Shown in pieces: positions 1 to 64,000 of a stretch of DNA of 64,000 nt; within the stretch, counting starts at the first letter, position 1; the number at the start of each line of letters is the position of its first letter. The stretch covers positions 2,784,001 to 2,848,000 of the forward strand of contig OZ253580.1 of assembly GCA_965263035.1 (NCBI GenBank), read 5' to 3'. The stretch comes from Acidobacteriota bacterium (GTDB lineage Bacteria > Acidobacteriota > UBA6911 > RPQK01 > JAJDTT01). The notes under the pieces are model-generated. The model was not told where the DNA came from. It worked only from the letters and a program-made list of their open reading frames with translations, and searched no databases. The position numbers were made by a program, and so were the translations under genes.

Positions 1-1013
1 TCGTGGCGGCGGCCAGAGAGGGTCTGGAAAGTCACGGCTTCGGAATGGCCTCAGTGCGCTTCATCTGCGGGACTCAGGACATCCACAAGGAGTTGGAGGC
101 GGAACTGTCCGAATTTCTGGCGACCGAGGACACGATCCTGTACACCTCCTGCTTCGACGCCAATGCCGGCCTGTTCGAAACCCTGCTGGGACCCCAGGAC
201 GCCATTCTCAGCGACGCTCTCAATCACGCCAGCATCATCGATGGAATCCGTCTCTGCCGGGCTCGGAAAAAGGTCTTCGGCCACAGCGACATGGAAGACC
301 TGGAGCGGAAGCTCAAGGAGACCCGAGACTGCCGCTTTCGCCTCATCGCCACCGACGGCGTCTTCAGCATGCAGGGCGATCTGGGCCGCCTGGCGGAAAT
401 CTGCGATCTGGCCCGCACCCACCAGGCCCTGGTGATGGTGGACGATTCCCACGCCACCGGCTTTCTGGGGCCCACCGGGCGCGGGACCGCCGAGGAACTG
501 GGGGTGATGGACCGTGTCGATATCGTCACGGGCACCTTGGGGAAAGCCCTGGGAGGGGCCTCCGGCGGATTCACCTCGGGCCGCAAGGAGATCATCCGCT
601 ATCTGAGGCAGCGCTCCAGGCCCTACCTGTTCTCCAACACGGTGGCTCCCCCGATCGTCGCCGCCGCTCTCAAGGCCCTGGAACTGATCCAGCAGGACGA
701 CAGTCTGCGCCGGACCCTGCACCAGAACACGCGCTACTTCAGAACGGGTCTGGCCCGTCTGGGGTTCGAAGTCATCGAAGGGAGCCATCCCATCGTTCCC
801 ATCATGATTCGAGATGAGGTCAGGACCGTTCAGATGGCCCGCGCGGTCAACTCACGCGGCATTTTCGTCGTCGGTTTCAGCTTTCCGGTGGTCCCCCGGG
901 GAGAGGCCCGCATTCGAGTTCAGCTTTCCGCGGCTCACACGCGCCAGGACCTGGACCGAGCCCTGTCCGCGTTCCGCGAAGCGGGTCAGGAAACCGGGCT
1001 CTTGGAATACTGA
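1..1013 (+). CDS. kbl: glycine C-acetyltransferase (2-amino-3-ketobutyrate CoA ligase), 5'-truncated by window edge
   Basis: [37 protein letters not shown] and [11 protein letters not shown]-lysine motifs typical of Kbl. Confidence 0.93.
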
Positions 1014-1768
1014 TGGCTCTCGAACTGGAGGGAAGGGTCGCGCTGATCACGGGCGCCGCCCAGGGAATGGGCAGGGCCGTGGCGGAGAGAATGGCCACCG
1101 CCGGCGCTCGCCTGGTGCTCAACGACCGGAATCGGCAAACCCTTCGTGCTACCGTCACAGCCTTGGAGGGAAAGGCTGTCGAGTTGGAGGCCGTGGCCGG
1201 CGACGTTTCTTCCGGCGGCGACGTCTCCCGCTTGGTGGAGCAGGCCCTGAAACGCTTCGGCGCTATCCACGTCCTGGTCAACAATGCCGGCGTCCTGAGG
1301 CCGACGCCGGTCATCGAGATCGAAGAGGAGGAATGGGACTGGGTGGTGAACGTCAACCTCAAGGGCACCTACCTCTGCTCGCGGGCGGTGCTGCCCCCCA
1401 TGCGCCGGGAAGGATGGGGACGGATCGTCAACTTCTCCTCTACGGCGGGCAAGAACGTCAGCACCCTTGGCGGCGCCCATTACACGGCCGCCAAAGCCGG
1501 CGTACTGGGGTTCACCCGGCACCTGGCCAAGGAAGAAGCTCCGTACGGGATTACGGTCAACGCGGTCTGTCCCGGACTCATCGACACCGAGATGGTGCGA
1601 AACACCATCGACTCGGAGCGGATACGATCCTACGCCCGGAGCTTCCCCGTCTCCCGCCTCGGGAAGCCCAGCGAGGTTGCCGAGCTGGTGGTCTTCCTGG
1701 CCTCCGATCGAGCGGCCTACATCACCGGAGCTTCACTGGACATCAACGGGGGAGACCTGATGATCTGA
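1013..1768 (+). CDS. short-chain dehydrogenase/reductase (FabG-like)
   Basis: TGAAQGMG, NNAG and YTAAK motifs; TGATG overlap with kbl stop. Confidence 0.92.
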   Translation: MALELEGRVALITGAAQGMGRAVAERMATAGARLVLNDRNRQTLRATVTALEGKAVELEAVAGDVSSGGDVSRLVEQALKRFGAIHVLVNNAGVLRPTPVIEIEEEEWDWVVNVNLKGTYLCSRAVLPPMRREGWGRIVNFSSTAGKNVSTLGGAHYTAAKAGVLGFTRHLAKEEAPYGITVNAVCPGLIDTEMVRNTIDSERIRSYARSFPVSRLGKPSEVAELVVFLASDRAAYITGASLDINGGDLMI

Positions 1769-1784
1769 TTTCGGGAGACTTGAA

Positions 1785-2780
1785 ATGAAGATGACCTGGG
1801 AGCTCAGAGACTACGATCTGGAATTCTTTAATCGGGAACTGGATTCGTTCGTCCCCGACACGATCTTCGACGCCCATGCCCACCTGTACGAGTTGGGCCA
1901 CTGGAAAGTCCGGACGGCCCTGGCCGCCGGTCCCGACAAAGCGACCCTGGAGGTGTTTCAGGAGCAGATCCAGTGGATCACGCCCGGCCGGGAGACCCAC
2001 GGACTCTTCTTCGGAGGCGGCCTGTACGAGGGCACCTACCGGGCATCCAACGAATTCCTGGCCCGGGAGGCCGCCAAGGATCCCAAGTCCCGAGGCCAGC
2101 TGATCGTCTCCCCCCGGCAGGATCCGGAGGAAGTGCGGCAAGAAGTGCGCCGCCTCTCCATGGTGGGGCTCAAGGTCTATCATCTCTTCGTCGAGAACCG
2201 CCCCTCGTCCCACGACTCGGAGATCGAGGAGTTCCTGACCGAGGAACATGTGCGCATCGCCCATGAGGAAGGGCTCAGCGTCACGTTGCACATGGTCAAA
2301 CCCCGGGCTCTCGCGGACCCGGGCAACCAAGCCAGAATCCGATATTATTGTGAAAGCTACCCCAACCTGCGGTTGATCCTGGCCCATGCCGGCCGGAGCT
2401 TCAATCCGCACCACACGATCGAGGGGATCCACTCCCTGGAGGGGATTCCCAACGTGTGGTTCGACACCTCGGCCGTCACCGAGGCCGGCGCTTTCGAGGC
2501 CATCGTGGACACCTTCGGCCACGAACGGCTGCTCTGGGGATCCGATTATCCCATCAGTCATTTTCGAGGCCGCTGCGTCGGAATCGGAGACCAGTTCCTG
2601 TGGCTCTATGAGGACTCCGTCGACTGGAAACGGATCTCTCACGTCGAGATTCGACCTTGCCTGGTCGGCATGGAGTCCTTGCGGGCTGTGAAGCTGGCTG
2701 CCACCCGGCTCCGGCTCACCGATTCCCAGGTGGAGGACGTTTTCTGCAACAACGGGCTGAAGCTGTTCGACCTGGATTAA
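1785..2780 (+). CDS. amidohydrolase_2 family metal-dependent hydrolase
   Basis: DAHAH, LAHAG, WFDTS and LWGSDYP motifs; GGGAG SD. Confidence 0.85.
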   Translation: MKMTWELRDYDLEFFNRELDSFVPDTIFDAHAHLYELGHWKVRTALAAGPDKATLEVFQEQIQWITPGRETHGLFFGGGLYEGTYRASNEFLAREAAKDPKSRGQLIVSPRQDPEEVRQEVRRLSMVGLKVYHLFVENRPSSHDSEIEEFLTEEHVRIAHEEGLSVTLHMVKPRALADPGNQARIRYYCESYPNLRLILAHAGRSFNPHHTIEGIHSLEGIPNVWFDTSAVTEAGAFEAIVDTFGHERLLWGSDYPISHFRGRCVGIGDQFLWLYEDSVDWKRISHVEIRPCLVGMESLRAVKLAATRLRLTDSQVEDVFCNNGLKLFDLD

Positions 2781-2815
2781 GGAACGATCCCGCGCAGCCC
2801 ACCGGCGGGTCTGAA

Positions 2816-2975
2816 CAGCCCGTGGCAAAAGTCGTCACGGCATTCGACCGGGTCCGCATCGTGCGCGGACTGCGTTGCTCCTCGGTCACATACTCCCGGT
2901 ATGCTCCCTCAGGGTGCCTTGTCCGGCGGGCGCAGCCCCGGTTTCGGTGCTGCGTGGGACTTTCGCCACGGACTG
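2816..2975 (+). mobile_element. MITE-like palindromic element, family 1, copy 1 (160 bp, most divergent copy)
   Basis: 18-bp imperfect TIRs CAGCCCGTGGCAAAAGTC / GACTTTCGCCACGGACTG; flanks TGAA/TTAA; five further copies in window. Confidence 0.85.
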
Positions 2976-2986
2976 TTAAGGAGGGC

Positions 2987-3265
2987 ATGACCGACCGGGA
3001 GATCTTGGAGAGACTGGAGGAACTGCTGGCCCGTCTCGACATCGATCTGGTTCGCGAGCAGGGAGAGTTCTCGGGTGGCCTGTGTCGAATTGGAGAAGAG
3101 AATCGATTCATTCTGAACCAGGCGCTGCCTCTGTCGCAGCAAATCGGAATCCTCTGCCGCGACCTCTCGGCCGTGGACCTTTCCCAGGTCTACGTTCTGC
3201 CCGTCCTGCGGGAGATGATCCGTGCCGCCGCTCGGGAAGGTCCCCCTCTTGACCGTCCCCTATAG
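2987..3265 (+). CDS. small hypothetical protein (92 aa)
   Basis: AAGGAGG SD before ATG 2987; globular-looking sequence (GGLCRI...VYVLPVLRE); upstream extension in ORF track is MITE sequence. Confidence 0.7.
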   Translation: MTDREILERLEELLARLDIDLVREQGEFSGGLCRIGEENRFILNQALPLSQQIGILCRDLSAVDLSQVYVLPVLREMIRAAAREGPPLDRPL

Positions 3266-3295
3266 TGATTACGGGCGCCGCGCCGAAAGGAGATC

Positions 3296-4054
3296 ATGGT
3301 GAAAATGCGACCGAACAAGGTAAAGGAGAAGCTGGCCGCCGGCGAAACCGCGTATGTGATCGGAGGGCTGGGAAGCGCCGAGGAGATCGATCAATTTGGG
3401 ACCACCGGTTTCGACGGGGTCTGGCTGGAGGCCGAGCACGGCTCGGTGGACTTCGCGGACATACCCGACCTCACCCGAGCCTGTGACATCTGGGGGATGA
3501 CCTCGATCCTGCGGGTCAACCAGAACGTCCAGTCCATTATCTACCGGGGGCTGGACCGGGGCGTCCAGGGAATCGTCGTTCCCCATGTCAACACCCGGGA
3601 CGAGGCCGAAAACGTGGTCCAGGGCGGGAAGTTCGCACCTATCGGGCAGAGAGGACTGTTCACCTGCCGTCAAGGCTACGGGGTCCCCGATTATTTCGAC
3701 GTCGCCAACGATCACACCCTGCTCATGGTCCTGATCGAGGATATCGTGGCGGTCCGGAATCTGGACGAGATCCTGGAGGTGGACCATATCGACGTCTTCT
3801 TCGTGGCGCCCAGTGACTTGGCGGCTTCCATGGGTCTGATCGGGCAGCTCGGTCATCCCAAGGTGCAGGAAACCATCGATTACGCCTTGGCGCGGATCCA
3901 GCAACGGGGACGTGTGGCGGGCACCTTGGCCATGAACGACACCGTCGCCCGCTACGCCGCCGGCGGCGTTCGTCTGTTTCTGACCGTGGCTGCGCCCTGG
4001 ATCGAGGCCGGCGCCAAGGAGTTCAGGCGGCGCGGCACGATTCCATCAGCCTGA
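3296..4054 (+). CDS. HpcH/HpaI aldolase family protein
   Basis: WLEAEHG, GIVVPHV, FAPIGQRG, LIED and FVAPSDL motifs; AAAGGAGA SD. Confidence 0.9.
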   Translation: MVKMRPNKVKEKLAAGETAYVIGGLGSAEEIDQFGTTGFDGVWLEAEHGSVDFADIPDLTRACDIWGMTSILRVNQNVQSIIYRGLDRGVQGIVVPHVNTRDEAENVVQGGKFAPIGQRGLFTCRQGYGVPDYFDVANDHTLLMVLIEDIVAVRNLDEILEVDHIDVFFVAPSDLAASMGLIGQLGHPKVQETIDYALARIQQRGRVAGTLAMNDTVARYAAGGVRLFLTVAAPWIEAGAKEFRRRGTIPSA

Positions 4055-4107
4055 GCCTGAGGTCGTCCTCAAGGCAAAGTCGTCCGGTGGCACCGGCTCC
4101 AATCGTT

Positions 4108-4113
4108 TATCAT
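4108..4113 (+). promoter_or_regulatory. putative -10 element (TATCAT) for SRP RNA
   Basis: TATCAT ends 5 nt before the predicted SRP RNA 5' end. Confidence 0.5.
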
Positions 4114-4118
4114 GGAAA

Positions 4119-4408
4119 GGCCGTGCTAGGCGGGGCGTTAGCGGTACCCTGATTCCCTGACAGCCAGGGAGGACTCGCAATCCGCTGCAGCGAGGCTGAA
4201 GACTCCGCTGAGGGTCGCCACCGGGGAACCACTCCGGACCGCCGGAAGGTGTCGAACGTGGGGTCCTCCACAACGGGCGCCCGTGAATCTGGTCAGGTCC
4301 GGAAGGAAGCAGCCATAAGCGGGAATGCACGTGTGTCGGAGGGGTGCTCGACGGGAGCCGGCCGCCGGTCCGGAACTCCGCGGAAGACTCGAAGCGGAGT
4401 GCACGGCC
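4119..4408 (+). ncRNA. ffs: signal recognition particle RNA, large (Alu-domain-containing) bacterial type
   Basis: Conserved helix 8 TCAGGTCCGGAAGGAAGCAGC; 5' GCCGTGCTAGGCGGGG..TAGCGGT as in Bacillus-type scRNA; terminal pairing GGCCGTGC/GCACGGCC; ~290 nt. Confidence 0.92.
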
Positions 4409-4414
4409 AGGCTA

Positions 4415-5633
4415 GTACCCCATAACATGTAATTGGTCGTATACTATAGTAGGAGGCTGGAGAACTCGGAAGGAGGGGTTCTCATGGCACCACGCTATCG
4501 TGTCACGCTCACTGTGGAAGAGCGCGCGGAATTGAAGGCATTGACCCGGGCCGCGACCAAGACCACCGGCAAGCGGTTCCTGTACGCACGGGCTCTATTG
4601 TTGTGCGACCGCGGGTCGGAGGGGCCGGGATGGACCGTGGCCCGGGTGGCCGAGGCGCTGGGCGTCTCAGTCCGCACGGTCGAGCGCTTGAAACGGCGGT
4701 TTGTGGAGCAGGGTCTGGAGTTCGCCTTGGAGCGCAAGCGGCGGGTGCGGCCGCCGCGGGAAGTCATCTTCGACGGCGTGTTCGAGGCTCGCTTGGTCGC
4801 CTTGGCCTGTTCCCAGGCCCCGCCGGGGCGGAAGCGCTGGACCCTGCGCCTGCTGGCGGAGAAAGTAGTGGAACTGGGCTGGGTCGAGCGGGTGTCGGTG
4901 ATGACGGTGCAGCGGACGCTAAAAAAAACCAACTGCAGCCTCATCGGAAGAAGTATTGGCGGATCCCGCCCCGGGGCAGCGCCGCATTCGTAGCCTGCAT
5001 GGAGGACGTTTTGGAAGTCTATGCCCGTGCCTACCATCCCGGTCGGCCGGTGGTCTGCATGGATGAGACCAACAAGCAGTTGATCGGCGAAGTGCGGGAG
5101 CCGTTGCCCGTGGAGCCGGCCCAGCCGGAGCGGGTCGAGCACGAGTACGTGCGCAACGGGGTCGCGCAGATCTTCCTGGAGGTGGAGCCGCTGACCGGCC
5201 GCAGCCATGTGGAGGCGGGCGAGCGGCGTACGCGCCAGGATTGGGCCCGCTGGATCGAGGGCATGCTGGAGAGGCGATATCCGGAGGCCGAGCGGGTGGT
5301 CCTGGTCATGGACAACCTGAACACGCACGGAATCGAATCGCTGTACGCGACCTACGAGCCCCGACACGCTCGCCAACTGGCGGAACGACTCGAAATCCAT
5401 TACACGCCGAAGCACGGGAGTTGGCTCAACATTGCGGAAATCGAACTGAGTACGCTGTGCGGGCAATGCCTCGACCGCCGCATTCCAAGCTTGGCCCAGA
5501 TGCAACGCGAGATCGAGGCTTGGGTCGGCGATCGGAATCAACGGCAAACCGAGATCAACTGGCAATTCACGACGGAGGATGCACGGGTCAAGCTGAAGAG
5601 CCTATATCCGCAACTTTAAGTGTTAATAGGTAC
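4415..5633 (+). mobile_element. IS630-family insertion sequence (~1219 bp)
   Basis: TIRs GTACCCCATAACATGTAA / TTAAGTGTTAATAGGTAC; TA duplication at 4413-4414 and 5634-5635; two-ORF transposase inside. Confidence 0.92.
4484..5619 (+). CDS. IS630 transposase, HTH ORF (4484-4993) plus DDE ORF joined by probable -1 frameshift at A8 run 4921-4928
   Basis: RWTLRLLA HTH; CMDET, VMDNLNTH and HGSWLNIAEIE catalytic motifs; CTAAAAAAAAC slippery site at the frame overlap. Confidence 0.9.
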
Positions 5634-5636
5634 TAG

Positions 5637-5674
5637 GAGCCAGCGCCGCAGAAATTGATCTACCGCGCAGACTC
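5637..5674 (-). mobile_element. mini palindromic element, family 2 (38-bp internally deleted form)
   Basis: 35/38 identical to 48725-48762; ends match the TIRs of 44248-44406; CTAG flanks, right one contains the NHL gene stop. Confidence 0.75.
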
Positions 5675-6577
5675 CTAGTCGAGAATGAATTTCGAGACTC
5701 GCCAGTTCTGAATCTCGGCTACGTAGAGTTCCCCCTTCTTGCCCAGCGTCAGGTGGTGGGCGAAGGCGAACCGGCCGGGGGCCCTTCCCTCCTCGCCGAA
5801 GGAGCCGAGGACATTCCCCTCCAGGTCCAGCTTCAGCACCCGATTGTTGTAGCCGTCGCACATGTAGAGCAGTCCGTCCGACCCCATATACAACCCCCAG
5901 GGAGAGCCCAGATGAGTCCACTCGGCGAGGAAACGCCCCTCGGAATCGAAGATCTGGAGCCGATGATTTTCGCGGTCCCCCACGTAGACCTGACCTTGGC
6001 CGTCCACCGCCAAGCTGTGGGGGGCGTTGAACTCTCCCGGACCTTTTCCCTTCTTGCCCCACGCCGTCACGTACTCCCCGCGCGCCGTGAACTTGACGAT
6101 ACGTGAGTTGCCGTAGCCGTCGGATACATAAACCTTCCCCGACGGTCCGAAGGCCACATGGGTGGGCATATTGAATTGAGTCTCACTCTCCCCCGGAGTG
6201 CCCGTCTGTCCCAAGACCATGAGGACCCTTCCCATGGAGTTGAACTTGACCACAACATGAGACCCGATGTCCGTCACCCAGATATTGTCGTCTGCGTCCA
6301 CGGCCAGACCGTGAGAGTCGTTGAGGAGCCCCCGTCCCCACGTCCGCAGGTACTTGCCGCTGGAGTCGAAGCAGAGGACAGGATCGGGGCCCCGGTTGAA
6401 AACGTAGACGTTGTTGGCGGAATCCACGCCAACCCCCGTCGTGATGCCGAAATTCACTCCTTGCGGGAGCTGAGGCCAATCGGCGACGTACCGGAGCGCC
6501 AACTTGGGAAAATCGGCTCCCAGCACCTGAAGCGGAGCCACCACGGACACCAGCAGCGCGATTCGCAAAGAAATCAT
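5675..6577 (-). CDS. secreted NHL-repeat beta-propeller (peptidyl-alpha-hydroxyglycine alpha-amidating lyase-like)
   Basis: N-terminal signal peptide; repeated FNxPH/HGLAVD..G.VYV.D.GNSRI NHL units. Confidence 0.88.
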   Translation of the reverse strand: MISLRIALLVSVVAPLQVLGADFPKLALRYVADWPQLPQGVNFGITTGVGVDSANNVYVFNRGPDPVLCFDSSGKYLRTWGRGLLNDSHGLAVDADDNIWVTDIGSHVVVKFNSMGRVLMVLGQTGTPGESETQFNMPTHVAFGPSGKVYVSDGYGNSRIVKFTARGEYVTAWGKKGKGPGEFNAPHSLAVDGQGQVYVGDRENHRLQIFDSEGRFLAEWTHLGSPWGLYMGSDGLLYMCDGYNNRVLKLDLEGNVLGSFGEEGRAPGRFAFAHHLTLGKKGELYVAEIQNWRVSKFILD

Positions 6578-6650
6578 GATCTTTCCTCGATGTCTTGGAT
6601 CAGGAGGGATTGATTAGAGTATGCTATCACAGTCACTAGCGGGTCCTTCC

Positions 6651-8852
6651 ATGACTGTTTCTGATTCCGGAACCCTGTCCAGAGTCCTTCACGGCTGGGC
6701 TCGGATGTGCCCCGAAGAACCGGTGGTGGCCGGGTCCATGGGAACCTGGCGGATACGCTACCGGGTGGGGAAATACGGCATCGACGACGGAGGAAGAATC
6801 CGTGTCGTCAGGCGTTTCGTGAGTGACTGGGGCCCGCCTCAGACCGACCGGCCCGACCAGGCCGATTTTCTGACCGTCTCCACTTCGGGCAGCGCGCGGG
6901 TCTCGGTCGCTTGCGATCCGCAAGCCCACGTTCGGCCCTGGCAGAAGTCCATGACCGTCTCCGTGAATGACGGGTACCTCCGGGAGGGGGACACGGTCAC
7001 ACTGGTCCTGGGAGATACCTCGTCAGGTGGGCCGGGTTCCCGGGCGCAGACCTTCTGCGAGCCCCGGTTCGAATTCAAGGTCCTGGTGGACTGCTTCGGC
7101 ACGGGCTCATTCGTGGAGCTGGAACCGGTTGGAAGCGTCCCCATAGTGGGTGGTCCGGGTGCCGAGATCCAGTTGATCGTTCCCACCGACGTGGTCCTGG
7201 GAATCCCCTTTCGAGTGTCGGTACGGGTCTTGGACCAATGGGGTAACCCGGCGGATCGCTACCAGGGGGCGCTGGAAACCGGCGACAGTGCAAAACTCTT
7301 CTACGGTCTGCCTTCCCGTCTGACTCTTGAACGCTCCGATCGGGGAATCCTCTGTCTGGACGGCGTCCTGGCTCGGGAGCCGGGGATCTATCGGGTTGAG
7401 GCGGTGGACCCGAAACGCGGCCTGAAGGCCGTCAGCAATCCGCTGCTGGTGAAGCCGCACCAGCCCCGGCGAAGGCGGTTCTGGGGAGATCTCCACGGCC
7501 AGAGCGAGGAGACGGTAGGGACCCTGACGGTGGACGAATACTTCGCGTTCGCCCGCAACAAGGCCTTGGTGGACTTCGCGGGCCATCAGGGAAACTGTTT
7601 CCAGATCACGCCGGAGGTCTGGGACCGAATCCGGGAAACGGTCAGCGCCTACCATGAGCCGGGCCGGTTCGTCGCCTTTCTCGGTTACGAGTGGTCGGGA
7701 CTGACCGCGGGCGGCGGGGACAGGAACGTCTATTTTCGAGGAGACGACGGGCCCTTGTATCGCGCCAGCCGCTGCCTGATCTTGCCGGCCGGCCGGGATG
7801 AAGACCCCGAGTGCTATCCCGTGACGGAACTCTACCAGCGTCTTCGAGGCCGGGACGACGCCCTCATGATTCCCCATGTGGGCGGCCGTTGGGCGGACCT
7901 CGACTTCTTCGATCCCGAGCTGGAGCCGCTGGTGGAGATCTACTCCTCTTGGGGTGAATTCGAATGGCTTCTGGAAGACGCGTTCCGTCGAGGCCACAGG
8001 GTCGGCATCAGTTGCGGAAGCGACGATCACAAGGGCCGGCCCGGCGCCAGCTATCCCGGGGCCGGAACCTTTGGGGTTCGGGGTGGCCTGCTTTGCCTCT
8101 GGGCCTCGGAATTGAACCGCGAGAGTCTCTGGGAAGCCCTTCAGGGGCGCCGCTGCTACGGCACGACCGGGGCCCGCATTGCGCTGGAATTCGAAACCAG
8201 CACCGGGGTTCCCATGGGCGGAGAGGAACGAACACAAGGACCTCCCCGGTTCCGGGTACACGTCGAAGGCACCGGCGACGTCGAGCGCGTTGAGCTGCGA
8301 CGAGGAACCGAGTGCGTGGACGCTCTTCCTCGAGGCGCCGAGATTCCATGTGCGCCCGATACCGTCCGTATCGCCTGGTCGGGTGCGAGAAACCGCGGTC
8401 GGGACCGCGCCGCTCGCTGGGACGGCGTCGTCGAGGCCAAGGGAACCCGAATCGTCGAGGCCACCGGCTACGCCTTCGACTCTCCGGCAGAAGGGATCCG
8501 CGAGATCGGACCAAACCGGGTCTCATGGGAATCGGCAACCAGCGGCGATGCCGACGGCATTCTGTTGAAACTGGATCCCGCCGATGCCGGCGTGCTCCGT
8601 TTCCGGACCGAACGGGTCCAATTCGACGTTGGCCTGGAGAAGTTGCTGGACGCCCCCGTTACCTATTCGGCCGGAGGACTGGACCTGAAGGTTCAGGTCC
8701 AGCGCGAGCCCCTGGGGCTGGGCCGAAGCGTCGAGGCCGAGTTGACGGACCCGGCCGCACCCGCAGGTCCGACACCCTATTTCGTCGTGGTGCTCCAGAA
8801 GGACGGCGCCAAAGCCTGGGCCTCCCCCATCTGGGTCTCGCCGGCTCCGTAA
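6651..8852 (+). CDS. DUF3604-like protein with PHP-type metallo-hydrolase domain (start could be 6621)
   Basis: WGDLHGQS, GYEWS, PHVGG, SDDHKGRPG, RRCYGTTG and AWASPIW motifs. Confidence 0.75.
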   Translation: MTVSDSGTLSRVLHGWARMCPEEPVVAGSMGTWRIRYRVGKYGIDDGGRIRVVRRFVSDWGPPQTDRPDQADFLTVSTSGSARVSVACDPQAHVRPWQKSMTVSVNDGYLREGDTVTLVLGDTSSGGPGSRAQTFCEPRFEFKVLVDCFGTGSFVELEPVGSVPIVGGPGAEIQLIVPTDVVLGIPFRVSVRVLDQWGNPADRYQGALETGDSAKLFYGLPSRLTLERSDRGILCLDGVLAREPGIYRVEAVDPKRGLKAVSNPLLVKPHQPRRRRFWGDLHGQSEETVGTLTVDEYFAFARNKALVDFAGHQGNCFQITPEVWDRIRETVSAYHEPGRFVAFLGYEWSGLTAGGGDRNVYFRGDDGPLYRASRCLILPAGRDEDPECYPVTELYQRLRGRDDALMIPHVGGRWADLDFFDPELEPLVEIYSSWGEFEWLLEDAFRRGHRVGISCGSDDHKGRPGASYPGAGTFGVRGGLLCLWASELNRESLWEALQGRRCYGTTGARIALEFETSTGVPMGGEERTQGPPRFRVHVEGTGDVERVELRRGTECVDALPRGAEIPCAPDTVRIAWSGARNRGRDRAARWDGVVEAKGTRIVEATGYAFDSPAEGIREIGPNRVSWESATSGDADGILLKLDPADAGVLRFRTERVQFDVGLEKLLDAPVTYSAGGLDLKVQVQREPLGLGRSVEAELTDPAAPAGPTPYFVVVLQKDGAKAWASPIWVSPAP

Positions 8853-8994
8853 TTTCCTTGGTGTCGTTCGCGTGGGCTCCGGACATCACCGGAGGAAGGC
8901 TCGGCTCTCACTGCTTGCTCCCGGTTCCCATATTCCCTCCGTCACTTCCATCGAGGAATCAGGAAGCGTCACCACAGTTGCATAGACTAGCCGC

Positions 8995-9612
8995 ATGATC
9001 ACTTCCGTTCGCAACGCGCCATCGACCCTGGATTCCCCGCCACCCGTCCGCGGCTACCGGCAGTGTCGCTCCAGAACTCGCCGTCTGGCTCTGTCCGTCA
9101 GCGCCGGGTGGGTCGCGCTGCTGTTGGTCTGCTCTCCGGGAAGCCGGCTGGACGCCGCTACCGACCTCACTCTGTTCGGCGCCTGGGCTCCGGGCGGGAC
9201 TCTGGCGTCCACGAAGCTGAAGGACTTCGCCGGGTTCGGCGCCACCTTCGAGAAGTACTTCGCCATCGTAGGATTCGAGAACACGTTCACCTACTACACC
9301 CGGCCGGTGGACATCACTGGGAGCGGAGATGACGGATTGGCCCTCACCAGCGGCCTGACTCTGAACATCCCCTTCTACGGAAAGTTCGGCTATGTCGCTG
9401 CCGGGGCCGGATTCTTCCGCAAACAGAGTTCCCTTTCTCTGGACCAGGGGACCCGGTTCCTGAGCAACATCGGGGGCGGTGTCAAGCTGCGCAAGCTCGC
9501 GGGCGCACTGGGGCTTCGACTCGATTACAGGCGCTGCAGAATCTCCAATATCAGAGGGCAGGCCTACGGATTCAACCAGATCTCCGGTGGCCTCATGGTG
9601 AGCTTCGACTGA
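8995..9612 (+). CDS. outer-membrane beta-barrel protein
   Basis: Hydrophobic signal-like segment; alternating beta-strand pattern (NIGGGVK, LRLDYR); near-terminal Phe; start uncertain. Confidence 0.65.
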   Translation: MITSVRNAPSTLDSPPPVRGYRQCRSRTRRLALSVSAGWVALLLVCSPGSRLDAATDLTLFGAWAPGGTLASTKLKDFAGFGATFEKYFAIVGFENTFTYYTRPVDITGSGDDGLALTSGLTLNIPFYGKFGYVAAGAGFFRKQSSLSLDQGTRFLSNIGGGVKLRKLAGALGLRLDYRRCRISNIRGQAYGFNQISGGLMVSFD

Positions 9613-9932
9613 TGGCGAATCAGGACCTGCCCGAATTCCTCCAGAGGGTCGTCGAGCGCTATCCTCAGGTGTGGGACGATTACGGCCGTCTCAGCCGGAC
9701 GGTCGGCGGGCTGGAAGGCCTCGACTTCCGTTCTCAACGCCTGGTCAAGTTGGGAATCGCCATCGGCGCCGGCCGAAGGGGAGCCGTTCACTCCCACGCC
9801 CGCAAGTGCCGGAAGGCAGGCCTGTCCAACGCCGAGATCTACCATGCCGCACTCCTCGCCATCACCACCGTAGGCTGGTCCGGCGCCATCGCCGCACTCT
9901 CCTGGATCAACGACGAACTCGGCGAACTCTGA
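9612..9932 (+). CDS. carboxymuconolactone decarboxylase/AhpD-like protein
   Basis: LVKLGIAIGA..GAVHSHARK...EIYHAALLAITTVG pattern. Confidence 0.85.
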   Translation: MANQDLPEFLQRVVERYPQVWDDYGRLSRTVGGLEGLDFRSQRLVKLGIAIGAGRRGAVHSHARKCRKAGLSNAEIYHAALLAITTVGWSGAIAALSWINDELGEL

Positions 9933-10046
9933 CCTTCGTGAGTCCACAGAAGTTTCGGTGGGGCTGTGAGGATTCAGGCGAGGAGACAGATTGAGGGGCG
10001 GATCCCTGTTTCCATTTTCCGGAAATCAGCAGCTACACGGTACGAG

Positions 10047-10706
10047 CTAGTGAACCGTTTCGGCAAGCCGGCCCTCCAATTCGGGCCGCATCTCCGTCAT
10101 TCGTTTTTCGATGGCCTCGCGAATCCTATAGCTGGCCGCCGCCATGGCGTCCAGAAGACGATCCAGATTGGTGCACTGTTCCAATTCCCGGGTGTCTCCC
10201 TGATTGAGCGTCTCCAGAATCTGTGACACCACCGCCATTAAACGAGCCAATAGAAGACCTAGCTGCGGTTCCAGGGCATCAGGGTCGACTCCACGCTGGT
10301 CCAGCCTGCGGAGCCAGCGCAAATTCCCGTCCAGGATCCAGAGAGCCTGGAAACGATACCGGCCGGCGGTTCGGTCCCGGCCCGGATCGTATTCCTTTTT
10401 GACTTGATGCCAGAGAGACAACACCAATCGTTCCAATTCCTGCAGGTTCCGGCCCGGTCTGGCCCGGCGACCCTCCAACACCCGGCGCACCACCGCGTCG
10501 GGGCTGGACCCACCGCGATAGAGTTCGTCCTTGACATAGGCTTCGACCTCAGGACCTCTCAGGGCCAAGCCCATTGACAGAAGCGCCGTATCCAGCAGGC
10601 TGTAGGAATCGGTTTGAGACGAGCCTACGCTTCGGGTTTCGGAAGTCGGAACATGATCAGTCGCCATACTTTTCGTCAACTCCGGCCTCGCCTCTCCTAC
10701 GGTCAA
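10047..10706 (-). CDS. hypothetical helical protein
   Basis: 219-aa ORF with protein-like amphipathic composition filling the gap between + strand genes; no family recognised. Confidence 0.55.
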   Translation of the reverse strand: MTVGEARPELTKSMATDHVPTSETRSVGSSQTDSYSLLDTALLSMGLALRGPEVEAYVKDELYRGGSSPDAVVRRVLEGRRARPGRNLQELERLVLSLWHQVKKEYDPGRDRTAGRYRFQALWILDGNLRWLRRLDQRGVDPDALEPQLGLLLARLMAVVSQILETLNQGDTRELEQCTNLDRLLDAMAAASYRIREAIEKRMTEMRPELEGRLAETVH

Positions 10707-10784
10707 TCATACGCCCGGACGGTGACGACTCCGGGAAGGCTCCTCTTCCCTCCCTCGTTCTCTTCACGGTAGACTTCGCGCTGG

Positions 10785-11195
10785 ATGAGCGACGAGACCG
10801 CAACCGAGACGCCGGTACTGGACAAGGATCAGTTGGAGCGGCAGAAAAGGGTGGCCGAAGCTCTGGGGGTGCCGGTCTGCAGGCGCCATATCTTTCTCTG
10901 CTGTGACCAGGCCAAGCCCAAGTGTGCTGACCGTCAACGGACCTTGGAGGCTTGGCAATACCTGAAGCGGCGTCTCAAGGAGTTGGGACTCTCGGAGCAG
11001 GGGGGCATCTGCCGCACCAAAGCCGACTGCCTCAGGATCTGCATGGACGGTCCCATGGCCGTGGTCTACCCGGAGGGCGCCTGGTACCGGCGTTGCGACC
11101 CTCCCATTTTGGAACGAATCATTCGGGAACACCTGGTCGGTGGGCGCCTGGTCCGAGAGCATCTCATCATCGAGCATGCCCTGGACCCCGGCTGA
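10785..11195 (+). CDS. thioredoxin-like [2Fe-2S] ferredoxin
   Basis: RHIFLCC...KC...[20 protein letters not shown] motif. Confidence 0.88.
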
Positions 11196-11220
11196 GGCGC
11201 AGAGGAACGGAGTAGAAAGC

Positions 11221-11919
11221 ATGCATCGAGAAGCAGGCCTAGCAGCCCGTGGCAAAAGTCGTCACCGCATCCGGCCGTCCCTGCATCCCGGCGGACTGCG
11301 TTGCGACTCGGTCACATACTCCCGGTATGCTCCCTCATCGCGCCTGGTCCGACGGGCGCAGGACCGGTCTCGGTGCTCGCGGGACTTTCACCACGGACTG
11401 CCACGAAGGACGCCAATGGCGGCGGGCGCTCTGCTTCTCTTTTGGGGCGGCCTGTTGGGCCAGGGGGCCGACTCGTCGACTCCTCACGCAGTAGCGCGGG
11501 ACACGTTGCGAGGACTGACCGGCGTTCACGTGGTGGTGGAGGAACTCCGGCCCGAGGCAGTGAAGGACGGTCTGTCCAAGGATGCCATTGAGGAGAGAGT
11601 GGTCCAGCGGCTCTGGGATGCCGGCATCCAGGTCTTGATGAAGGACCAGTGGACCATCGCCGCGGGTGCGCCTTACCTCTATCTGAACGTCAACGCCGTG
11701 AAGAGCAGTGACCTGTACGTCTACGCCGTGGACCTGCAACTGAATCAGACGGTGAAACTGGAGCGTCTCCCATCCGTCGCCGTGGCTGCCACCACCTGGG
11801 CCACCGGGTGTCGTGTCGGTGCGGTTTCGGCCGACTCGGTCGGGGTTCTGGCCCAAGTGGCCGCCCAGTCCGTGGATCGATTCATCGAGGACTACCGGGC
11901 CGCCAACTCGGCAAAGTGA
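11221..11919 (+). CDS. exported hypothetical protein with in-frame MITE-derived N-terminal segment (alternative start 11416)
   Basis: GGAG SD 8 nt before ATG 11221; frame stays open through the MITE into a hydrophobic signal segment; mature part LRGLTGVHVVVE...PYLYLNV. Confidence 0.65.
   Translation: MHREAGLAARGKSRHRIRPSLHPGGLRCDSVTYSRYAPSSRLVRRAQDRSRCSRDFHHGLPRRTPMAAGALLLFWGGLLGQGADSSTPHAVARDTLRGLTGVHVVVEELRPEAVKDGLSKDAIEERVVQRLWDAGIQVLMKDQWTIAAGAPYLYLNVNAVKSSDLYVYAVDLQLNQTVKLERLPSVAVAATTWATGCRVGAVSADSVGVLAQVAAQSVDRFIEDYRAANSAK
11243..11400 (+). mobile_element. family 1 palindromic element, copy 2 (158 bp)
   Basis: Same TIRs and core as copy 1; left flank CTAG. Confidence 0.85.
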
Positions 11920-11948
11920 CCCCGACGTAACGAGTCTTGCCAGACTGC

Positions 11949-13403
11949 CTACTTTTCGGCGCCGGCCTGTTTCAGCGCCCGGACAGCGGCGACATGGCCC
12001 CGTTGCGCGGCTATCATCATGGCAGTCTGTCCATTCTCGGCCCGCGCGTGCAGCTTGGCGCCGGCCGCCGCCAACGCCTCCACCGTAGCCGGATCATCCT
12101 TGCTGGCGGCGACCATGAGTGCCGTCATCCGACGTTCGGCCCGCTTGTTGACGTCGGCGCCCGCATCCAGAAGTACCTGAACCAGTTCGGCGTACTTCCC
12201 GGCCGCCGCCCACATCAGGGGCGTCTGCCCACTGTTGTCTTTCTCATTCACCTTGGCGCGGCGGGCGATCAGAGCCCTGACCAGGGACGTGCGGCCCGCC
12301 ACGCAGGCCCACATGAGAGGCGTGAGTCCATGCTTGTCCTTGAAATTGACCTCGATGTCCGGTTGGTTGAGCAGGGACAATCCAAGAGGCGTGAAGCCTT
12401 TCTCAATTGCCAGGAGCAAGGCTCGATCCTTCTTCTTGCTCCGGGCGTTGACGTCGGCGCCGGCCGCCAGCAAAGCCTGGGCCGCGACGATGAAGCCCCT
12501 GCGGGCGGACTCCAGAAGGGGGGTATTCTGGTTTCGGTCCGGCACGTTGGGGTCGGCGCCAGCCGCCAACAAGGATTGGACCGAAACCACATCCCCCATT
12601 TCCACCGCCAATAGAAGGGGAGTCCTTCCCCCTTTGTCTTCCTTCCTGAAATCGGCACCTGACTGAATCAGAGTGTGAAGAGTGGCGCCCTCTCCGCTGG
12701 CCGCCGCAATCATCAGCGGAGTCCGTCCTGCGCCGTCCAGAGCGTTGGCGTCGCTGCCGGCCATCAAGAGCACTTGCACCATGGCCGTATCCCCGCGGGA
12801 AGACGCGAGATGAAGAGCGGTCTCCTTCCGGCCGTTGCGGACCTTGACGTCGGCACCTGCTGCCAGCAGAGCTCGCACCGTAGATGCATCGCCGGTCTCG
12901 GCCGCGCCCAGCAAGGGCGTCGTCCGCCGAGGGCCACCGTCGTTCACGTCGGCGCCCGCTGCCAGCAAGGCCTGGACAGTAGATGAGGCCCCACCTTCCG
13001 CGGCCAATTGGAGTGGCCGCTGCTGCTGCCGATCTTCGACCGTCGTGGTCGCCCCCTTGGCTAGAAGCGCCTGGGTGATCGTGGCATCTCCCCGTTCCGC
13101 CGCCACCAACAGCGGGGTCCTGCCACTGCCATCAGGAAGATTCGGATCGGCGCCCCGGAGCAGCAAGGTCCAGATAGCGTTCAGGTCACCTCGGTCCACT
13201 GCTACCAGAAGCAGAGACCGGCCTTGCTCGCCGGGGGAATTGACGTCGGCGACAGCCCCGATTAGTCTCTCGAATGATTCGACGTCGCCGTTCTCGATCG
13301 CCTTGACCAAGGTCTGCCGGTCAGATTCGCGGGGGCTGGCGGCGATGGCGGAGGGGAACGAGAGGAGAGCGATCCAGAAGACCCGCGTGATCATCTTCCA
13401 CAT
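11949..13403 (-). CDS. secreted ankyrin-repeat protein (~14 repeats)
   Basis: Signal peptide followed by ~14 G.TPL..AA..G...V..LL.AGADVN units. Confidence 0.93.
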   Translation of the reverse strand: MWKMITRVFWIALLSFPSAIAASPRESDRQTLVKAIENGDVESFERLIGAVADVNSPGEQGRSLLLVAVDRGDLNAIWTLLLRGADPNLPDGSGRTPLLVAAERGDATITQALLAKGATTTVEDRQQQRPLQLAAEGGASSTVQALLAAGADVNDGGPRRTTPLLGAAETGDASTVRALLAAGADVKVRNGRKETALHLASSRGDTAMVQVLLMAGSDANALDGAGRTPLMIAAASGEGATLHTLIQSGADFRKEDKGGRTPLLLAVEMGDVVSVQSLLAAGADPNVPDRNQNTPLLESARRGFIVAAQALLAAGADVNARSKKKDRALLLAIEKGFTPLGLSLLNQPDIEVNFKDKHGLTPLMWACVAGRTSLVRALIARRAKVNEKDNSGQTPLMWAAAGKYAELVQVLLDAGADVNKRAERRMTALMVAASKDDPATVEALAAAGAKLHARAENGQTAMMIAAQRGHVAAVRALKQAGAEK

Positions 13404-13583
13404 CTTATCCCGGGATCGCGGCCGCCGGTTCCTGGGGCAGCGGCCTCGCGATCACAGGTTCAAGAATAGCATAGTGTTCGCCCGCGGCCGGGGGAGGACC
13501 GGACAACGGCCGGAACTCCGTCTCGGCCTTGGCTTGAGCCGATCGGGAATTCTTTTGCAAAACACCGTGCCGGGAGAATCGGG

Positions 13584-15141
13584 ATGAAGAGAAGAGATTT
13601 CGTCAAAACTTCCTTGAGTCTGTCCGCCGCCGGCCTGGGTATGGTTGCGGCAACGCCCGGCCAGAGGTTCGAGCCGGCCAGTCGGCCACGGCCCGGAATC
13701 CTGGAACTGGAGGGACGAAAGCAACTCTTTCTGGACGATTGGCTGATCGAGGAGGCGAACCGGATCTCCCGCTTCATGTACCGCCCCCGGAAATATCCGG
13801 GAAATCCCGTTCTGCAGCGGGATCGGCCCTGGGAAATGGGGGATATAGCAGGATATTTCCGCGGAGTTCAAATCTTTGGCCAAAACGTCTTCTATGACGA
13901 TCAGGAACGGATCTTCAAGATGTGGTATCTGCCGTGGGGTTTCCGGGATGGAAGCCGCCTCTGGTGCTATGCCGTCTCTCAAGACGGCTACACCTGGGAG
14001 AAACCTGAACTGGGCAGCTACGACTTCCAGGGATCCAAGCAGAACAACATCATGGCCAATTTTGGGGATCCCAATTATTTCAACGTCATCAAGGACCCCC
14101 ATGATCCCGATCCCCAGCGGCGCTACAAGGCCTTGGGCGAACAGGAGGGTCCCATTCCCAACCACACCGGAGGCGTCGCCGTGGCCTTTTCTCCCGACGG
14201 CCTGCACTGGAATCCCTGGCCCGGGAACCCGGTGATCCGCCACGGACCCAACCTGGGCGACGCTCCCACCATGATGGGCTGGGACCCGATTCGGAAAAAA
14301 CATGTTCTGTATCCCCGGCCCGGCCACCCATTGGCCATGGAGATCCACGGCAACGGCGTCCACCGTCATATCCGCACCATCGGCTATTCCGAGAGTGACG
14401 ATTTCATCCACTGGACTCCCACCCGCATCATGCTGGCGCCGGACCGGCACGACCGGGTCGATTATCAATACATGTGTTTTACCGCCGGTGTGACCGCAGG
14501 CATCTACGTGGGTCTTCTCTGGATGCACGAGACCCACGAGCAGGTGTGGGACATCTTCCTGATGACCAGCCGCGACGGGTTCCATTGGAGCTGGGTGGAT
14601 CGGGCCGTCCCCTTTCTGGGCCGGGGTGAGATCGGGAGCTACGACGCCGGCTACATGTCCCCTTCCGGGCCCATTTTTCACGACGGGAAGATCTGGATCT
14701 ATTACGGCGCCTACAGCGGAGCCCACAGCTACCGTCCGAACAAGCTGGGCTCCGAGAACACCATATCGGTGGCCCTGGCGACGCTACCTGAAGATCGGTG
14801 GCTGGGTCTGCTGGCCGGACCTTTCCAAGGAACGATCCTGACCCGGCCCTTCACCTTTACCGGCTCGAAACTGATGCTGGACATCGATGCGTCGCTGGCC
14901 ATGGAACCTCCCAAGAGCTATCGCAATTTCGACGAATGCGAGGTCCGGGGGGGCGCTGGTGGATCCGTCGGGCGGGAGCATCGAAGGCTTTTCCCTGGAA
15001 CAGTCCATTCCGTTGCTGGAGACCGGCCGTCAAGAGCTGCGGTGGCGCGACAGCCAAGTATCCCGGTTGGAGGGGAAGCCGGTGCGATTGCGGCTGGCCA
15101 TGCGGTCGGCGGCCCTCTACTCTCTCCAGTTCGTCTCATGA
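13584..15141 (+). pseudogene. Tat-exported beta-propeller glycoside-hydrolase-like protein, frameshifted at G7 (14947-14953)
   Basis: MKRRDFVK Tat signal; Asp-box-like repeats (SQDGYTW, SPDGLHW, SDDFIHW, SRDGFHW); family-like C-terminus (IEGFSL...GKPVRLRL...LYSLQF) lies in the +1 frame ending 15141. Confidence 0.7.
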
Positions 15142-15216
15142 CGACCGGTCGTAGTAGACTGGGCCCGAGAATCGAACCTGAGGCCGCGTCATATTCTTGA
15201 GGCGGCCCCAACAGGC

Positions 15217-16233
15217 GTGAGGTCGGGCTTGCGGACATCCAGATTCCTCATTACCGGCGGGGCCGGCTTCATCGGCTCCCATGTGGCGGACGTTCTGATC
15301 GCCCGGGGAGACCGGGTCGTCGCCGTGGACAACCTGTCCACGGGACGCCTCTCCAACATCCGGCACCTGCTGGGCCACCCGCGATTCCAGTTCGTTCAGG
15401 CCAGCATCACGGATGAGATCGTGATGGATCGTCTCGCCTCCACCTCCGACGTCATACTCCATTTCGCGGCGGCCGTGGGCGTCCGGCTCATCGTGCAGGA
15501 TCCGGTCCATACCATCGAGACCAACATCATGGGCACCGAGGCCATTCTCAAGGCCGCTCTCCGCTACCGCTGCCGGGTTCTGCTGGCGAGTACTTCCGAG
15601 GTCTACGGCAAGGGGGTGAAGATCCCGTTCAGCGAGGAAGACGATCTGCTGCTGGGGGGAACCCACAAGAGCCGTTGGGCCTACGGCGCCAGCAAGATGA
15701 TCGACGAGTTTCTGGGCTTGGCCTACCAGCGTCAATACGACCTCGACGTCGCCGTCTTCAGGCTCTTCAATACCGTCGGACCGCGGCAACGGGGACGCTA
15801 CGGCATGGTGGTGCCCCGTTTCATCAGGCAGGCTCTTGCCGGAGAGCCCATCACGGTCTACGGGGACGGCTCGCAGACCAGATGCTTCTGCGATGTCAGA
15901 GATGCCGCCGAGGCTCTCATCCTCTTGACCTCGAGTCCCGACTCAACCGGAAGCGTGTTCAATATCGGCAACGATCAGGAGGTTTCCATCAACCAGCTCG
16001 CTCGGCGGGTCAAGGTCTTGACGGAATCCTCTTCACCCATCGTCCACATTTCCTACTCCGATGCCTACGGGAAGGGCTTCGAGGACATGCAGCGCCGTGT
16101 GCCCGATCTTTCCAGAATCCAGGCTCTGGTGGGCTGGAGATCGACCCGGACTCTGGACCAGATCCTGATAGCAGTAAGAGACCATGAGCAGCCCCTTCTG
16201 GACCGCCGCAAAGTCGAACCCGCACCCTCCTGA
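15217..16233 (+). CDS. NAD-dependent nucleotide-sugar epimerase/dehydratase
   Basis: TGGAGFIG, STSEVYG, YGASK and RLFNTVGPR motifs. Confidence 0.9.
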   Translation: MRSGLRTSRFLITGGAGFIGSHVADVLIARGDRVVAVDNLSTGRLSNIRHLLGHPRFQFVQASITDEIVMDRLASTSDVILHFAAAVGVRLIVQDPVHTIETNIMGTEAILKAALRYRCRVLLASTSEVYGKGVKIPFSEEDDLLLGGTHKSRWAYGASKMIDEFLGLAYQRQYDLDVAVFRLFNTVGPRQRGRYGMVVPRFIRQALAGEPITVYGDGSQTRCFCDVRDAAEALILLTSSPDSTGSVFNIGNDQEVSINQLARRVKVLTESSSPIVHISYSDAYGKGFEDMQRRVPDLSRIQALVGWRSTRTLDQILIAVRDHEQPLLDRRKVEPAPS

Positions 16234-16252
16234 CAGCCGCTCGCGAGAACCG

Positions 16253-17350
16253 GTGCCATTGCTGGATCTGAAACAGCAGACCCGCCTGCTGGAACCACGG
16301 ATCACGGCCGCCATTCGCGAAGTCCTGAATTCGGGCGCGTTTATCCTGGGACCGGCCGTCCTGCGGTTGGAGGAAAGGATGGCGCGTTATTGCGAGCGGC
16401 GTTTCGCCGTCGCGGTGGCCTCAGGGACCGACGCCCTGCGGCTGGCCCTGTCGGCTCTCGGCATTGGCCCCGGTGACGAGGTGATCACGACCCCCTTCAG
16501 TTTCGTAGCGACGGCCAGCACCATACTCCGGTGCGGCGCGACCCCGGTGTTTACCGACATAGATCCCGAGAGTTTCAACCTGGATCCGGACCGGATTGAA
16601 TCCGCCATCACCTCCAGAACCCGGGCGATCCTTCCTGTTCACCTCTATGGGCAACCGGCGGAAATGGGTCCGATTCGGGACTTGGCGGCGGCTCGGGGCC
16701 TGAGGGTCATCGAGGACTGCGCACAGGCGGTGGGAGCCCGGTACAGCGGGGCCGCGGTTGGCTCCCTGGGCGATGCCGGTTGTCTCAGTTTCTTTCCCAC
16801 CAAGAATCTGGGGGCTTTCGGCGACAGTGGGATGATCGTCACCGACAACCCCGAGGTCGTCGAGCGACTGACCCTGCTTCGGAATCAGGGAAACCACCGC
16901 CAGCACCGAGCCGACGTTCTTGGGTTCAACAGTCGAATGGACACCCTTCAGGCGGCCATCCTCGAGGTCAAGCTGGCTTCCCTGGAAAAGTGGAATTCCC
17001 AACGGCGAGCCATCGCCCGCCGTTATGACCGATGGCTCGAAGCAGCTCCCGTCACGACTCCGCCGGAATCCCGCCGCGGCCGCCACGTCTACAACGTCTA
17101 TACGCTGCGGGCGCCTCGCCGTGACCAACTTGCCAAGCAATTGGCCAGCCGGGGAATTGGAAACGCCGTCTACTATCCGGTCCCGCTACATCTCCAGAGA
17201 GCCTTCTCCAGCCTGGGGTACACTCCAGACAGCCTGCCGGCGTCCGAGGCAGCAAGCCGCGAGGTCATCTCACTGCCCGTCTTTCCCGAGCTGACGCGAG
17301 AACAGCAGAGGCGCGTCTGCGAAGCCCTATACGAATTCTACCGGGACTGA
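16253..17350 (+). CDS. DegT/DnrJ/EryC1/StrS aminotransferase (start GTG 16253 or ATG 16184)
   Basis: SGTDAL, PVHLYG, IEDCAQ, SFFPTKNLGAFGD and NSRMDTLQAA motifs. Confidence 0.92.
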   Translation: MPLLDLKQQTRLLEPRITAAIREVLNSGAFILGPAVLRLEERMARYCERRFAVAVASGTDALRLALSALGIGPGDEVITTPFSFVATASTILRCGATPVFTDIDPESFNLDPDRIESAITSRTRAILPVHLYGQPAEMGPIRDLAAARGLRVIEDCAQAVGARYSGAAVGSLGDAGCLSFFPTKNLGAFGDSGMIVTDNPEVVERLTLLRNQGNHRQHRADVLGFNSRMDTLQAAILEVKLASLEKWNSQRRAIARRYDRWLEAAPVTTPPESRRGRHVYNVYTLRAPRRDQLAKQLASRGIGNAVYYPVPLHLQRAFSSLGYTPDSLPASEAASREVISLPVFPELTREQQRRVCEALYEFYRD

Positions 17351-17414
17351 ATTGCCTGTCCCGTGCGGGAAGTCGGCCTTGTGTTCGATCGAGCCTCTAC
17401 CGAGGCGGCCATAT

Positions 17415-17574
17415 CAGCCCGTGGCAAAAGTCGTCACGGCATTCGACCGGCCCTGCATCGTGCGCGGACTGCGTTGCGACTCGGTCACATACTCCCGGTA
17501 GGCTCCCTCCGTAGCGCCTGGTCCGGCGGATGCAGGAACGGTCTCGGTGCTCGCGGGACTTTCACCACGGACTG
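17415..17574 (+). mobile_element. family 1 palindromic element, copy 3 (160 bp)
   Basis: TIRs intact; perfect ATAT/ATAT 4-bp flanks; 12 bp from the tRNA 3' end. Confidence 0.88.
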
Positions 17575-17586
17575 ATATAGGAAGAG

Positions 17587-17672
17587 TGCCCGGAGTGGGA
17601 CTCGAACCCACACGGAGGTGAACCTCCTCAGGATTTTAAGTCCTGTGCGTCTGCCAATTACGCCATCCGGGC
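17587..17672 (-). tRNA. tRNA-Leu(TAA), CCA not encoded
   Basis: GCCCGGA/TCCGGGC acceptor stem; CAGGA-CTTAAAA-TCCTG anticodon arm; long variable arm; GGTTCGAGTCCC T-arm. Confidence 0.95.
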
Positions 17673-17835
17673 CCACTGTTCATTCCCGCGGAAACGTGGA
17701 TGCAAAAGCCTCCGAAAGTCAACTGCCACTCGATCAGTCGCCTAAGGCAAGAGGCATCGTGGCATTTGACCGGCGCTGCATCCACGATCTCCGTGCTGGT
17801 CCGAACTTCCGTCCCGGACAACTCGACTCATGTAG

Positions 17836-17844
17836 ATTCTACCA
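17836..17844 (-). promoter_or_regulatory. extended -10 (TGGTAGAAT), candidate promoter for hairpin leader plus tRNA-Leu
   Basis: TG-N-TAGAAT on the minus strand ~165 nt upstream of the tRNA. Confidence 0.45.
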
Positions 17845-17952
17845 TCCCGGTCTCGACTCCTCAGTCCCGACCTGACGGGCTGGTGCCGTCCTTCGCGTTG
17901 GCCCCGGGGAACTCTCCCTGTCCGGGCGCAATGCCGGGGCCTTAACCCAGAC

Positions 17953-17961
17953 TGCTATAAT
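17953..17961 (+). promoter_or_regulatory. extended -10 (TGCTATAAT) of gltX, probable leaderless transcript
   Basis: Perfect TGnTATAAT 8 nt before ATG; no SD. Confidence 0.7.
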
Positions 17962-17969
17962 CGGATGCC

Positions 17970-19412
17970 ATGAGTTGCGTCCGGGTCCGATTCGCCCCCA
18001 GCCCGACCGGATTCCTTCACCTCGGTGGGGCTCGGACCGCCCTCTTCAACTGGCTCCTCGCCAGAAAAGAGCAGGGAACCTTCATTTTGCGGATCGAGGA
18101 TACGGACGCCCGGCGATCCAGTCAGGAGATGGCTCGCGAAATCATGGAGAGTCTGCGCTGGCTGGGTCTGGCCTGGGATCAGGGTCCTTACTATCAATCG
18201 GAACGTCTGGATCTGTACCGTGAAACGGTCGGAAGAGCCTTCCATGGCGACCATGCCTACGCCTGCTTCTGCCCCCCGGAAGCAATTCAGGCTCATTCGC
18301 TCGAGGCCCGTTCGGCAGGCCGGATCTGGAGGGACCATGGATGCCGGAATCGTTCCTCCCACCGAGCCAAGTCGCGGATCGCGGCGGGAGAATCCCACAC
18401 CCTCCGCTTCCGGGTTCCGGGGCGCCGCCGGATCATCTTCCAGGATCAAGTCTACGGAAAGGTATCGCTCACCACCGAGAACGTCGAGGACTTCACGCTC
18501 CTCCGATCCGACGGAAGCCCCACTTACCACCTCAGCGTGGTGACCGACGATTGGGAGATGGGTATCTCCCACGTGATCCGGGGAGCGGACCATCTATCCA
18601 ATACTCCGAAACAGATCCTGCTGCATGAAGCTCTCGGCAACCAGGCGCCCGTCTATGCCCACCTGCCTCTGATTCTGGGTCCTGACAAGAAACGGCTGAG
18701 CAAGAGAACCGGGGCCGAGTCGGTACTCGAGTATCGGAACCATGGATTCCTTCCCGTGGCGCTTCGCAACTATCTGGCGCTCCTCGGATGGTCTCCGGGC
18801 GACGACCGCGAACTCTTCTCCAACGGTGAGTTGGTGAAGAGCTTTGGTCTGGATCGGGTCAACAAAGCCAATGCTGTCTTCGATCGGCGGAAGTTGGACT
18901 GGATGAACTCCCGCTATCTGGCCAGCTCGAGCAGCCACGATCTGGTCCGGCACCTGCAACCTTTCCTCGAACGCTCCGGATTCCGGCAGGGTCGGGGGAA
19001 TGACGACCAACTGCTCCCGGTCATCACCCTGCTCAAGAGCCGATTGAACCGGCTCTCGGACTTTCCCGAGATGGCGACTCCTTTCCTGGCCGACCATTTT
19101 GATTATGAATCCAAGGCAGTGAAACGCCACTTTTCCCCGGCGGACCCGGAGGAACGTTCTCGACTCCGAAAATGGCTGGAAACCCTGGCCAACGAATATG
19201 ACCAACTTGAGGAGTTCAACCTGGAAAACGTGGAGACGGTGCTCCGGGGAACGGCCAAGGAATCCGGCTTCAAGATCGGAGTCTTCTTTGGGGCCGTGCG
19301 CGTGGCTTTGACGGGACGGACCGCGGCTCCTGGAATCTTCGACGTGATCGTCACACTGGGCCGGAAAAGAGTCGTCGAGCGCCTCAACAGGTGTCTGAAA
19401 CTCCTCCCATGA
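17970..19412 (+). CDS. gltX: glutamate--tRNA ligase
   Basis: RFAPSPTGFLHLGG, LRIEDTD, RGADHLSN and RLSKR motifs. Confidence 0.96.
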   Translation: MSCVRVRFAPSPTGFLHLGGARTALFNWLLARKEQGTFILRIEDTDARRSSQEMAREIMESLRWLGLAWDQGPYYQSERLDLYRETVGRAFHGDHAYACFCPPEAIQAHSLEARSAGRIWRDHGCRNRSSHRAKSRIAAGESHTLRFRVPGRRRIIFQDQVYGKVSLTTENVEDFTLLRSDGSPTYHLSVVTDDWEMGISHVIRGADHLSNTPKQILLHEALGNQAPVYAHLPLILGPDKKRLSKRTGAESVLEYRNHGFLPVALRNYLALLGWSPGDDRELFSNGELVKSFGLDRVNKANAVFDRRKLDWMNSRYLASSSSHDLVRHLQPFLERSGFRQGRGNDDQLLPVITLLKSRLNRLSDFPEMATPFLADHFDYESKAVKRHFSPADPEERSRLRKWLETLANEYDQLEEFNLENVETVLRGTAKESGFKIGVFFGAVRVALTGRTAAPGIFDVIVTLGRKRVVERLNRCLKLLP

Positions 19413-20200
19413 GGCCCGTCGTCCTCTCTGTCATCATCCCCGCATACAACGAGGAAAATCGGCTGGGAGCCAGCCTCAGGAGGATCATCACCTGCCTGGA
19501 GGGCCGAAGCAGTCCCTTCGAACTGGTGGTCGTAGACGATGGTTCGTCCGATGGTACCGTCCGCACGGCCATTTCGGCGGTGCGGGCCCGAGGGCGGGAA
19601 GAATGTCTCCGGGTCCTGGAGAACGGGACCAACCGGGGCAAAGGCTACAGTGTGCGGCGCGGCATGCTCACCGCCCGCGGGACACACGCTCTCCTCACCG
19701 ACGCCGATCTGAGCACTCCCATCGAGGAGATCGCCAAGCTGGAGCGGGAAATGGCTCGGGGAGGACACCAGATTGCGTTTGGATCGAGAGGCTTGAAGGA
19801 CTCTCAGACCCAGAAGCGTCAGAGCATCTTCCGAGAGACGGCCGGGAAGATCTTCAACCTGGCCATGAGACTCGTGACCGGATTGCCATACCGGGACACG
19901 CAGTGCGGATTCAAGCTGTTCGAACTGGAATCATGCCGGGTCCTTTTCCGGAAACAGCGGCTGAAGAGCTATGCCTTCGACGTGGAAATCCTTTATCTTG
20001 CCCGCAAGGCCGAACTGGCGGCTCGAGAGGTCGGGGTCATCTGGCGTCACCACTCCGACAGCAAGATCCATCTCCTCAGAGACGGCGTCGGACTCTTGCA
20101 AGGTCTGATCTCCATCCGTTGGAACGATCTGCTCGGCCGCTACGATGAGGATGAACGAAACAGAAACTTACGACCGACAACCGAGGGGAACGACTCATGA
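19409..20200 (+). CDS. GT2 glycosyltransferase (polyprenol-phosphate hexosyltransferase-like)
   Basis: IIPAYNE, VDDGSSD, NRGKG, DAD and DTQCGFK motifs; ATGA overlap with gltX. Confidence 0.9.
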
Positions 20201-20931
20201 CCAGACTGGGTGTGAATGTGGACCACGTGGCCACGGTTCGGCAGGCTCGCCGGGCCCCCGAGCCGGATCCGGTGACCGCAGCGCTGCTGGCCGAGCTGGC
20301 AGGCGCCGACGGCATCACCGTACACTTGCGCGGAGACCGGCGCCATATTCGAGAGCGGGACGTGCGGCTGCTGCGGAAGGTCGTCACCACCCGGCTCAAC
20401 CTGGAAATGGCCGTCACCGAAGAGATGATGGAAATCGCGACCCGGCTCCGTCCCAATACCGCCAGCCTGGTGCCGGAAACCGATGAAGAGGTCACTACCG
20501 AAGGAGGATTGGATGTCACGGCGCGGGCCGAATCGATCCGCTCCGCGATCCGTACCCTGGAAACAGCAGGGTTGGAGGTCTCCCTGTTCATCGATCCCGA
20601 TCTGGAGCAGTTGGACGCCGCTTCCCGGATTGGCGCGCGCGTGGTGGAACTCAACACGGCGGCCTATGCCGACGCCGTACCCAAGGGTTTGTCGGAACAC
20701 GAACCGGAATTCGGGCGGGAGCTGGACAAGATCGTGGAAGCCACGGAATTTGCCGCCTCCCGGGGCATTCGGGTCTTGGCGGGTCACGGACTAACCTATC
20801 GGAACGTGCGACCCGTATCGCGAATCCCTCAAATCGAAGAGCTCAACATCGGACACAACATCGTGGCTCGAGCCACTCTGGTGGGCATGGAGCGCGCCGT
20901 CAGAGAGATGTTGCGCGCCATGAACGAATGA
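20197..20931 (+). CDS. pdxJ: pyridoxine 5'-phosphate synthase
   Basis: [27 protein letters not shown] and ELNIGH motifs. Confidence 0.96.
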
Positions 20932-21830
20932 ATTGCGAGACTCGTCTTCCATCCCCGGGAAACACCCCGCCTGGAACTCTCCATGTTTTGGCCACGCCAT
21001 TGGGACACTTGGGGGATCTGAGCCCACGGGCGCGCGAAGTTCTCACTTCCGTCGAACTAGTCGCTTGTGAGGACACTCGACATTCCGGAAAGCTGCTCAC
21101 CAGCTTCGCCATCCGCACTCGCACCATCAGCTACCATGAACACAATGAAACGGCTCAGGCCCAGACCCTCTTGAACCGGCTCCGCCAGGGTCAGAACATT
21201 GCCTTGATCAGCAATGCCGGGACGCCCCTGGTCTCGGACCCCGGTTATCGCCTGGTGCGCCTTTGCCGGAAACACATGATTCCCGTCTCTCCGATCCCCG
21301 GTCCCTCGGCGGCCATCGCCGCGCTGTCGGTTTCCGGACTTCCCACCGATCGGTTTCTGTTTGCCGGATTCCTTCCCAGGCGGTCCGGACCCATGCGCCG
21401 CGAGCTGGAGGCGCTGAAGGACTTGAAGGCAACGTTGATTCTCTATGTGGCGCCGCACAGACTGGCCTCAACCCTGGAGATGGCCCGGGAAGTCCTGGGT
21501 GATCGTCAGACCTGCCTGGCCAAGGAGATGACCAAGATCCACGAATCGTTCTACCTGGGAGCCCTGAGCCAGATAGGCTCCCTGGCCGGCAGCCAGCCGA
21601 AAGGGGAGTACACACTGGTCATCGAAGGGGCCGCATCTCAGTCTCCGAGGGTTTCGAACCTGGATCCGGAAGCCTACGTGGAAGGACTGATTCAGGTTCG
21701 AGATCTGACTCGTTCCCAGGCCGTGCGAGCCGCCGCGCGCGCCTTGGGGCTCCCTCGCCGCGAGGTCTACCGCCGCTGCCTCGAAGGTGGAGAGCTGCCC
21801 GACCGCCGTGAAGGATCCGGTGGAATCTGA
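20928..21830 (+). CDS. rsmI: 16S rRNA (C1402-2'-O)-methyltransferase
   Basis: [33 protein letters not shown] and KGEY motifs. Confidence 0.93.
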
Positions 21831-21916
21831 GGAAATATTCAGAAAATCTGCATTACGATCGGGATATTCTCACATTACTTGATCATCTTCCGTTATTTGT
21901 TGTATAAATATGAATT
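21826..21916 (+). promoter_or_regulatory. AT-rich promoter with candidate ArgR ARG boxes
   Basis: TCTGAGGAAATATTCAGA (21826-21843), 3-bp spacer, half-box TCTGCAT; GTTGTATAAATATGAATT (21899-21916) overlapping TTGATC-N18-TATAAA; resembles the TGAATWWWWATTCA consensus. Confidence 0.55.
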
Positions 21917-21946
21917 CTTGTCCCTCAACGGGATTGGTGACAGAGC

Positions 21947-23032
21947 ATGAACGACTTGGAGCACGCGACGAGTCTTGCGACTCCGGCTACTACCAGTGTT
22001 GACGCCATCTCCTCGGTGGTCTCTCGTCTCCAGCTTCCTGTGAACTTCCGGCTGGGACATCCGGACCAGATTGACTACGGCCAGATCGTGGCGGCTCGCG
22101 TCCGGAGCGTAAACCTCTCCTATCCGGTGTTGGAGACCACAGGGGGCCGGGGTATCCGCCTCCGGGAGGGCATGAAAATAGTCGGTGCTCTTGGTGCCCG
22201 ACGAGCTCTCCACGGGTTCTCCGGACGCTTGCCGGCGCGACTCGGCCCAGGAGCGGTCTTCCACCTTCTGAACAAAGGGGGTGTGATGGGCGAGTGTACC
22301 GCCTTTCATCGTGCCTTGGGTTGGCCGGCAGAGCTCGAGTATCTCGGAACCGTTCACCATGGGGGCAGGTTTCTGGGTCTCCGGGACGGCGCCCTTCCCT
22401 CGCTTTCCCATTCCCTTCCCAGGATTCCCGTGATCCTGGTGCTGGGGACCTGCATGAACTCCGGAAAAACCGCCGTCTGCAAGCAGATTCTCCGCCTCTT
22501 CTCCCAAAAGGGCTTCAACGTCAACGCGGGCAAGGTGGCCGGTGTGGCAGCGTGCGCCGACCTGGAGGCAATGCGGAAGAGCGGGGCCGGCCGGGTCCTG
22601 AGTTTTAATGACCTGGGCCTTCCCTCCAGCGCCCATTTGTCCGATCTCTCCACCGTCGCCCGGTCGCTGGTGCACCACTTGTCCTCCCCGCGTCCGGACT
22701 TCACCCTGCTGGAGGCGGGCGACGGAATTCTGGGCGGCTATCATGTTGATTCTCTGCTCCATGACGATCATTTGCTGGAACGAGTCGTGAGCGTGGTCCT
22801 GTGCGCCAACGACCTGATGGGAGTCTGGGGATCCCTGGAGTGGTTGCGCCAACAAGGCCACGAACCTCAGGAGCTGTCGCTGCTGGTGTCGGGCCCGGCC
22901 ACCGACAGCGCTGAGGGAATTCGCTACATCGAGCGGCATTTCCGGGTTCCTGCGGCCAACGCCTTCGAGAGCTCCGGAAAGCTGTGCACCTTCATCCTGA
23001 AACGGTTGATACCATGGTCAAGATCGGCATAG
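21947..23032 (+). CDS. DUF1611/DgcN-like P-loop protein; candidate alternative N-acetylglutamate synthase
   Basis: GTCMNSGKT P-loop-like motif, GKVAG, F.D.GLPSS and EAGDG motifs; first gene of the arg operon, overlapping argC. Confidence 0.7.
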   Translation: MNDLEHATSLATPATTSVDAISSVVSRLQLPVNFRLGHPDQIDYGQIVAARVRSVNLSYPVLETTGGRGIRLREGMKIVGALGARRALHGFSGRLPARLGPGAVFHLLNKGGVMGECTAFHRALGWPAELEYLGTVHHGGRFLGLRDGALPSLSHSLPRIPVILVLGTCMNSGKTAVCKQILRLFSQKGFNVNAGKVAGVAACADLEAMRKSGAGRVLSFNDLGLPSSAHLSDLSTVARSLVHHLSSPRPDFTLLEAGDGILGGYHVDSLLHDDHLLERVVSVVLCANDLMGVWGSLEWLRQQGHEPQELSLLVSGPATDSAEGIRYIERHFRVPAANAFESSGKLCTFILKRLIPWSRSA

Positions 23033-24024
23033 CGGGCGGGTCGGGATACAGCGGCGGGGAACTGATCCGCAACCTGGCCAAACATCCCCAAGCGCAGTTG
23101 ACCTGGATCTCCTCCCGGCAATTCTCCGGTCAACCTGTGGCATCCCTCTATCCCAACTTGCGGGGATTCGTGGATTGTCATTTCGACAGTCTGGATTCTC
23201 TTGCGGACACCGACTTGGATGTCCTTTTCCTGGCCTTGCCCCATGGCCATGCCATGAAGATCCTGCCGCGGCTTCCTCGGGACCTGATCGTCATCGACCT
23301 GAGCGGAGATTTTCGCATTTCCGATGCCGCCAGCTTCGAGCAGCACTACGGATTTGTCCAAGAGGCCCCACAACTTCAGTCCACCTTCGTCTATGGCCTT
23401 CCCGAGATCCATCGGGACCGGATACGCCAGAGCTCCAGGGTCGCCAATCCGGGGTGCTTTGCCACCGCTACCATTCTTGCCCTCCACCCTCTGTACCAGG
23501 AGGGGTGGGTCAAGGGGCCCGTTTTCGTAGACACCAAAACCGGATCCTCCGGGGCTGGTCGGGTGCCCGGCCACAAAACCCATCATCCCCGGCGGAGCAA
23601 CAGCTTCTTTCCCTACAAGCCGTTTCGCCACCAGCACGTGGCCGAAATCTCACAGATCCTGGACACCGCCGCCCACCCGCTGGTTTTCCAGACCTACTCC
23701 ACACCCTTGGTCCGGGGCATTTTTGCCAGCCACTACATGGAGTTGGACCGGCCGCTGCGGGCCGACGAAGTCCGGGATCTCTACTCCAGCTATTACGGAA
23801 ACGAATTCTTCATTCGTTGGGTCGGCGAAGACCCGGACATCAACTTCGTCCGCAATGGGAACTTCGTGGATCTGGGCGCGGCCCACGACGACCATTTCCT
23901 CATTGTCTGGTCGACGCTGGACAATCTACAGAAGGGCGCTGCCGGCCAGGCCATTCAGAATATGAACCTGATCTGCGGCCTCCCGGAAACCATGGGACTC
24001 GATTTCCCTCCGTCACATCCGTGA
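23014..24024 (+). CDS. argC: N-acetyl-gamma-glutamyl-phosphate reductase
   Basis: GGSGYSGGEL, DLSGDFR, ANPGCFAT, GSSGAG and DNLQKGAAGQA motifs. Confidence 0.93.
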   Translation: MVKIGIAGGSGYSGGELIRNLAKHPQAQLTWISSRQFSGQPVASLYPNLRGFVDCHFDSLDSLADTDLDVLFLALPHGHAMKILPRLPRDLIVIDLSGDFRISDAASFEQHYGFVQEAPQLQSTFVYGLPEIHRDRIRQSSRVANPGCFATATILALHPLYQEGWVKGPVFVDTKTGSSGAGRVPGHKTHHPRRSNSFFPYKPFRHQHVAEISQILDTAAHPLVFQTYSTPLVRGIFASHYMELDRPLRADEVRDLYSSYYGNEFFIRWVGEDPDINFVRNGNFVDLGAAHDDHFLIVWSTLDNLQKGAAGQAIQNMNLICGLPETMGLDFPPSHP

Positions 24025-24050
24025 CGGACTCGACTCGGCAGGGAGAAAAA

Positions 24051-25220
24051 ATGAGAGAACTTGCCAACACCGTCATGGAAACGGAGGACCGGTACCAGCT
24101 CAAGACCTACGCGAAGCTGCCGTTGGTGCTGGATCGGGGCCGCGGTTGCTACGTCTATGACCAGGACGGAAACGAATACCTGGATCTGTACGGCGGCCAC
24201 GCCGTGGTCTCGACCGGCCACTGCCACCCCCGGGTCGTGGAAGCCATTCGCACTCAGGTCGAGGAGATTCTCTTCTATTCCAACGTGGTCTACAGCTCGG
24301 TCCGCGCTCGGGCGGTCAAGAAGCTGATGGAATTTGCGGGACCACCCTACTGGCAGGCGTTCTTGGCCAATTCGGGCAGCGAGGCCAACGAGAGCGCCAT
24401 CAAGGTGGCCCGTGCCCTGACCGGCAGGCCCACAGTTCTGTCCCTCTCAAATTCCTTTCACGGACGTACTTACGGAAGTCTGTCCAGCACCGGTGTCTCC
24501 CATTACGCCGAGTATCTGAACACTCCCGTCCCCGGTCATCGTATTCTGGATCTCCAGGAAATCGCCGTTTCCGTCGATTCGGAAACGGCCGCCGTCCTGC
24601 TGGAGCCGATCCAGAGCATGGGTGGAGTGAAGGAGGTTCCGGAAAAGACTCTCCGTCAGATCCACGACGCCTGCCGCAGTCACGGGTCGTTCCTCATTTT
24701 CGACGAGGTCCAGACCGGAGTCGGCCGCACCGGCAGCTTCCTCTACGCCGGCACCGGAGGAATCTACCCCGAGATGGTCACCCTGGCCAAAGGGATCGCA
24801 TCGGGAGTTCCCGCCAGTGCGCTTCTGGTGACCCGCGAAGTGGCGGAACGGGTGCGGTCGGGGGACTTGGGCGCCACCTTCGGAGGGGCCCCCATTTCCT
24901 GTGCCGCCATGGAAGCCACGCTTCAGGTTCTGGAAGAGGAGAACCTGATCCAGAATGCGGCACGGATCGGAAGCTACCTGCAGCATGAGCTGGAGGCCCT
25001 GCCCTGGGTTGAGGAGGTCCGGGGAAGGGGGCTCTTGCTGGGCATCAAGATCAAGGGAGGAACGGCCAAGGATCTGGGGCGTTTCCTGCGGGCAAGCAGA
25101 ATCCTGACCGGTACCTCCAGCAATCCGTCCGTGCTTCGCCTGATGCCGCCGCTGGTCCTTGGACGAAATGAGGCCGATGCCTTCCTGGAGGTGATCCGCG
25201 ACTATGAACCTGGTCATTAA
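24051..25220 (+). CDS. argD: acetylornithine aminotransferase (class III)
   Basis: YLDLYGGHAV, NSGSEANE, FHGRT, DEVQTG and TLAKG motifs; GGGAG SD before ATG 24051. Confidence 0.9.
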   Translation: MRELANTVMETEDRYQLKTYAKLPLVLDRGRGCYVYDQDGNEYLDLYGGHAVVSTGHCHPRVVEAIRTQVEEILFYSNVVYSSVRARAVKKLMEFAGPPYWQAFLANSGSEANESAIKVARALTGRPTVLSLSNSFHGRTYGSLSSTGVSHYAEYLNTPVPGHRILDLQEIAVSVDSETAAVLLEPIQSMGGVKEVPEKTLRQIHDACRSHGSFLIFDEVQTGVGRTGSFLYAGTGGIYPEMVTLAKGIASGVPASALLVTREVAERVRSGDLGATFGGAPISCAAMEATLQVLEEENLIQNAARIGSYLQHELEALPWVEEVRGRGLLLGIKIKGGTAKDLGRFLRASRILTGTSSNPSVLRLMPPLVLGRNEADAFLEVIRDYEPGH

Positions 25221-26022
25221 GCTGAGCGGAAAGGTCCTGGAACAGGAGAGCCTCCGCCGTTCTCTCTGTAATCAGATCACGGCCCTGATTCGCGCTCCCC
25301 ATCGGATTATTCTGATCCACGGAGGCGGAAAGCAACTTTCCGGCCTCTGCGAACGGTTGGGAATTCCGGTGGTGCAGCACGAGGGACGCCGGGTCACCGA
25401 CGAGCCTACGTTGAACGCTGCGAAGATGGTCTTCTCGGCCGCCAACCGGGACTTGGTGGCGACGTTGAATTCCTGCGGCGCAAGAGCCATCGGCTTTGCC
25501 AGCTTCGATGCCGGACTGGTTCGCTGCCGCCGGCGGGGACCGGTCCCCGTGCGGACCGCCGGATGCAACGGCGTCTCCGAGAAACAATTGGTGGATTTCG
25601 GTCTGGTCGGAGAGATCGAGAGCGTCGATCCTCGTCTGATTCAGGACCTCTGGGCTGCGAATCTGCTTCCGGTGGTGAGTTGCCTGTGCGCTACCGATGA
25701 CGGCCGAATTCTCAATATCAACGCCGACACTCTCGCCGCCAGACTCGCCACCGCGTTGCGGGCCGACTGCCTGGTGTCGGTGACCGACGTGGACGGTCTC
25801 TATCTGGACGACTTTCGCGAAACGGTGCCCCGGCTGACCGCGGATGAGGTCCGCGTGCACTTGCGGTCCGGTGTCATCAGCGACGGGATGGTCCCCAAGA
25901 TTCAGACCGCCTTGAAGGCATTGGAGCAACAGATTCCCATGGTCCAGATCGTGGGCGGATTGGCGCCCAACGGTCTGATCAGGGGCATCGAGGGTCTGGC
26001 GGGCACCCGCATCGTCCCCTGA
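25204..26022 (+). CDS. argB: acetylglutamate kinase
   Basis: VIKLSG, IHGGG, GRRVTD, LNINAD and GMVPK motifs. Confidence 0.92.
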   Translation: MNLVIKLSGKVLEQESLRRSLCNQITALIRAPHRIILIHGGGKQLSGLCERLGIPVVQHEGRRVTDEPTLNAAKMVFSAANRDLVATLNSCGARAIGFASFDAGLVRCRRRGPVPVRTAGCNGVSEKQLVDFGLVGEIESVDPRLIQDLWAANLLPVVSCLCATDDGRILNINADTLAARLATALRADCLVSVTDVDGLYLDDFRETVPRLTADEVRVHLRSGVISDGMVPKIQTALKALEQQIPMVQIVGGLAPNGLIRGIEGLAGTRIVP

Positions 26023-26049
26023 CCGCCCTTCGAGCTGGAACGGGATATG

Positions 26050-27546
26050 TCAGGCGTCCAGCGCCAGAACGGGTTTCGACAAACCCAGCTCCTGCTCCAG
26101 CACATGCGCGACCCGCAGTAACAGACCTTCCCCGAAGTGGGGCCCCAGCAGCTGCAGTCCGATCGGCACGCCCTCAGGTGTGTAGGCGCAAGTGGTGGCC
26201 ACTCCGGGAATGCCCGCCAGATTGGCAGTGACCGTGTACACGTCCGACAAGTACATCTCCAAGGGATCAGCGGTCATGTCGCCCTGCCGAAACGGCAGTG
26301 ATGGAGCGGTGGGACCCATCAGAACGTCCGCCCGCTCGAAAGCTCTGCAGTAATCCTCCTTGACCAGGGTCCGAACCTTGCTGGCCTTGAGGTAATACGC
26401 ATCGTAGTAGCCGGCACTCAAGACATAGGTCCCGATCATGATCCGCCGCTTGACCTCGTCTCCGAATCCTTCGCTGCGGCTGTTTCGATAGGTTTCCTCC
26501 AGGGCCCCGATCCTGCTGCTCCGGTGGCCATATCGCATTCCGTCGTAGCGAGCCAGATTCGAACTCGCCTCGGCCAGAGCAATGATGTAGTAGGTGGCTA
26601 TCGCGAACTCCGTATGGGGCAGATCGACCTCCACGACCTGACACCCAACAGCCTCCAGCTTGGCTGCCGCGCGCCGGACCGCAGCTTCGATCCGCCGGTC
26701 CAGACCGGACGAGAACCACTCCGCCGGAAGACCGATCCTCAAGCCTCGGACGTCCCCTTCGAGTGCTGCAACATAATCTTCCACCGGCCGCCTTGCGGAG
26801 GTCGAGTCCATTGGATCGTAGCCGGACACGACCTGCAGAATCATGGCCGCGTCACGTGCAGTGTGGGCCAGCGGTCCAATCTGGTCCAGCGAGGAGGCAA
26901 ACGCCACCAGTCCGTAACGGGAAACCCTCCCGTAGGTCGGTTTCAATCCCACGACTCCACAGAAGGCGGCGGGCAGGCGAATCGAGCCGCCGGTGTCACT
27001 CCCCAGGGCACCCGGAGCCTCCATTGCGGCCACCGCCGCGGCCGATCCGCCGCTGGACCCGCCGGGAACTCTGTTCAGGTCCCAGGGATTGCGGGTGGGG
27101 AAGAATCCCGAGTTCTCGGTGGTGGAACCCATGGCGAACTCGTCCAGATTGGTCTTTCCCAGAATCAGCCCTCCGTCAGCCCGGAGACGGGCGACCGATG
27201 TGGCTTCGTAGGGGGGAACGTAATGCTCCAGAATCCGGGACCCGCAGGTCGTCCGCATTCCCCGGGTAACAATATTATCCTTCACGGCCAAGGGAATTCC
27301 GGTCAACAGGCCGAGCTCCCTTTTCCCCGAGGCCAGAGTCTGATCCAGAGCCCGGGCCTCGTCCAGCAGAGTATCCGCACCAACGCTGATGAAGGCCTGG
27401 ACCTTGGGATCTCGCGACCGAATCCGCCGCAGGTAGGCTTCGGCGATTTCTACCGATGAGATCTGCCGATTCTTGATCGCCCGGTGCAGTTGGGCAATGG
27501 ACAGATCGCAGATTTCACACGCCGATCCGGGTGACTCGTGTTCCAT
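26050..27546 (-). CDS. gatA: Asp/Glu-tRNA amidotransferase subunit A
   Basis: GKTNLDEFAMGS, PGGSSGGS, GSDTGGSIR and SSNLARYDG motifs. Confidence 0.96.
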   Translation of the reverse strand: MEHESPGSACEICDLSIAQLHRAIKNRQISSVEIAEAYLRRIRSRDPKVQAFISVGADTLLDEARALDQTLASGKRELGLLTGIPLAVKDNIVTRGMRTTCGSRILEHYVPPYEATSVARLRADGGLILGKTNLDEFAMGSTTENSGFFPTRNPWDLNRVPGGSSGGSAAAVAAMEAPGALGSDTGGSIRLPAAFCGVVGLKPTYGRVSRYGLVAFASSLDQIGPLAHTARDAAMILQVVSGYDPMDSTSARRPVEDYVAALEGDVRGLRIGLPAEWFSSGLDRRIEAAVRRAAAKLEAVGCQVVEVDLPHTEFAIATYYIIALAEASSNLARYDGMRYGHRSSRIGALEETYRNSRSEGFGDEVKRRIMIGTYVLSAGYYDAYYLKASKVRTLVKEDYCRAFERADVLMGPTAPSLPFRQGDMTADPLEMYLSDVYTVTANLAGIPGVATTCAYTPEGVPIGLQLLGPHFGEGLLLRVAHVLEQELGLSKPVLALDA

Positions 27547-27842
27547 CACTCGATGACCCTGGGCACTCGGAAGTACCCCTTTTGAGCCTTGGGCGATCCC
27601 TCCAGGACGGCTTCCGGTGCCAGCGAGGGCCGGGTTCGGTCGGGACGTACGGCACCCTCGCCCGGGATCTCCGCCAGGCCATGGTAGGTCGGCGCCACCC
27701 CTTTCGTGTCCACCTGCTGGAGCTGCTCAAAATAATCCAGAATTCGCTGGAACTGGGCGACGAACCGCTGCAGTTCATCGGGAGAGAATTCCAGATGGGC
27801 CAACTCGGCGATTCTTCGGACCTCTTTGGGAGTGATGCTCAT
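27546..27842 (-). CDS. gatC: Asp/Glu-tRNA amidotransferase subunit C
   Basis: ITPKEVRRIAELAHL...YFRVPRVIE; directly upstream of gatA. Confidence 0.92.
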   Translation of the reverse strand: MSITPKEVRRIAELAHLEFSPDELQRFVAQFQRILDYFEQLQQVDTKGVAPTYHGLAEIPGEGAVRPDRTRPSLAPEAVLEGSPKAQKGYFRVPRVIE

Positions 27843-28795
27843 TGGACTTTCCTCTCGAGAACCGAATCCGACTTCATTCCATATTTGCGGGCCATCCGGA
27901 CATCGCACCCGACTCGCCGTCTCAAAGCCGCAAGGTTGGAGAATCGCCTCTCCGCACGCAGCCTGTACCAGAAATCGAGCGTCATGAACTCTCCGTACAG
28001 GTCGCAGTCCGCATCCAGCAAGTAGGTCTCCACCAACGGCTTGTCCGCGGGTTCGCCCAATGTGGGGCGGTAGCCTATATTGGTGGCGCCGACAAAAACA
28101 GCGCCGTTGACCGTCGCTCGGGTGACGTACACCCCAGTTGCCGGTATGAGCTCGCTGGCCGGCTGAAGATTCGCCGTGGGGTATCCCAGGTCCGCGCCTC
28201 TGCCCGATCCCCTCACCACCGTACCCAGAATCTGGTAGGGCCGGTCCAGGAGGCGCCGGCAGAGCGCCACCCTCCCTTGGCCCAACAGCTTGCGGACGAC
28301 CGTACTGCTGACACGTTGTCCCCGAAAACGGACCGAATCGATGGAATAGACATCAAACCCGAACTTCCGCCCCAGGGATTCCAGGGTCATGAAATCGCCT
28401 GCTCTCCCGTACCCGAAGCGAAAGTTGCTACCCACGTGGATCTCTTTCATGCCATGGGATCCCAGGACATCCCGGACGAAACGTTCGGGACTGAATCGGG
28501 AGACCTGACGGCTGAAGGGGAAACGAACCAGGATGTCCAGATCCATCTCCCTGAGGAGACGATGCTTCTGCACCGGCAACTGCAAAAGGGAAGGCGCGTC
28601 CGCGGGCGAAATGATTTTCTGAGGATGAGGGGAGAAGGTGAGGAGAATCCCGGTCCCGTTCATTTCTCGAGCCCGCTCCACCACCCGTTTGACGATCGCC
28701 TGGTGTCCCAGATGCAGGCCGTCAAAAACGCCGATCGTGGCCACCGGATACGGTAACCCGGGAGGGAGCTTCTTCAGGTCGTCAATGATCTGCAT
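27839..28795 (-). CDS. ribF: bifunctional riboflavin kinase/FAD synthetase
   Basis: IGVFDGLHLGHQ, FRFG, VSST, GYPTAN and NIGYRPT motifs. Confidence 0.95.
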   Translation of the reverse strand: MQIIDDLKKLPPGLPYPVATIGVFDGLHLGHQAIVKRVVERAREMNGTGILLTFSPHPQKIISPADAPSLLQLPVQKHRLLREMDLDILVRFPFSRQVSRFSPERFVRDVLGSHGMKEIHVGSNFRFGYGRAGDFMTLESLGRKFGFDVYSIDSVRFRGQRVSSTVVRKLLGQGRVALCRRLLDRPYQILGTVVRGSGRGADLGYPTANLQPASELIPATGVYVTRATVNGAVFVGATNIGYRPTLGEPADKPLVETYLLDADCDLYGEFMTLDFWYRLRAERRFSNLAALRRRVGCDVRMARKYGMKSDSVLERKVQ

Positions 28796-28834
28796 GTTCC
28801 TTCACGATGCGGGAGGTCGCGCCGGCGACTCGAG

Positions 28835-29590
28835 TCATACCTCCAGGACAAGACCGTCATGGGCCAGACTGACTGACTCCGGCAGGTAGGCATTTCCCTC
28901 GTCGTGGTCCACTTCGTGGCAGATGTGGACCAGATAGGTTCGCTCGGGCCCAATGCGAGCCGCCGCCTCGACCGCTTCCGACAGGCTGAAGTGCGTTGGA
29001 TGACTCTGATAACGAAGGCCGTCCAGCACCAGGCACTCCACCCCTCGGAGACGCTCGAAGCTGACCTCCGGAATATAGCTCACATCGGTCAGGTAGGCGA
29101 GACGCCCGATTCGGAAACCCAGCACCGGCATCCGGCCATGCATGAGGTCGATGGGCTCGATTTCCAGATCACCCACTCGGAACCTGCCGGCAACCGGAAT
29201 CAGCTGGACGCTGGGAACGCCGGGATAACCCTTGCCGTCGAACAGGTGACGAAAGGTCACCGCGATCTCTTTGAGTGTGGCTTCACTTCCATAGGCGGGT
29301 ACCGTCCGCTCCGACCACATGTTGAACGGGTAAACGTCGTCGAGTCCGAGAATGTGGTCCACGTGAGAATGGGTATAGAGGAGAGCGTCGAGGTGACGAA
29401 CTCCGCACCGAAGCATCTGAACACGGAAGTCGACGGAAGTATCGATGACCAGTGTCACCGTGCCCTGGATCAGAAGCGAACTGCGCAGCCGATGGTTTTT
29501 CGGATCGTCCGACAAGCAAACCTTGCAATCACATCCAATGACGGGAATGCCGCGGGAGGTCCCGGTTCCAAGAAACGTCACCCGCATCAC
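28835..29590 (-). CDS. MBL-fold metallo-hydrolase (PhnP-like)
   Basis: LGTGTSRGIPVIGCDC, THSHVDH and YLTD motifs. Confidence 0.9.
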   Translation of the reverse strand: MMRVTFLGTGTSRGIPVIGCDCKVCLSDDPKNHRLRSSLLIQGTVTLVIDTSVDFRVQMLRCGVRHLDALLYTHSHVDHILGLDDVYPFNMWSERTVPAYGSEATLKEIAVTFRHLFDGKGYPGVPSVQLIPVAGRFRVGDLEIEPIDLMHGRMPVLGFRIGRLAYLTDVSYIPEVSFERLRGVECLVLDGLRYQSHPTHFSLSEAVEAAARIGPERTYLVHICHEVDHDEGNAYLPESVSLAHDGLVLEV

Positions 29591-30018
29591 AGCTTGATCG
29601 AGTTGGACTGCCTCATGACACCCATCTGCATCTCGTAGATCAGGCTGTCCAACAGCCTCGCCTCCTCCTCTGAAAGATTCCCTAGAGTCTTGTCCCTCAG
29701 CACCGACAGGATTTCAATCATCTGTCTGGCGCCCGAAAGGTTCTCCTGTTTCTTGCCGGTTACCGGGTCAGGAATGGCGCCCAGATGAACCATGCCAGTG
29801 GTGGCCAGAGACAGGACGAATCCGGAAAAATCCATCCCTGCTTCACCGGAAGCTTCGCCTGCTCCGGAAGCCCGCGGCACCCTCGCGTCCGTCCCGGCCG
29901 TGCGTTTCTCCACATCCTTCGATGCCTTCTCCGGCCGGGCCGCTCGCAACTCTCCATCCTCGGCGAAGATCCTTCGATCGCGAACCTTGAATCCTCCCTG
30001 GCCTGACTCTCCCGTCAT
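29587..30018 (-). CDS. DUF1844 family protein
   Basis: FKVRDRRIF N-terminus; F..FVLSL...HLG.IPDP...A..MIEIL..L..KT.GNL..EE pattern. Confidence 0.85.
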   Translation of the reverse strand: MTGESGQGGFKVRDRRIFAEDGELRAARPEKASKDVEKRTAGTDARVPRASGAGEASGEAGMDFSGFVLSLATTGMVHLGAIPDPVTGKKQENLSGARQMIEILSVLRDKTLGNLSEEEARLLDSLIYEMQMGVMRQSNSIKL

Positions 30019-30033
30019 GAATTCGCCCCCTCT
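29936..30033. repeat. 98-bp direct repeat, copy A
   Basis: 89/98 identical to 31130-31227 by manual alignment. Confidence 0.9.
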
Positions 30034-30082
30034 TCTTCCGTCACTTCGGCATCGCCCATGTTTCCCGTGCGGCGAACAGCGG

Positions 30083-31117
30083 TCAAGGCTGGAGTATGAC
30101 CTTTGTCAACCCAGGCTCGCGCGCGTACAGCCGGTCGAACATTTCCTGTCCGCGCTCCAGCGGTACCGAGGCGCTCAGTACCGGTCGCACCCGGATGGCT
30201 CCGCGCCGCATCAAGTCCAGGCAGGCAGGGTAGTCGTTGGAAGACGCGCACGAGCCGAGCACGTCGATTTCGCGGGTCACGACGCTCTGCAATCCGAAGC
30301 TGACGGTCGGCGCGATATTGCCGATGAGGACGACCCTCCCTCCCTTGCGTACGCTGTCCATCGACATCGCTACGGTGACGTCGACCCCCACGGCCTCCAT
30401 GACCAGATCCGCCCCCAGCCCGCCGGTTATCTCCCTGACGACCGCCGGTACGTCCGTCCCGTCGCCGGACTGAATGGTCTCGTCCGCTCCGAGTTCCTTC
30501 GCCAGTCGCAGGCGGTCGGCCGCCAGGTCGACCACGAAAATCCGGCCGCAGCCCGCGCTGCGCAGCGCCTGGGTCGTCAGCAGACCGATCATCCCCGCTC
30601 CCACAACCAGTGCCTTGTCCCCGAGCGACGGCTTGGCGCGCGCGACGGCATGCACGGCGACCGAGACAGGTTCCACCATGGCAGCCTCGTCGAAGCTGAC
30701 ACCGTCAGGCACCCGGAACACGATGTGGTTCGGCACGGCCACGTATTCGGCAAATGCCCCGTGGCGCCGATAGTCATCGCAGGAGACGCCGAGCACGCGC
30801 CGGTCCTCGCAGAGGTTGGGACGGCCTTCTCGGCAGAATACGCAGTTCCGGCAGCAGATCATCGAGTCAAAGGTGACCCGTTCGCCGGGGTCGAAGCCGC
30901 GTACTGCGCTTCCCACCTTTGCGACTACGCCCGACGCCTCGTGGCCCATGATCACCGGCGGGATCCGGCGCCCGGAGCTTCCGTCGTAGCCGTGCACGTC
31001 GCTTCCGCAGATCCCGCACGAGCGTACCCGGATCAGCACCTCGTTGGGAGCGGCATCGGGGCTCGGGACTTCCATCAGGTCCAGCTTCTTGTATTCGTTC
31101 AGGACGAGCGCTTTCAT
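30083..31117 (-). CDS. zinc-dependent sugar-alcohol dehydrogenase (galactitol-1-P/iditol dehydrogenase-like)
   Basis: CGICGSD, GHE, CxxCxxC...C structural Zn site and GAGMIG motifs. Confidence 0.9.
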   Translation of the reverse strand: MKALVLNEYKKLDLMEVPSPDAAPNEVLIRVRSCGICGSDVHGYDGSSGRRIPPVIMGHEASGVVAKVGSAVRGFDPGERVTFDSMICCRNCVFCREGRPNLCEDRRVLGVSCDDYRRHGAFAEYVAVPNHIVFRVPDGVSFDEAAMVEPVSVAVHAVARAKPSLGDKALVVGAGMIGLLTTQALRSAGCGRIFVVDLAADRLRLAKELGADETIQSGDGTDVPAVVREITGGLGADLVMEAVGVDVTVAMSMDSVRKGGRVVLIGNIAPTVSFGLQSVVTREIDVLGSCASSNDYPACLDLMRRGAIRVRPVLSASVPLERGQEMFDRLYAREPGLTKVILQP

Positions 31118-31212
31118 TGTTTCTTCGTGCGGGCCGCTCGCAACTCCCCATCCTCGGAGAAGATCCTCCGATCATGAACCTTGAGTCCTCCCTGGCCTGA
31201 TTCTCCCGTCAC
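31114..31212 (-). pseudogene. 32-aa duplicate of the DUF1844 N-terminus, stop overlapping the dehydrogenase ATG
   Basis: GTG-TGESGQGGLKVHDRRIFSEDGELRAARTKKQ-TGA; ATGA overlap at 31114-31117. Confidence 0.6.
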
Positions 31213-31227
31213 GAATTCGCTCCCTCT
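31130..31227. repeat. 98-bp direct repeat, copy B
   Basis: Matches 29936-30033. Confidence 0.9.
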
Positions 31228-31235
31228 ACGGCTGA

Positions 31236-31395
31236 CAGCCCGTGGCAAAAGTCGTCACGGCATTCGACCGTCCCTGGATCGTGCGCGGACTGCGTTGCTA
31301 TCGGCTCACATACTCCCAGTATGCTCCCTCCGTTGCGCCTGGTCCGGCGGGCGCAGGAACGGTCTCGGTGCTCGCGGGACTTTCACCACGGACTG
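31236..31395 (+). mobile_element. family 1 palindromic element, copy 4 (160 bp), inside the 3' end of mazG
   Basis: TIRs intact; flanks CTGA/TTGA; mazG stop lies within the element. Confidence 0.88.
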
Positions 31396-32278
31396 TTGAG
31401 CTCGAAGCTGTGCCGACAGATCCGAGCACCTGTTTCTGGCTCTGCCATTGCCGCTCCAATTCCTCCGGCTCCACCTCTGCCAACGACCTCCCCTGTCGAG
31501 TGAAATGCTCTTCCAGGGTCCGGTAGCGATCCGAAAATTTGCGGTTGGCCCGATTCAGGGAAGTCTCCGGGTCGACTTGGAGGAAACGAGCCACGTTGAT
31601 GGCGGCAAAGAGAAAATCCCCGACTTCTTCCCGAATGTCCGTCTCGTTTCCCTTGCGCACGGCGTCCACCAACTCCTGGAATTCCTCCATGACCTTGTCG
31701 CCCACAGCCCCCAGACTTGGCCAATCGAAACCGACTCGAGCGGCTTTGGCCGACATCTGATAGGTAGCGTAAATAGCAGGCAACCGATCCGGCAAGGTCT
31801 CCAACAGAGACTTCCGTTCCTCAAACTGGCCACGGTCCGCCTTCTCCTCGGCCTTGATTCGTTCCCATTCCCTCAGCAGCTCGCCGCTCGTGTCGAAACG
31901 AGCCTGTCCGAAGACGTGGGGATGCCGGCGGACCATTTTTTCGTGGATGGTCCTGCAGACGTCGCCGATATCGAACTCGCCTCTCTCTCTGGCGATCCGA
32001 CTGTGAAAGACGATCTGCAACAACAGGTCTCCCAACTCGTCACACAGCGCGCCCGGAGACGACCAATCCAACGCCTCCAAGACCTCGTAGCTCTCTTCGA
32101 TCAGCATCGCCTTGAGGGTTTCGGGCGTTTGCTCCTGATCCCAAGGGCATCCATCGGGACCCCTCAGCGTATCCATCAACTCCACGAGCTTCTGAAAATA
32201 GTGGCAGTCCGATTTTTGTGCGTCATTTCCATCGTCCGGCTCTGAACGGATCGCGTCCGCAGGATCCGGTACGGTCAA
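31298..32278 (-). CDS. mazG: nucleoside triphosphate pyrophosphohydrolase with MITE-derived C-tail (start TTG 32278 inferred)
   Basis: LRGPDGCPWD, EESYE, ELGDLL, RRHPHVF, GFDW and EEVGD motifs. Confidence 0.92.
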   Translation of the reverse strand: MTVPDPADAIRSEPDDGNDAQKSDCHYFQKLVELMDTLRGPDGCPWDQEQTPETLKAMLIEESYEVLEALDWSSPGALCDELGDLLLQIVFHSRIARERGEFDIGDVCRTIHEKMVRRHPHVFGQARFDTSGELLREWERIKAEEKADRGQFEERKSLLETLPDRLPAIYATYQMSAKAARVGFDWPSLGAVGDKVMEEFQELVDAVRKGNETDIREEVGDFLFAAINVARFLQVDPETSLNRANRKFSDRYRTLEEHFTRQGRSLAEVEPEELERQWQSQKQVLGSVGTASSSTVRGESPASTETVPAPAGPGATEGAYWEYVSR

Positions 32279-34107
32279 TTTCCAATCACCTCGAACTGTT
32301 CGATCTGAAGCAGCGGGTCCGTCTTGACCCGAACTTTCTGTCCCGTCATCTTCTTGATTTCCTCGAGCACCGCGTTTTCCCCTCCCCGTAACGCCTTCCC
32401 GATCTCCGGATGGCAACGAATGGTCATCGACTTGGCGTCCGGAGAGAGGGGAAGCATCCTCTGCACCTGGTGATGAACGGAGTAGCAGACGGTGCGGACG
32501 GAACGGGTCAGGCCCGTGCCCTCACAGACCGTACACCTTTGCGAGAGCGTCCTCTCCAGGGACTGCTTGTCCCGTTTCCGGGTCAGTGCCACCAACCCGA
32601 ACTCGTTGAAATCGAGAATCTTGAACGGAGCCTTGTCCTTGGACAACTCCCGGCGGAGCGCATCCAGGACCTGCCGCTGGTTCGAGCTGTCGGACATGTC
32701 AATGAAATCGATGATGATGATTCCGCCGATGTTGCGGAGCCGGATCTGGCGCACCAGCTCTTTGACGACCTCCAGGTTTGTCCTGGTGATCGTGTCCTCC
32801 AGAGAATCGGTCTTGCCCACGTAGCGGCCGGTGTTGACGTCGATAGCGACCAGCGCCTCGGTTTGATTGATCACGATGTGACCGCCGCTCTTCAACCAGA
32901 CCTTCGGGCGCAACGCCTTTTTGATCTGCACGTCGATCCCGTAATCCTGGAGAATATCCGAGTCCTTGGGGTACAGCTTGATTCGCGAGACCAGTTCGGG
33001 ACTCAGACGCCGAACCATCTCCAACGTTCTTTCATATTCCTCCTCACCGTCGATGTAGACCTGGCGAAAGTCCGCGGAAAGATAGTCTCGCACCACCCTC
33101 TGCGACAGGCTCGACTCGGAGTAGACCAGCGCCGGCGCCGCCACCCGTTGCCCCTTCCTCTTGACCTGGTCCCAGAGCCGGGTGAGGTACTCCATATCAC
33201 GCCTCAGCTCCTCCTCCGAACGGTTCTCCGCCACCGTTCGTACGATGAAGCCACCCTTGGAGAAATCGCGCCGCAATTCACGGATCAGCCCTCTCAACCG
33301 CCGTCGTTCCACATCGGACACGATTCGCCGGGACACGCCGACGTGGCTGACAGTTGGCATATAGACCAGATACCGGCCAGGAAACGCCACATGGGAAGTA
33401 ATGCGAGGCCCCTTCCTGCCGATCGGTTCCTTGGAAATTTGAACCAGAATCTCCTGATTCTCCTGAAGCACGCTCCCGATGGGCAGATGAGTCGTAGATC
33501 CGCTGCCTTGCCGCTTGCGGCTCCGATTCCTCCGACCCGAATCTCCGGCGGTGCCATTGGCCCTGTCGCCGCCCGACCTGCCCGCGCCACTTCCGCCCGT
33601 GCCTGGCGAAGGAGAATCAAATCCACTCAACCACTCGGGCAGGATCTTGGGAAACCCGCCTGCGGCGGCCGTCCCCATTGCGACGTTCTCCAGATCGATA
33701 CCGGGATCGAGAGCGATTCGGCAGGGGAGAATGGAAGTCCGGCACGATCCCTCCCCTGAGAGTTCGCTTCCGTCGGAGCGGAGAGGCCGCGGCTCGGAGA
33801 TTGCCCCTTGACTTCCGGTGACCGCCGCCCCGTCGGCCTCGGTCTCCGCCCCGAAACCCTCTTCGACGCCGGGATACCTCTCTTCCAGGAAGTCCGAGAC
33901 AAAGAGAAACGCACTGCGGCCCAAGCCGACGTCCACAAAGGCCGCCTGCATCCCCGGCAGGATCTTGGTCACGCGGCCCTTGTAGATATTGCCCAGAATG
34001 CCCCTGGTCTTTTCCCTCTCGATGAAGACTTCCGCAACCTCACCATCTTCCAGGAGTGCAATCGTCATCTCGAGTGGAGTCGAGCCGATGATGAGTTCCT
34101 TGATCAT
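32275..34107 (-). CDS. rng: Rne/Rng family ribonuclease
   Basis: GNIYKGRV...PGMQAAFVD, KEPIG.KG, IDVNTG and GGIIIIDFID motifs; ATG 34107 with GAGG SD. Confidence 0.9.
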   Translation of the reverse strand: MIKELIIGSTPLEMTIALLEDGEVAEVFIEREKTRGILGNIYKGRVTKILPGMQAAFVDVGLGRSAFLFVSDFLEERYPGVEEGFGAETEADGAAVTGSQGAISEPRPLRSDGSELSGEGSCRTSILPCRIALDPGIDLENVAMGTAAAGGFPKILPEWLSGFDSPSPGTGGSGAGRSGGDRANGTAGDSGRRNRSRKRQGSGSTTHLPIGSVLQENQEILVQISKEPIGRKGPRITSHVAFPGRYLVYMPTVSHVGVSRRIVSDVERRRLRGLIRELRRDFSKGGFIVRTVAENRSEEELRRDMEYLTRLWDQVKRKGQRVAAPALVYSESSLSQRVVRDYLSADFRQVYIDGEEEYERTLEMVRRLSPELVSRIKLYPKDSDILQDYGIDVQIKKALRPKVWLKSGGHIVINQTEALVAIDVNTGRYVGKTDSLEDTITRTNLEVVKELVRQIRLRNIGGIIIIDFIDMSDSSNQRQVLDALRRELSKDKAPFKILDFNEFGLVALTRKRDKQSLERTLSQRCTVCEGTGLTRSVRTVCYSVHHQVQRMLPLSPDAKSMTIRCHPEIGKALRGGENAVLEEIKKMTGQKVRVKTDPLLQIEQFEVIGN

Positions 34108-34218
34108 TGCACCCTCGGGAGACGATCCTGCAGCGGGACCGGTGAAGAGAACGACATCGCCGGTCGGCCGCCGGCTCAGATCTGCCTCCGTGCGCACCGC
34201 CGCGTCATACCCGCGCTC

Positions 34219-34224
34219 ATTATA
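34219..34224 (-). promoter_or_regulatory. -10 element TATAAT upstream of rng
   Basis: Perfect hexamer on the minus strand ~110 nt upstream of the start. Confidence 0.5.
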
Positions 34225-34351
34225 CCTTCAACCCTCGCGCCACCGCTTCCGTCCTCCCGTTGGGACAACGCAACTCCGGGCGGCGACCCCGAGTAATCGG
34301 AACCAGAGAAACGCGGGACGAATCTGCGCAGGTCGACTGGGCGGCAGCGGC

Positions 34352-35437
34352 TCAGTTAACGTAACCCTGAGACTGGGTGCTGAGTACGACGCCCAGAGCC
34401 GCGAAGGTGACGATGGTGAAGGAGCCTCCGTAGCTGAGAAGAGGGAGGGGGATGCCGATCGGCGGCAAGAGTCCAAGCGTCATTCCCACGTTCACCAGAA
34501 TATGGGAAGAGATCATGCTGACCACACCCGTAACCACCAGGATCACGGTCCTGTCGCGCGCCTCGACGGCGATGCGAATCAGCCTCATCAGGACCAACAG
34601 ATACAACAGCAAAATCGTGGCGGCGCCGATCAGGCCCGCCTCCTCGGCCAGAAGCGCGAAAATGAAATCCGAGTGAATTTCCGGGACAAAACCGAAGTGA
34701 CTCTGGCTGCCCTGACCGATTCCTCTCCCGAAAACGCCGCCGGACCCAATGGCGATCTGGGATTGCCGCGTCTGGTAGCCAACGCCCTGAGGGTCCAACT
34801 CGGGATCGAGCGTGGTCAGGATTCGCTGTTTCTGGTAGTCCTTCAGGTAGATCCATACGGCGGGAGAGGCACCCAAAACGGCGAGCAGGCACCAGACCAG
34901 GACTCGCATGCGGAGGCCCGCCACCACGACGATACCCAGCATGATGGGCATGTACATGAGCGCCGTTCCCAGATCGCCTTGAAGCACGACGAGAAACATG
35001 GGAAGCACCGTCAGGAATCCCACCTTCAGGAGATGCCAAGTGCCGGGATGCCGGCTATTCAGGTCGGCCAAGGATTTCGAAAGCGTCAAGAGGACCGCCA
35101 GCTTACCCAGCTCGGAAGGTTGAAAATGAACCGGACCCAGCACCAACCAGCTTCGGCTGCCGTTGATTTCGGAACCATAGAGCAGGACCAGCACCAGGAG
35201 TACCAGACTTCCGCAGTACCAGACCGGAGCATAGTCCGTGTACAGCCGGCAATCCAGGCTCACTAGAACTGCACAGACGCCGATACCCAGGGCAATCCAG
35301 ATGAGTTGCCGGACGAAGAGCCCGCTGGAGCCGGGTTCCGCAGCGCTGTAGACCCCCAAGCCCCCTATCAGCGAGAGCGCCAATACCAGAATCAACAAAA
35401 TCGGGTCCAGCCCCGCGCGAAAATGCCGCCGTATCAT
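34352..35437 (-). CDS. rodA: rod shape-determining peptidoglycan glycosyltransferase
   Basis: FQPSE, QGDLGT, IAIGSGG, HSDFIF and LSYGGS SEDS motifs. Confidence 0.95.
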   Translation of the reverse strand: MIRRHFRAGLDPILLILVLALSLIGGLGVYSAAEPGSSGLFVRQLIWIALGIGVCAVLVSLDCRLYTDYAPVWYCGSLVLLVLVLLYGSEINGSRSWLVLGPVHFQPSELGKLAVLLTLSKSLADLNSRHPGTWHLLKVGFLTVLPMFLVVLQGDLGTALMYMPIMLGIVVVAGLRMRVLVWCLLAVLGASPAVWIYLKDYQKQRILTTLDPELDPQGVGYQTRQSQIAIGSGGVFGRGIGQGSQSHFGFVPEIHSDFIFALLAEEAGLIGAATILLLYLLVLMRLIRIAVEARDRTVILVVTGVVSMISSHILVNVGMTLGLLPPIGIPLPLLSYGGSFTIVTFAALGVVLSTQSQGYVN

Positions 35438-35443
35438 GGACTG

Positions 35444-37261
35444 CTATTGCCTCGCCATTTCCATAATCCGGCCGGGGCCCCGTTTGTCGTGGAACAGCTG
35501 CAGAATTTTCGCCGCAATCGGAGCTGCCACAGCTCCACCCGAGCCGCCGGCTTCCACCAGGACAACTACGGCGATCTCAGGAAACTTCTGGGGAGCAAAA
35601 CCCACAAACCAAGCATTGGCAGTGAACCGGGAGGCTTGCCCCGCGGCAAGCTTCGAGAGGCCCGCCCGGCCAATGGTCTGCGCCGTTCCCGTCTTCCCAC
35701 ACACGTCGAAGCCGTTGACCTGAGCGGCTCGGCCGGTTCCAAACCGATTCACCACCTCCCACATGGCTTCCCGCACCAAGTCGAGGTTGTCACTCGAGAT
35801 ATTGATGGCAGGCGTGTTTCTTGCCGACTGCCCCCTGGGAAGCTGGTTCCGGGCCACATGCAGGGGAGCGGCAGCTCCTGTGGCCAGGATACCGACCATC
35901 CGAGCCAGCTGCAGTGGCGTCAGGTGGACCGGGCCTTGACCAATGGCGACAGAAACTGTTTCCCCTCGGTACCACTTCTGGCGGTAGATCCGCCTTTTCC
36001 ATTCCCTGGACGGGACCAATCCGGCGACCTCCCCCACCAAGTCGATTCCAGTGGGCCGGTCGAGGCCGATGGCGTGCCCGAAACCGGAGATCAGATCGAT
36101 GCCCAGGCCCTTTCCGAGCTGGTAAAAGTACACATTGCACGAGCTTCGGATGGCTTCCCGGAGCGACACGGATCCATGCCCACCCTTCTTCCAGCATCTG
36201 AAATGATGCCCGTACAGAGTCACGCCGCCGCCGCAAAAATAGGACTGATTCGGATCGATACCCCCCGCTTCCAGACCGGCTAGCGCCACGACCAACTTGA
36301 AGACCGACCCCGGGGCAAACGTACTCTGGAGCGCCCGGTTCTGGAGTGGGTGGTGTTCGTCTGCGACGAGACGGTTCCATTCCCGTCGGCTGATTCGGGC
36401 TGCAAACCAGTTGGGGTCGAAAGCCGGCTGACTCGCCAGGACCAATATCTCGCCGTTTCGGGGGTCGAAGGCAACAACCGCTCCCCGCCTGCCGCCGAGT
36501 TGCTCTTCAGCCGCGATCTGCAGGTCAAGATCAAGCGTGAGCTCCAGCGCGTCTCCCTCCTCGGGAGGGACACGGGCCAGCTCGTCGATGGTGCGGCCCA
36601 GACTGTCGACGAGTATTTTTCGGGATCCGTTCCGGCCCGCCAGATGACGATTGTAGACCCGTTCGACGGCGGACTTCCCCACGATGTCGCCGGCCCTGAA
36701 ATCGGAAAACTCTGCCGTCTCCAACTGAACCCGTGACGCCTCACCCACATAACCCAGGACATGTGCGGCCAATTCACCATACGGGTACGATCGTCTCGGT
36801 TCGGCCAGAACATCCAACTCCGGATGCTCGCCCTTCCGGGAGAGGAGATAGGCCACCTCCGCCATGGTCAGGCTCTTCTTGACCACCAGCGGTTGATACG
36901 GGGAATATCCGTCGGTTGCGGCAAGGTCCTGCTCCAGACTCTGTTCGTCAAGACCAAGTCCCTGGACCAGAAAGTCCACGGTGGCCGCCAAGTTTGACGC
37001 CTCGCTCCGATAACACACCAAGCTGAACGAGTTCACACTGCTCGCCAACACCCGTCCTTCCCGATCGTAGATCACTCCGCGGGGGGCCCTGATGGGGATC
37101 GTACGAGCGCGGTTGCGCTCCGCTGCCACGCTATGGTGCGTGAAATCGACGACGGTCAGATGCCAAAGCTTCAGGAACAGCCCCAGAAACAAGAAGACGA
37201 GAAGCCGTTGGATCCATCGGAGACGAAGCCGGCCGAGTGAATTGTCCTGATAAAGGGGCAT
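35444..37261 (-). CDS. mrdA: penicillin-binding protein 2
   Basis: APRGVIYDR, PGSVFK (SxxK), SCN and GKTGTAQ motifs; ATG 37261 preferred because the upstream extension is MITE sequence. Confidence 0.93.
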   Translation of the reverse strand: MPLYQDNSLGRLRLRWIQRLLVFLFLGLFLKLWHLTVVDFTHHSVAAERNRARTIPIRAPRGVIYDREGRVLASSVNSFSLVCYRSEASNLAATVDFLVQGLGLDEQSLEQDLAATDGYSPYQPLVVKKSLTMAEVAYLLSRKGEHPELDVLAEPRRSYPYGELAAHVLGYVGEASRVQLETAEFSDFRAGDIVGKSAVERVYNRHLAGRNGSRKILVDSLGRTIDELARVPPEEGDALELTLDLDLQIAAEEQLGGRRGAVVAFDPRNGEILVLASQPAFDPNWFAARISRREWNRLVADEHHPLQNRALQSTFAPGSVFKLVVALAGLEAGGIDPNQSYFCGGGVTLYGHHFRCWKKGGHGSVSLREAIRSSCNVYFYQLGKGLGIDLISGFGHAIGLDRPTGIDLVGEVAGLVPSREWKRRIYRQKWYRGETVSVAIGQGPVHLTPLQLARMVGILATGAAAPLHVARNQLPRGQSARNTPAINISSDNLDLVREAMWEVVNRFGTGRAAQVNGFDVCGKTGTAQTIGRAGLSKLAAGQASRFTANAWFVGFAPQKFPEIAVVVLVEAGGSGGAVAAPIAAKILQLFHDKRGPGRIMEMARQ

Positions 37262-37281
37262 GACTACCGATGGACCTCTAG

Positions 37282-37439
37282 CAGTCCGTGGTGAAAGTCC
37301 CGCGAGCACCGAGACCGGTCCTGCGCCGGCCGGACCAGGCGTGATGAGGGAGCATACCGGGAGTACGTGACCGAGTTGCAACGCAGTCCGCCGGGATGCA
37401 GGGACGGTCGAATGCCGTGACGGCTTTTACCACGGGCTG
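37282..37439 (-). mobile_element. family 1 palindromic element, copy 5 (158 bp)
   Basis: Reverse-oriented copy; flanks CTAG/CTAT; between mreD and mrdA. Confidence 0.87.
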
Positions 37440-37488
37440 CTATGGGACTGCTGCGGCTGGACTGCCCCGACCTGTCCAAAGCGGTCTC

Positions 37489-38058
37489 CTAGAAGGGATC
37501 TTCCTCGACCATCGACTTCCTGGAGAAATTCTTGGGAGGAAACTTGATCCGATCGTAACCGTGAAAAACGAAGACTCCGACCAGCGATGTGACGCAGCTG
37601 CGACCAGCGATGAACAGCAGCAAGCTATTCGACAATGGCTGTCCGAGTAAGTCTAAGATAGCAACGATTAGAATCGTGTCAAGGGAGGCTGCCGCCCCCA
37701 ACAACAACATGCGTCCGAGAACGCCTTCCGGCGACGCCCTCAGGCGCAGCAGACCAACCAGACATCCAATCAAGGTCTTGCTCAAGCCGTTGAGTCCCAA
37801 GAGGCTTCCCAATAGCAGATCGGAGAGCAGGCCGAAGCAAGTGCCCCAGAACGCACCCTTGGCCGCTGCCGAATGCAGGGACAGGTAGAGAACCAGTATC
37901 AGCGGCAGATCCAGGTAGCGCCGCAACTCCGGCAGTGCCCTGCTGAGCAGAATCTCGAAGCTTCCTGCGAGCAGGAGCAGGAGCAGGATCTCGGTGCGGG
38001 AGAATCGGGCTTGCAGAGGGGTCCAACTTGTCTCGGCAACCGGCCGCGGGCGTTTCAA
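37489..38058 (-). CDS. mreD: rod shape-determining protein MreD
   Basis: Hydrophobic; G...GLL.D...G..G..K pattern; operon position. Confidence 0.85.
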   Translation of the reverse strand: MKRPRPVAETSWTPLQARFSRTEILLLLLLAGSFEILLSRALPELRRYLDLPLILVLYLSLHSAAAKGAFWGTCFGLLSDLLLGSLLGLNGLSKTLIGCLVGLLRLRASPEGVLGRMLLLGAAASLDTILIVAILDLLGQPLSNSLLLFIAGRSCVTSLVGVFVFHGYDRIKFPPKNFSRKSMVEEDPF

Positions 38059-38864
38059 GGCTCACGTGCGACGAGGATTTCCTCGATTTTGGAAAAATCG
38101 ACGAAGGGCTCGACCTTAATATTGCGATATATCATTTCTCCTTTCTCGGAGCTCACTATACGGCCGACCGGAATGCCTTTGGGATAGATCCGGTCGGCCC
38201 CGGAAGTGTAGACCAACTCCCCGACATCCACCGGCTCGTGATTGGGGATGAAATTCCACTCGAGGAGATCGCTTCCGTCGCCCTGGAGCACACCTTGCAG
38301 GCGGGAGTCCGCCAGCATGGCGCCAGCGGAAGCGCCACGGTTGGTCACCAGCTCCACCTCCGAGCTCACGGGTGTGGTCGCCACGACGCGCCCCACGATT
38401 CCCGAGAGACCGATGACGGCCAAGTTTCGCTTGACGCCATGACGGGTCCCGACGTTGATGACGAGACGATGACTGAAGAAGGGAGCGGTCTTCCAGATAA
38501 TGGTGGCCGTCGTGGTTTCGAAAAGATACTGGCGGGCGAGGATCTGGAGTTCCGCGCTGCGGCCCAGCATCGACTGAACGCTCTTGAGCTGCGCGTTCTC
38601 CAGGCGAAGGCTCCCGATCTCTGCCTCCAATTCCTCGTTCCGCTCCTGAACTCCGAAGAGAATCACATAGCGATTCAATGCTCCCCCGACGCTGTCGGCC
38701 ACTGCCGAAACAGCCAGCGCAAGAGGGGAGATCACGGCCACTCCCAGGGTTCTCAGCAGTGTCTGACCGTCGGGATTCCGAACCTGCGCCGAGATCAGCA
38801 CCAAGTGCAACACGATCGCCACGATGACCAGGTGCAGCGACTTCCGTTCGGCCGGCCAACTCAT
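38055..38864 (-). CDS. mreC: rod shape-determining protein MreC
   Basis: N-terminal TM, coiled coil, GIVGRV and TSG.D.IYPKGIPVG motifs. Confidence 0.92.
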   Translation of the reverse strand: MSWPAERKSLHLVIVAIVLHLVLISAQVRNPDGQTLLRTLGVAVISPLALAVSAVADSVGGALNRYVILFGVQERNEELEAEIGSLRLENAQLKSVQSMLGRSAELQILARQYLFETTTATIIWKTAPFFSHRLVINVGTRHGVKRNLAVIGLSGIVGRVVATTPVSSEVELVTNRGASAGAMLADSRLQGVLQGDGSDLLEWNFIPNHEPVDVGELVYTSGADRIYPKGIPVGRIVSSEKGEMIYRNIKVEPFVDFSKIEEILVAREP

Positions 38865-38866
38865 AT

Positions 38867-39026
38867 CAGTCCGTGGTGAAAGTCCCGCGAGCACCGAGAC
38901 CGTTCCTGCGCCCGCCGGACCAGGCGCAACGGAGGGAGCAGACCGGGAGTATGTGAGCCGATAGCAACGCAGTCCGCGCACGATGCAGGGACGGTCGAAT
39001 GCCGTGACGACTTTTGCCACGGGCTG
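38867..39026 (-). mobile_element. family 1 palindromic element, copy 6 (160 bp)
   Basis: Reverse-oriented copy ending 2 nt before the mreC ATG. Confidence 0.88.
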
Positions 39027-39038
39027 ATCCGGAGATCC

Positions 39039-40061
39039 TCAGGAGCTGATCCTCCTCAAGAGCTCAATGTCCTCGAGCATCTTTCCGGTTCCGATAGCGA
39101 CAGAGGAGAGTGGATTCTCGGCCACATAGACGGGAAGACCCGTCTCCTGGCTGAATCGGTAATCCATCTTCTGGAGCAGCGCCCCTCCTCCGGTCAAGAT
39201 GATTCCCGAGTCCGATATGTCGGCGGACAACTCGGGCGGCGTCCTCTCCAGGGCGACTCGGACCGCATTCACGATGGCCACGATGGAGTCGGCCAGCGCC
39301 TCCCGAATCTCTTCATCGGTGACGATCACGGTCTTGGGTATTCCCTCGATGAGGTTCCTTCCCTTCACTTCCGCGGTGATGGTATCCGGCAATTCGGCCG
39401 CCGATCCGAGCTCGATCTTCACTCGCTCAGCCGTCCGCTCGCCGATGAGCAGGTTGTGCTTTCGTTTGATGTACTGAATGATGGCTTCGTCCATTTCGTT
39501 TCCCGCCACCCTGACGGAGCGGCTGTGGACGATCCCCGCAAGACTGATGACGGCGATGTCGGTGGTCCCGCCGCCGATGTCGACGATCATGTTTCCGTTC
39601 GGCTCGGTGATGGGAAGACCAGCCCCGATGGCCGCCGCCATCGCTTCCTCCACCAGATAGACCTCGCTGGCCTTCGCGCGTAGCGCAGATTCGCGAACTG
39701 CCCGCTTTTCCACCTGTGTGATCTCGGAAGGGATGCAAATGATGATCCGGGGATTCAGCAAAAAACTCCTGTTCTGAGCCTTCCTGATGAAATAACGGAG
39801 CATTTCCTCGGTCACGTCGAAGTCGGCGATGACCCCATCCTTCATGGGCTTGATGGCGACGATGTTGCCCGGCGTCCTCCCCAGCATCTCCTTGGCGTCC
39901 GTCCCAACGGCTTCCACCTTGTTGGTGAACTTGTTGATGGCAACGATGGAAGGTTCGTCGACGACGACTCCCTTCCCCCGTGCGAACACGAGAGTATTCG
40001 CCGTGCCCAGATCAATGGCCAGATCGTGGGAAAAAGATTTGAACAGGGAACGAAAAATCAT
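39039..40061 (-). CDS. mreB: cell shape actin homologue MreB
   Basis: IDLGTANT, DIGGGTT and LTGGGALL motifs. Confidence 0.97.
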   Translation of the reverse strand: MIFRSLFKSFSHDLAIDLGTANTLVFARGKGVVVDEPSIVAINKFTNKVEAVGTDAKEMLGRTPGNIVAIKPMKDGVIADFDVTEEMLRYFIRKAQNRSFLLNPRIIICIPSEITQVEKRAVRESALRAKASEVYLVEEAMAAAIGAGLPITEPNGNMIVDIGGGTTDIAVISLAGIVHSRSVRVAGNEMDEAIIQYIKRKHNLLIGERTAERVKIELGSAAELPDTITAEVKGRNLIEGIPKTVIVTDEEIREALADSIVAIVNAVRVALERTPPELSADISDSGIILTGGGALLQKMDYRFSQETGLPVYVAENPLSSVAIGTGKMLEDIELLRRISS

Positions 40062-40204
40062 TGGTCCCTTATGCCCCTCGGGTTTTCAGCGGGACCACAC
40101 GCTCCGCCAAGGCAGCCCCGTTTTACTGGCGCCCATTATCCGACGCCGTCAATATCAGTCGCAAGAGACCTCTCTGCAGAGACCGCGTAGCGGTATCTGG
40201 CCCA

Positions 40205-40213
40205 TGGTATAAT
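40205..40213 (+). promoter_or_regulatory. extended -10 (TGGTATAAT) for the PpiD-like gene
   Basis: Perfect TGnTATAAT 44 nt upstream of an ATG that has a GGAGG SD. Confidence 0.65.
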
Positions 40214-40257
40214 CGGCGACTGACGCAAACCTGATTCAGGGGCTGACGGAGGACAGG

Positions 40258-42162
40258 ATGCTACCCTTTTTCCGCAAGAAGCGACGAGGGCTCAAATGGA
40301 TCTTGTGGCTGGTCATCGTAGGTTTGGGCATCGGGATGCTGGGTCTGTTCGTCGATACCCCGGGTCCGAGTTCCGGCGTTTCCTCCGCCCACGCGGCCGA
40401 GGTGGCCGATTTCGTCATTACTTCCAGTGAATTCCGGAGACACTACATCCAACTGGTCGACGCCTACCGCCGCGTCTACAAGTTGGACCGGCAGGATCCT
40501 GCCATCGTCAAGCAGTTGCGCCTGGGCCAACAGGCGCTCGATCAGCTGGTAGCGGAATACGCAACGTTCCACGAAGCCCGACAGATGGGCATCGCCGTGA
40601 CCTCGGATGAAATCGTTCGATTCATTGCCAAGACCCCCGTATTCCAGGAAAACGGCAACTTCATCGGGGTGGATCGCTATCGCGCCATCTTACGCGCCAA
40701 CAACTGGGCGCCCCAGGAATTCGAGGACAGCATCCGGCGACAGCTTGCCCAGGAGAAGCTGCGTAGAATCCTGACTGATGGGATCTTCCCCACGCCCGGA
40801 GAAATCCGGCGAGAGTTTCTGAGCCGGAATCAGGAGGTGAAGCTCCGGTACGTGACCTTCGATCCGGAGGAGTTGGCGCCGGCGGACGTGGAAGCAGAAA
40901 AACTCAAGGAGTATTTCGACGACCGCCAGGAGAATTACCGGGTCGGCGAGCAACGCAGGATACGCTACGTTTCCGGTTCCGTCGACCCTGAGAACGTCAG
41001 CGTCTCAGAAGAGCAGATCCGCGATCGAATGGAGCGCGTCACTGACACGGACCAAGTGAGAGTCAGCCATATTCTGGTTTCGGTGAGAAGCGCTGACGAA
41101 GAACCCGCGGCGAGGGCCAAGGCCCAGGGCCTCTTGCAGCAGCTTCGATCCGGTGCGGATTTCGCACAGTTGGCTCGAGAGCACTCCGAGGACCCCGTTT
41201 CGGCGGCGTCCGGTGGGGACCTTGGTTTTTTCGGACGAGACAAAATGATGCCGGAGTTCGAGAAGGCCGCTTTTGCGTTGAAGCCCGGAGAGCTGAGCGA
41301 TCTGGTAGTGACGCCTTTCGGCTACCACATCATCCGCGGCACCTTCAATCCCGAGCATCACGATGGAGATGCTCGGCGTCCAATCGCCGAATATGAAGCC
41401 CGGCGGCAGGAAGCGGAGAACCAGGCCAAGGAGCTGGCGACGGAAATATCCGGAGAGCTGGCGGAGGACCCGGACCTGGCGAAGGCGGCCAGCGCTCGAG
41501 GTCTCCCGGTCCAGGAATCGGACTACTTCGAGCTCGGCGGATTCATTCCCGGACTGTCCGTCAAGAACGACTTCAACCAGGATGTCTTCGGTCTCCAAGA
41601 GAACCAGTCACTGGAGCCGTACAAAACGGCCGATTCCTACCTGGTGGCTCAGCTCCTGGAGATCCGACCTGCCCACATGCCGCCTTTCGAAGAGTTACGC
41701 GAGAAGGTTCTCTCCGATTACCGCTCCACGCAGGGTGACGAATCCGCTCGGGAGACCGCTTTCGCCATGCATAAGACCATCCAGGGCGACGGCGAGTTCC
41801 AGAAGCTGGCGCAGGAACGAGAACTGCAGGTCATGACGACACCCTTCTTCAAGCGGGGCGCTACCATCGACGAGAACCTCCGATTCTCGCCGCAGGTTCA
41901 CGACCATGCCTTTCGACTGAAGACGGGAGAGGTCGCGCCACCCGTCCTGGTCTCCGGAAAGTACTTCGTGTTCCAAGTGGCCGAGAAGACGGAACTGGAC
42001 CAGGAGAAGTTCGAACGCGAGAAGAGTCAACTGGAAAAGGATTTGACGGAGAAAAAGCGTACGGACTACTTCAATGCCTATGTGGAAGGCACGCTGGAAC
42101 GCCTGCGCAGCGACGACGCCATCACCATCAACCAGGAGTTGGTGGATGCCATGACCGGGTAG
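40258..42162 (+). CDS. SurA-N/parvulin peptidyl-prolyl isomerase (PpiD-like)
   Basis: N-terminal TM anchor; SHIL, FAQLAREHSED, GGDLG and FGYHII parvulin motifs. Confidence 0.88.
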   Translation: MLPFFRKKRRGLKWILWLVIVGLGIGMLGLFVDTPGPSSGVSSAHAAEVADFVITSSEFRRHYIQLVDAYRRVYKLDRQDPAIVKQLRLGQQALDQLVAEYATFHEARQMGIAVTSDEIVRFIAKTPVFQENGNFIGVDRYRAILRANNWAPQEFEDSIRRQLAQEKLRRILTDGIFPTPGEIRREFLSRNQEVKLRYVTFDPEELAPADVEAEKLKEYFDDRQENYRVGEQRRIRYVSGSVDPENVSVSEEQIRDRMERVTDTDQVRVSHILVSVRSADEEPAARAKAQGLLQQLRSGADFAQLAREHSEDPVSAASGGDLGFFGRDKMMPEFEKAAFALKPGELSDLVVTPFGYHIIRGTFNPEHHDGDARRPIAEYEARRQEAENQAKELATEISGELAEDPDLAKAASARGLPVQESDYFELGGFIPGLSVKNDFNQDVFGLQENQSLEPYKTADSYLVAQLLEIRPAHMPPFEELREKVLSDYRSTQGDESARETAFAMHKTIQGDGEFQKLAQERELQVMTTPFFKRGATIDENLRFSPQVHDHAFRLKTGEVAPPVLVSGKYFVFQVAEKTELDQEKFEREKSQLEKDLTEKKRTDYFNAYVEGTLERLRSDDAITINQELVDAMTG

Positions 42163-42230
42163 CCATCATGCGCGGGTCGTAGCGATCCCCGCCACTAGCT
42201 CCCACGTCTCACCGGCAATGCCTCAGCGGA

Positions 42231-44057
42231 CTACTGCACCGTGACCGACTTGGCCAGATTCCGGGGGCGGTCGATATCGCAGCCTCGCTCCCTGGCCACA
42301 TAGTAGGCCAGGAGTTGGAGCGCGATCACGCTCAGGAAAGGCGTGAACATCTCTCCACAGTGCGGAATCTCGATCACGTCGTCGGCCAGCTCGGCCAAGT
42401 GCGTGTCTCCTTCCGTCCCCACCGCGATGACCGGCCCGTTTCGACTCTTGATTTCCTGGATGCTGCCGATCATCTTTCGATAGACACTGTCGCGGGGCGC
42501 CAGGCAGACGGTGGGGAAATTCTCGTCCACCAGGGCAAGAGGTCCGTGCTTCATTTCTCCCGCGGCGTACCCTTCAGCGTGCAGGTAGGAGACCTCCTTC
42601 ATCTTCAGGGCGCCCTCCATCGCCACCGGGTAGCTGAACCTTCTCCCCAGATAAAGAAGGTTCCGGTAGTGGGCGCACCGGCGGGCGATTTCTTCGATGG
42701 CCGGCGCCCGCGCTAGCATGGACTGCATCCTCTCGGGCAGAGCCCGAAGCTCATGGACGAATTCCTGGCCTTCGCTCAATGACATCTGCTGGTGACGGCC
42801 CAGCAGGAGGCCCACGAGATAGAGGATGGCGATCTGGGAGACGAAAACCTTGGTGGAGGCGACACTGATTTCCGGACCGGCATGATTGTAGATTCCGGCG
42901 TCGGTCAGTCGCGCGACAGTGCTGCCGACCACGTTGACGAGGCCCAGGCTGAGAGCTCCCCGCCGTTTCACCTCGCTCACCACGGCCAGGATGTCAGCCG
43001 TCTCCCCCGATTGGCTGATGGCCAGAACCGCTGTGCGCGCTTGCAGGTTCAGCTTGCGGTACTGGAACTCGGAAGCGAGATCGACGTCGACAGGATAGTT
43101 GGTGCAGCTCTCGATGACGTATCGCCCCAGCAAGCCGGCATAGTAGGAGGTCCCACAGGCCAGTATGATGAGCCGCCGCATGTTCCGCAGGCGCCCCCAG
43201 ACTCCCTCCAACCCTCCCAGCTTGGCCAGCCCTTCCGCCTCGATCAGCCTTCCCCGGATAGCCTCTCCGACCACCTCGGGCTGCTCGTAGACGTCCTTGA
43301 GCATGAAGTGGGGGTAACCCTTCTTCTCGGCGGAGGTCATGTCCCAGTCCAGGGTCTGGACCGATCGATTCATGGGCCTCCCACTCAGAGTGCGGATCCG
43401 GTAGCTCCCGGGCTTCAGCAGCGCCACCTCACCATCATGCAGGTAGGCCACCTCTCGAGTGTGACTCATCAAAGCCGCCGCGTCGGACGCAGCAAAAATC
43501 TCACTGTCCCGAATTCCCAGGACCAGGGGACTGCCCAGCCGGGCAACCACGATTTGGGAAGGATCCTCGGAGGAAATCACTCCGATTCCGTAGGTGCCGT
43601 CCACGCGTTGGAGGGCCGAGTTGACCGCATCTTCCAAGTCGCCTCGATAGTATTCCTCGATCAGGTGGGCCAGCACCTCGGAATCGGTGGAAGAGCGGAA
43701 CAGATGACCCTTTTCCCGCAGTTCCTCCCGCAGCTTGCGGTAATTTTCGATGATTCCATTGTGCACCACGAAGATGCGGTCCTGACAATCGCCATGTGGA
43801 TGAGCGTTTTCCGGCGAGGGCACGCCATGCGTGGCCCAACGGGTGTGAGCAATGCCACCCCAGCCTGCCCAAGGCTTGTCCCCGAGAAGATTGGCCAGGT
43901 CCGAAATCTTTCCCACTGCCTTCCGGCAGTGAATGCCGTCATTCACGGCCACCGCAACACCGCTGGAGTCATAGCCGCGGTATTCCAGTCTTCTCAAGCC
44001 GTTGAGGAGGATAGGCAGGGCGGGGCGATCCCCCAGGTAGCAGATAATTCCGCACAT
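42231..44057 (-). CDS. glmS: glutamine--fructose-6-phosphate transaminase
   Basis: MCGI, LEYRGYDS, HTRWATHG, SQSGETAD and PRNLAKSVTV motifs. Confidence 0.97.
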   Translation of the reverse strand: MCGIICYLGDRPALPILLNGLRRLEYRGYDSSGVAVAVNDGIHCRKAVGKISDLANLLGDKPWAGWGGIAHTRWATHGVPSPENAHPHGDCQDRIFVVHNGIIENYRKLREELREKGHLFRSSTDSEVLAHLIEEYYRGDLEDAVNSALQRVDGTYGIGVISSEDPSQIVVARLGSPLVLGIRDSEIFAASDAAALMSHTREVAYLHDGEVALLKPGSYRIRTLSGRPMNRSVQTLDWDMTSAEKKGYPHFMLKDVYEQPEVVGEAIRGRLIEAEGLAKLGGLEGVWGRLRNMRRLIILACGTSYYAGLLGRYVIESCTNYPVDVDLASEFQYRKLNLQARTAVLAISQSGETADILAVVSEVKRRGALSLGLVNVVGSTVARLTDAGIYNHAGPEISVASTKVFVSQIAILYLVGLLLGRHQQMSLSEGQEFVHELRALPERMQSMLARAPAIEEIARRCAHYRNLLYLGRRFSYPVAMEGALKMKEVSYLHAEGYAAGEMKHGPLALVDENFPTVCLAPRDSVYRKMIGSIQEIKSRNGPVIAVGTEGDTHLAELADDVIEIPHCGEMFTPFLSVIALQLLAYYVARERGCDIDRPRNLAKSVTVQ

Positions 44058-44069
44058 CGTTCACCCCGG

Positions 44070-44078
44070 ATTATAACA
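44070..44078 (-). promoter_or_regulatory. extended -10 (TGTTATAAT) of glmS
   Basis: Perfect TGnTATAAT 12 nt before ATG. Confidence 0.65.
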
Positions 44079-44247
44079 GTAGCCAATCGGGGCCCTTCCG
44101 TTGCCGTAGCGTCGGCCGGAGTGCGTTCCGCCGGAATGTTGCAGCGGAGCGCCGCGTCCGGGAAAGCGCGTGAAGACACTCGGAAGCGATTGAGCGTTGG
44201 ATCTTTTTCGTAATGGCCTCGAGGTCCCGGTGCGAACCGCGGGCCAG

Positions 44248-44406
44248 GAGTCTGCGCGGTAGGAATGATCGTAGCGAGACAGCGGGGAATCGAGGCCAGA
44301 TTTTCTCGATTTGGAGGTGCATAGTTGTTCTATTCACCGAGAAATCGGGGAAATATGGACCGATTCTACCGCTTTCGCAGTAGATTGATTTCTGCCGCGC
44401 AGGCTC
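44248..44406 (+). mobile_element. MITE-like palindromic element, family 2, full length (159 bp)
   Basis: TIRs GAGTCTGCGCGGTAGGAAT / ATTTCTGCCGCGCAGGCTC; flanks CCAG/CTAG; internal stems and central GGTGCATAG-N5-CTATTCACC. Confidence 0.8.
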
Positions 44407-44778
44407 CTAGAGAAGCCCCAATTGAAGTCTTGCCGCCTCGGACATGTTCTCCATGGTCCAGGGCGGATCCCACACGACTTCAACGGCGACTTTCTCTACG
44501 CCGGGAAGCGCTCGAATTTTGGACTCGACGTCCAACGGCAGCGACTCGGCCACCGGACAGCTGGGCGAGGTCAGGGTCATCTTGATATCCACGGCTCCAG
44601 TGGCGTCGACTTCGACCCCGTAGACCAGACCCAACTCGTAGATATCCACCGGAATCTCCGGATCGTAACAACTCCTGAGAACCGATATCACGTCTTCCTG
44701 AATGGGCCCGCCCACTGGCGACGTCCCGCTTCCCGATTCGATCTGGAAACCCGGTTCCGGATTCAATTCTTCTACCAT
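44407..44778 (-). CDS. sufT: SUF Fe-S assembly protein (DUF59/SufT-like)
   Basis: YDPEIPVDIYELGLVY, MTLTSPSCP and VWDPPW motifs. Confidence 0.88.
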   Translation of the reverse strand: MVEELNPEPGFQIESGSGTSPVGGPIQEDVISVLRSCYDPEIPVDIYELGLVYGVEVDATGAVDIKMTLTSPSCPVAESLPLDVESKIRALPGVEKVAVEVVWDPPWTMENMSEAARLQLGLL

Positions 44779-44809
44779 GGATCCCCCTCCGCGGCGTGCC
44801 GCCAGAGTC

Positions 44810-45265
44810 TCATTCGGTCGAGACGACCTCGTTTCTCTTTTCGAGTGCCGCCCGTAGCGTATGCCAGGTCAAGGTGGCGCATTTCACCCGAACCGGATAG
44901 CGGCTGACGCCTTCAAACACCACCAACTTGCCCAGATCCGGTTCGGAAAGATCTTGCGAATCGAGATTTCCTGTCACCAATTTGCGAAAACGCTCGAACA
45001 GAGCCTTGATTTCCTCCAGTTTCCGACCCTTCAGCCTCTCGGTCATTATGGAGGCCGAAGCCATGGAGATGGCGCATCCCGAACCCTGAAACGAGATCTC
45101 GTCGACGACGGAGTCGTTCAGCTTGACATACACGGTGACTCGGTCGCCGCAGAGGGGATTGAATCCCTCCGACTGGTGATCCGCGTCCTCCAGAACACCG
45201 AAGTTCCGAGGTCGCCGATTGTGATCCAGGATGACCTCCTGGTAGAGGTCGCTCAGGTCCGACAT
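44810..45265 (-). CDS. sufU: SUF NifU-like scaffold/sulfur-transfer protein
   Basis: LYQEVILDH, NPLCGD, GCAIS and RVKCA motifs. Confidence 0.92.
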   Translation of the reverse strand: MSDLSDLYQEVILDHNRRPRNFGVLEDADHQSEGFNPLCGDRVTVYVKLNDSVVDEISFQGSGCAISMASASIMTERLKGRKLEEIKALFERFRKLVTGNLDSQDLSEPDLGKLVVFEGVSRYPVRVKCATLTWHTLRAALEKRNEVVSTE

Positions 45266-46530
45266 CACTCAAACACCTCGATCACCTTCTCGAGACCCCG
45301 GCACAAGGCATCGATCTCTTCTCGTGTGTTGTAGAACGCGAGCGACGCCCGCGCCGTCGCCGGCAGCCCATAGTAATCCATCAGGGGCTGGGCACAGTGA
45401 TGGCCGGTCCGAATCGCCACCCCCTCCAGATCCAGAATGGTGCCCAGGTCGTGAGGATGGACTTCGTCCAGAACGAAGGAGAGCACCGCCACCTTCGACG
45501 GTGCGGTGCCGATCAGGCGCAGGCCGGGAACTTGCGAAAGCCGGGAAGTTGCGTATTCCAGGAGCTCGTTCTCGTAGGCCGCCACCCGATCGAGGCCCAG
45601 GTTCTCAAGATAGTCCAGTGCCGCGGCCAACGCGACGACGCCGGCAATATTGGGCGTCCCCCCCTCGAACTTGTGCGGTGGTTCGGCGTACGTGGTCTTC
45701 TCGAAGGATACGGAACGGATCATCTCCCCTCCCCCCTGATAAGGAGGCATGGACTCCAGATGGTTCCATTTACCGTAAAGGATCCCGATTCCGGTGGGTC
45801 CGTAGATCTTGTGTCCGGAGAAGCAATAGAAATCGCAATCCAGTTCCTGCACGTCTACTTTGACATGTGGCGCCGCTTGGGCCCCGTCCAAAAGGACGAG
45901 TGCCCCGTGCCCATGCGCCATTTCAACCAGCTTCCGCACCGGGTTGATGGTCCCGAGAACGTTGGACACATGGGTCACCGCGACGATCCGGGTGCGATGG
46001 TTCAACAACTTCTCGTACTCGTCCAGATACAGCTCGCCCCGGCCGGACACGGGAATGACCCGTAACCGAGCGCCTTTTTCCTGGCAGAGCATCTGCCAGG
46101 GAACGATATTGGAATGGTGCTCCATTTGGGACACGACAACCTCGTCACCCGGATTCAAAACGCTCCGTCCCGCGGTCTGGGCCACCAGATTGATGGCCTC
46201 GGTCGCGCCCCGGACGAAGACGATCTCTTCGGTTCGGGCGGCGTTGAGGAACTTCCGCACTTTTTCGCGAGTCGCCTCATAGGCTTCCGTAGCTCGGACG
46301 CTCAAGAGATGGACGCCCCGCTGAATGTTGGCGTTGCCGCGGGAATAGTATCGGGTTAGCGCATCGATGACCTGCCAGGGTTTCTGGCTGGTGGCCGCAT
46401 TGTCCAGGTAGGCCAGTGGCTTGCCGTGAACCTTCCGGGAGAGGATCGGGAAATCCCGGCGGATGTGTCCAGGATTCAGCCCTCCTGACACTCTCCGGTG
46501 ATCGTTTCGGGCCGTTGTGCTGAAACTCAC
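45265..46530 (-). CDS. sufS: cysteine desulfurase
   Basis: YLDNAATSQKP, EHHSN, SGHK and RTGHHCA motifs. Confidence 0.95.
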   Translation of the reverse strand: MSFSTTARNDHRRVSGGLNPGHIRRDFPILSRKVHGKPLAYLDNAATSQKPWQVIDALTRYYSRGNANIQRGVHLLSVRATEAYEATREKVRKFLNAARTEEIVFVRGATEAINLVAQTAGRSVLNPGDEVVVSQMEHHSNIVPWQMLCQEKGARLRVIPVSGRGELYLDEYEKLLNHRTRIVAVTHVSNVLGTINPVRKLVEMAHGHGALVLLDGAQAAPHVKVDVQELDCDFYCFSGHKIYGPTGIGILYGKWNHLESMPPYQGGGEMIRSVSFEKTTYAEPPHKFEGGTPNIAGVVALAAALDYLENLGLDRVAAYENELLEYATSRLSQVPGLRLIGTAPSKVAVLSFVLDEVHPHDLGTILDLEGVAIRTGHHCAQPLMDYYGLPATARASLAFYNTREEIDALCRGLEKVIEVFE

Positions 46531-47870
46531 GCCATTGCCTTTCTCAGAAAACGCCCCTGAGGCAGCCGTTCAAAAAGCAGCGAGCTGAGTCGATCTCGCA
46601 GGTTGGCCAGCCGTACCTGGCGGATCAAATCTTCGGCAAAGCCGTAGATCAGGATGCTTCGCGCCATGTCTTCATCGATTCCTCGCGACCGCATGTAGAA
46701 GATGGCTTCCTGGTCGAGCTGGCCGATGGTGGCGCCGTGAGTGCATTTGACTTCGTCAGCGTAGATCTCCAGTTGTGGCTTCGTATTCACCAGGGCTCGA
46801 TCGGACAAGAGCAGGTTGTTGTTGGTCTGCACCGAGTCAGTCTTCTGGGCTCCGGGATGGACCACGATACGGCCGCGGAACACCCCTCGGGAACGCCCGC
46901 CGAGGATTCCCTTGTACAGCTCCCGGCTACCGCAATGAGGAGCCGCGTGTTCGATCCGGGTGTGGTTGTCGACCAACTGGTCACCGGAAGCGATGAAAAT
47001 ACCGTCCAGCGCCGCGTCCGCGCCTTCACCCCCCAGAACCACGTTCAATTCGTTGCGCGTCAGCATCCCCCCCAGGTCCGCCGACATGGTCCGCAACACA
47101 CTGTTGGATTCCTGCCGGATCTCCAGGGTCGAGACATGATGGGCGGCGGAACTCTCCTCCTGCAGCCGATAGTGATCCAGGTTGGCGTTCTCCCCCACCG
47201 CCACCTCGGTCACCGGATTGCTGAAATAGGATGTCTCTCCGACTCCCAGGTAGTGCTCGACCACGGAGCATTCGCTGCCGGCGCCGACCAGGATCAGATT
47301 CCGGGGATGGGTCGCGAATGCCGGCCCACCGTTGCCCGTGGAGAGAAAAACGAGATGGATGGGATCCGGGATCCGGACCCCTGCAGAGACTCGGACCACC
47401 GCCCCATCCTCAATGAATGCGGTGTTGAGATTAGCGAACGGATTGCGCTCAGCTTCGACATACCGGGCCAGGTGAGCCTCGACCTCTTCGGGACTTTCCC
47501 GAAGAATGGCCGCCAATGAGCCGACCCGGACCCCACTCTCCAGCTGGTCCAAGTGGGACAAATCGGCGCAGTACCGTCCATTCAGGAAGACGCAATGGAT
47601 ACCGCCGGGGCCGCCGGCAGCCCTGGACTCCGCCCGGCAATGTCCGTCCGGAGAAGGCGCGGGAGCGGTCTCATACGCGGTGGCTGCCAGGGAGGCGACA
47701 TTTGTGTAACGCCAATCCTCATCGGCGATGGTGGGGAACCCCGTCTCGACGAAGCGGAACATGGCTTCCCGGCGAAGTTGGGACAACCAGACGGGACTGT
47801 CCGCCGCCGTCTCGTCCAAACGGTTGAATCGTTCCAGATAGGAGTCCAGGGATCTTCGTGCGACCTTCAT
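46527..47870 (-). CDS. sufD: Fe-S cluster assembly protein SufD
   Basis: EDWRYT, PQLEIYADEVKCTHGAT and FYMRSRG motifs. Confidence 0.93.
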   Translation of the reverse strand: MKVARRSLDSYLERFNRLDETAADSPVWLSQLRREAMFRFVETGFPTIADEDWRYTNVASLAATAYETAPAPSPDGHCRAESRAAGGPGGIHCVFLNGRYCADLSHLDQLESGVRVGSLAAILRESPEEVEAHLARYVEAERNPFANLNTAFIEDGAVVRVSAGVRIPDPIHLVFLSTGNGGPAFATHPRNLILVGAGSECSVVEHYLGVGETSYFSNPVTEVAVGENANLDHYRLQEESSAAHHVSTLEIRQESNSVLRTMSADLGGMLTRNELNVVLGGEGADAALDGIFIASGDQLVDNHTRIEHAAPHCGSRELYKGILGGRSRGVFRGRIVVHPGAQKTDSVQTNNNLLLSDRALVNTKPQLEIYADEVKCTHGATIGQLDQEAIFYMRSRGIDEDMARSILIYGFAEDLIRQVRLANLRDRLSSLLFERLPQGRFLRKAMA

Positions 47871-47894
47871 CTCGATTCGTACCTCGATCCCCGG

Positions 47895-48662
47895 CTACGC
47901 TCCCGCCACCGCCTGCGGCCGGTCCAGCTCCAGACCGGTATACCCGCTCTCTTCCAGTTCCAGCGCCAGCTCCTTGCCCCCCGTTCGGACGATGCGGCCA
48001 CGGGCCAGGACATGGACGAAGTCGGGGACGATGTAATTGAGCAGACGCTGGTAGTGGGTCACGATGATGATGGCCCGTTCGGGCGACCTCATGGCGTTGA
48101 CCCCGTGGGCGACGACCTTCAGCGCGTCGATATCCAGTCCCGAATCGGTCTCATCCATGATGCACAGATCCGGCTCCAGAACAGCCATCTGGAAGACCTC
48201 GTTGCGTTTCTTCTCGCCGCCTGAGAAGCCTTCGTTCACCGGCCGGGTGAGGAGGCTCTCGTCGATTTTCAGAAGCCGGGTCTTCTTACGGACCGACTTG
48301 AGGAAATCCAGGGCGTCGATCTCTTCCAGGGAGCGGCTGACCCGGATCGAGTTGAGGGCGGCTCTCAAGAAGTAAGTGTTGCTCACCCCGGGAATCTCCA
48401 CCGGATACTGAAAGGCCAGGAATATCCCGGCCTGCGCCCGCTCTTCCGGGGAACACTCCAGCAGATCTTCGTCCTTGTAGGTAATCGTTCCCCGGGTGAC
48501 CTCGTAGTCTTCCCGGCCGGCCAACACCTGAGCCAAGGTGCTCTTGCCAGACCCGTTGGGGCCCATGATGGAGTGGATCTCTCCCTTTCGGACCGTCAGA
48601 TCCACACCCTTTAGGATCTTCGTATCCCCCGATCTCACATGCAGATCGCTGATTTCGAGCAT
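47895..48662 (-). CDS. sufC: Fe-S cluster assembly ATPase
   Basis: GPNGSGKST, FSGGEKKR and DETDSGLD motifs. Confidence 0.96.
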   Translation of the reverse strand: MLEISDLHVRSGDTKILKGVDLTVRKGEIHSIMGPNGSGKSTLAQVLAGREDYEVTRGTITYKDEDLLECSPEERAQAGIFLAFQYPVEIPGVSNTYFLRAALNSIRVSRSLEEIDALDFLKSVRKKTRLLKIDESLLTRPVNEGFSGGEKKRNEVFQMAVLEPDLCIMDETDSGLDIDALKVVAHGVNAMRSPERAIIIVTHYQRLLNYIVPDFVHVLARGRIVRTGGKELALELEESGYTGLELDRPQAVAGA

Positions 48663-48724
48663 TGGATTCCCTTCCTGAATTCAGGAGCCTCGCGGCTTGA
48701 TGGATTGGCAGCCTGACGGCTTAG

Positions 48725-48762
48725 GAGCCTGCACGGCAGAAATTGATCTACCGCGCAGACTC
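48725..48762 (-). mobile_element. mini palindromic element, family 2 (38 bp)
   Basis: 35/38 identical to 5637-5674; flanks TTAG/CTAG, the latter containing the sufB stop. Confidence 0.75.
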
Positions 48763-50220
<1,458 letters not shown>

Positions 50221-50270
50221 GGGATTCCTTTCTCACCGACGATGGCCGTTCCGGCAATCCTTCAGTGCTT

Positions 50271-50741
50271 CTAGCCTGTGACCTGCGGCCGTTCCGGCTC
50301 ATTCCCACGGCCCGCTTCCAGTGGGATCAACGAGTCTGAGAGGGGAGAAGTCATGTCCAGCAGACTGATCCTCTCCAGCGTATCGAGAACGGCCTGGTTG
50401 ATCACCTGCCAGTTGCCTCGGATACGGCAGACCGGTTCCTGCTTGCACTCTCCGGGCGTCCCGATGCACTCGGTCATGGCAATGGGCCCCTCGATGACGT
50501 TGATGACGTCCGCCACCGAGATTCGCCCCGGCTTGAGCGCCAGCCTATAGCCCCCCTTGGCGCCGCGGCGGGACGACAGGACTCCTTCCCGAGCCAAGAC
50601 CTTGAGGATCTTGCTGACCATGGGCAGCGGGATCCGGGTTTGGTCGGAAAGTGTGCGAGCACTGTAGGTCAGCCCCCCGCCACCGGCAAAATGCGTCAAC
50701 AGAACGATTCCGTAGTCGGCCTCCTTACTCATTCGAATCAC
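50271..50741 (-). CDS. Rrf2-family SUF system regulator
   Basis: ADYG, SRRGAKGGYRL and EGPIAMTEC...C...C motifs; heads the suf operon. Confidence 0.9.
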   Translation of the reverse strand: MIRMSKEADYGIVLLTHFAGGGGLTYSARTLSDQTRIPLPMVSKILKVLAREGVLSSRRGAKGGYRLALKPGRISVADVINVIEGPIAMTECIGTPGECKQEPVCRIRGNWQVINQAVLDTLERISLLDMTSPLSDSLIPLEAGRGNEPERPQVTG

Positions 50742-50766
50742 GTTCGCATCACCCTCACGACCACAT

Positions 50767-50796
50767 ATAGTACTAATTTGGTCCTGTTTCTGTCAA
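50767..50796 (-). promoter_or_regulatory. sigma70 promoter TTGACA-N18-TACTAT with overlapping imperfect palindrome (candidate Rrf2 operator)
   Basis: TTGACA 50796-50791, TACTAT 50772-50767; ATAGTACTAATTTGGTCCTGT is partially dyad-symmetric. Confidence 0.6.
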
Positions 50797-50939
50797 CGCA
50801 CGCGGCAGTCTATTTTCGAACGTATCTCACACCCTGCGGAGGGCTCTCCGGACCCGGATTTCTCACCGGGGACGCTGCCCGCTGAAATCACGGGAGGAGA
50901 TCCGTCGAGCCATGAGGGTGTTGACGGAAAGTAGAAAGG

Positions 50940-51932
50940 CTACGGCCCGGGTCCCGGCGGCGAACCCGGCGCGTAATATCCGGGCCGAGTATGTACGACG
51001 GCACCGGGAACCGCTGCCCGAATCGTCACCTCGCGCCAGGAACCGTCGCGCGCTCGGTTCGTCGGACGATAGGAGATATAGTATTGATTCTTAAGCTCTT
51101 CCGCCACACGCACATAGACGTCGGAGAGACTTGCAAAGGCCTCACTATCGAGCACCCGGCCACCGGTTCGATCAGCCAGCGTGCGGAGGAATCTCTTCAC
51201 GCCCAGGATGTACTCGTCCGTCATCTGCCTGGGGACGAGCCGGCCTCGGCTCTGGAGTTGGATTCGCATGTTCATGGCGCTTATCCAGTAAGCTTCCACC
51301 GTCGAGGCGATGTAGGTCATGGCCTTGGAGCGGGTCACCAGATCCAGAGCCTCCTCGGCGCTGACCATGCTGTGAGTGTCGATGCCGTCGGAGAGAAGAA
51401 TGATGGCCTTCCTTCCCGACACGCTTGCCAAGAGGTCGTTGCAGGTCACGTAAAGGGCGTCGTTCAAAACGGTCTTTCCTTTGGCATAGATCTTCAGCAT
51501 CGCATTCTCGATCCGCTGACGGTCGTTGGTCCAATCGAGAATGAGCTTGGGGACGCTGCTGAAAGTGATGACGGCGATCTGGTCCTCCTCGCCGAGACTG
51601 TCCACGAAACGAAGCGCCGCCCGCCGGATTTCGCTCTGACTTCCCCGGGTGCTGCCGCTGACGTCCACCAGTAGCACCACACGCACGGGCAACGCCTCGC
51701 TGTAGAAATTCAGGATCTCCTGCCGGACGCTGCCCTCGTACACGGAGAACTGATCGCGGGTCAGCCCCCGGAGGAAACCTCCCTCGGTGGAGCGCGCGTT
51801 CACGGAAAGGAAAACCTGGTCTACGGCGACGCCGATTCGAAAGCCGGTGTCGGTTTCTTCGGCTTCGGCGGGGACGTCGTCCTGGATACCGGGCCAGAAG
51901 AGACCCCAGATCAACAATGCCAGATGGGCCAC
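50940..51932 (-). CDS. exported VWA-domain protein (acidobacterial VWFA-related type)
   Basis: DVSGS MIDAS, LSDGID, LADRTGG, QYYISYRP...DGSWR and TRPGYYA motifs. Confidence 0.88.
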   Translation of the reverse strand: MAHLALLIWGLFWPGIQDDVPAEAEETDTGFRIGVAVDQVFLSVNARSTEGGFLRGLTRDQFSVYEGSVRQEILNFYSEALPVRVVLLVDVSGSTRGSQSEIRRAALRFVDSLGEEDQIAVITFSSVPKLILDWTNDRQRIENAMLKIYAKGKTVLNDALYVTCNDLLASVSGRKAIILLSDGIDTHSMVSAEEALDLVTRSKAMTYIASTVEAYWISAMNMRIQLQSRGRLVPRQMTDEYILGVKRFLRTLADRTGGRVLDSEAFASLSDVYVRVAEELKNQYYISYRPTNRARDGSWREVTIRAAVPGAVVHTRPGYYAPGSPPGPGP

Positions 51933-51968
51933 GGGTCCATTATAGCGGAGGACCCGAATTGGATGCGG

Positions 51969-52424
51969 TCAGGACAGGGGGGACTTCGACTTTTCCAGGA
52001 GACGAATCCGGCCGATCTCCAGTCCCGGGTCCACCGCCTTGCACATGTCGTACAGCGTGAGGGCGGTCACGGCCACCGCCGTCAGGGCCTCCATCTCCAC
52101 GCCGGTCGCCCAGCGGCAGCTGACTCGGCTCCGGATCAAGAACCCCGACTCGTCCAACTCCACGTCCACATCTACGAAATCCAGGTTGATGTTGTGGCAG
52201 AGTGGAATGAGGCCGCTCGCCCGCTTGGCCGCCTCGATTCCGGCCAAGCGGGCGACTTCGAACGGATTGCCCTTGGGAAGACCGGCTTCGAGTATCACCT
52301 GGCGGGTACTCTCTGAAATCAGGACCTGCCCCTCGGCCACCGCCGTCCTCCGGACCAGTTCTTTGGAGCCGATGTCCACCATGTGCGCTCTTCCCGTCGA
52401 ATCCACATGGGTCAACCGCGTCAT
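51969..52424 (-). CDS. moaC: cyclic pyranopterin monophosphate synthase
   Basis: LTHVD...AHMVD, LIPLCH, TGVEMEAL and YDMCKA motifs; GAGGAGG SD. Confidence 0.95.
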   Translation of the reverse strand: MTRLTHVDSTGRAHMVDIGSKELVRRTAVAEGQVLISESTRQVILEAGLPKGNPFEVARLAGIEAAKRASGLIPLCHNINLDFVDVDVELDESGFLIRSRVSCRWATGVEMEALTAVAVTALTLYDMCKAVDPGLEIGRIRLLEKSKSPLS

Positions 52425-52435
52425 CTCGCCTCCTC

Positions 52436-53674
52436 TCATGCCAATTGGCCTCGACCCGGGTCGGCATCCAGGAGCAGAACCGCGACCCGTGCTCCGGCAG
52501 CGATACCGGAAACGTGGGAGGGAATGATCAACAGAGAATCCGCTCTGGAGAATCCCGTCAGATCGGCAGACCCTCCCGTCTCGACGGGAGAAACCCGGAG
52601 GTTTCCGCCCCACTCCGTGCGGGCCGGCTTGAAGAAGGTGCGGCCCGGCTTGTGGGAAACCGCCTGCGTCAAAGTCGCCTCGATCCGGCGTAGCGAGACC
52701 GAATCGAATCCCATCCACCGGCGAACCAATGGCCTCACAAAGAGCTGAAACGTGACGAACGCCGAAACCGGATTGCCGGGAAGACCGAAGGCCAGCGCCG
52801 ACCCCTTTCGGCCCACGCAGATCGGTTTCCCGGGTTTGACGGCGGCTTTGTGGAAAATCAGTCTGGCTCCTTCTCGTTCCAAGACCCGGTGGACGAAATC
52901 ATACTCGCCCATGGACACGCCGCCGGAGAGAAGGAGGAGGTCGAATTTCAGTCCGGATCGAATGACCTCCGCGATGCGTTCCGGATCGTCCGCCACCGAG
53001 ACCTCCGATTCGACCTTCAGGCCGAGCCGGCGACAGAGCGCCGCTATCATGGGACCGTTGGAATTTCGAATCTGCCCGAACCGGGGACGGGCTTCGACCG
53101 GAACCAACTCATCTCCGGTGGAAACCACGGCGGCCGAAAGTGGGCGAAAGACTTCCGGCCGAGCCTGACCGAAGGAAGCCAGGACGCCAATCTCGGCGGG
53201 GCCGATCAATCTTCCCGCTTCCAGAACCACGCTTCCCTTGGCGACTTCTCTACCCTGCCTCGAGAGGTTCGCTCCCGGCGCTACGGTTTTCAAGATCTCC
53301 ACGGTGGATCCATCGACCATTCTCGATTCCTCCACCATCTGAACCGCATCGGTGTCGGGCGGGACGGGCGCCCCGGTCATGATCCGTACCGTTTCGCCCG
53401 GAGCTACGGACGGCAACGAATCTGCTCCGGCCGCCACCTCTCCAACCACTTCCAAGCGCGCCGGAACAGTCTTTACGTCGTCGCTACGGACGGCAAAACC
53501 GTCCATGAACGATTTGTTGAATGGGGGCACGTCCGCGTCCGCATGGACGGGAGACGCCAGAACTCGATCCAGACACCGCTCCAACGGCAGCGCAACCGAC
53601 ACAGGAGACGGACACTGGGAAAGAATCCGCTCCAGGGCGTCTTCATAGGGAAGTAACTCGACCATTTCGCTCAT
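52436..53674 (-). CDS. moeA: molybdopterin molybdenumtransferase
   Basis: SFMDGFA, IMTGAP, STGDEL, GGVSMG, KPGKP and GLPGNP motifs. Confidence 0.94.
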   Translation of the reverse strand: MSEMVELLPYEDALERILSQCPSPVSVALPLERCLDRVLASPVHADADVPPFNKSFMDGFAVRSDDVKTVPARLEVVGEVAAGADSLPSVAPGETVRIMTGAPVPPDTDAVQMVEESRMVDGSTVEILKTVAPGANLSRQGREVAKGSVVLEAGRLIGPAEIGVLASFGQARPEVFRPLSAAVVSTGDELVPVEARPRFGQIRNSNGPMIAALCRRLGLKVESEVSVADDPERIAEVIRSGLKFDLLLLSGGVSMGEYDFVHRVLEREGARLIFHKAAVKPGKPICVGRKGSALAFGLPGNPVSAFVTFQLFVRPLVRRWMGFDSVSLRRIEATLTQAVSHKPGRTFFKPARTEWGGNLRVSPVETGGSADLTGFSRADSLLIIPSHVSGIAAGARVAVLLLDADPGRGQLA

Positions 53675-53771
53675 ACCCCCTGTTCGGTTTCGATAGCTGC
53701 AAGAACGGGCCGATGTGACGGCAGAGTTTCTGGCCAGGCCAGCACCGGATTCCATCCCGAAGAACTACATG

Positions 53772-53784
53772 CAACTATCTGATA
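53772..53784 (-). promoter_or_regulatory. IHF-like site TATCAGATAGTTG
   Basis: Matches WATCARNNNNTTR in the AT-richer intergenic region upstream of moeA. Confidence 0.35.
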
Positions 53785-53822
53785 TGGAAGAGGTTATCGA
53801 TAGCGGTGCGCCGGCGTGGGAG

Positions 53823-55424
53823 CTATAGCACCACCTGCTCCCGATACTCCCCGAAAACCTCACCCATGGCAGCAGACATTTCTCCAACCGTCGCGCCCGC
53901 CTCGATCCCCTCTATGATGGCGGGCATCAGATTCTCCCGTCCCCGGGCCATTCGGGTCAATCTCTCTACGGATCTCTCCCAGCGATCCCGATCCCGCCGA
54001 GCCCGATGCCGTGACAATTCCGCAATCTGCCGCTCTCTCGTCTCGGGATCCACCCTCAGCAACTCAATGTCCGCCGGCTCTTCATCTCGAAACCGATTGA
54101 CTCCCACGACCACCCGTTCCCCCGACTCCAACGTTCTCTGAAGACGATGGGCCGAATCCTGGATCTCTCGTTGGATGAACCCGTTCTCTATGGCCGGCAC
54201 CATCCCTCCCATGGACCGGATGCGCTCCAGATAGCTCTCCGCTTCCTCCTCCAGACGGCTCGTGAGCTTTTCCAGGTACCAACTCCCGCCGAGCGGGTCC
54301 GCCACGTCCGTCAGACCCGATTCGTGGGCCAGAATCTGTTGGGTCCGGAGCGCCAACTGAGCGGCGGCCTCCGTCGGAAGAGACATCGCCTCGTCTTTCC
54401 CATTGGTGTGAAGCGACTGGGTGCCGCCCAGGACCGCAGCCAACGCCTGTACCGTGGTTCGGACCACATTGTTGTCAGGCTGCTGCGCCGTCAGCGTACT
54501 TCCGCCGGTCTGGGTGTGAAAACGCATCATGCAGGACTTCGGATTCGCGGCGCCCCAGCGTTCCTTGACGCAACGGGCCCAGAGCCGGCGGGCCGCTCGG
54601 AACTTGGCCACCTCCTCGAAAAGGTCGTTGTGAGCAGCGAAGAAAAAAGAAAGCCGGGGGGCAAAGTCATCGATATGGAGACCCGCCTTCAAGATCGAGT
54701 CGACGTAGGTTTCAGCATTGGCCAGAGTGAAACCGATTTCCTGAGCGGCCGTAGAGCCGGCCTCCCGGATATGGTAGCCGCTGATGGAAATGGGATTCCA
54801 TCCGGGAACCGTCCCCTGGCAGAACGTCACCAGGTCGGTGACCAGCCGGAGGGACGCCTCCACCGGGTAGAGATAGGTGCCGCGAGCAATGTACTCCTTG
54901 AGAATGTCGTTCTGGACCGTGCCCCGTAACGCCCCCCAGGACGTCCCTTGACTGCGTGCCTGAACCAGATAGAGCGCCAGCAGAATCGGCGCGGTTGCAT
55001 TGATGGTCATGGAAGTGGAGACCCGGCTGAGGTCGATTTCATGAAATAAGGTCTCCATGTCCCACAGGCCATCGATGGCAACGCCGGCGCGGCCGACCTC
55101 TCCCTCCGCCAGGGGATGGTCCGAATCCAAGCCCAGCTGAGTCGGCAGGTCGAATGCCACCGACAGACCGCGGTTGCCCTGAGAAAGGAGATAGCGGTAT
55201 CGCCGATTCGATTCTCGAGCCGTGGCGTACCCCGAATACTGGCGGATCGTCCAGAGTCGGTCACGATACATGCCGGAATAGGCGCCACGAGTGAAGGGAA
55301 ACCGGCCCGGTTCGTTCAGCTCGGCCTGCTCGTCGAATTCCGGAAGGTTTTCCGGTCCGACGAATGTCTTTTCGGGTCCATCGGTGCCGGTGCCGAAGCC
55401 GGATCTGCCGCCGTCGTTCCTCAC
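53823..55424 (-). CDS. methylmalonyl-CoA mutase, substrate-binding subunit (no B12-binding domain)
   Basis: FPFTRG, RQYSG (Tyr type), [27 protein letters not shown] and DPLGGS motifs. Confidence 0.9.
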
Positions 55425-55538
55425 TTTACATGCACCTCCCGTTTGATATCATGGGCTCAATTCACGGCCAGGGTTCCGCAAGGTCGAGGCCTTGCTTGAT
55501 TTCGGCTGGATGTTAGCAACGGGAAGGGTGGAACTCAA

Positions 55539-55802
55539 ATGCGAGACGGGCAGTTGAAGGACTACAAGAAGAAGCTCGAGTCGGCCATCAACGACGCCCT
55601 CGTCAGCTCCCCCCAGATCAACGCCGCCATTCAGGGTATTCGAGAACACGGATACGATGTTTTCCTCATCATCGAAGCCACCATCGGTTTCAATGCGAGG
55701 GGGAGTGGAACGGCGCCAGCCAAAAAACTGTCAACGGTGCGGCTGCAGTTGACGGGTCAGGACGAGAAGTTTCTGCGTTCGCTGAAGATCAGTCCCGAGT
55801 AG
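55539..55802 (+). CDS. small hypothetical protein
   Basis: 87 aa; GYDVFLIIEATIGF...D.KFLRSLKIS with protein-like composition. Confidence 0.7.
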   Translation: MRDGQLKDYKKKLESAINDALVSSPQINAAIQGIREHGYDVFLIIEATIGFNARGSGTAPAKKLSTVRLQLTGQDEKFLRSLKISPE

Positions 55803-55856
55803 CAAACCCTTCGTGGCCGGCTCCATTGGGGACGCCTGCTGCTGAGAAGACTCGGA

Positions 55857-55862
55857 TATAAT
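55857..55862 (+). promoter_or_regulatory. -10 TATAAT of mnmG, probable leaderless transcript
   Basis: 7 nt before ATG; no SD. Confidence 0.6.
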
Positions 55863-55869
55863 CCCCGCC

Positions 55870-57774
55870 ATGCCCGATCTCTCGGTCGACGTCATTGTCA
55901 TTGGGGGCGGCCACGCCGGTTGCGAGGCGGCGTTTGCCGCGGCCCGATTGGGAGCCAATACCGCCCTGGTTACGATAAACCGCGAAATGATTGCCCAGAT
56001 GTCATGCAACCCGTCCGTCGGGGGCATCGGCAAGGGTCACCTGGTGCGGGAGATCGATGCCCTGGGGGGCGTTATCGGCCAAGCGGCGGATTCGAACGGA
56101 ATCCACTTCCGTCTGCTCAATCGGAGTCGCGGCCCTGCGGTCCAAGCCCCTCGCGCCCAGTGCGACAAGAAACTCTATCGGCAGGAGATGCAGCATCGGC
56201 TGCGTTGTCAGAAAAACCTCACGGTAGTCCAGGCAGAGGCCACTGCCCTGTTGCGGAATGGAAACCGAATCGCCGGCATTGAAACCGCTGCCGGCGGTCG
56301 GGTCGACGCACCCTGCGTCGTATTGACCACCGGCACCTTCCTGAACGGGCTCTGCCATCTGGGACAGAAGAAGTTTCGTGCCGGCCGTTCGGGAGAAAAG
56401 GCTTCCGTGCAGCTCGCGCGCTCCTTGAAGTCCATCGGCTTTCGCCTCGGCCGCCTGAAGACGGGGACACCGCCGAGGCTTGAAAAGAGAAGCATCGACT
56501 TCTCGCGTTTCGAAGTTCAACCCAGCGATCCGGATCCCACCTTGTTCTCGTTCCAAAGCCAGGGGCCGAGACTGCGCCAAGTCGACTGTTGGCTCACGCT
56601 CACCAACAGCCGTGTCCATGATGTGATCCGCAACAACCTGCATCGCAGCCCCCTCTACAGCGGTGACATCGTCGGTCTCGGACCTCGTTATTGCCCCTCC
56701 ATCGAGGACAAGGTGGTGAAATTTCCGCACCACGACCGCCATCAGCTCTTCCTGGAGCCGGAAGGACTCGATTCCGAGCTCATCTATGTGAGCGGTCTCT
56801 CCACCAGTCTCCCGGTGGACGTACAGGAAGAAATTCTGGCCCAGATCGACGGCTTGGAAGAAACGACCATGATCCGGCCAGGTTATGCGGTCGAGTACGA
56901 TTACGTCCAGCCGTCAGAGTTGCGTCCTTCGCTGGAGACCAAGAAGGTCGAGGGGTTGTTTCATGCCGGCCAGATCAACGGGACCACGGGCTATGAGGAA
57001 GCCGCCGGCCAGGGAATCCTGGCCGGAATCAATGCCGCCCTCAAGGCCGCCGGGGACGAGCCTTTCGTACCCAGCCGCAGCGAGAGCTACCTGGGGATCC
57101 TGGTGGACGATCTGGTCACCAAGGACGTCGACGAACCGTATCGGATGTTCACGTCCAGAGCCGAGTGCCGCCTGCTGCTCAGGATCGACAATGCCGACCG
57201 TCGACTCATGCCTCACGGCCATAGGCTGGGACTGGTGTCATCGAAGCTCTTCGACAGATTCCAGCACAAATGGAAGCGGATCGACGATGCCATCGAATTT
57301 TTGCGGAAAACTCGTCTGAAGAAAGCGTCCCGCCTGATGGAGGACCTGCGGTTGCAGACCGGCGCTCCCCGCGGAGCCTGCCTGGACCGTCTGCTCAAGC
57401 GGCCCGAGGTCGACATTCGCGATATGACTCCCATTTTGAGGGAGCACAGGCATTATCTGAGCCGGGAGGAGGGGAAGGTCGTTCAGACGCAGATCCGGTA
57501 CGAAGGCTATATCCGCTTGCAGATGGAGGATGTCCGACGGCTGAAGAACATGGAGGGCAGAATCATCCCTGCCGGACTCGACTTCGGCATCGTCAACGGG
57601 CTTTCCCTGGAGATGAGGGAGCGTTTGGAGCGGGTTCGCCCCACCAGCCTGGGTCAGGCTTCTCGAATTCCCGGAATCACTCCTGCCGCTCTGTCGATGC
57701 TGAGCATTCACCTCGAAGTGAGAAGAAGGTCTCTGGTGCGGGAGCCTGCCGCCGGAACGATTTCCCAAGCATGA
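55870..57774 (+). CDS. mnmG: tRNA uridine 5-carboxymethylaminomethyl modification enzyme
   Basis: [39 protein letters not shown] and [14 protein letters not shown] motifs. Confidence 0.97.
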
Positions 57775-58409
57775 GCCGCTTCTCGAAATACGTCTCTTCG
57801 CTTGAAACCCTCTTTGGCCTGACCCTCCACCAAGCGCAACGGAACGGCGTCCGGACCTATCTGCGGTTGCTGGCCAAATGGAACTCGCGGGTGAACCTGA
57901 CCCGCCTGGTTCGGATAGAAGACGAACTGCGATTTCATTTCTTCGAATCGTTCTGGCTGGCACAGCGGTTCCTGGAGCCGAGCCATGCCGTAGTGGACGT
58001 CGGCAGCGGAGCGGGGTTCCCAGGGCTGGCGATGCAACTCTATTACCCCAGTCTCTCCCTGACCCTCGTCGAAAAGAACTTCAAGAAGACCGTTTTTCTG
58101 AAGGAAGTCGCCCGGACTCTCTCCCTGCGGGCCCGGATCGTTCACGGACAAGCCGAAACCGACGCCGACTGGGAGGGCGTCCAACTGGTCACGGTCCGCG
58201 GGCTCAAGCCGTCACCCAGGTTGACCGAAACCTTGGGCCGCCGCGGCATCCCGTTACTGGCGCTTCATGGTGAGAAGCTCAGCGAAACCCTGAAGGGGCG
58301 CCGGTGTGTTCGCCGGGAACGGGTTCCGGGCTCGAGACGCCGTTTTGCGACGCTATTTGGCTACGACCCGCCGAAACCGGTTCGCATGTTTCACGTGAAA
58401 CAATGCTGA
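57771..58409 (+). CDS. rsmG: 16S rRNA (G527-N7)-methyltransferase
   Basis: [14 protein letters not shown] and [10 protein letters not shown] motifs; ATGA overlap with mnmG. Confidence 0.92.
58387..58402. promoter_or_regulatory. parS: parS centromere-like site
   Basis: Perfect palindrome TGTTTCACGTGAAACA, equal to the established consensus, ~245 bp upstream of parA. Confidence 0.95.
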
Positions 58410-58617
58410 CTTGGTTCGACGAGCGCACCGGGACGCCGTTGGTCCGGCTTTTGGTCTGCTCGTACCCATTCGATGCACCGAACCATAGCGGCAGGAAATC
58501 GTCGAATCCGTCCCCGGGGAACAAGTGTCCGCTTCCGGACGGCTTCGGCCGGCTCGCCGCCTATCCGTCGAAACGGGATACTTGGGTGTCCCGCTCTCCG
58601 GATCTTTCACCGCCTGC

Positions 58618-58626
58618 TGTTACTAT
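58618..58626 (+). promoter_or_regulatory. extended -10 (TGTTACTAT) of parAB
   Basis: TGn-TACTAT 21 nt before the parA ATG. Confidence 0.45.
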
Positions 58627-58647
58627 GCCGGAACCCGGAACCGCGAA

Positions 58648-59454
58648 ATGACGAGAACCATCGCCATTGCCAACCAGAAAGGTGGTGTCGGCAAGACCAC
58701 GACCGCAATCAACTTGGCCGCCTCGCTGGCTATCGCGGCGTGGCGCGTCCTCCTGGTTGACCTGGACCCCCAGGGAAACGCCACGTCGGGATTGGGAATC
58801 GACAAGAACGAAGACGCTCTTTTCATCTATGACATTCTCGCGGACGGCGCGGATCCGCTTTCGGCCCTGAGGCGGACCGAGATGGAGAACCTGCATCTCC
58901 TCCCTGCCAATCGCGCTCTTGTCGGCGCCACAGTGGAGCTACTCGACGCGTCGGACCGTGAATGGCTTGTCGCCAGGGCTCTGAACCGTATTCGCGAGAG
59001 TTACGACTTCATTCTGATCGACTGCCCGCCGTCGCTGGGCATTCTCACTCTCAACGGCTTGGTGGCCGCCGACTCGGTCCTCATTCCCATCCAGGCAGAA
59101 TATTTTGCCCTGGAAGGGCTCTCGGACCTCATGGAGACGATTCGCCGCATCCGGGAAGGGTACAACCCCGGTCTGGAGCTGGAAGGGATTCTCCTGACCA
59201 TGTATGACGAGCGCCTCATTCTCTCCTCCCAGATTCGAGCTGACGTCTGCTCTCACCTCGGATCTCACGTTTTCGACACCTTTATTCCCCGCAACGTCCG
59301 GCTGGCCGAATGCACCAGCTTTGGGCAACCCATTCTGCTTTATGACGCCCATTGTAAAGGAGCCGACAGCTACCAAAGCCTGGCCCGGGAATTGGTTGGC
59401 CGGCGCCAGCCGGGACCGAATCAGGACCCGACATCCCATGAGGTGAACGGATGA
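58648..59454 (+). CDS. parA: chromosome partitioning ATPase ParA/Soj
   Basis: NQKGGVGKTT, DLDPQGN, IDCPPSL and IPRNVRL motifs. Confidence 0.96.
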   Translation: MTRTIAIANQKGGVGKTTTAINLAASLAIAAWRVLLVDLDPQGNATSGLGIDKNEDALFIYDILADGADPLSALRRTEMENLHLLPANRALVGATVELLDASDREWLVARALNRIRESYDFILIDCPPSLGILTLNGLVAADSVLIPIQAEYFALEGLSDLMETIRRIREGYNPGLELEGILLTMYDERLILSSQIRADVCSHLGSHVFDTFIPRNVRLAECTSFGQPILLYDAHCKGADSYQSLARELVGRRQPGPNQDPTSHEVNG

Positions 59455-60281
59455 AGCGAAGAGTTCTCGGACGGGGCCTGGCTGCTCTGCTGCCCAGGCC
59501 CGAAGCCGCCTCCTTTTTCCTTCAAATCGAACTGAAAAGGATCCGGCCGAATCCTTTTCAGCCCAGAATCCGCATGGACAGCGCCAGACTGCAGGAGCTC
59601 GCCGATTCGATCACCGAAAACGGCGTTCTCCAACCCATCGTGGTCCGGTCCCGGCCTGAGGGCTACGAGATTGTCGCCGGCGAACGCCGCTGGAAGGCGG
59701 CTCAACAGGCCGGTCTTGCTCGGATTCCTGCCGTCGTCCAGGACCTTTCCGACGAAAGAATGGTGGAAGTCGCCGTTGTCGAGAATATCCAGCGCGACGA
59801 ATTGAGTCCGATCGAGGAAGCGCACGCGTACCATATCCTGATCCAGGATTTTCGACTCACCCAGGAACAGGTGTCTCAACGCGTCGGCCGCAGCCGCGCA
59901 GCCGTCGCCAACACTCTTCGCCTGCTGCGTCTTCCCAAAGCTGTGCAGGAATCCCTTCTGGACGGCAAGATCAGCATGGGGCACGCCCGAGCCCTGATTC
60001 CCCTGACTCAAGCACAGCAATTGAAGTTGGCCCGCCAAATCGTGTCGGCGGACCTCTCGGTCCGGCAGGTAGAACGCCGCGTACAGGCGCTGCGCCGCGA
60101 CCCACCCTCGCCTCCGGCTTCCCTTGACCCCAACGTCAAGGCCGCGCAGCAGCGGCTGGAACGCCGCTGGAAGACGAGAGTTAAAATCCGCACCCGGGGC
60201 TCAACGGGCCAGATCGTATTCCACTTCAAATCCAGCGAGGAACTGGACCGCTTGTACGAGAACCTCATGAAGGAGGAGTGA
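59451..60281 (+). CDS. parB: chromosome partitioning protein ParB/Spo0J
   Basis: LGRGL, NPFQPR, AGERRW and ENIQR motifs plus HTH. Confidence 0.96.
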   Translation: MKRRVLGRGLAALLPRPEAASFFLQIELKRIRPNPFQPRIRMDSARLQELADSITENGVLQPIVVRSRPEGYEIVAGERRWKAAQQAGLARIPAVVQDLSDERMVEVAVVENIQRDELSPIEEAHAYHILIQDFRLTQEQVSQRVGRSRAAVANTLRLLRLPKAVQESLLDGKISMGHARALIPLTQAQQLKLARQIVSADLSVRQVERRVQALRRDPPSPPASLDPNVKAAQQRLERRWKTRVKIRTRGSTGQIVFHFKSSEELDRLYENLMKEE

Positions 60282-60294
60282 GCCCTTCCTCCCG

Positions 60295-61722
60295 CTATTT
60301 CCCGATGCAGAAAGAGCCGAAAATCTGTCCCAGCAGGTCTTCCACGGTTGTCTCGCCCGTCACCGCGTCCAGTTCGGTCAAGGCTCCCCGCAGGTGGTAC
60401 AGCGGGAATTCTTCGCTCAGACCGTCCCGATAGGCATCCATTCCCTCACCGAGCATCTGCCGGGCACGCTGCAGACACTCCTTGTGTCGGATGTCGGTGA
60501 TCACTACGCGTTCCCGCTCCCAGTCGCTGTCAGGCGCCACGGCCTCCCGGATAGCCCGCCTGAGGGTGTCCATCCCCTGACCTGTCAACGCCGAAACGTC
60601 GGACCTGCTGCGAGCGCCGGACTCCAATTCGGAAGGGATTCGAACTGCGGCCTCCAGGTCCACCTTGTTCACCACCAGCAGATAGGGCTTGCCCTTGAGC
60701 TCCGACCAGATTCTGGCGTCCTCCGCGGAGAAGTCTCGGCTGCGATCGACCACGAACAAGGTCAAGTCCGACGCGCCGACGTAGTCCAATGATTTCCGGA
60801 CACCGAGCCGCTCCACCGGGCTTCTCGCTCTTCGGATTCCAGCCGTATCCACCAGCTGCATCGGGATGCCCTCCAGATCCACAGCTTGGTCTATGGCGTC
60901 TCTGGTGGTACCGGCGACCGAACTGACGATAGCCCTTTCTGTTCTACATAAACAATTGAAAATACTAGACTTACCAGCATTTGTCCTGCCGGCGATGGTG
61001 GCCACGAACCCGTCTCTGAGAACCCGTCCGACGCGAAAGGATTCCTCCAGTTCGCCGATGCGGCCGGCGATCCGTCGCAAGTCCCGTAGCAATTTGTCCC
61101 GGCTGTCGGGTTCCACGGGATCTTCGACGAATTCCAATCCCGTTTCCAGGTGGGAGACAACCCGCACCAGGCTCTCCTTCACCGAGCGGAGCGCCCGGGA
61201 CAACTTGCCGTCCAATTGGTCCCGGGCGACGCGCGCCTGGTGCGCGGTCTGGCTTCGGATCAGATCGCGGACCGCCTCTGCCTGGGCCAGATCCATCTTC
61301 CCGTTGAGAAACGCTCGCAGCGTAAATTCCCCCGGTTCAGCCAGGCGGGCGCCCACTTCCAGGAGGCCATCCACGATCTGCGCCTCTACCGCAGGGCTTC
61401 CATGGCAGGAAATCTCCACGACGTCCTCCCCGGTGTAGGAGGCCGGTGCCGCGAAAAACGTCACCAGCACCTGGTCGATTCGATTCCCGCCTCGGTCCAG
61501 AAAGTCCGTCAAAGACGAATGTCGGGGTTTCCAAGCTCGGCGGAGGGAGGGAGGAAGCCGCCGGCCCACCAGACTCCGGCTGGACGGACCGCTGACGCGA
61601 ATCACCTTGACGGCTCCGCGCCCCGGCGGCGTGGCGGCCGCAACTATGGTTTCACCGTAGGAGTCTGTGGCGTCAGGAGGTTGCGTAGATGATGACGCGC
61701 CGATTGGATCCCGTGCCTTCAC
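60295..61722 (-). CDS. mnmE: tRNA modification GTPase
   Basis: SYTGED, GEFTLRAFLNGK, GRTNAGKSS, DTAG, NKVD and FCIGK motifs; exact start uncertain. Confidence 0.95.
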   Translation of the reverse strand: MKARDPIGASSSTQPPDATDSYGETIVAAATPPGRGAVKVIRVSGPSSRSLVGRRLPPSLRRAWKPRHSSLTDFLDRGGNRIDQVLVTFFAAPASYTGEDVVEISCHGSPAVEAQIVDGLLEVGARLAEPGEFTLRAFLNGKMDLAQAEAVRDLIRSQTAHQARVARDQLDGKLSRALRSVKESLVRVVSHLETGLEFVEDPVEPDSRDKLLRDLRRIAGRIGELEESFRVGRVLRDGFVATIAGRTNAGKSSIFNCLCRTERAIVSSVAGTTRDAIDQAVDLEGIPMQLVDTAGIRRARSPVERLGVRKSLDYVGASDLTLFVVDRSRDFSAEDARIWSELKGKPYLLVVNKVDLEAAVRIPSELESGARSRSDVSALTGQGMDTLRRAIREAVAPDSDWERERVVITDIRHKECLQRARQMLGEGMDAYRDGLSEEFPLYHLRGALTELDAVTGETTVEDLLGQIFGSFCIGK

Positions 61723-62251
61723 TTTCAGTCCGAACTCCGGGCTCGTCGGCCAAGCTCAAATGAATGATTCTCCGCTCGGCCGACGGCAGAGACTGGAGCA
61801 CGAACTCCCGGCCGGTGAGCCGCACCTGCTCCGCGGCCTTTCCCGCCAGCAGCCTCAACTCCCCGTCCCGATCCGTGCGGTAACCATTGCAATCGACCCA
61901 AAAGTTACAGCCTGTCAGAGACTTGCGGTAGTAGATCTGGTTCAGAAGATGATTCACCGCGTAGAGGAAACGGGCGTTGTTGGCCAGGACCACCTCGCTG
62001 TCGTGTCCGCTGAGGCGAAAACTGATCAGGTCGCCATCGAGACTTGATTCGAAGGAGAGGTCCAGCCCCATCCCCTCCAACAAGTTCATCAGAAACACCT
62101 CCGAGCTGGCCAGGATCTCACCATTGTCAACCTTTGGCTGAACCTTCCACCGCCGTCCCGATCCGCTACGATCTCGAGGCTGGCGCCAGCTCTCCCGGCG
62201 ACGCCCGGATTGGCCTCCGGACGGAGGTTTCCAGGGCCGGGACTCCATCAC
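61673..62251 (-). CDS. jag: Jag/KhpB RNA-binding protein (KH plus R3H, N-terminal Jag domain not evident)
   Basis: ERRIIHLSL...V.TESEG.G..RRVII R3H motif; position between yidC and mnmE. Confidence 0.85.
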   Translation of the reverse strand: MMESRPWKPPSGGQSGRRRESWRQPRDRSGSGRRWKVQPKVDNGEILASSEVFLMNLLEGMGLDLSFESSLDGDLISFRLSGHDSEVVLANNARFLYAVNHLLNQIYYRKSLTGCNFWVDCNGYRTDRDGELRLLAGKAAEQVRLTGREFVLQSLPSAERRIIHLSLADEPGVRTESEGTGSNRRVIIYATS

Positions 62252-63954
62252 TTCTTCCTGGTTTTCTTGGGGAGGGACTTACGCTTCGGGGCCAACTCAG
62301 GCTTCCATCTCTGCATCAAAACCTGGAACATCATAGCAAAGAGGTTGCTGAACAGAAAGTAGACCACCAAGCCACTGGACAGGTTCAAGAAGAAGAACGT
62401 GAAGACTACCGGCAACAGCATCATCATGCGCTTCTGCATCGGATCTCCGGCCGCAGGCGTCATCTTCTGTTGGACCACCATGCTCACCCCCATGACGATG
62501 GGGGTGATGTAGTACGGGTCGTGCCTCGAGAGATCCTGTATCCAGGCCACAAACGGCGCGGCTCGCAATTCGATGGAGGAATCCAGCATTCGGAAAAAGG
62601 CGAAAAGAAAGGGCATCTGGATCACCAGCGGCAGACACCCGCCCAAAGGATTCACACCCTGCTCCTTGTACAAACCCATCATTTCTGAGTTCATCCGCTG
62701 GCGTCTGGGGTCGCTCCGCTTCATCCTCTTGTACCGATCCTGGATGGAGCGGATCTTGGGTTGAAGCTGGGACATTTTCTTCATGGACGCGATCTGCTTG
62801 TAGCGCAGGGGGAAAAGAGCCAGATTGATGAGGAAGGTGAGAATGATGATGGCGACGCCGTAATTCCCCACATAGGCATAGGTCAGCTTCAGGCAATAGA
62901 GCAGGGGCTTCACCAGAACGTCGAACCAGCCGTAGTCGATGATGCCGCCCAAGAATGGGTCGGCAAAAGCCAACTCCTCTTGATCCTTGGGCCCCAGAAA
63001 CAAGGTGTACCGAGCCGTGCCCCTGAATTCTGCTTCTCCCAACACCAGCGGCGTCTCTTCCGACTCGCCGCCATCCCTCCCCGGCCACAAGACCGCCGAC
63101 AGACGCGCCGCGCGGATCTCGTCGGGCGCGATCACGACGCAGGTAAAATACTTGCTGTCGACAGCTACCCAGCGAGCAGACGTCTCGATCCGGTGGGCTC
63201 CGTCGGCCAGATCGGAAGCGTCGTACTTTTCCACCGAGCCCGCCGCGTAGTAGGCAACGCCGGGACTCAAAAAATCCGTAGAGGTGCCTCCCTCCGCGTC
63301 CGCCTGCCCGATGCCCGGCCCCAGCAGGACCGAATAAGCTGCCGGTCTTCCCCCGAGCTCGACCCGTGTCCGGACGTCCAATGTATGGCCCGATTGAGGA
63401 ATGCTGATCTCTTCTTCAACCAGGAGGCCCTGGCTCCGGTAGCTGAACGCAATCTGCGCAGGCGCCTGCACCCTGCCGGCCGCCGCTCCCGCGACCTCGA
63501 ACGGTGAGGTGGAAAGCTCCAGGTCCAGATCTTCATCGTCCAGGCGCAGTTGCATGGGTCTGGGAAGTGTCTCGGAGAGGCCCTGCACCAACAGTTCCAC
63601 CGGTTCGCCGGACTCATCCGTGTACCGTTTGAGGTGCACGCTCTTCAGGCGGGCGCCGGTGCTGCTCCAGGTCAGCACCATATCGTCGTTCTCGACCTGA
63701 ATCTTGCGATCCTGCCCCTGGGTTGGGCTCAAGGCCTCGCTGCTCCCGGGCCGCTCCTGGAATATGCGCTCCTGGAATATGCGCTCCTGGGAGGGCTCGG
63801 GATCGATACTTTTTTCCTCGACCCGCTGCTCCTCAGATGTTTCCACGACCGGTGGCGCCGGGGATGGCCCAAGCCGCTGGTAAAGGAAGGGAATCAACAG
63901 CAGGACGGCCATGGAAAGAAGCATCGCCATAAGGAGGCGCTTCTCCATGTCCAT
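62248..63954 (-). CDS. yidC: membrane protein insertase
   Basis: DYGWF, NYGVAII, GGCLPLVIQMP and WIQDLS..DPY motifs; start MDMEKR (63954 or 63948). Confidence 0.95.
   Translation of the reverse strand: MDMEKRLLMAMLLSMAVLLLIPFLYQRLGPSPAPPVVETSEEQRVEEKSIDPEPSQERIFQERIFQERPGSSEALSPTQGQDRKIQVENDDMVLTWSSTGARLKSVHLKRYTDESGEPVELLVQGLSETLPRPMQLRLDDEDLDLELSTSPFEVAGAAAGRVQAPAQIAFSYRSQGLLVEEEISIPQSGHTLDVRTRVELGGRPAAYSVLLGPGIGQADAEGGTSTDFLSPGVAYYAAGSVEKYDASDLADGAHRIETSARWVAVDSKYFTCVVIAPDEIRAARLSAVLWPGRDGGESEETPLVLGEAEFRGTARYTLFLGPKDQEELAFADPFLGGIIDYGWFDVLVKPLLYCLKLTYAYVGNYGVAIIILTFLINLALFPLRYKQIASMKKMSQLQPKIRSIQDRYKRMKRSDPRRQRMNSEMMGLYKEQGVNPLGGCLPLVIQMPFLFAFFRMLDSSIELRAAPFVAWIQDLSRHDPYYITPIVMGVSMVVQQKMTPAAGDPMQKRMMMLLPVVFTFFFLNLSSGLVVYFLFSNLFAMMFQVLMQRWKPELAPKRKSLPKKTRKK
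63752..63790. repeat. 15-bp tandem repeat x2.6 in yidC (QERIF-QERIF-QER)
   Basis: CGCTCCTGGAATATG repeated exactly. Confidence 0.9.
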
Positions 63955-64000
63955 CTGTTCCGGTCCGTGACCACCCAGCATCGCCTACTACAATCCACGA

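Follow-up and report, generated by a model that had tools for sequence, protein, structure and literature searches.

DgcN, an enzyme of the DUF1611 family, is said to have been described by Yu et al. in 2023 as a D-glutamate N-acetyltransferase. In the Bacteroidota, arginine is made by a succinyl route consisting of a GNAT-type ArgA (BT3761 type), a succinylglutamate kinase, as reported for the ArgB of B. fragilis, a SOTCase and a succinylcitrulline desuccinylase (PMC7311316). For another family, that of the Steroidobacter protein ACG33_RS14135, GapMind (2024/2026) predicts an N-succinylglutamate synthase, listed as unconfirmed (PMC13759103, section 12 and S1B Text) and counted in 109 genera. 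Its supplement lists a plasmid for this family, pALF12, for which Table 5 gives no strain.

The window (the whole 64,000-nucleotide stretch of DNA analysed here) contains an arginine operon, argC-argD-argB, that begins with another gene, here called X (Table 1). As described in the original prediction, X is a 361-aa ORF with the motifs GTCMNSGKT (residues 167-175) and EAGDG (256-260). Its place at the head of the operon was confirmed by ORF and profile matches, as was its overlap with argC, which amounts to 19 nt given an argC start at ATG 23014. The argC and argB products exceed the cut-offs of TIGR01850 (356 vs. 234 bits) and TIGR00761 (190 vs. 151 bits), respectively, and the top models for argD are acetylornithine transaminases, under their cut-offs (349 vs. 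457 and 335 vs. 410).

Table 1. Features of the X-argC-argD-argB operon and its upstream region
Feature	Position	Strand	Remarks
ARG-box-like dyad, putative second ArgR site	21828..21841		Read from sequence; overlaps rsmI stop
Putative sigma-70 promoter	21879..21908	+	By eye: -35 TTGATC 21879-21884, -10 TATAAA 21903-21908, spacer 18 nt
14-nt ARG-box-like dyad over -10 element	21901..21914		2 mismatches to consensus
Gene X	21947..23032	+	361 aa; predicted to replace ArgA as N-acylglutamate synthase, likely of succinyl type
N-terminal all-beta domain of X, residues ~15-148	21989..22390	+	Models pLDDT 92 and 94; conserved Arg85
C-terminal SIMIBI-type P-loop domain of X, residues ~160-355	22424..23011	+	Walker A Lys174/Thr175, second Lys196, Asp205, Glu256
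argC, N-acylglutamyl-phosphate reductase	23014..24024	+	TIGR01850 above cut-off; Bacteroidota-like Tyr-Lys...His-Gln-His segment
argD-like class III aminotransferase	24051..25220	+	PF00202; acetylornithine transaminase NCBIfam models best, below cut-off
argB, N-acylglutamate kinase	25204..26022	+	TIGR00761 above cut-off; Arg62, likely succinyl-type

Linkage to arginine genes and exclusion of ArgJ and ArgA

We surveyed 251 related, and hence non-independent, genomes of the phylum Acidobacteriota, 66 with X and 185 without. Left out of the count of 66 were eight genomes with only a 130-165-bit paralogue (three of these have ArgJ), two with fragments and four with weak P-loop hits. Another arg gene was present in 79 of the best 80 of 371 X loci, the exception being a 2.1-kb contig. 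ArgJ occurred in none of the 66 X genomes vs. 71 of the 185 others, and full-length classical ArgA in only 2 of the 251, neither of them with X (0/66). The co-occurrence with arg genes and the exclusion of argA and argJ, put forward as checks in the original prediction, were thus both seen in this sample. One of the X genomes, G246, does encode an ArgA-like acetyltransferase domain on its own.

The window had been noted to lack argA and argJ, and profile and homology searches extended this to the whole genome (one contig, 97% complete): ArgJ, ArgA, short ArgA, Bacteroidota-type GNAT ArgA, LysW and LysX were all missing. A PF04768 search of the genome was also empty, but its control was equally silent, and a Xanthomonas NAGS query matched argB only. 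Linkage to arg genes, exclusion of ArgJ and ArgA, and the absence of known ArgA types from the genome together suggest that X very probably performs step 1 of arginine synthesis, as had been predicted, and the family would be the apparent supplier of this step in about a quarter of the sampled genomes (66/251). A very improbable alternative makes X a non-catalytic NTPase that regulates or assembles ArgB, ArgC and ArgD, an unrecognised GNAT elsewhere performing step 1. SIMIBI folds do include regulators and chaperones (UreG, HypB, SRP GTPases) and the genomes hold many GNATs; however, so strict an exclusion of ArgJ and ArgA would not be expected, and the four known ArgA types sought in the genome were not found.

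A step-1 role for the family is not new. The suspicion that related proteins had already been proposed for it proved correct, the same family being predicted in section 12 and S1B Text of PMC13759103. X is similar over its full length (33% over 347 aa) to P0145, a Steroidobacter-like protein that served as stand-in for ACG33_RS14135, and the two fall in one clade (support 100/99), apart from 14 distant paralogues without arg linkage. The gene in the GapMind plasmid file, read by eye, keeps 43 of the 46 invariant columns of our alignment A1. The score ratio of X to the stand-in is 0.24 (174/718), just below the GapMind working limits of 0.25-0.30; nine distant paralogues score 77-101 bits. Linkage to arg operons and exclusion of classical ArgA are likewise shared with the ACG33_RS14135 family. 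In the GapMind text consulted, the exclusion test concerns Pseudomonas ArgA only and not ArgJ, which is added here, and the argument for succinyl, as opposed to the definition of the family, is linkage to ArgF', which the clade of our genome lacks, having an ordinary ornithine carbamoyltransferase (OTC) instead. New here are this ArgF'-less clade, the ArgB arginine marker and the ATP-ligase reading set out below; the P-loop, ATP and a determinant in ArgB are not discussed in that text as far as consulted.

Fold and predicted nucleotide-binding residues of X

X gave no Pfam family at E<=0.1, and searches against Pfam, NCBIfam and PDB sequences returned nothing useful, only weak MobB P-loop matches. 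Unlike classical ArgA, ArgJ and LysX, it has no Pfam or NCBIfam match to GNAT, Ntn-hydrolase or ATP-grasp families; its fold is that of a P-loop protein, consistent with the earlier view that it is unrelated to GNAT ArgA or ArgJ. The N-terminal all-beta domain has a best structural match of Z 3.1 and no Foldseek match at E<=0.001 among solved structures, which is no proof of a new fold. Its Arg85 is present in 98 of 101 family representatives, and the domain is likely to bind substrate.

The original prediction had placed X in DUF1611. This assignment failed: besides the Pfam search of X, which returned neither PF07755 nor PF17396, a PF07755 profile search of the whole genome found nothing, and the profile-profile comparison with six DUF1611 proteins gave a probability of 17.5%. 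The comparison with BioD gave 3% and an alignment that leaves Lys196 unpaired with the BioD lysine; both rest on shallow alignments (six and five close sequences), which makes it impossible to rank the two. PF07755 is found on 11-16% of the members of some Atlas clusters of look-alikes. What stands of the DgcN link is a resemblance of the P-loop domain, revealed by the structure search, which is equally a resemblance to BioD. BioD takes Foldseek ranks 1-5 (E 3.4e-6), and Z is 15.4 for BioD 3OF5 (rmsd 3.2, 183 aligned), tied with 14.3-15.4 for the DUF1611-side matches 7XRJ, 2OBN and 2G0T, the last of these at 15.4. DgcN (7XRJ) aligns over 182 residues (Z 14.3, rmsd 3.4) and shares a Walker B-like Glu-Gly. 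Glutamate N-acylation would be a further likeness, for X a proposal only. The N-terminal all-beta domain, for which DUF1611 entries are absent from the listed structural matches, probably sets X apart from DgcN, and its place in an arginine operon does so too, DgcN being catabolic. We therefore reject X as a DUF1611/DgcN member, and acyl-CoA transfer by X cannot be deduced from DgcN, because the likeness is limited to the P-loop domain and tied with BioD.

BioD, CTP synthase and formyltetrahydrofolate synthetase are SIMIBI ATP-dependent C-N ligases, and the BioD residues in question serve Mg-ATP binding and acyl-phosphate chemistry. X shares with BioD a Walker A Gly-Lys-Thr, a second lysine exactly 22 residues on, an Asp and a Glu-x-x-Gly, an equivalence drawn from spacing and secondary structure rather than superposition. 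It differs in sequence (12-15% identity), in its additional 140-residue beta-domain and in its arg-operon context; the genome holds its own separate bioD. Lys174 and Lys196 are present in 101/101 representatives, down to ~22% identity, Thr175 in 96, Asp205 in 97 and Glu256 in 99, and all five residues in 80/80 sequences of the loci alignment. In the six DUF1611 proteins examined, two of the five are lost: Walker A reads Gly-Lys-Arg and there is no second lysine, whereas X has both Thr175 and Lys196. These five residues are near-invariant in the family of X, while DUF1611 proteins lack two of them; an ATP-dependent ligase is therefore a possible identity for X, and we give this reading an even chance. 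That it is an acyl-CoA transferase instead is a serious alternative, if not quite a favoured one; by analogy, DgcN, with the same P-loop fold and reported as an acetyltransferase, would argue against the ligase.

The genes around nine distant and three plasmid paralogues differ from case to case and give no clue to the chemistry. A metagenomic homologue, P0155, carries a fused amino-acid-kinase domain, which classical ArgA also has. Fused forms were also looked for in the range 658-2000 aa; the search was empty, a result of little weight.

Acyl group and the later steps

The acyl group was first taken to be acetyl, which is probably wrong given the Bacteroidota-type signatures of ArgB and ArgC and the succinyl-type ArgF' of sister loci. 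Arg62 of ArgB (codon 25387-25389) aligns to E. coli Leu65, which presumably lines the acetyl pocket. In the literature on this kinase pocket, Arg66 is confirmed as a substrate-binding residue; printed support for Leu65 was not found. An arginine at the Leu65 position occurs in the ArgB of 63/63 X loci and in 5/5 Bacteroidota succinyl-route kinases, but in 0/12 argJ-linked kinases, and is absent from the E. coli, Xanthomonas and four solved acetylglutamate kinases. As this pattern matches the Bacteroidota and not the argJ-linked kinases, succinyl is favoured over acetyl. The Arg-type kinases all fall in one clade (support 86/88), so the association of arginine with succinyl arose only once and might be a relic. 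The ArgC segment Tyr-Lys...His-Gln-His is present in all 66 scorable ORFs of 72 in X loci and in 3/3 Bacteroidota ArgC, and acetyl-type Glu92 in 0/37 ArgF' of X loci. Provided that X does perform step 1, the acyl group is thus probably succinyl, to judge from these sequence signatures; the joint claim, that X performs this step and makes N-succinyl-L-glutamate, is a reasonably probable prediction.

The ArgC segment had been described as LysY-like, leaving room for a carrier group. The segment is there, but its pattern is common to the three Bacteroidota ArgC, in a genome without lysW or lysX, so that the carrier option finds no support. A LysW-type pathway with X in place of LysX or ArgX is scarcely credible: ArgB, ArgC and ArgD have moderate scores to LysZ, LysY and LysJ models and an ATP-dependent ligase would suit the role, yet neither lysW (control positive in four genomes) nor lysX was found in the genome, no conserved small ORF >60 aa occurs in the 80 loci (a limit under which the 54-aa LysW falls), and 52 of the 66 X genomes have ArgF', which acts on small N-acylornithines.

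Further features are shared with the Bacteroidota route, namely the Gly-Arg-Arg motif and clade of ArgB and the same slot for the step-1 gene, before argG/argC. However, step 1 is performed there by a GNAT and here by a P-loop protein, and N-succinylornithine is carbamoylated there, whereas free ornithine is predicted in our clade. ArgF' is absent from our genome, which carries a canonical OTC with DxxxSMG; a clade without ArgF' and with an ordinary OTC apparently represents an undescribed route. The BioD-like P-loop domain would bind Mg-ATP and activate succinate as an acyl phosphate, and L-glutamate, bound where this domain meets the beta-domain, would attack through its amino group and displace the phosphate. 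ArgB, ArgC and ArgD would then lead to N-succinylornithine. Since the clade lacks ArgF', a desuccinylase of the M20 family would have to release ornithine, which would then serve the ordinary OTC encoded in a second operon, argR-argG-argH-argF (C1:903-907 kb). This whole scheme, with X as an ATP-using, CoA-free succinate:L-glutamate ligase that feeds a hybrid route, and with Arg or Leu at ArgB position 65 marking succinyl or acetyl, is tentative and less likely than not. If the ligase reading is right, N-acylglutamate would be reached without CoA, by a chemistry new to the first arginine step, and the domain of unmatched fold would have a use. With a succinylated product, an E. coli argA mutant would probably not be complemented by X alone. 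Where ArgF' is missing from a genome, the acyl group could be annotated from the ArgB marker.

The ordinary OTC and two ArgE-like genes of the genome (244 and 241 bits, cut-off 298) fit acetyl equally well. It is conceivable, though unlikely, that X makes N-acetylglutamate, the clade having switched to acetyl on trading ArgF' for OTC, with ArgE-like enzymes as deacetylases; DgcN uses an acetyl group, and the kinase domain fused in P0155 has Leu, not Arg, at the marker position. Against this, Arg62 is retained in 27/27 loci of the clade, whose ArgB nest among ArgF'-linked kinases in the tree, ArgC keeps its Bacteroidota-like segment, and the ~240-bit ArgE-like genes are missing from several clade genomes (e.g. 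G108, G151, G032, G096 and G048).

An M20 deacylase is present in only 7/80 X loci, though many carry all other arg genes, and in none of the 11 argR-G-H-F operons of the clade. Family scans, tblastn with operon-linked M20 proteins and 21 regions identified no desuccinylase; the candidates left (C1:2558.7 kb, 4229.6 kb and 5678.2 kb) are not arg-linked. This scarcity, the complete exclusion with ArgJ and the absence of ArgE from S. denitrificans as well, according to the GapMind text consulted (PMC13759103), would suit an ArgJ-like recycler, X returning the acyl group of N-acylornithine or N-acylcitrulline to glutamate and filling the gaps of both ArgA and ArgE. We consider this improbable: transacylation does not need a Mg-NTP site, yet this is the most conserved part of X; there is no invariant nucleophile (Cys169 in 61/80, Cys286 variable among representatives); and seven X loci do have a deacylase, the genome holding nine full-length M20 candidates.

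Upstream region and ArgR

The gap before X measures 116 nt and has 37% GC, vs. 62% for the genome, in agreement with the AT-rich promoter and ARG-box-like dyads noted originally, the sites themselves being putative. The -35 position reads TTGACT in close relatives, and the dyad overlapping rsmI has a counterpart with two mismatches at the same place in three other loci (L007-L009). Mismatches were scored against an ARG-box consensus, and with 48 sites of <=2 mismatches genome-wide, a single site before X is weak evidence. The argR gene, whose presence was to be checked, was found in the second arginine operon, and ArgR would repress both operons. An ARG-box-like site with <=2 mismatches precedes X in 11/16 related loci, and a site with one mismatch lies upstream of argR-argG-argH-argF in the same genome.

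Gene context of X and exclusion of other synthases

The open reading frame of the original prediction, 361 aa with GTCMNSGKT and EAGDG motifs (here called X), was confirmed; it overlaps argC by 19 nt at the head of argC-argD-argB. Both argC and argB passed their NCBIfam cut-offs, and for the aminotransferase argD was the best label, at a score under the cut-off. Housekeeping genes lie on both sides of the operon, in an order kept within the clade of this genome, which lacks ArgF' (the transcarbamylase acting on N-acylornithine). Relatives at 88-91% identity were Acidobacteriota, and two genomes labelled uncultured Clostridia (L042 and L072) had a Blastocatellia-like operon with X.

X and the flanks of its operon (window positions)
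Feature	Position	Strand	Content	Basis
X	21947-23032	+	ORF, 361 aa	read from sequence
Flank before X operon	17970-21830		gltX, glycosyltransferase, pdxJ, rsmI	pdxJ and rsmI by Pfam, others by eye
Flank after X operon	26050-30018		gatA, gatC, ribF-like, metallo-hydrolase	amidase by Pfam, others by eye

The lack of argA and argJ, first noticed in the window, holds throughout the genome (GCA_965263035.1), a single contig of 6.2 Mb that is 97% complete. The genome-wide search found no ArgJ (control positive in 10/14), that for classical ArgA matched argB alone, and short ArgA scored 22 bits at best; searches for LysW, LysX, the Xanthomonas synthase domain and the GNAT-type ArgA of Bacteroidota (three proteins) gave no match either. 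The argR gene, which the original prediction suggested looking for, was found in a second arg operon, argR-argG-argH-argF.

The proposed co-occurrence with arg genes and exclusion of ArgJ and full-length classical ArgA was borne out across genomes. Among the best 80 of 371 matches, 79 X loci held other arg genes (argC in 71, argB in 63, argD in 57, argG in 40, argF' in 37, argR in 32 and argH in 30). Across 251 genomes of the phylum, full-length X (>300 bits) was present in 66 and ArgJ in 71, with both in none, and full-length classical ArgA in two, both X-free; these tallies include related, non-independent genomes and an unpublished one (G023), on which the conclusions do not hinge. One of the 66 X genomes does carry an ArgA-like acetyltransferase domain, present as a stand-alone unit. 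Many Pyrinomonadaceae loci (L052-L086) have an argR-argG-X-argC-argD-argF'-argB cluster that lacks a deacylase gene and from which argH diverges.

GapMind (PMC13759103) predicts an alternative ArgA, making N-succinylglutamate, because the genes are linked to arg operons, exclude the ArgA of Pseudomonas (109 vs. 970 genera) and encode proteins with a remote match in Foldseek to DgcN (the D-glutamate N-acetyltransferase of DUF1611), and because of ArgF' residue 92; it marks the prediction as not confirmed. By sequence, X is a member of this family, because the GapMind plasmid-file gene retains 43/46 columns invariant in the X-family alignment (comparison by eye), and P0145, a close look-alike of that gene, is 33% identical to X over 347 aa and forms one clade with it (support 100/99), separate from 14 distant paralogues. 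The score ratio of X to P0145 (0.24) is marginally below the limits of the GapMind paper. We regard X as a genuine candidate, with good support, for the enzyme of step 1 in arginine synthesis, as predicted in print for its family; our additions are a putative ArgB succinyl marker, a proposed hybrid route and a case for ATP-dependent chemistry.

Fold and predicted chemistry of X

The structure model of X, a confident one (pLDDT 92), has a SIMIBI P-loop domain at residues 160-355, with Z scores of 15.4 to BioD (dethiobiotin synthetase), 15.4 to DUF1611 proteins and 14.3 to DgcN; Foldseek placed BioD at ranks 1-5 and DgcN at rank 20. A search of solved structures with the all-beta domain (residues 15-148) found no match. 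Of the DUF1611/DgcN-like label in the original prediction, only the resemblance of the P-loop fold to DgcN holds, and BioD shares it equally; X should not be filed under DUF1611 because it has no match to that Pfam family.

Conservation in X is highest at the residues expected to bind Mg-NTP (among 101 representatives, Lys174 and Lys196 each in 101, Thr175 in 96, Asp205 in 97 and Glu256 in 99). The residue pattern and lysine spacing are common to X and BioD, whereas six DUF1611 proteins have Gly-Lys-Arg and lack the second lysine. In BioD-class ligases these residues act in Mg-ATP binding and the chemistry involves an acyl phosphate. We infer that X binds Mg-ATP and, by analogy, lean slightly towards a mechanism in which it would join the amide via an acyl phosphate, in the manner of these ligases. 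Counting against a ligase, however, are the weak X-BioD profile alignment and the report of DgcN as an acetyltransferase (a PDB title and a citation in PMC13759103).

The acyl group and the ornithine step

ArgF' was typed by the acyl-type criteria of PMC4581275. Acetyl-type Glu92 occurred in 0/37 ArgF' of the X loci (best 80 of 371 matches), where residue 92 was Thr in 25, Ala in 6, and Val, Ser and Pro in 2 each; the Xanthomonas control had Glu. The present genome lacks ArgF', so this test is inapplicable to it.

Arg62 of ArgB in the X operon aligns with E. coli Leu65, adjoining the substrate-binding Arg66. This position is Arg in 63/63 X loci (best 80 of 371), including 27/27 in the clade, and in 5/5 kinases of Bacteroidota. 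Arg is missing there from all 12 kinases that could be scored in 20 argJ regions, and likewise from those of E. coli and Xanthomonas and from four solved acetylglutamate kinases. Provided that Leu65 lines the acetyl pocket, as we presume, Arg62 would suit a succinyl carboxylate. Bacteroides fragilis ArgB is reported as succinyl-specific (PMC7311316), and Bacteroidota ArgC has one segment in common with ArgC of the X operon. Arg-type kinases form a single clade in the tree (support 86/88); being of single origin, they could therefore carry this Arg as a relic. In P0155, a 626-aa metagenomic protein, an X homologue carries at its C-terminus a fused amino-acid-kinase domain, degenerate as judged by eye (catalytic motifs missing, arginine-binding-like motifs kept), a layout in common with classical ArgA; the acyl position of this kinase domain is Leu rather than Arg.

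ArgF' was found in 52 of the 66 X genomes, and 13 of the 14 without it belong to four families of the present genome's order; 12/12 checked among these 13 had an ordinary ornithine carbamoyltransferase (OTC) over the cut-off. In 11 regions of the clade argR-argG-argH-argF carries the ornithine-binding DxxxSMG motif, a criterion also drawn from PMC4581275. Three clade genomes (L158, L160 and L161) have their best OTC beside an ornithine-aminotransferase-like gene, not argG-argH, and this OTC may be catabolic. Since ArgF' is missing and an ordinary OTC is present, the acyl group would have to be removed at the ornithine stage, before OTC acts. No deacylase was found in the 11 argR-argG-argH-argF operons, and candidates lie elsewhere in the genomes. 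A literature search with thin coverage of subscription papers and the GapMind supplements found no earlier report of an ATP-dependent N-succinylglutamate ligase or of a succinyl route with ordinary OTC.

ARG-box-like sites and distant paralogues

Scored with what we take to be the ARG-box consensus, an ARG-box-like dyad overlies the putative -10 element upstream of X. The genome has 48 such sites, making this dyad weak on its own; it recurs upstream of X in 11/16 related loci, and also upstream of the argR operon. Two more one-mismatch sites lie on the genome's contig (G000, C1:543823 and C1:4157668).

Distant paralogues of X showed no arg linkage, and 3/9 were in ArgJ genomes. A non-arg subfamily (L099-L107, 130-165 bits) retains the P-loop residues and neighbours ABC transporters, M20 carboxypeptidases, flavin reductases or a 7TM-ATP-grasp protein. 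Another distant paralogue (L174:5950-7011, Priestia megaterium plasmid NZ_CP085446.1) belongs to a biosynthetic cluster that also encodes an OTC, two ATP-grasp proteins, a pair of thiamine-dependent enzymes, an M20 peptidase and a member of the PEP mutase family. This gene content suggests a pathway to a phosphonate peptide, with paired acylation and deacylation steps.
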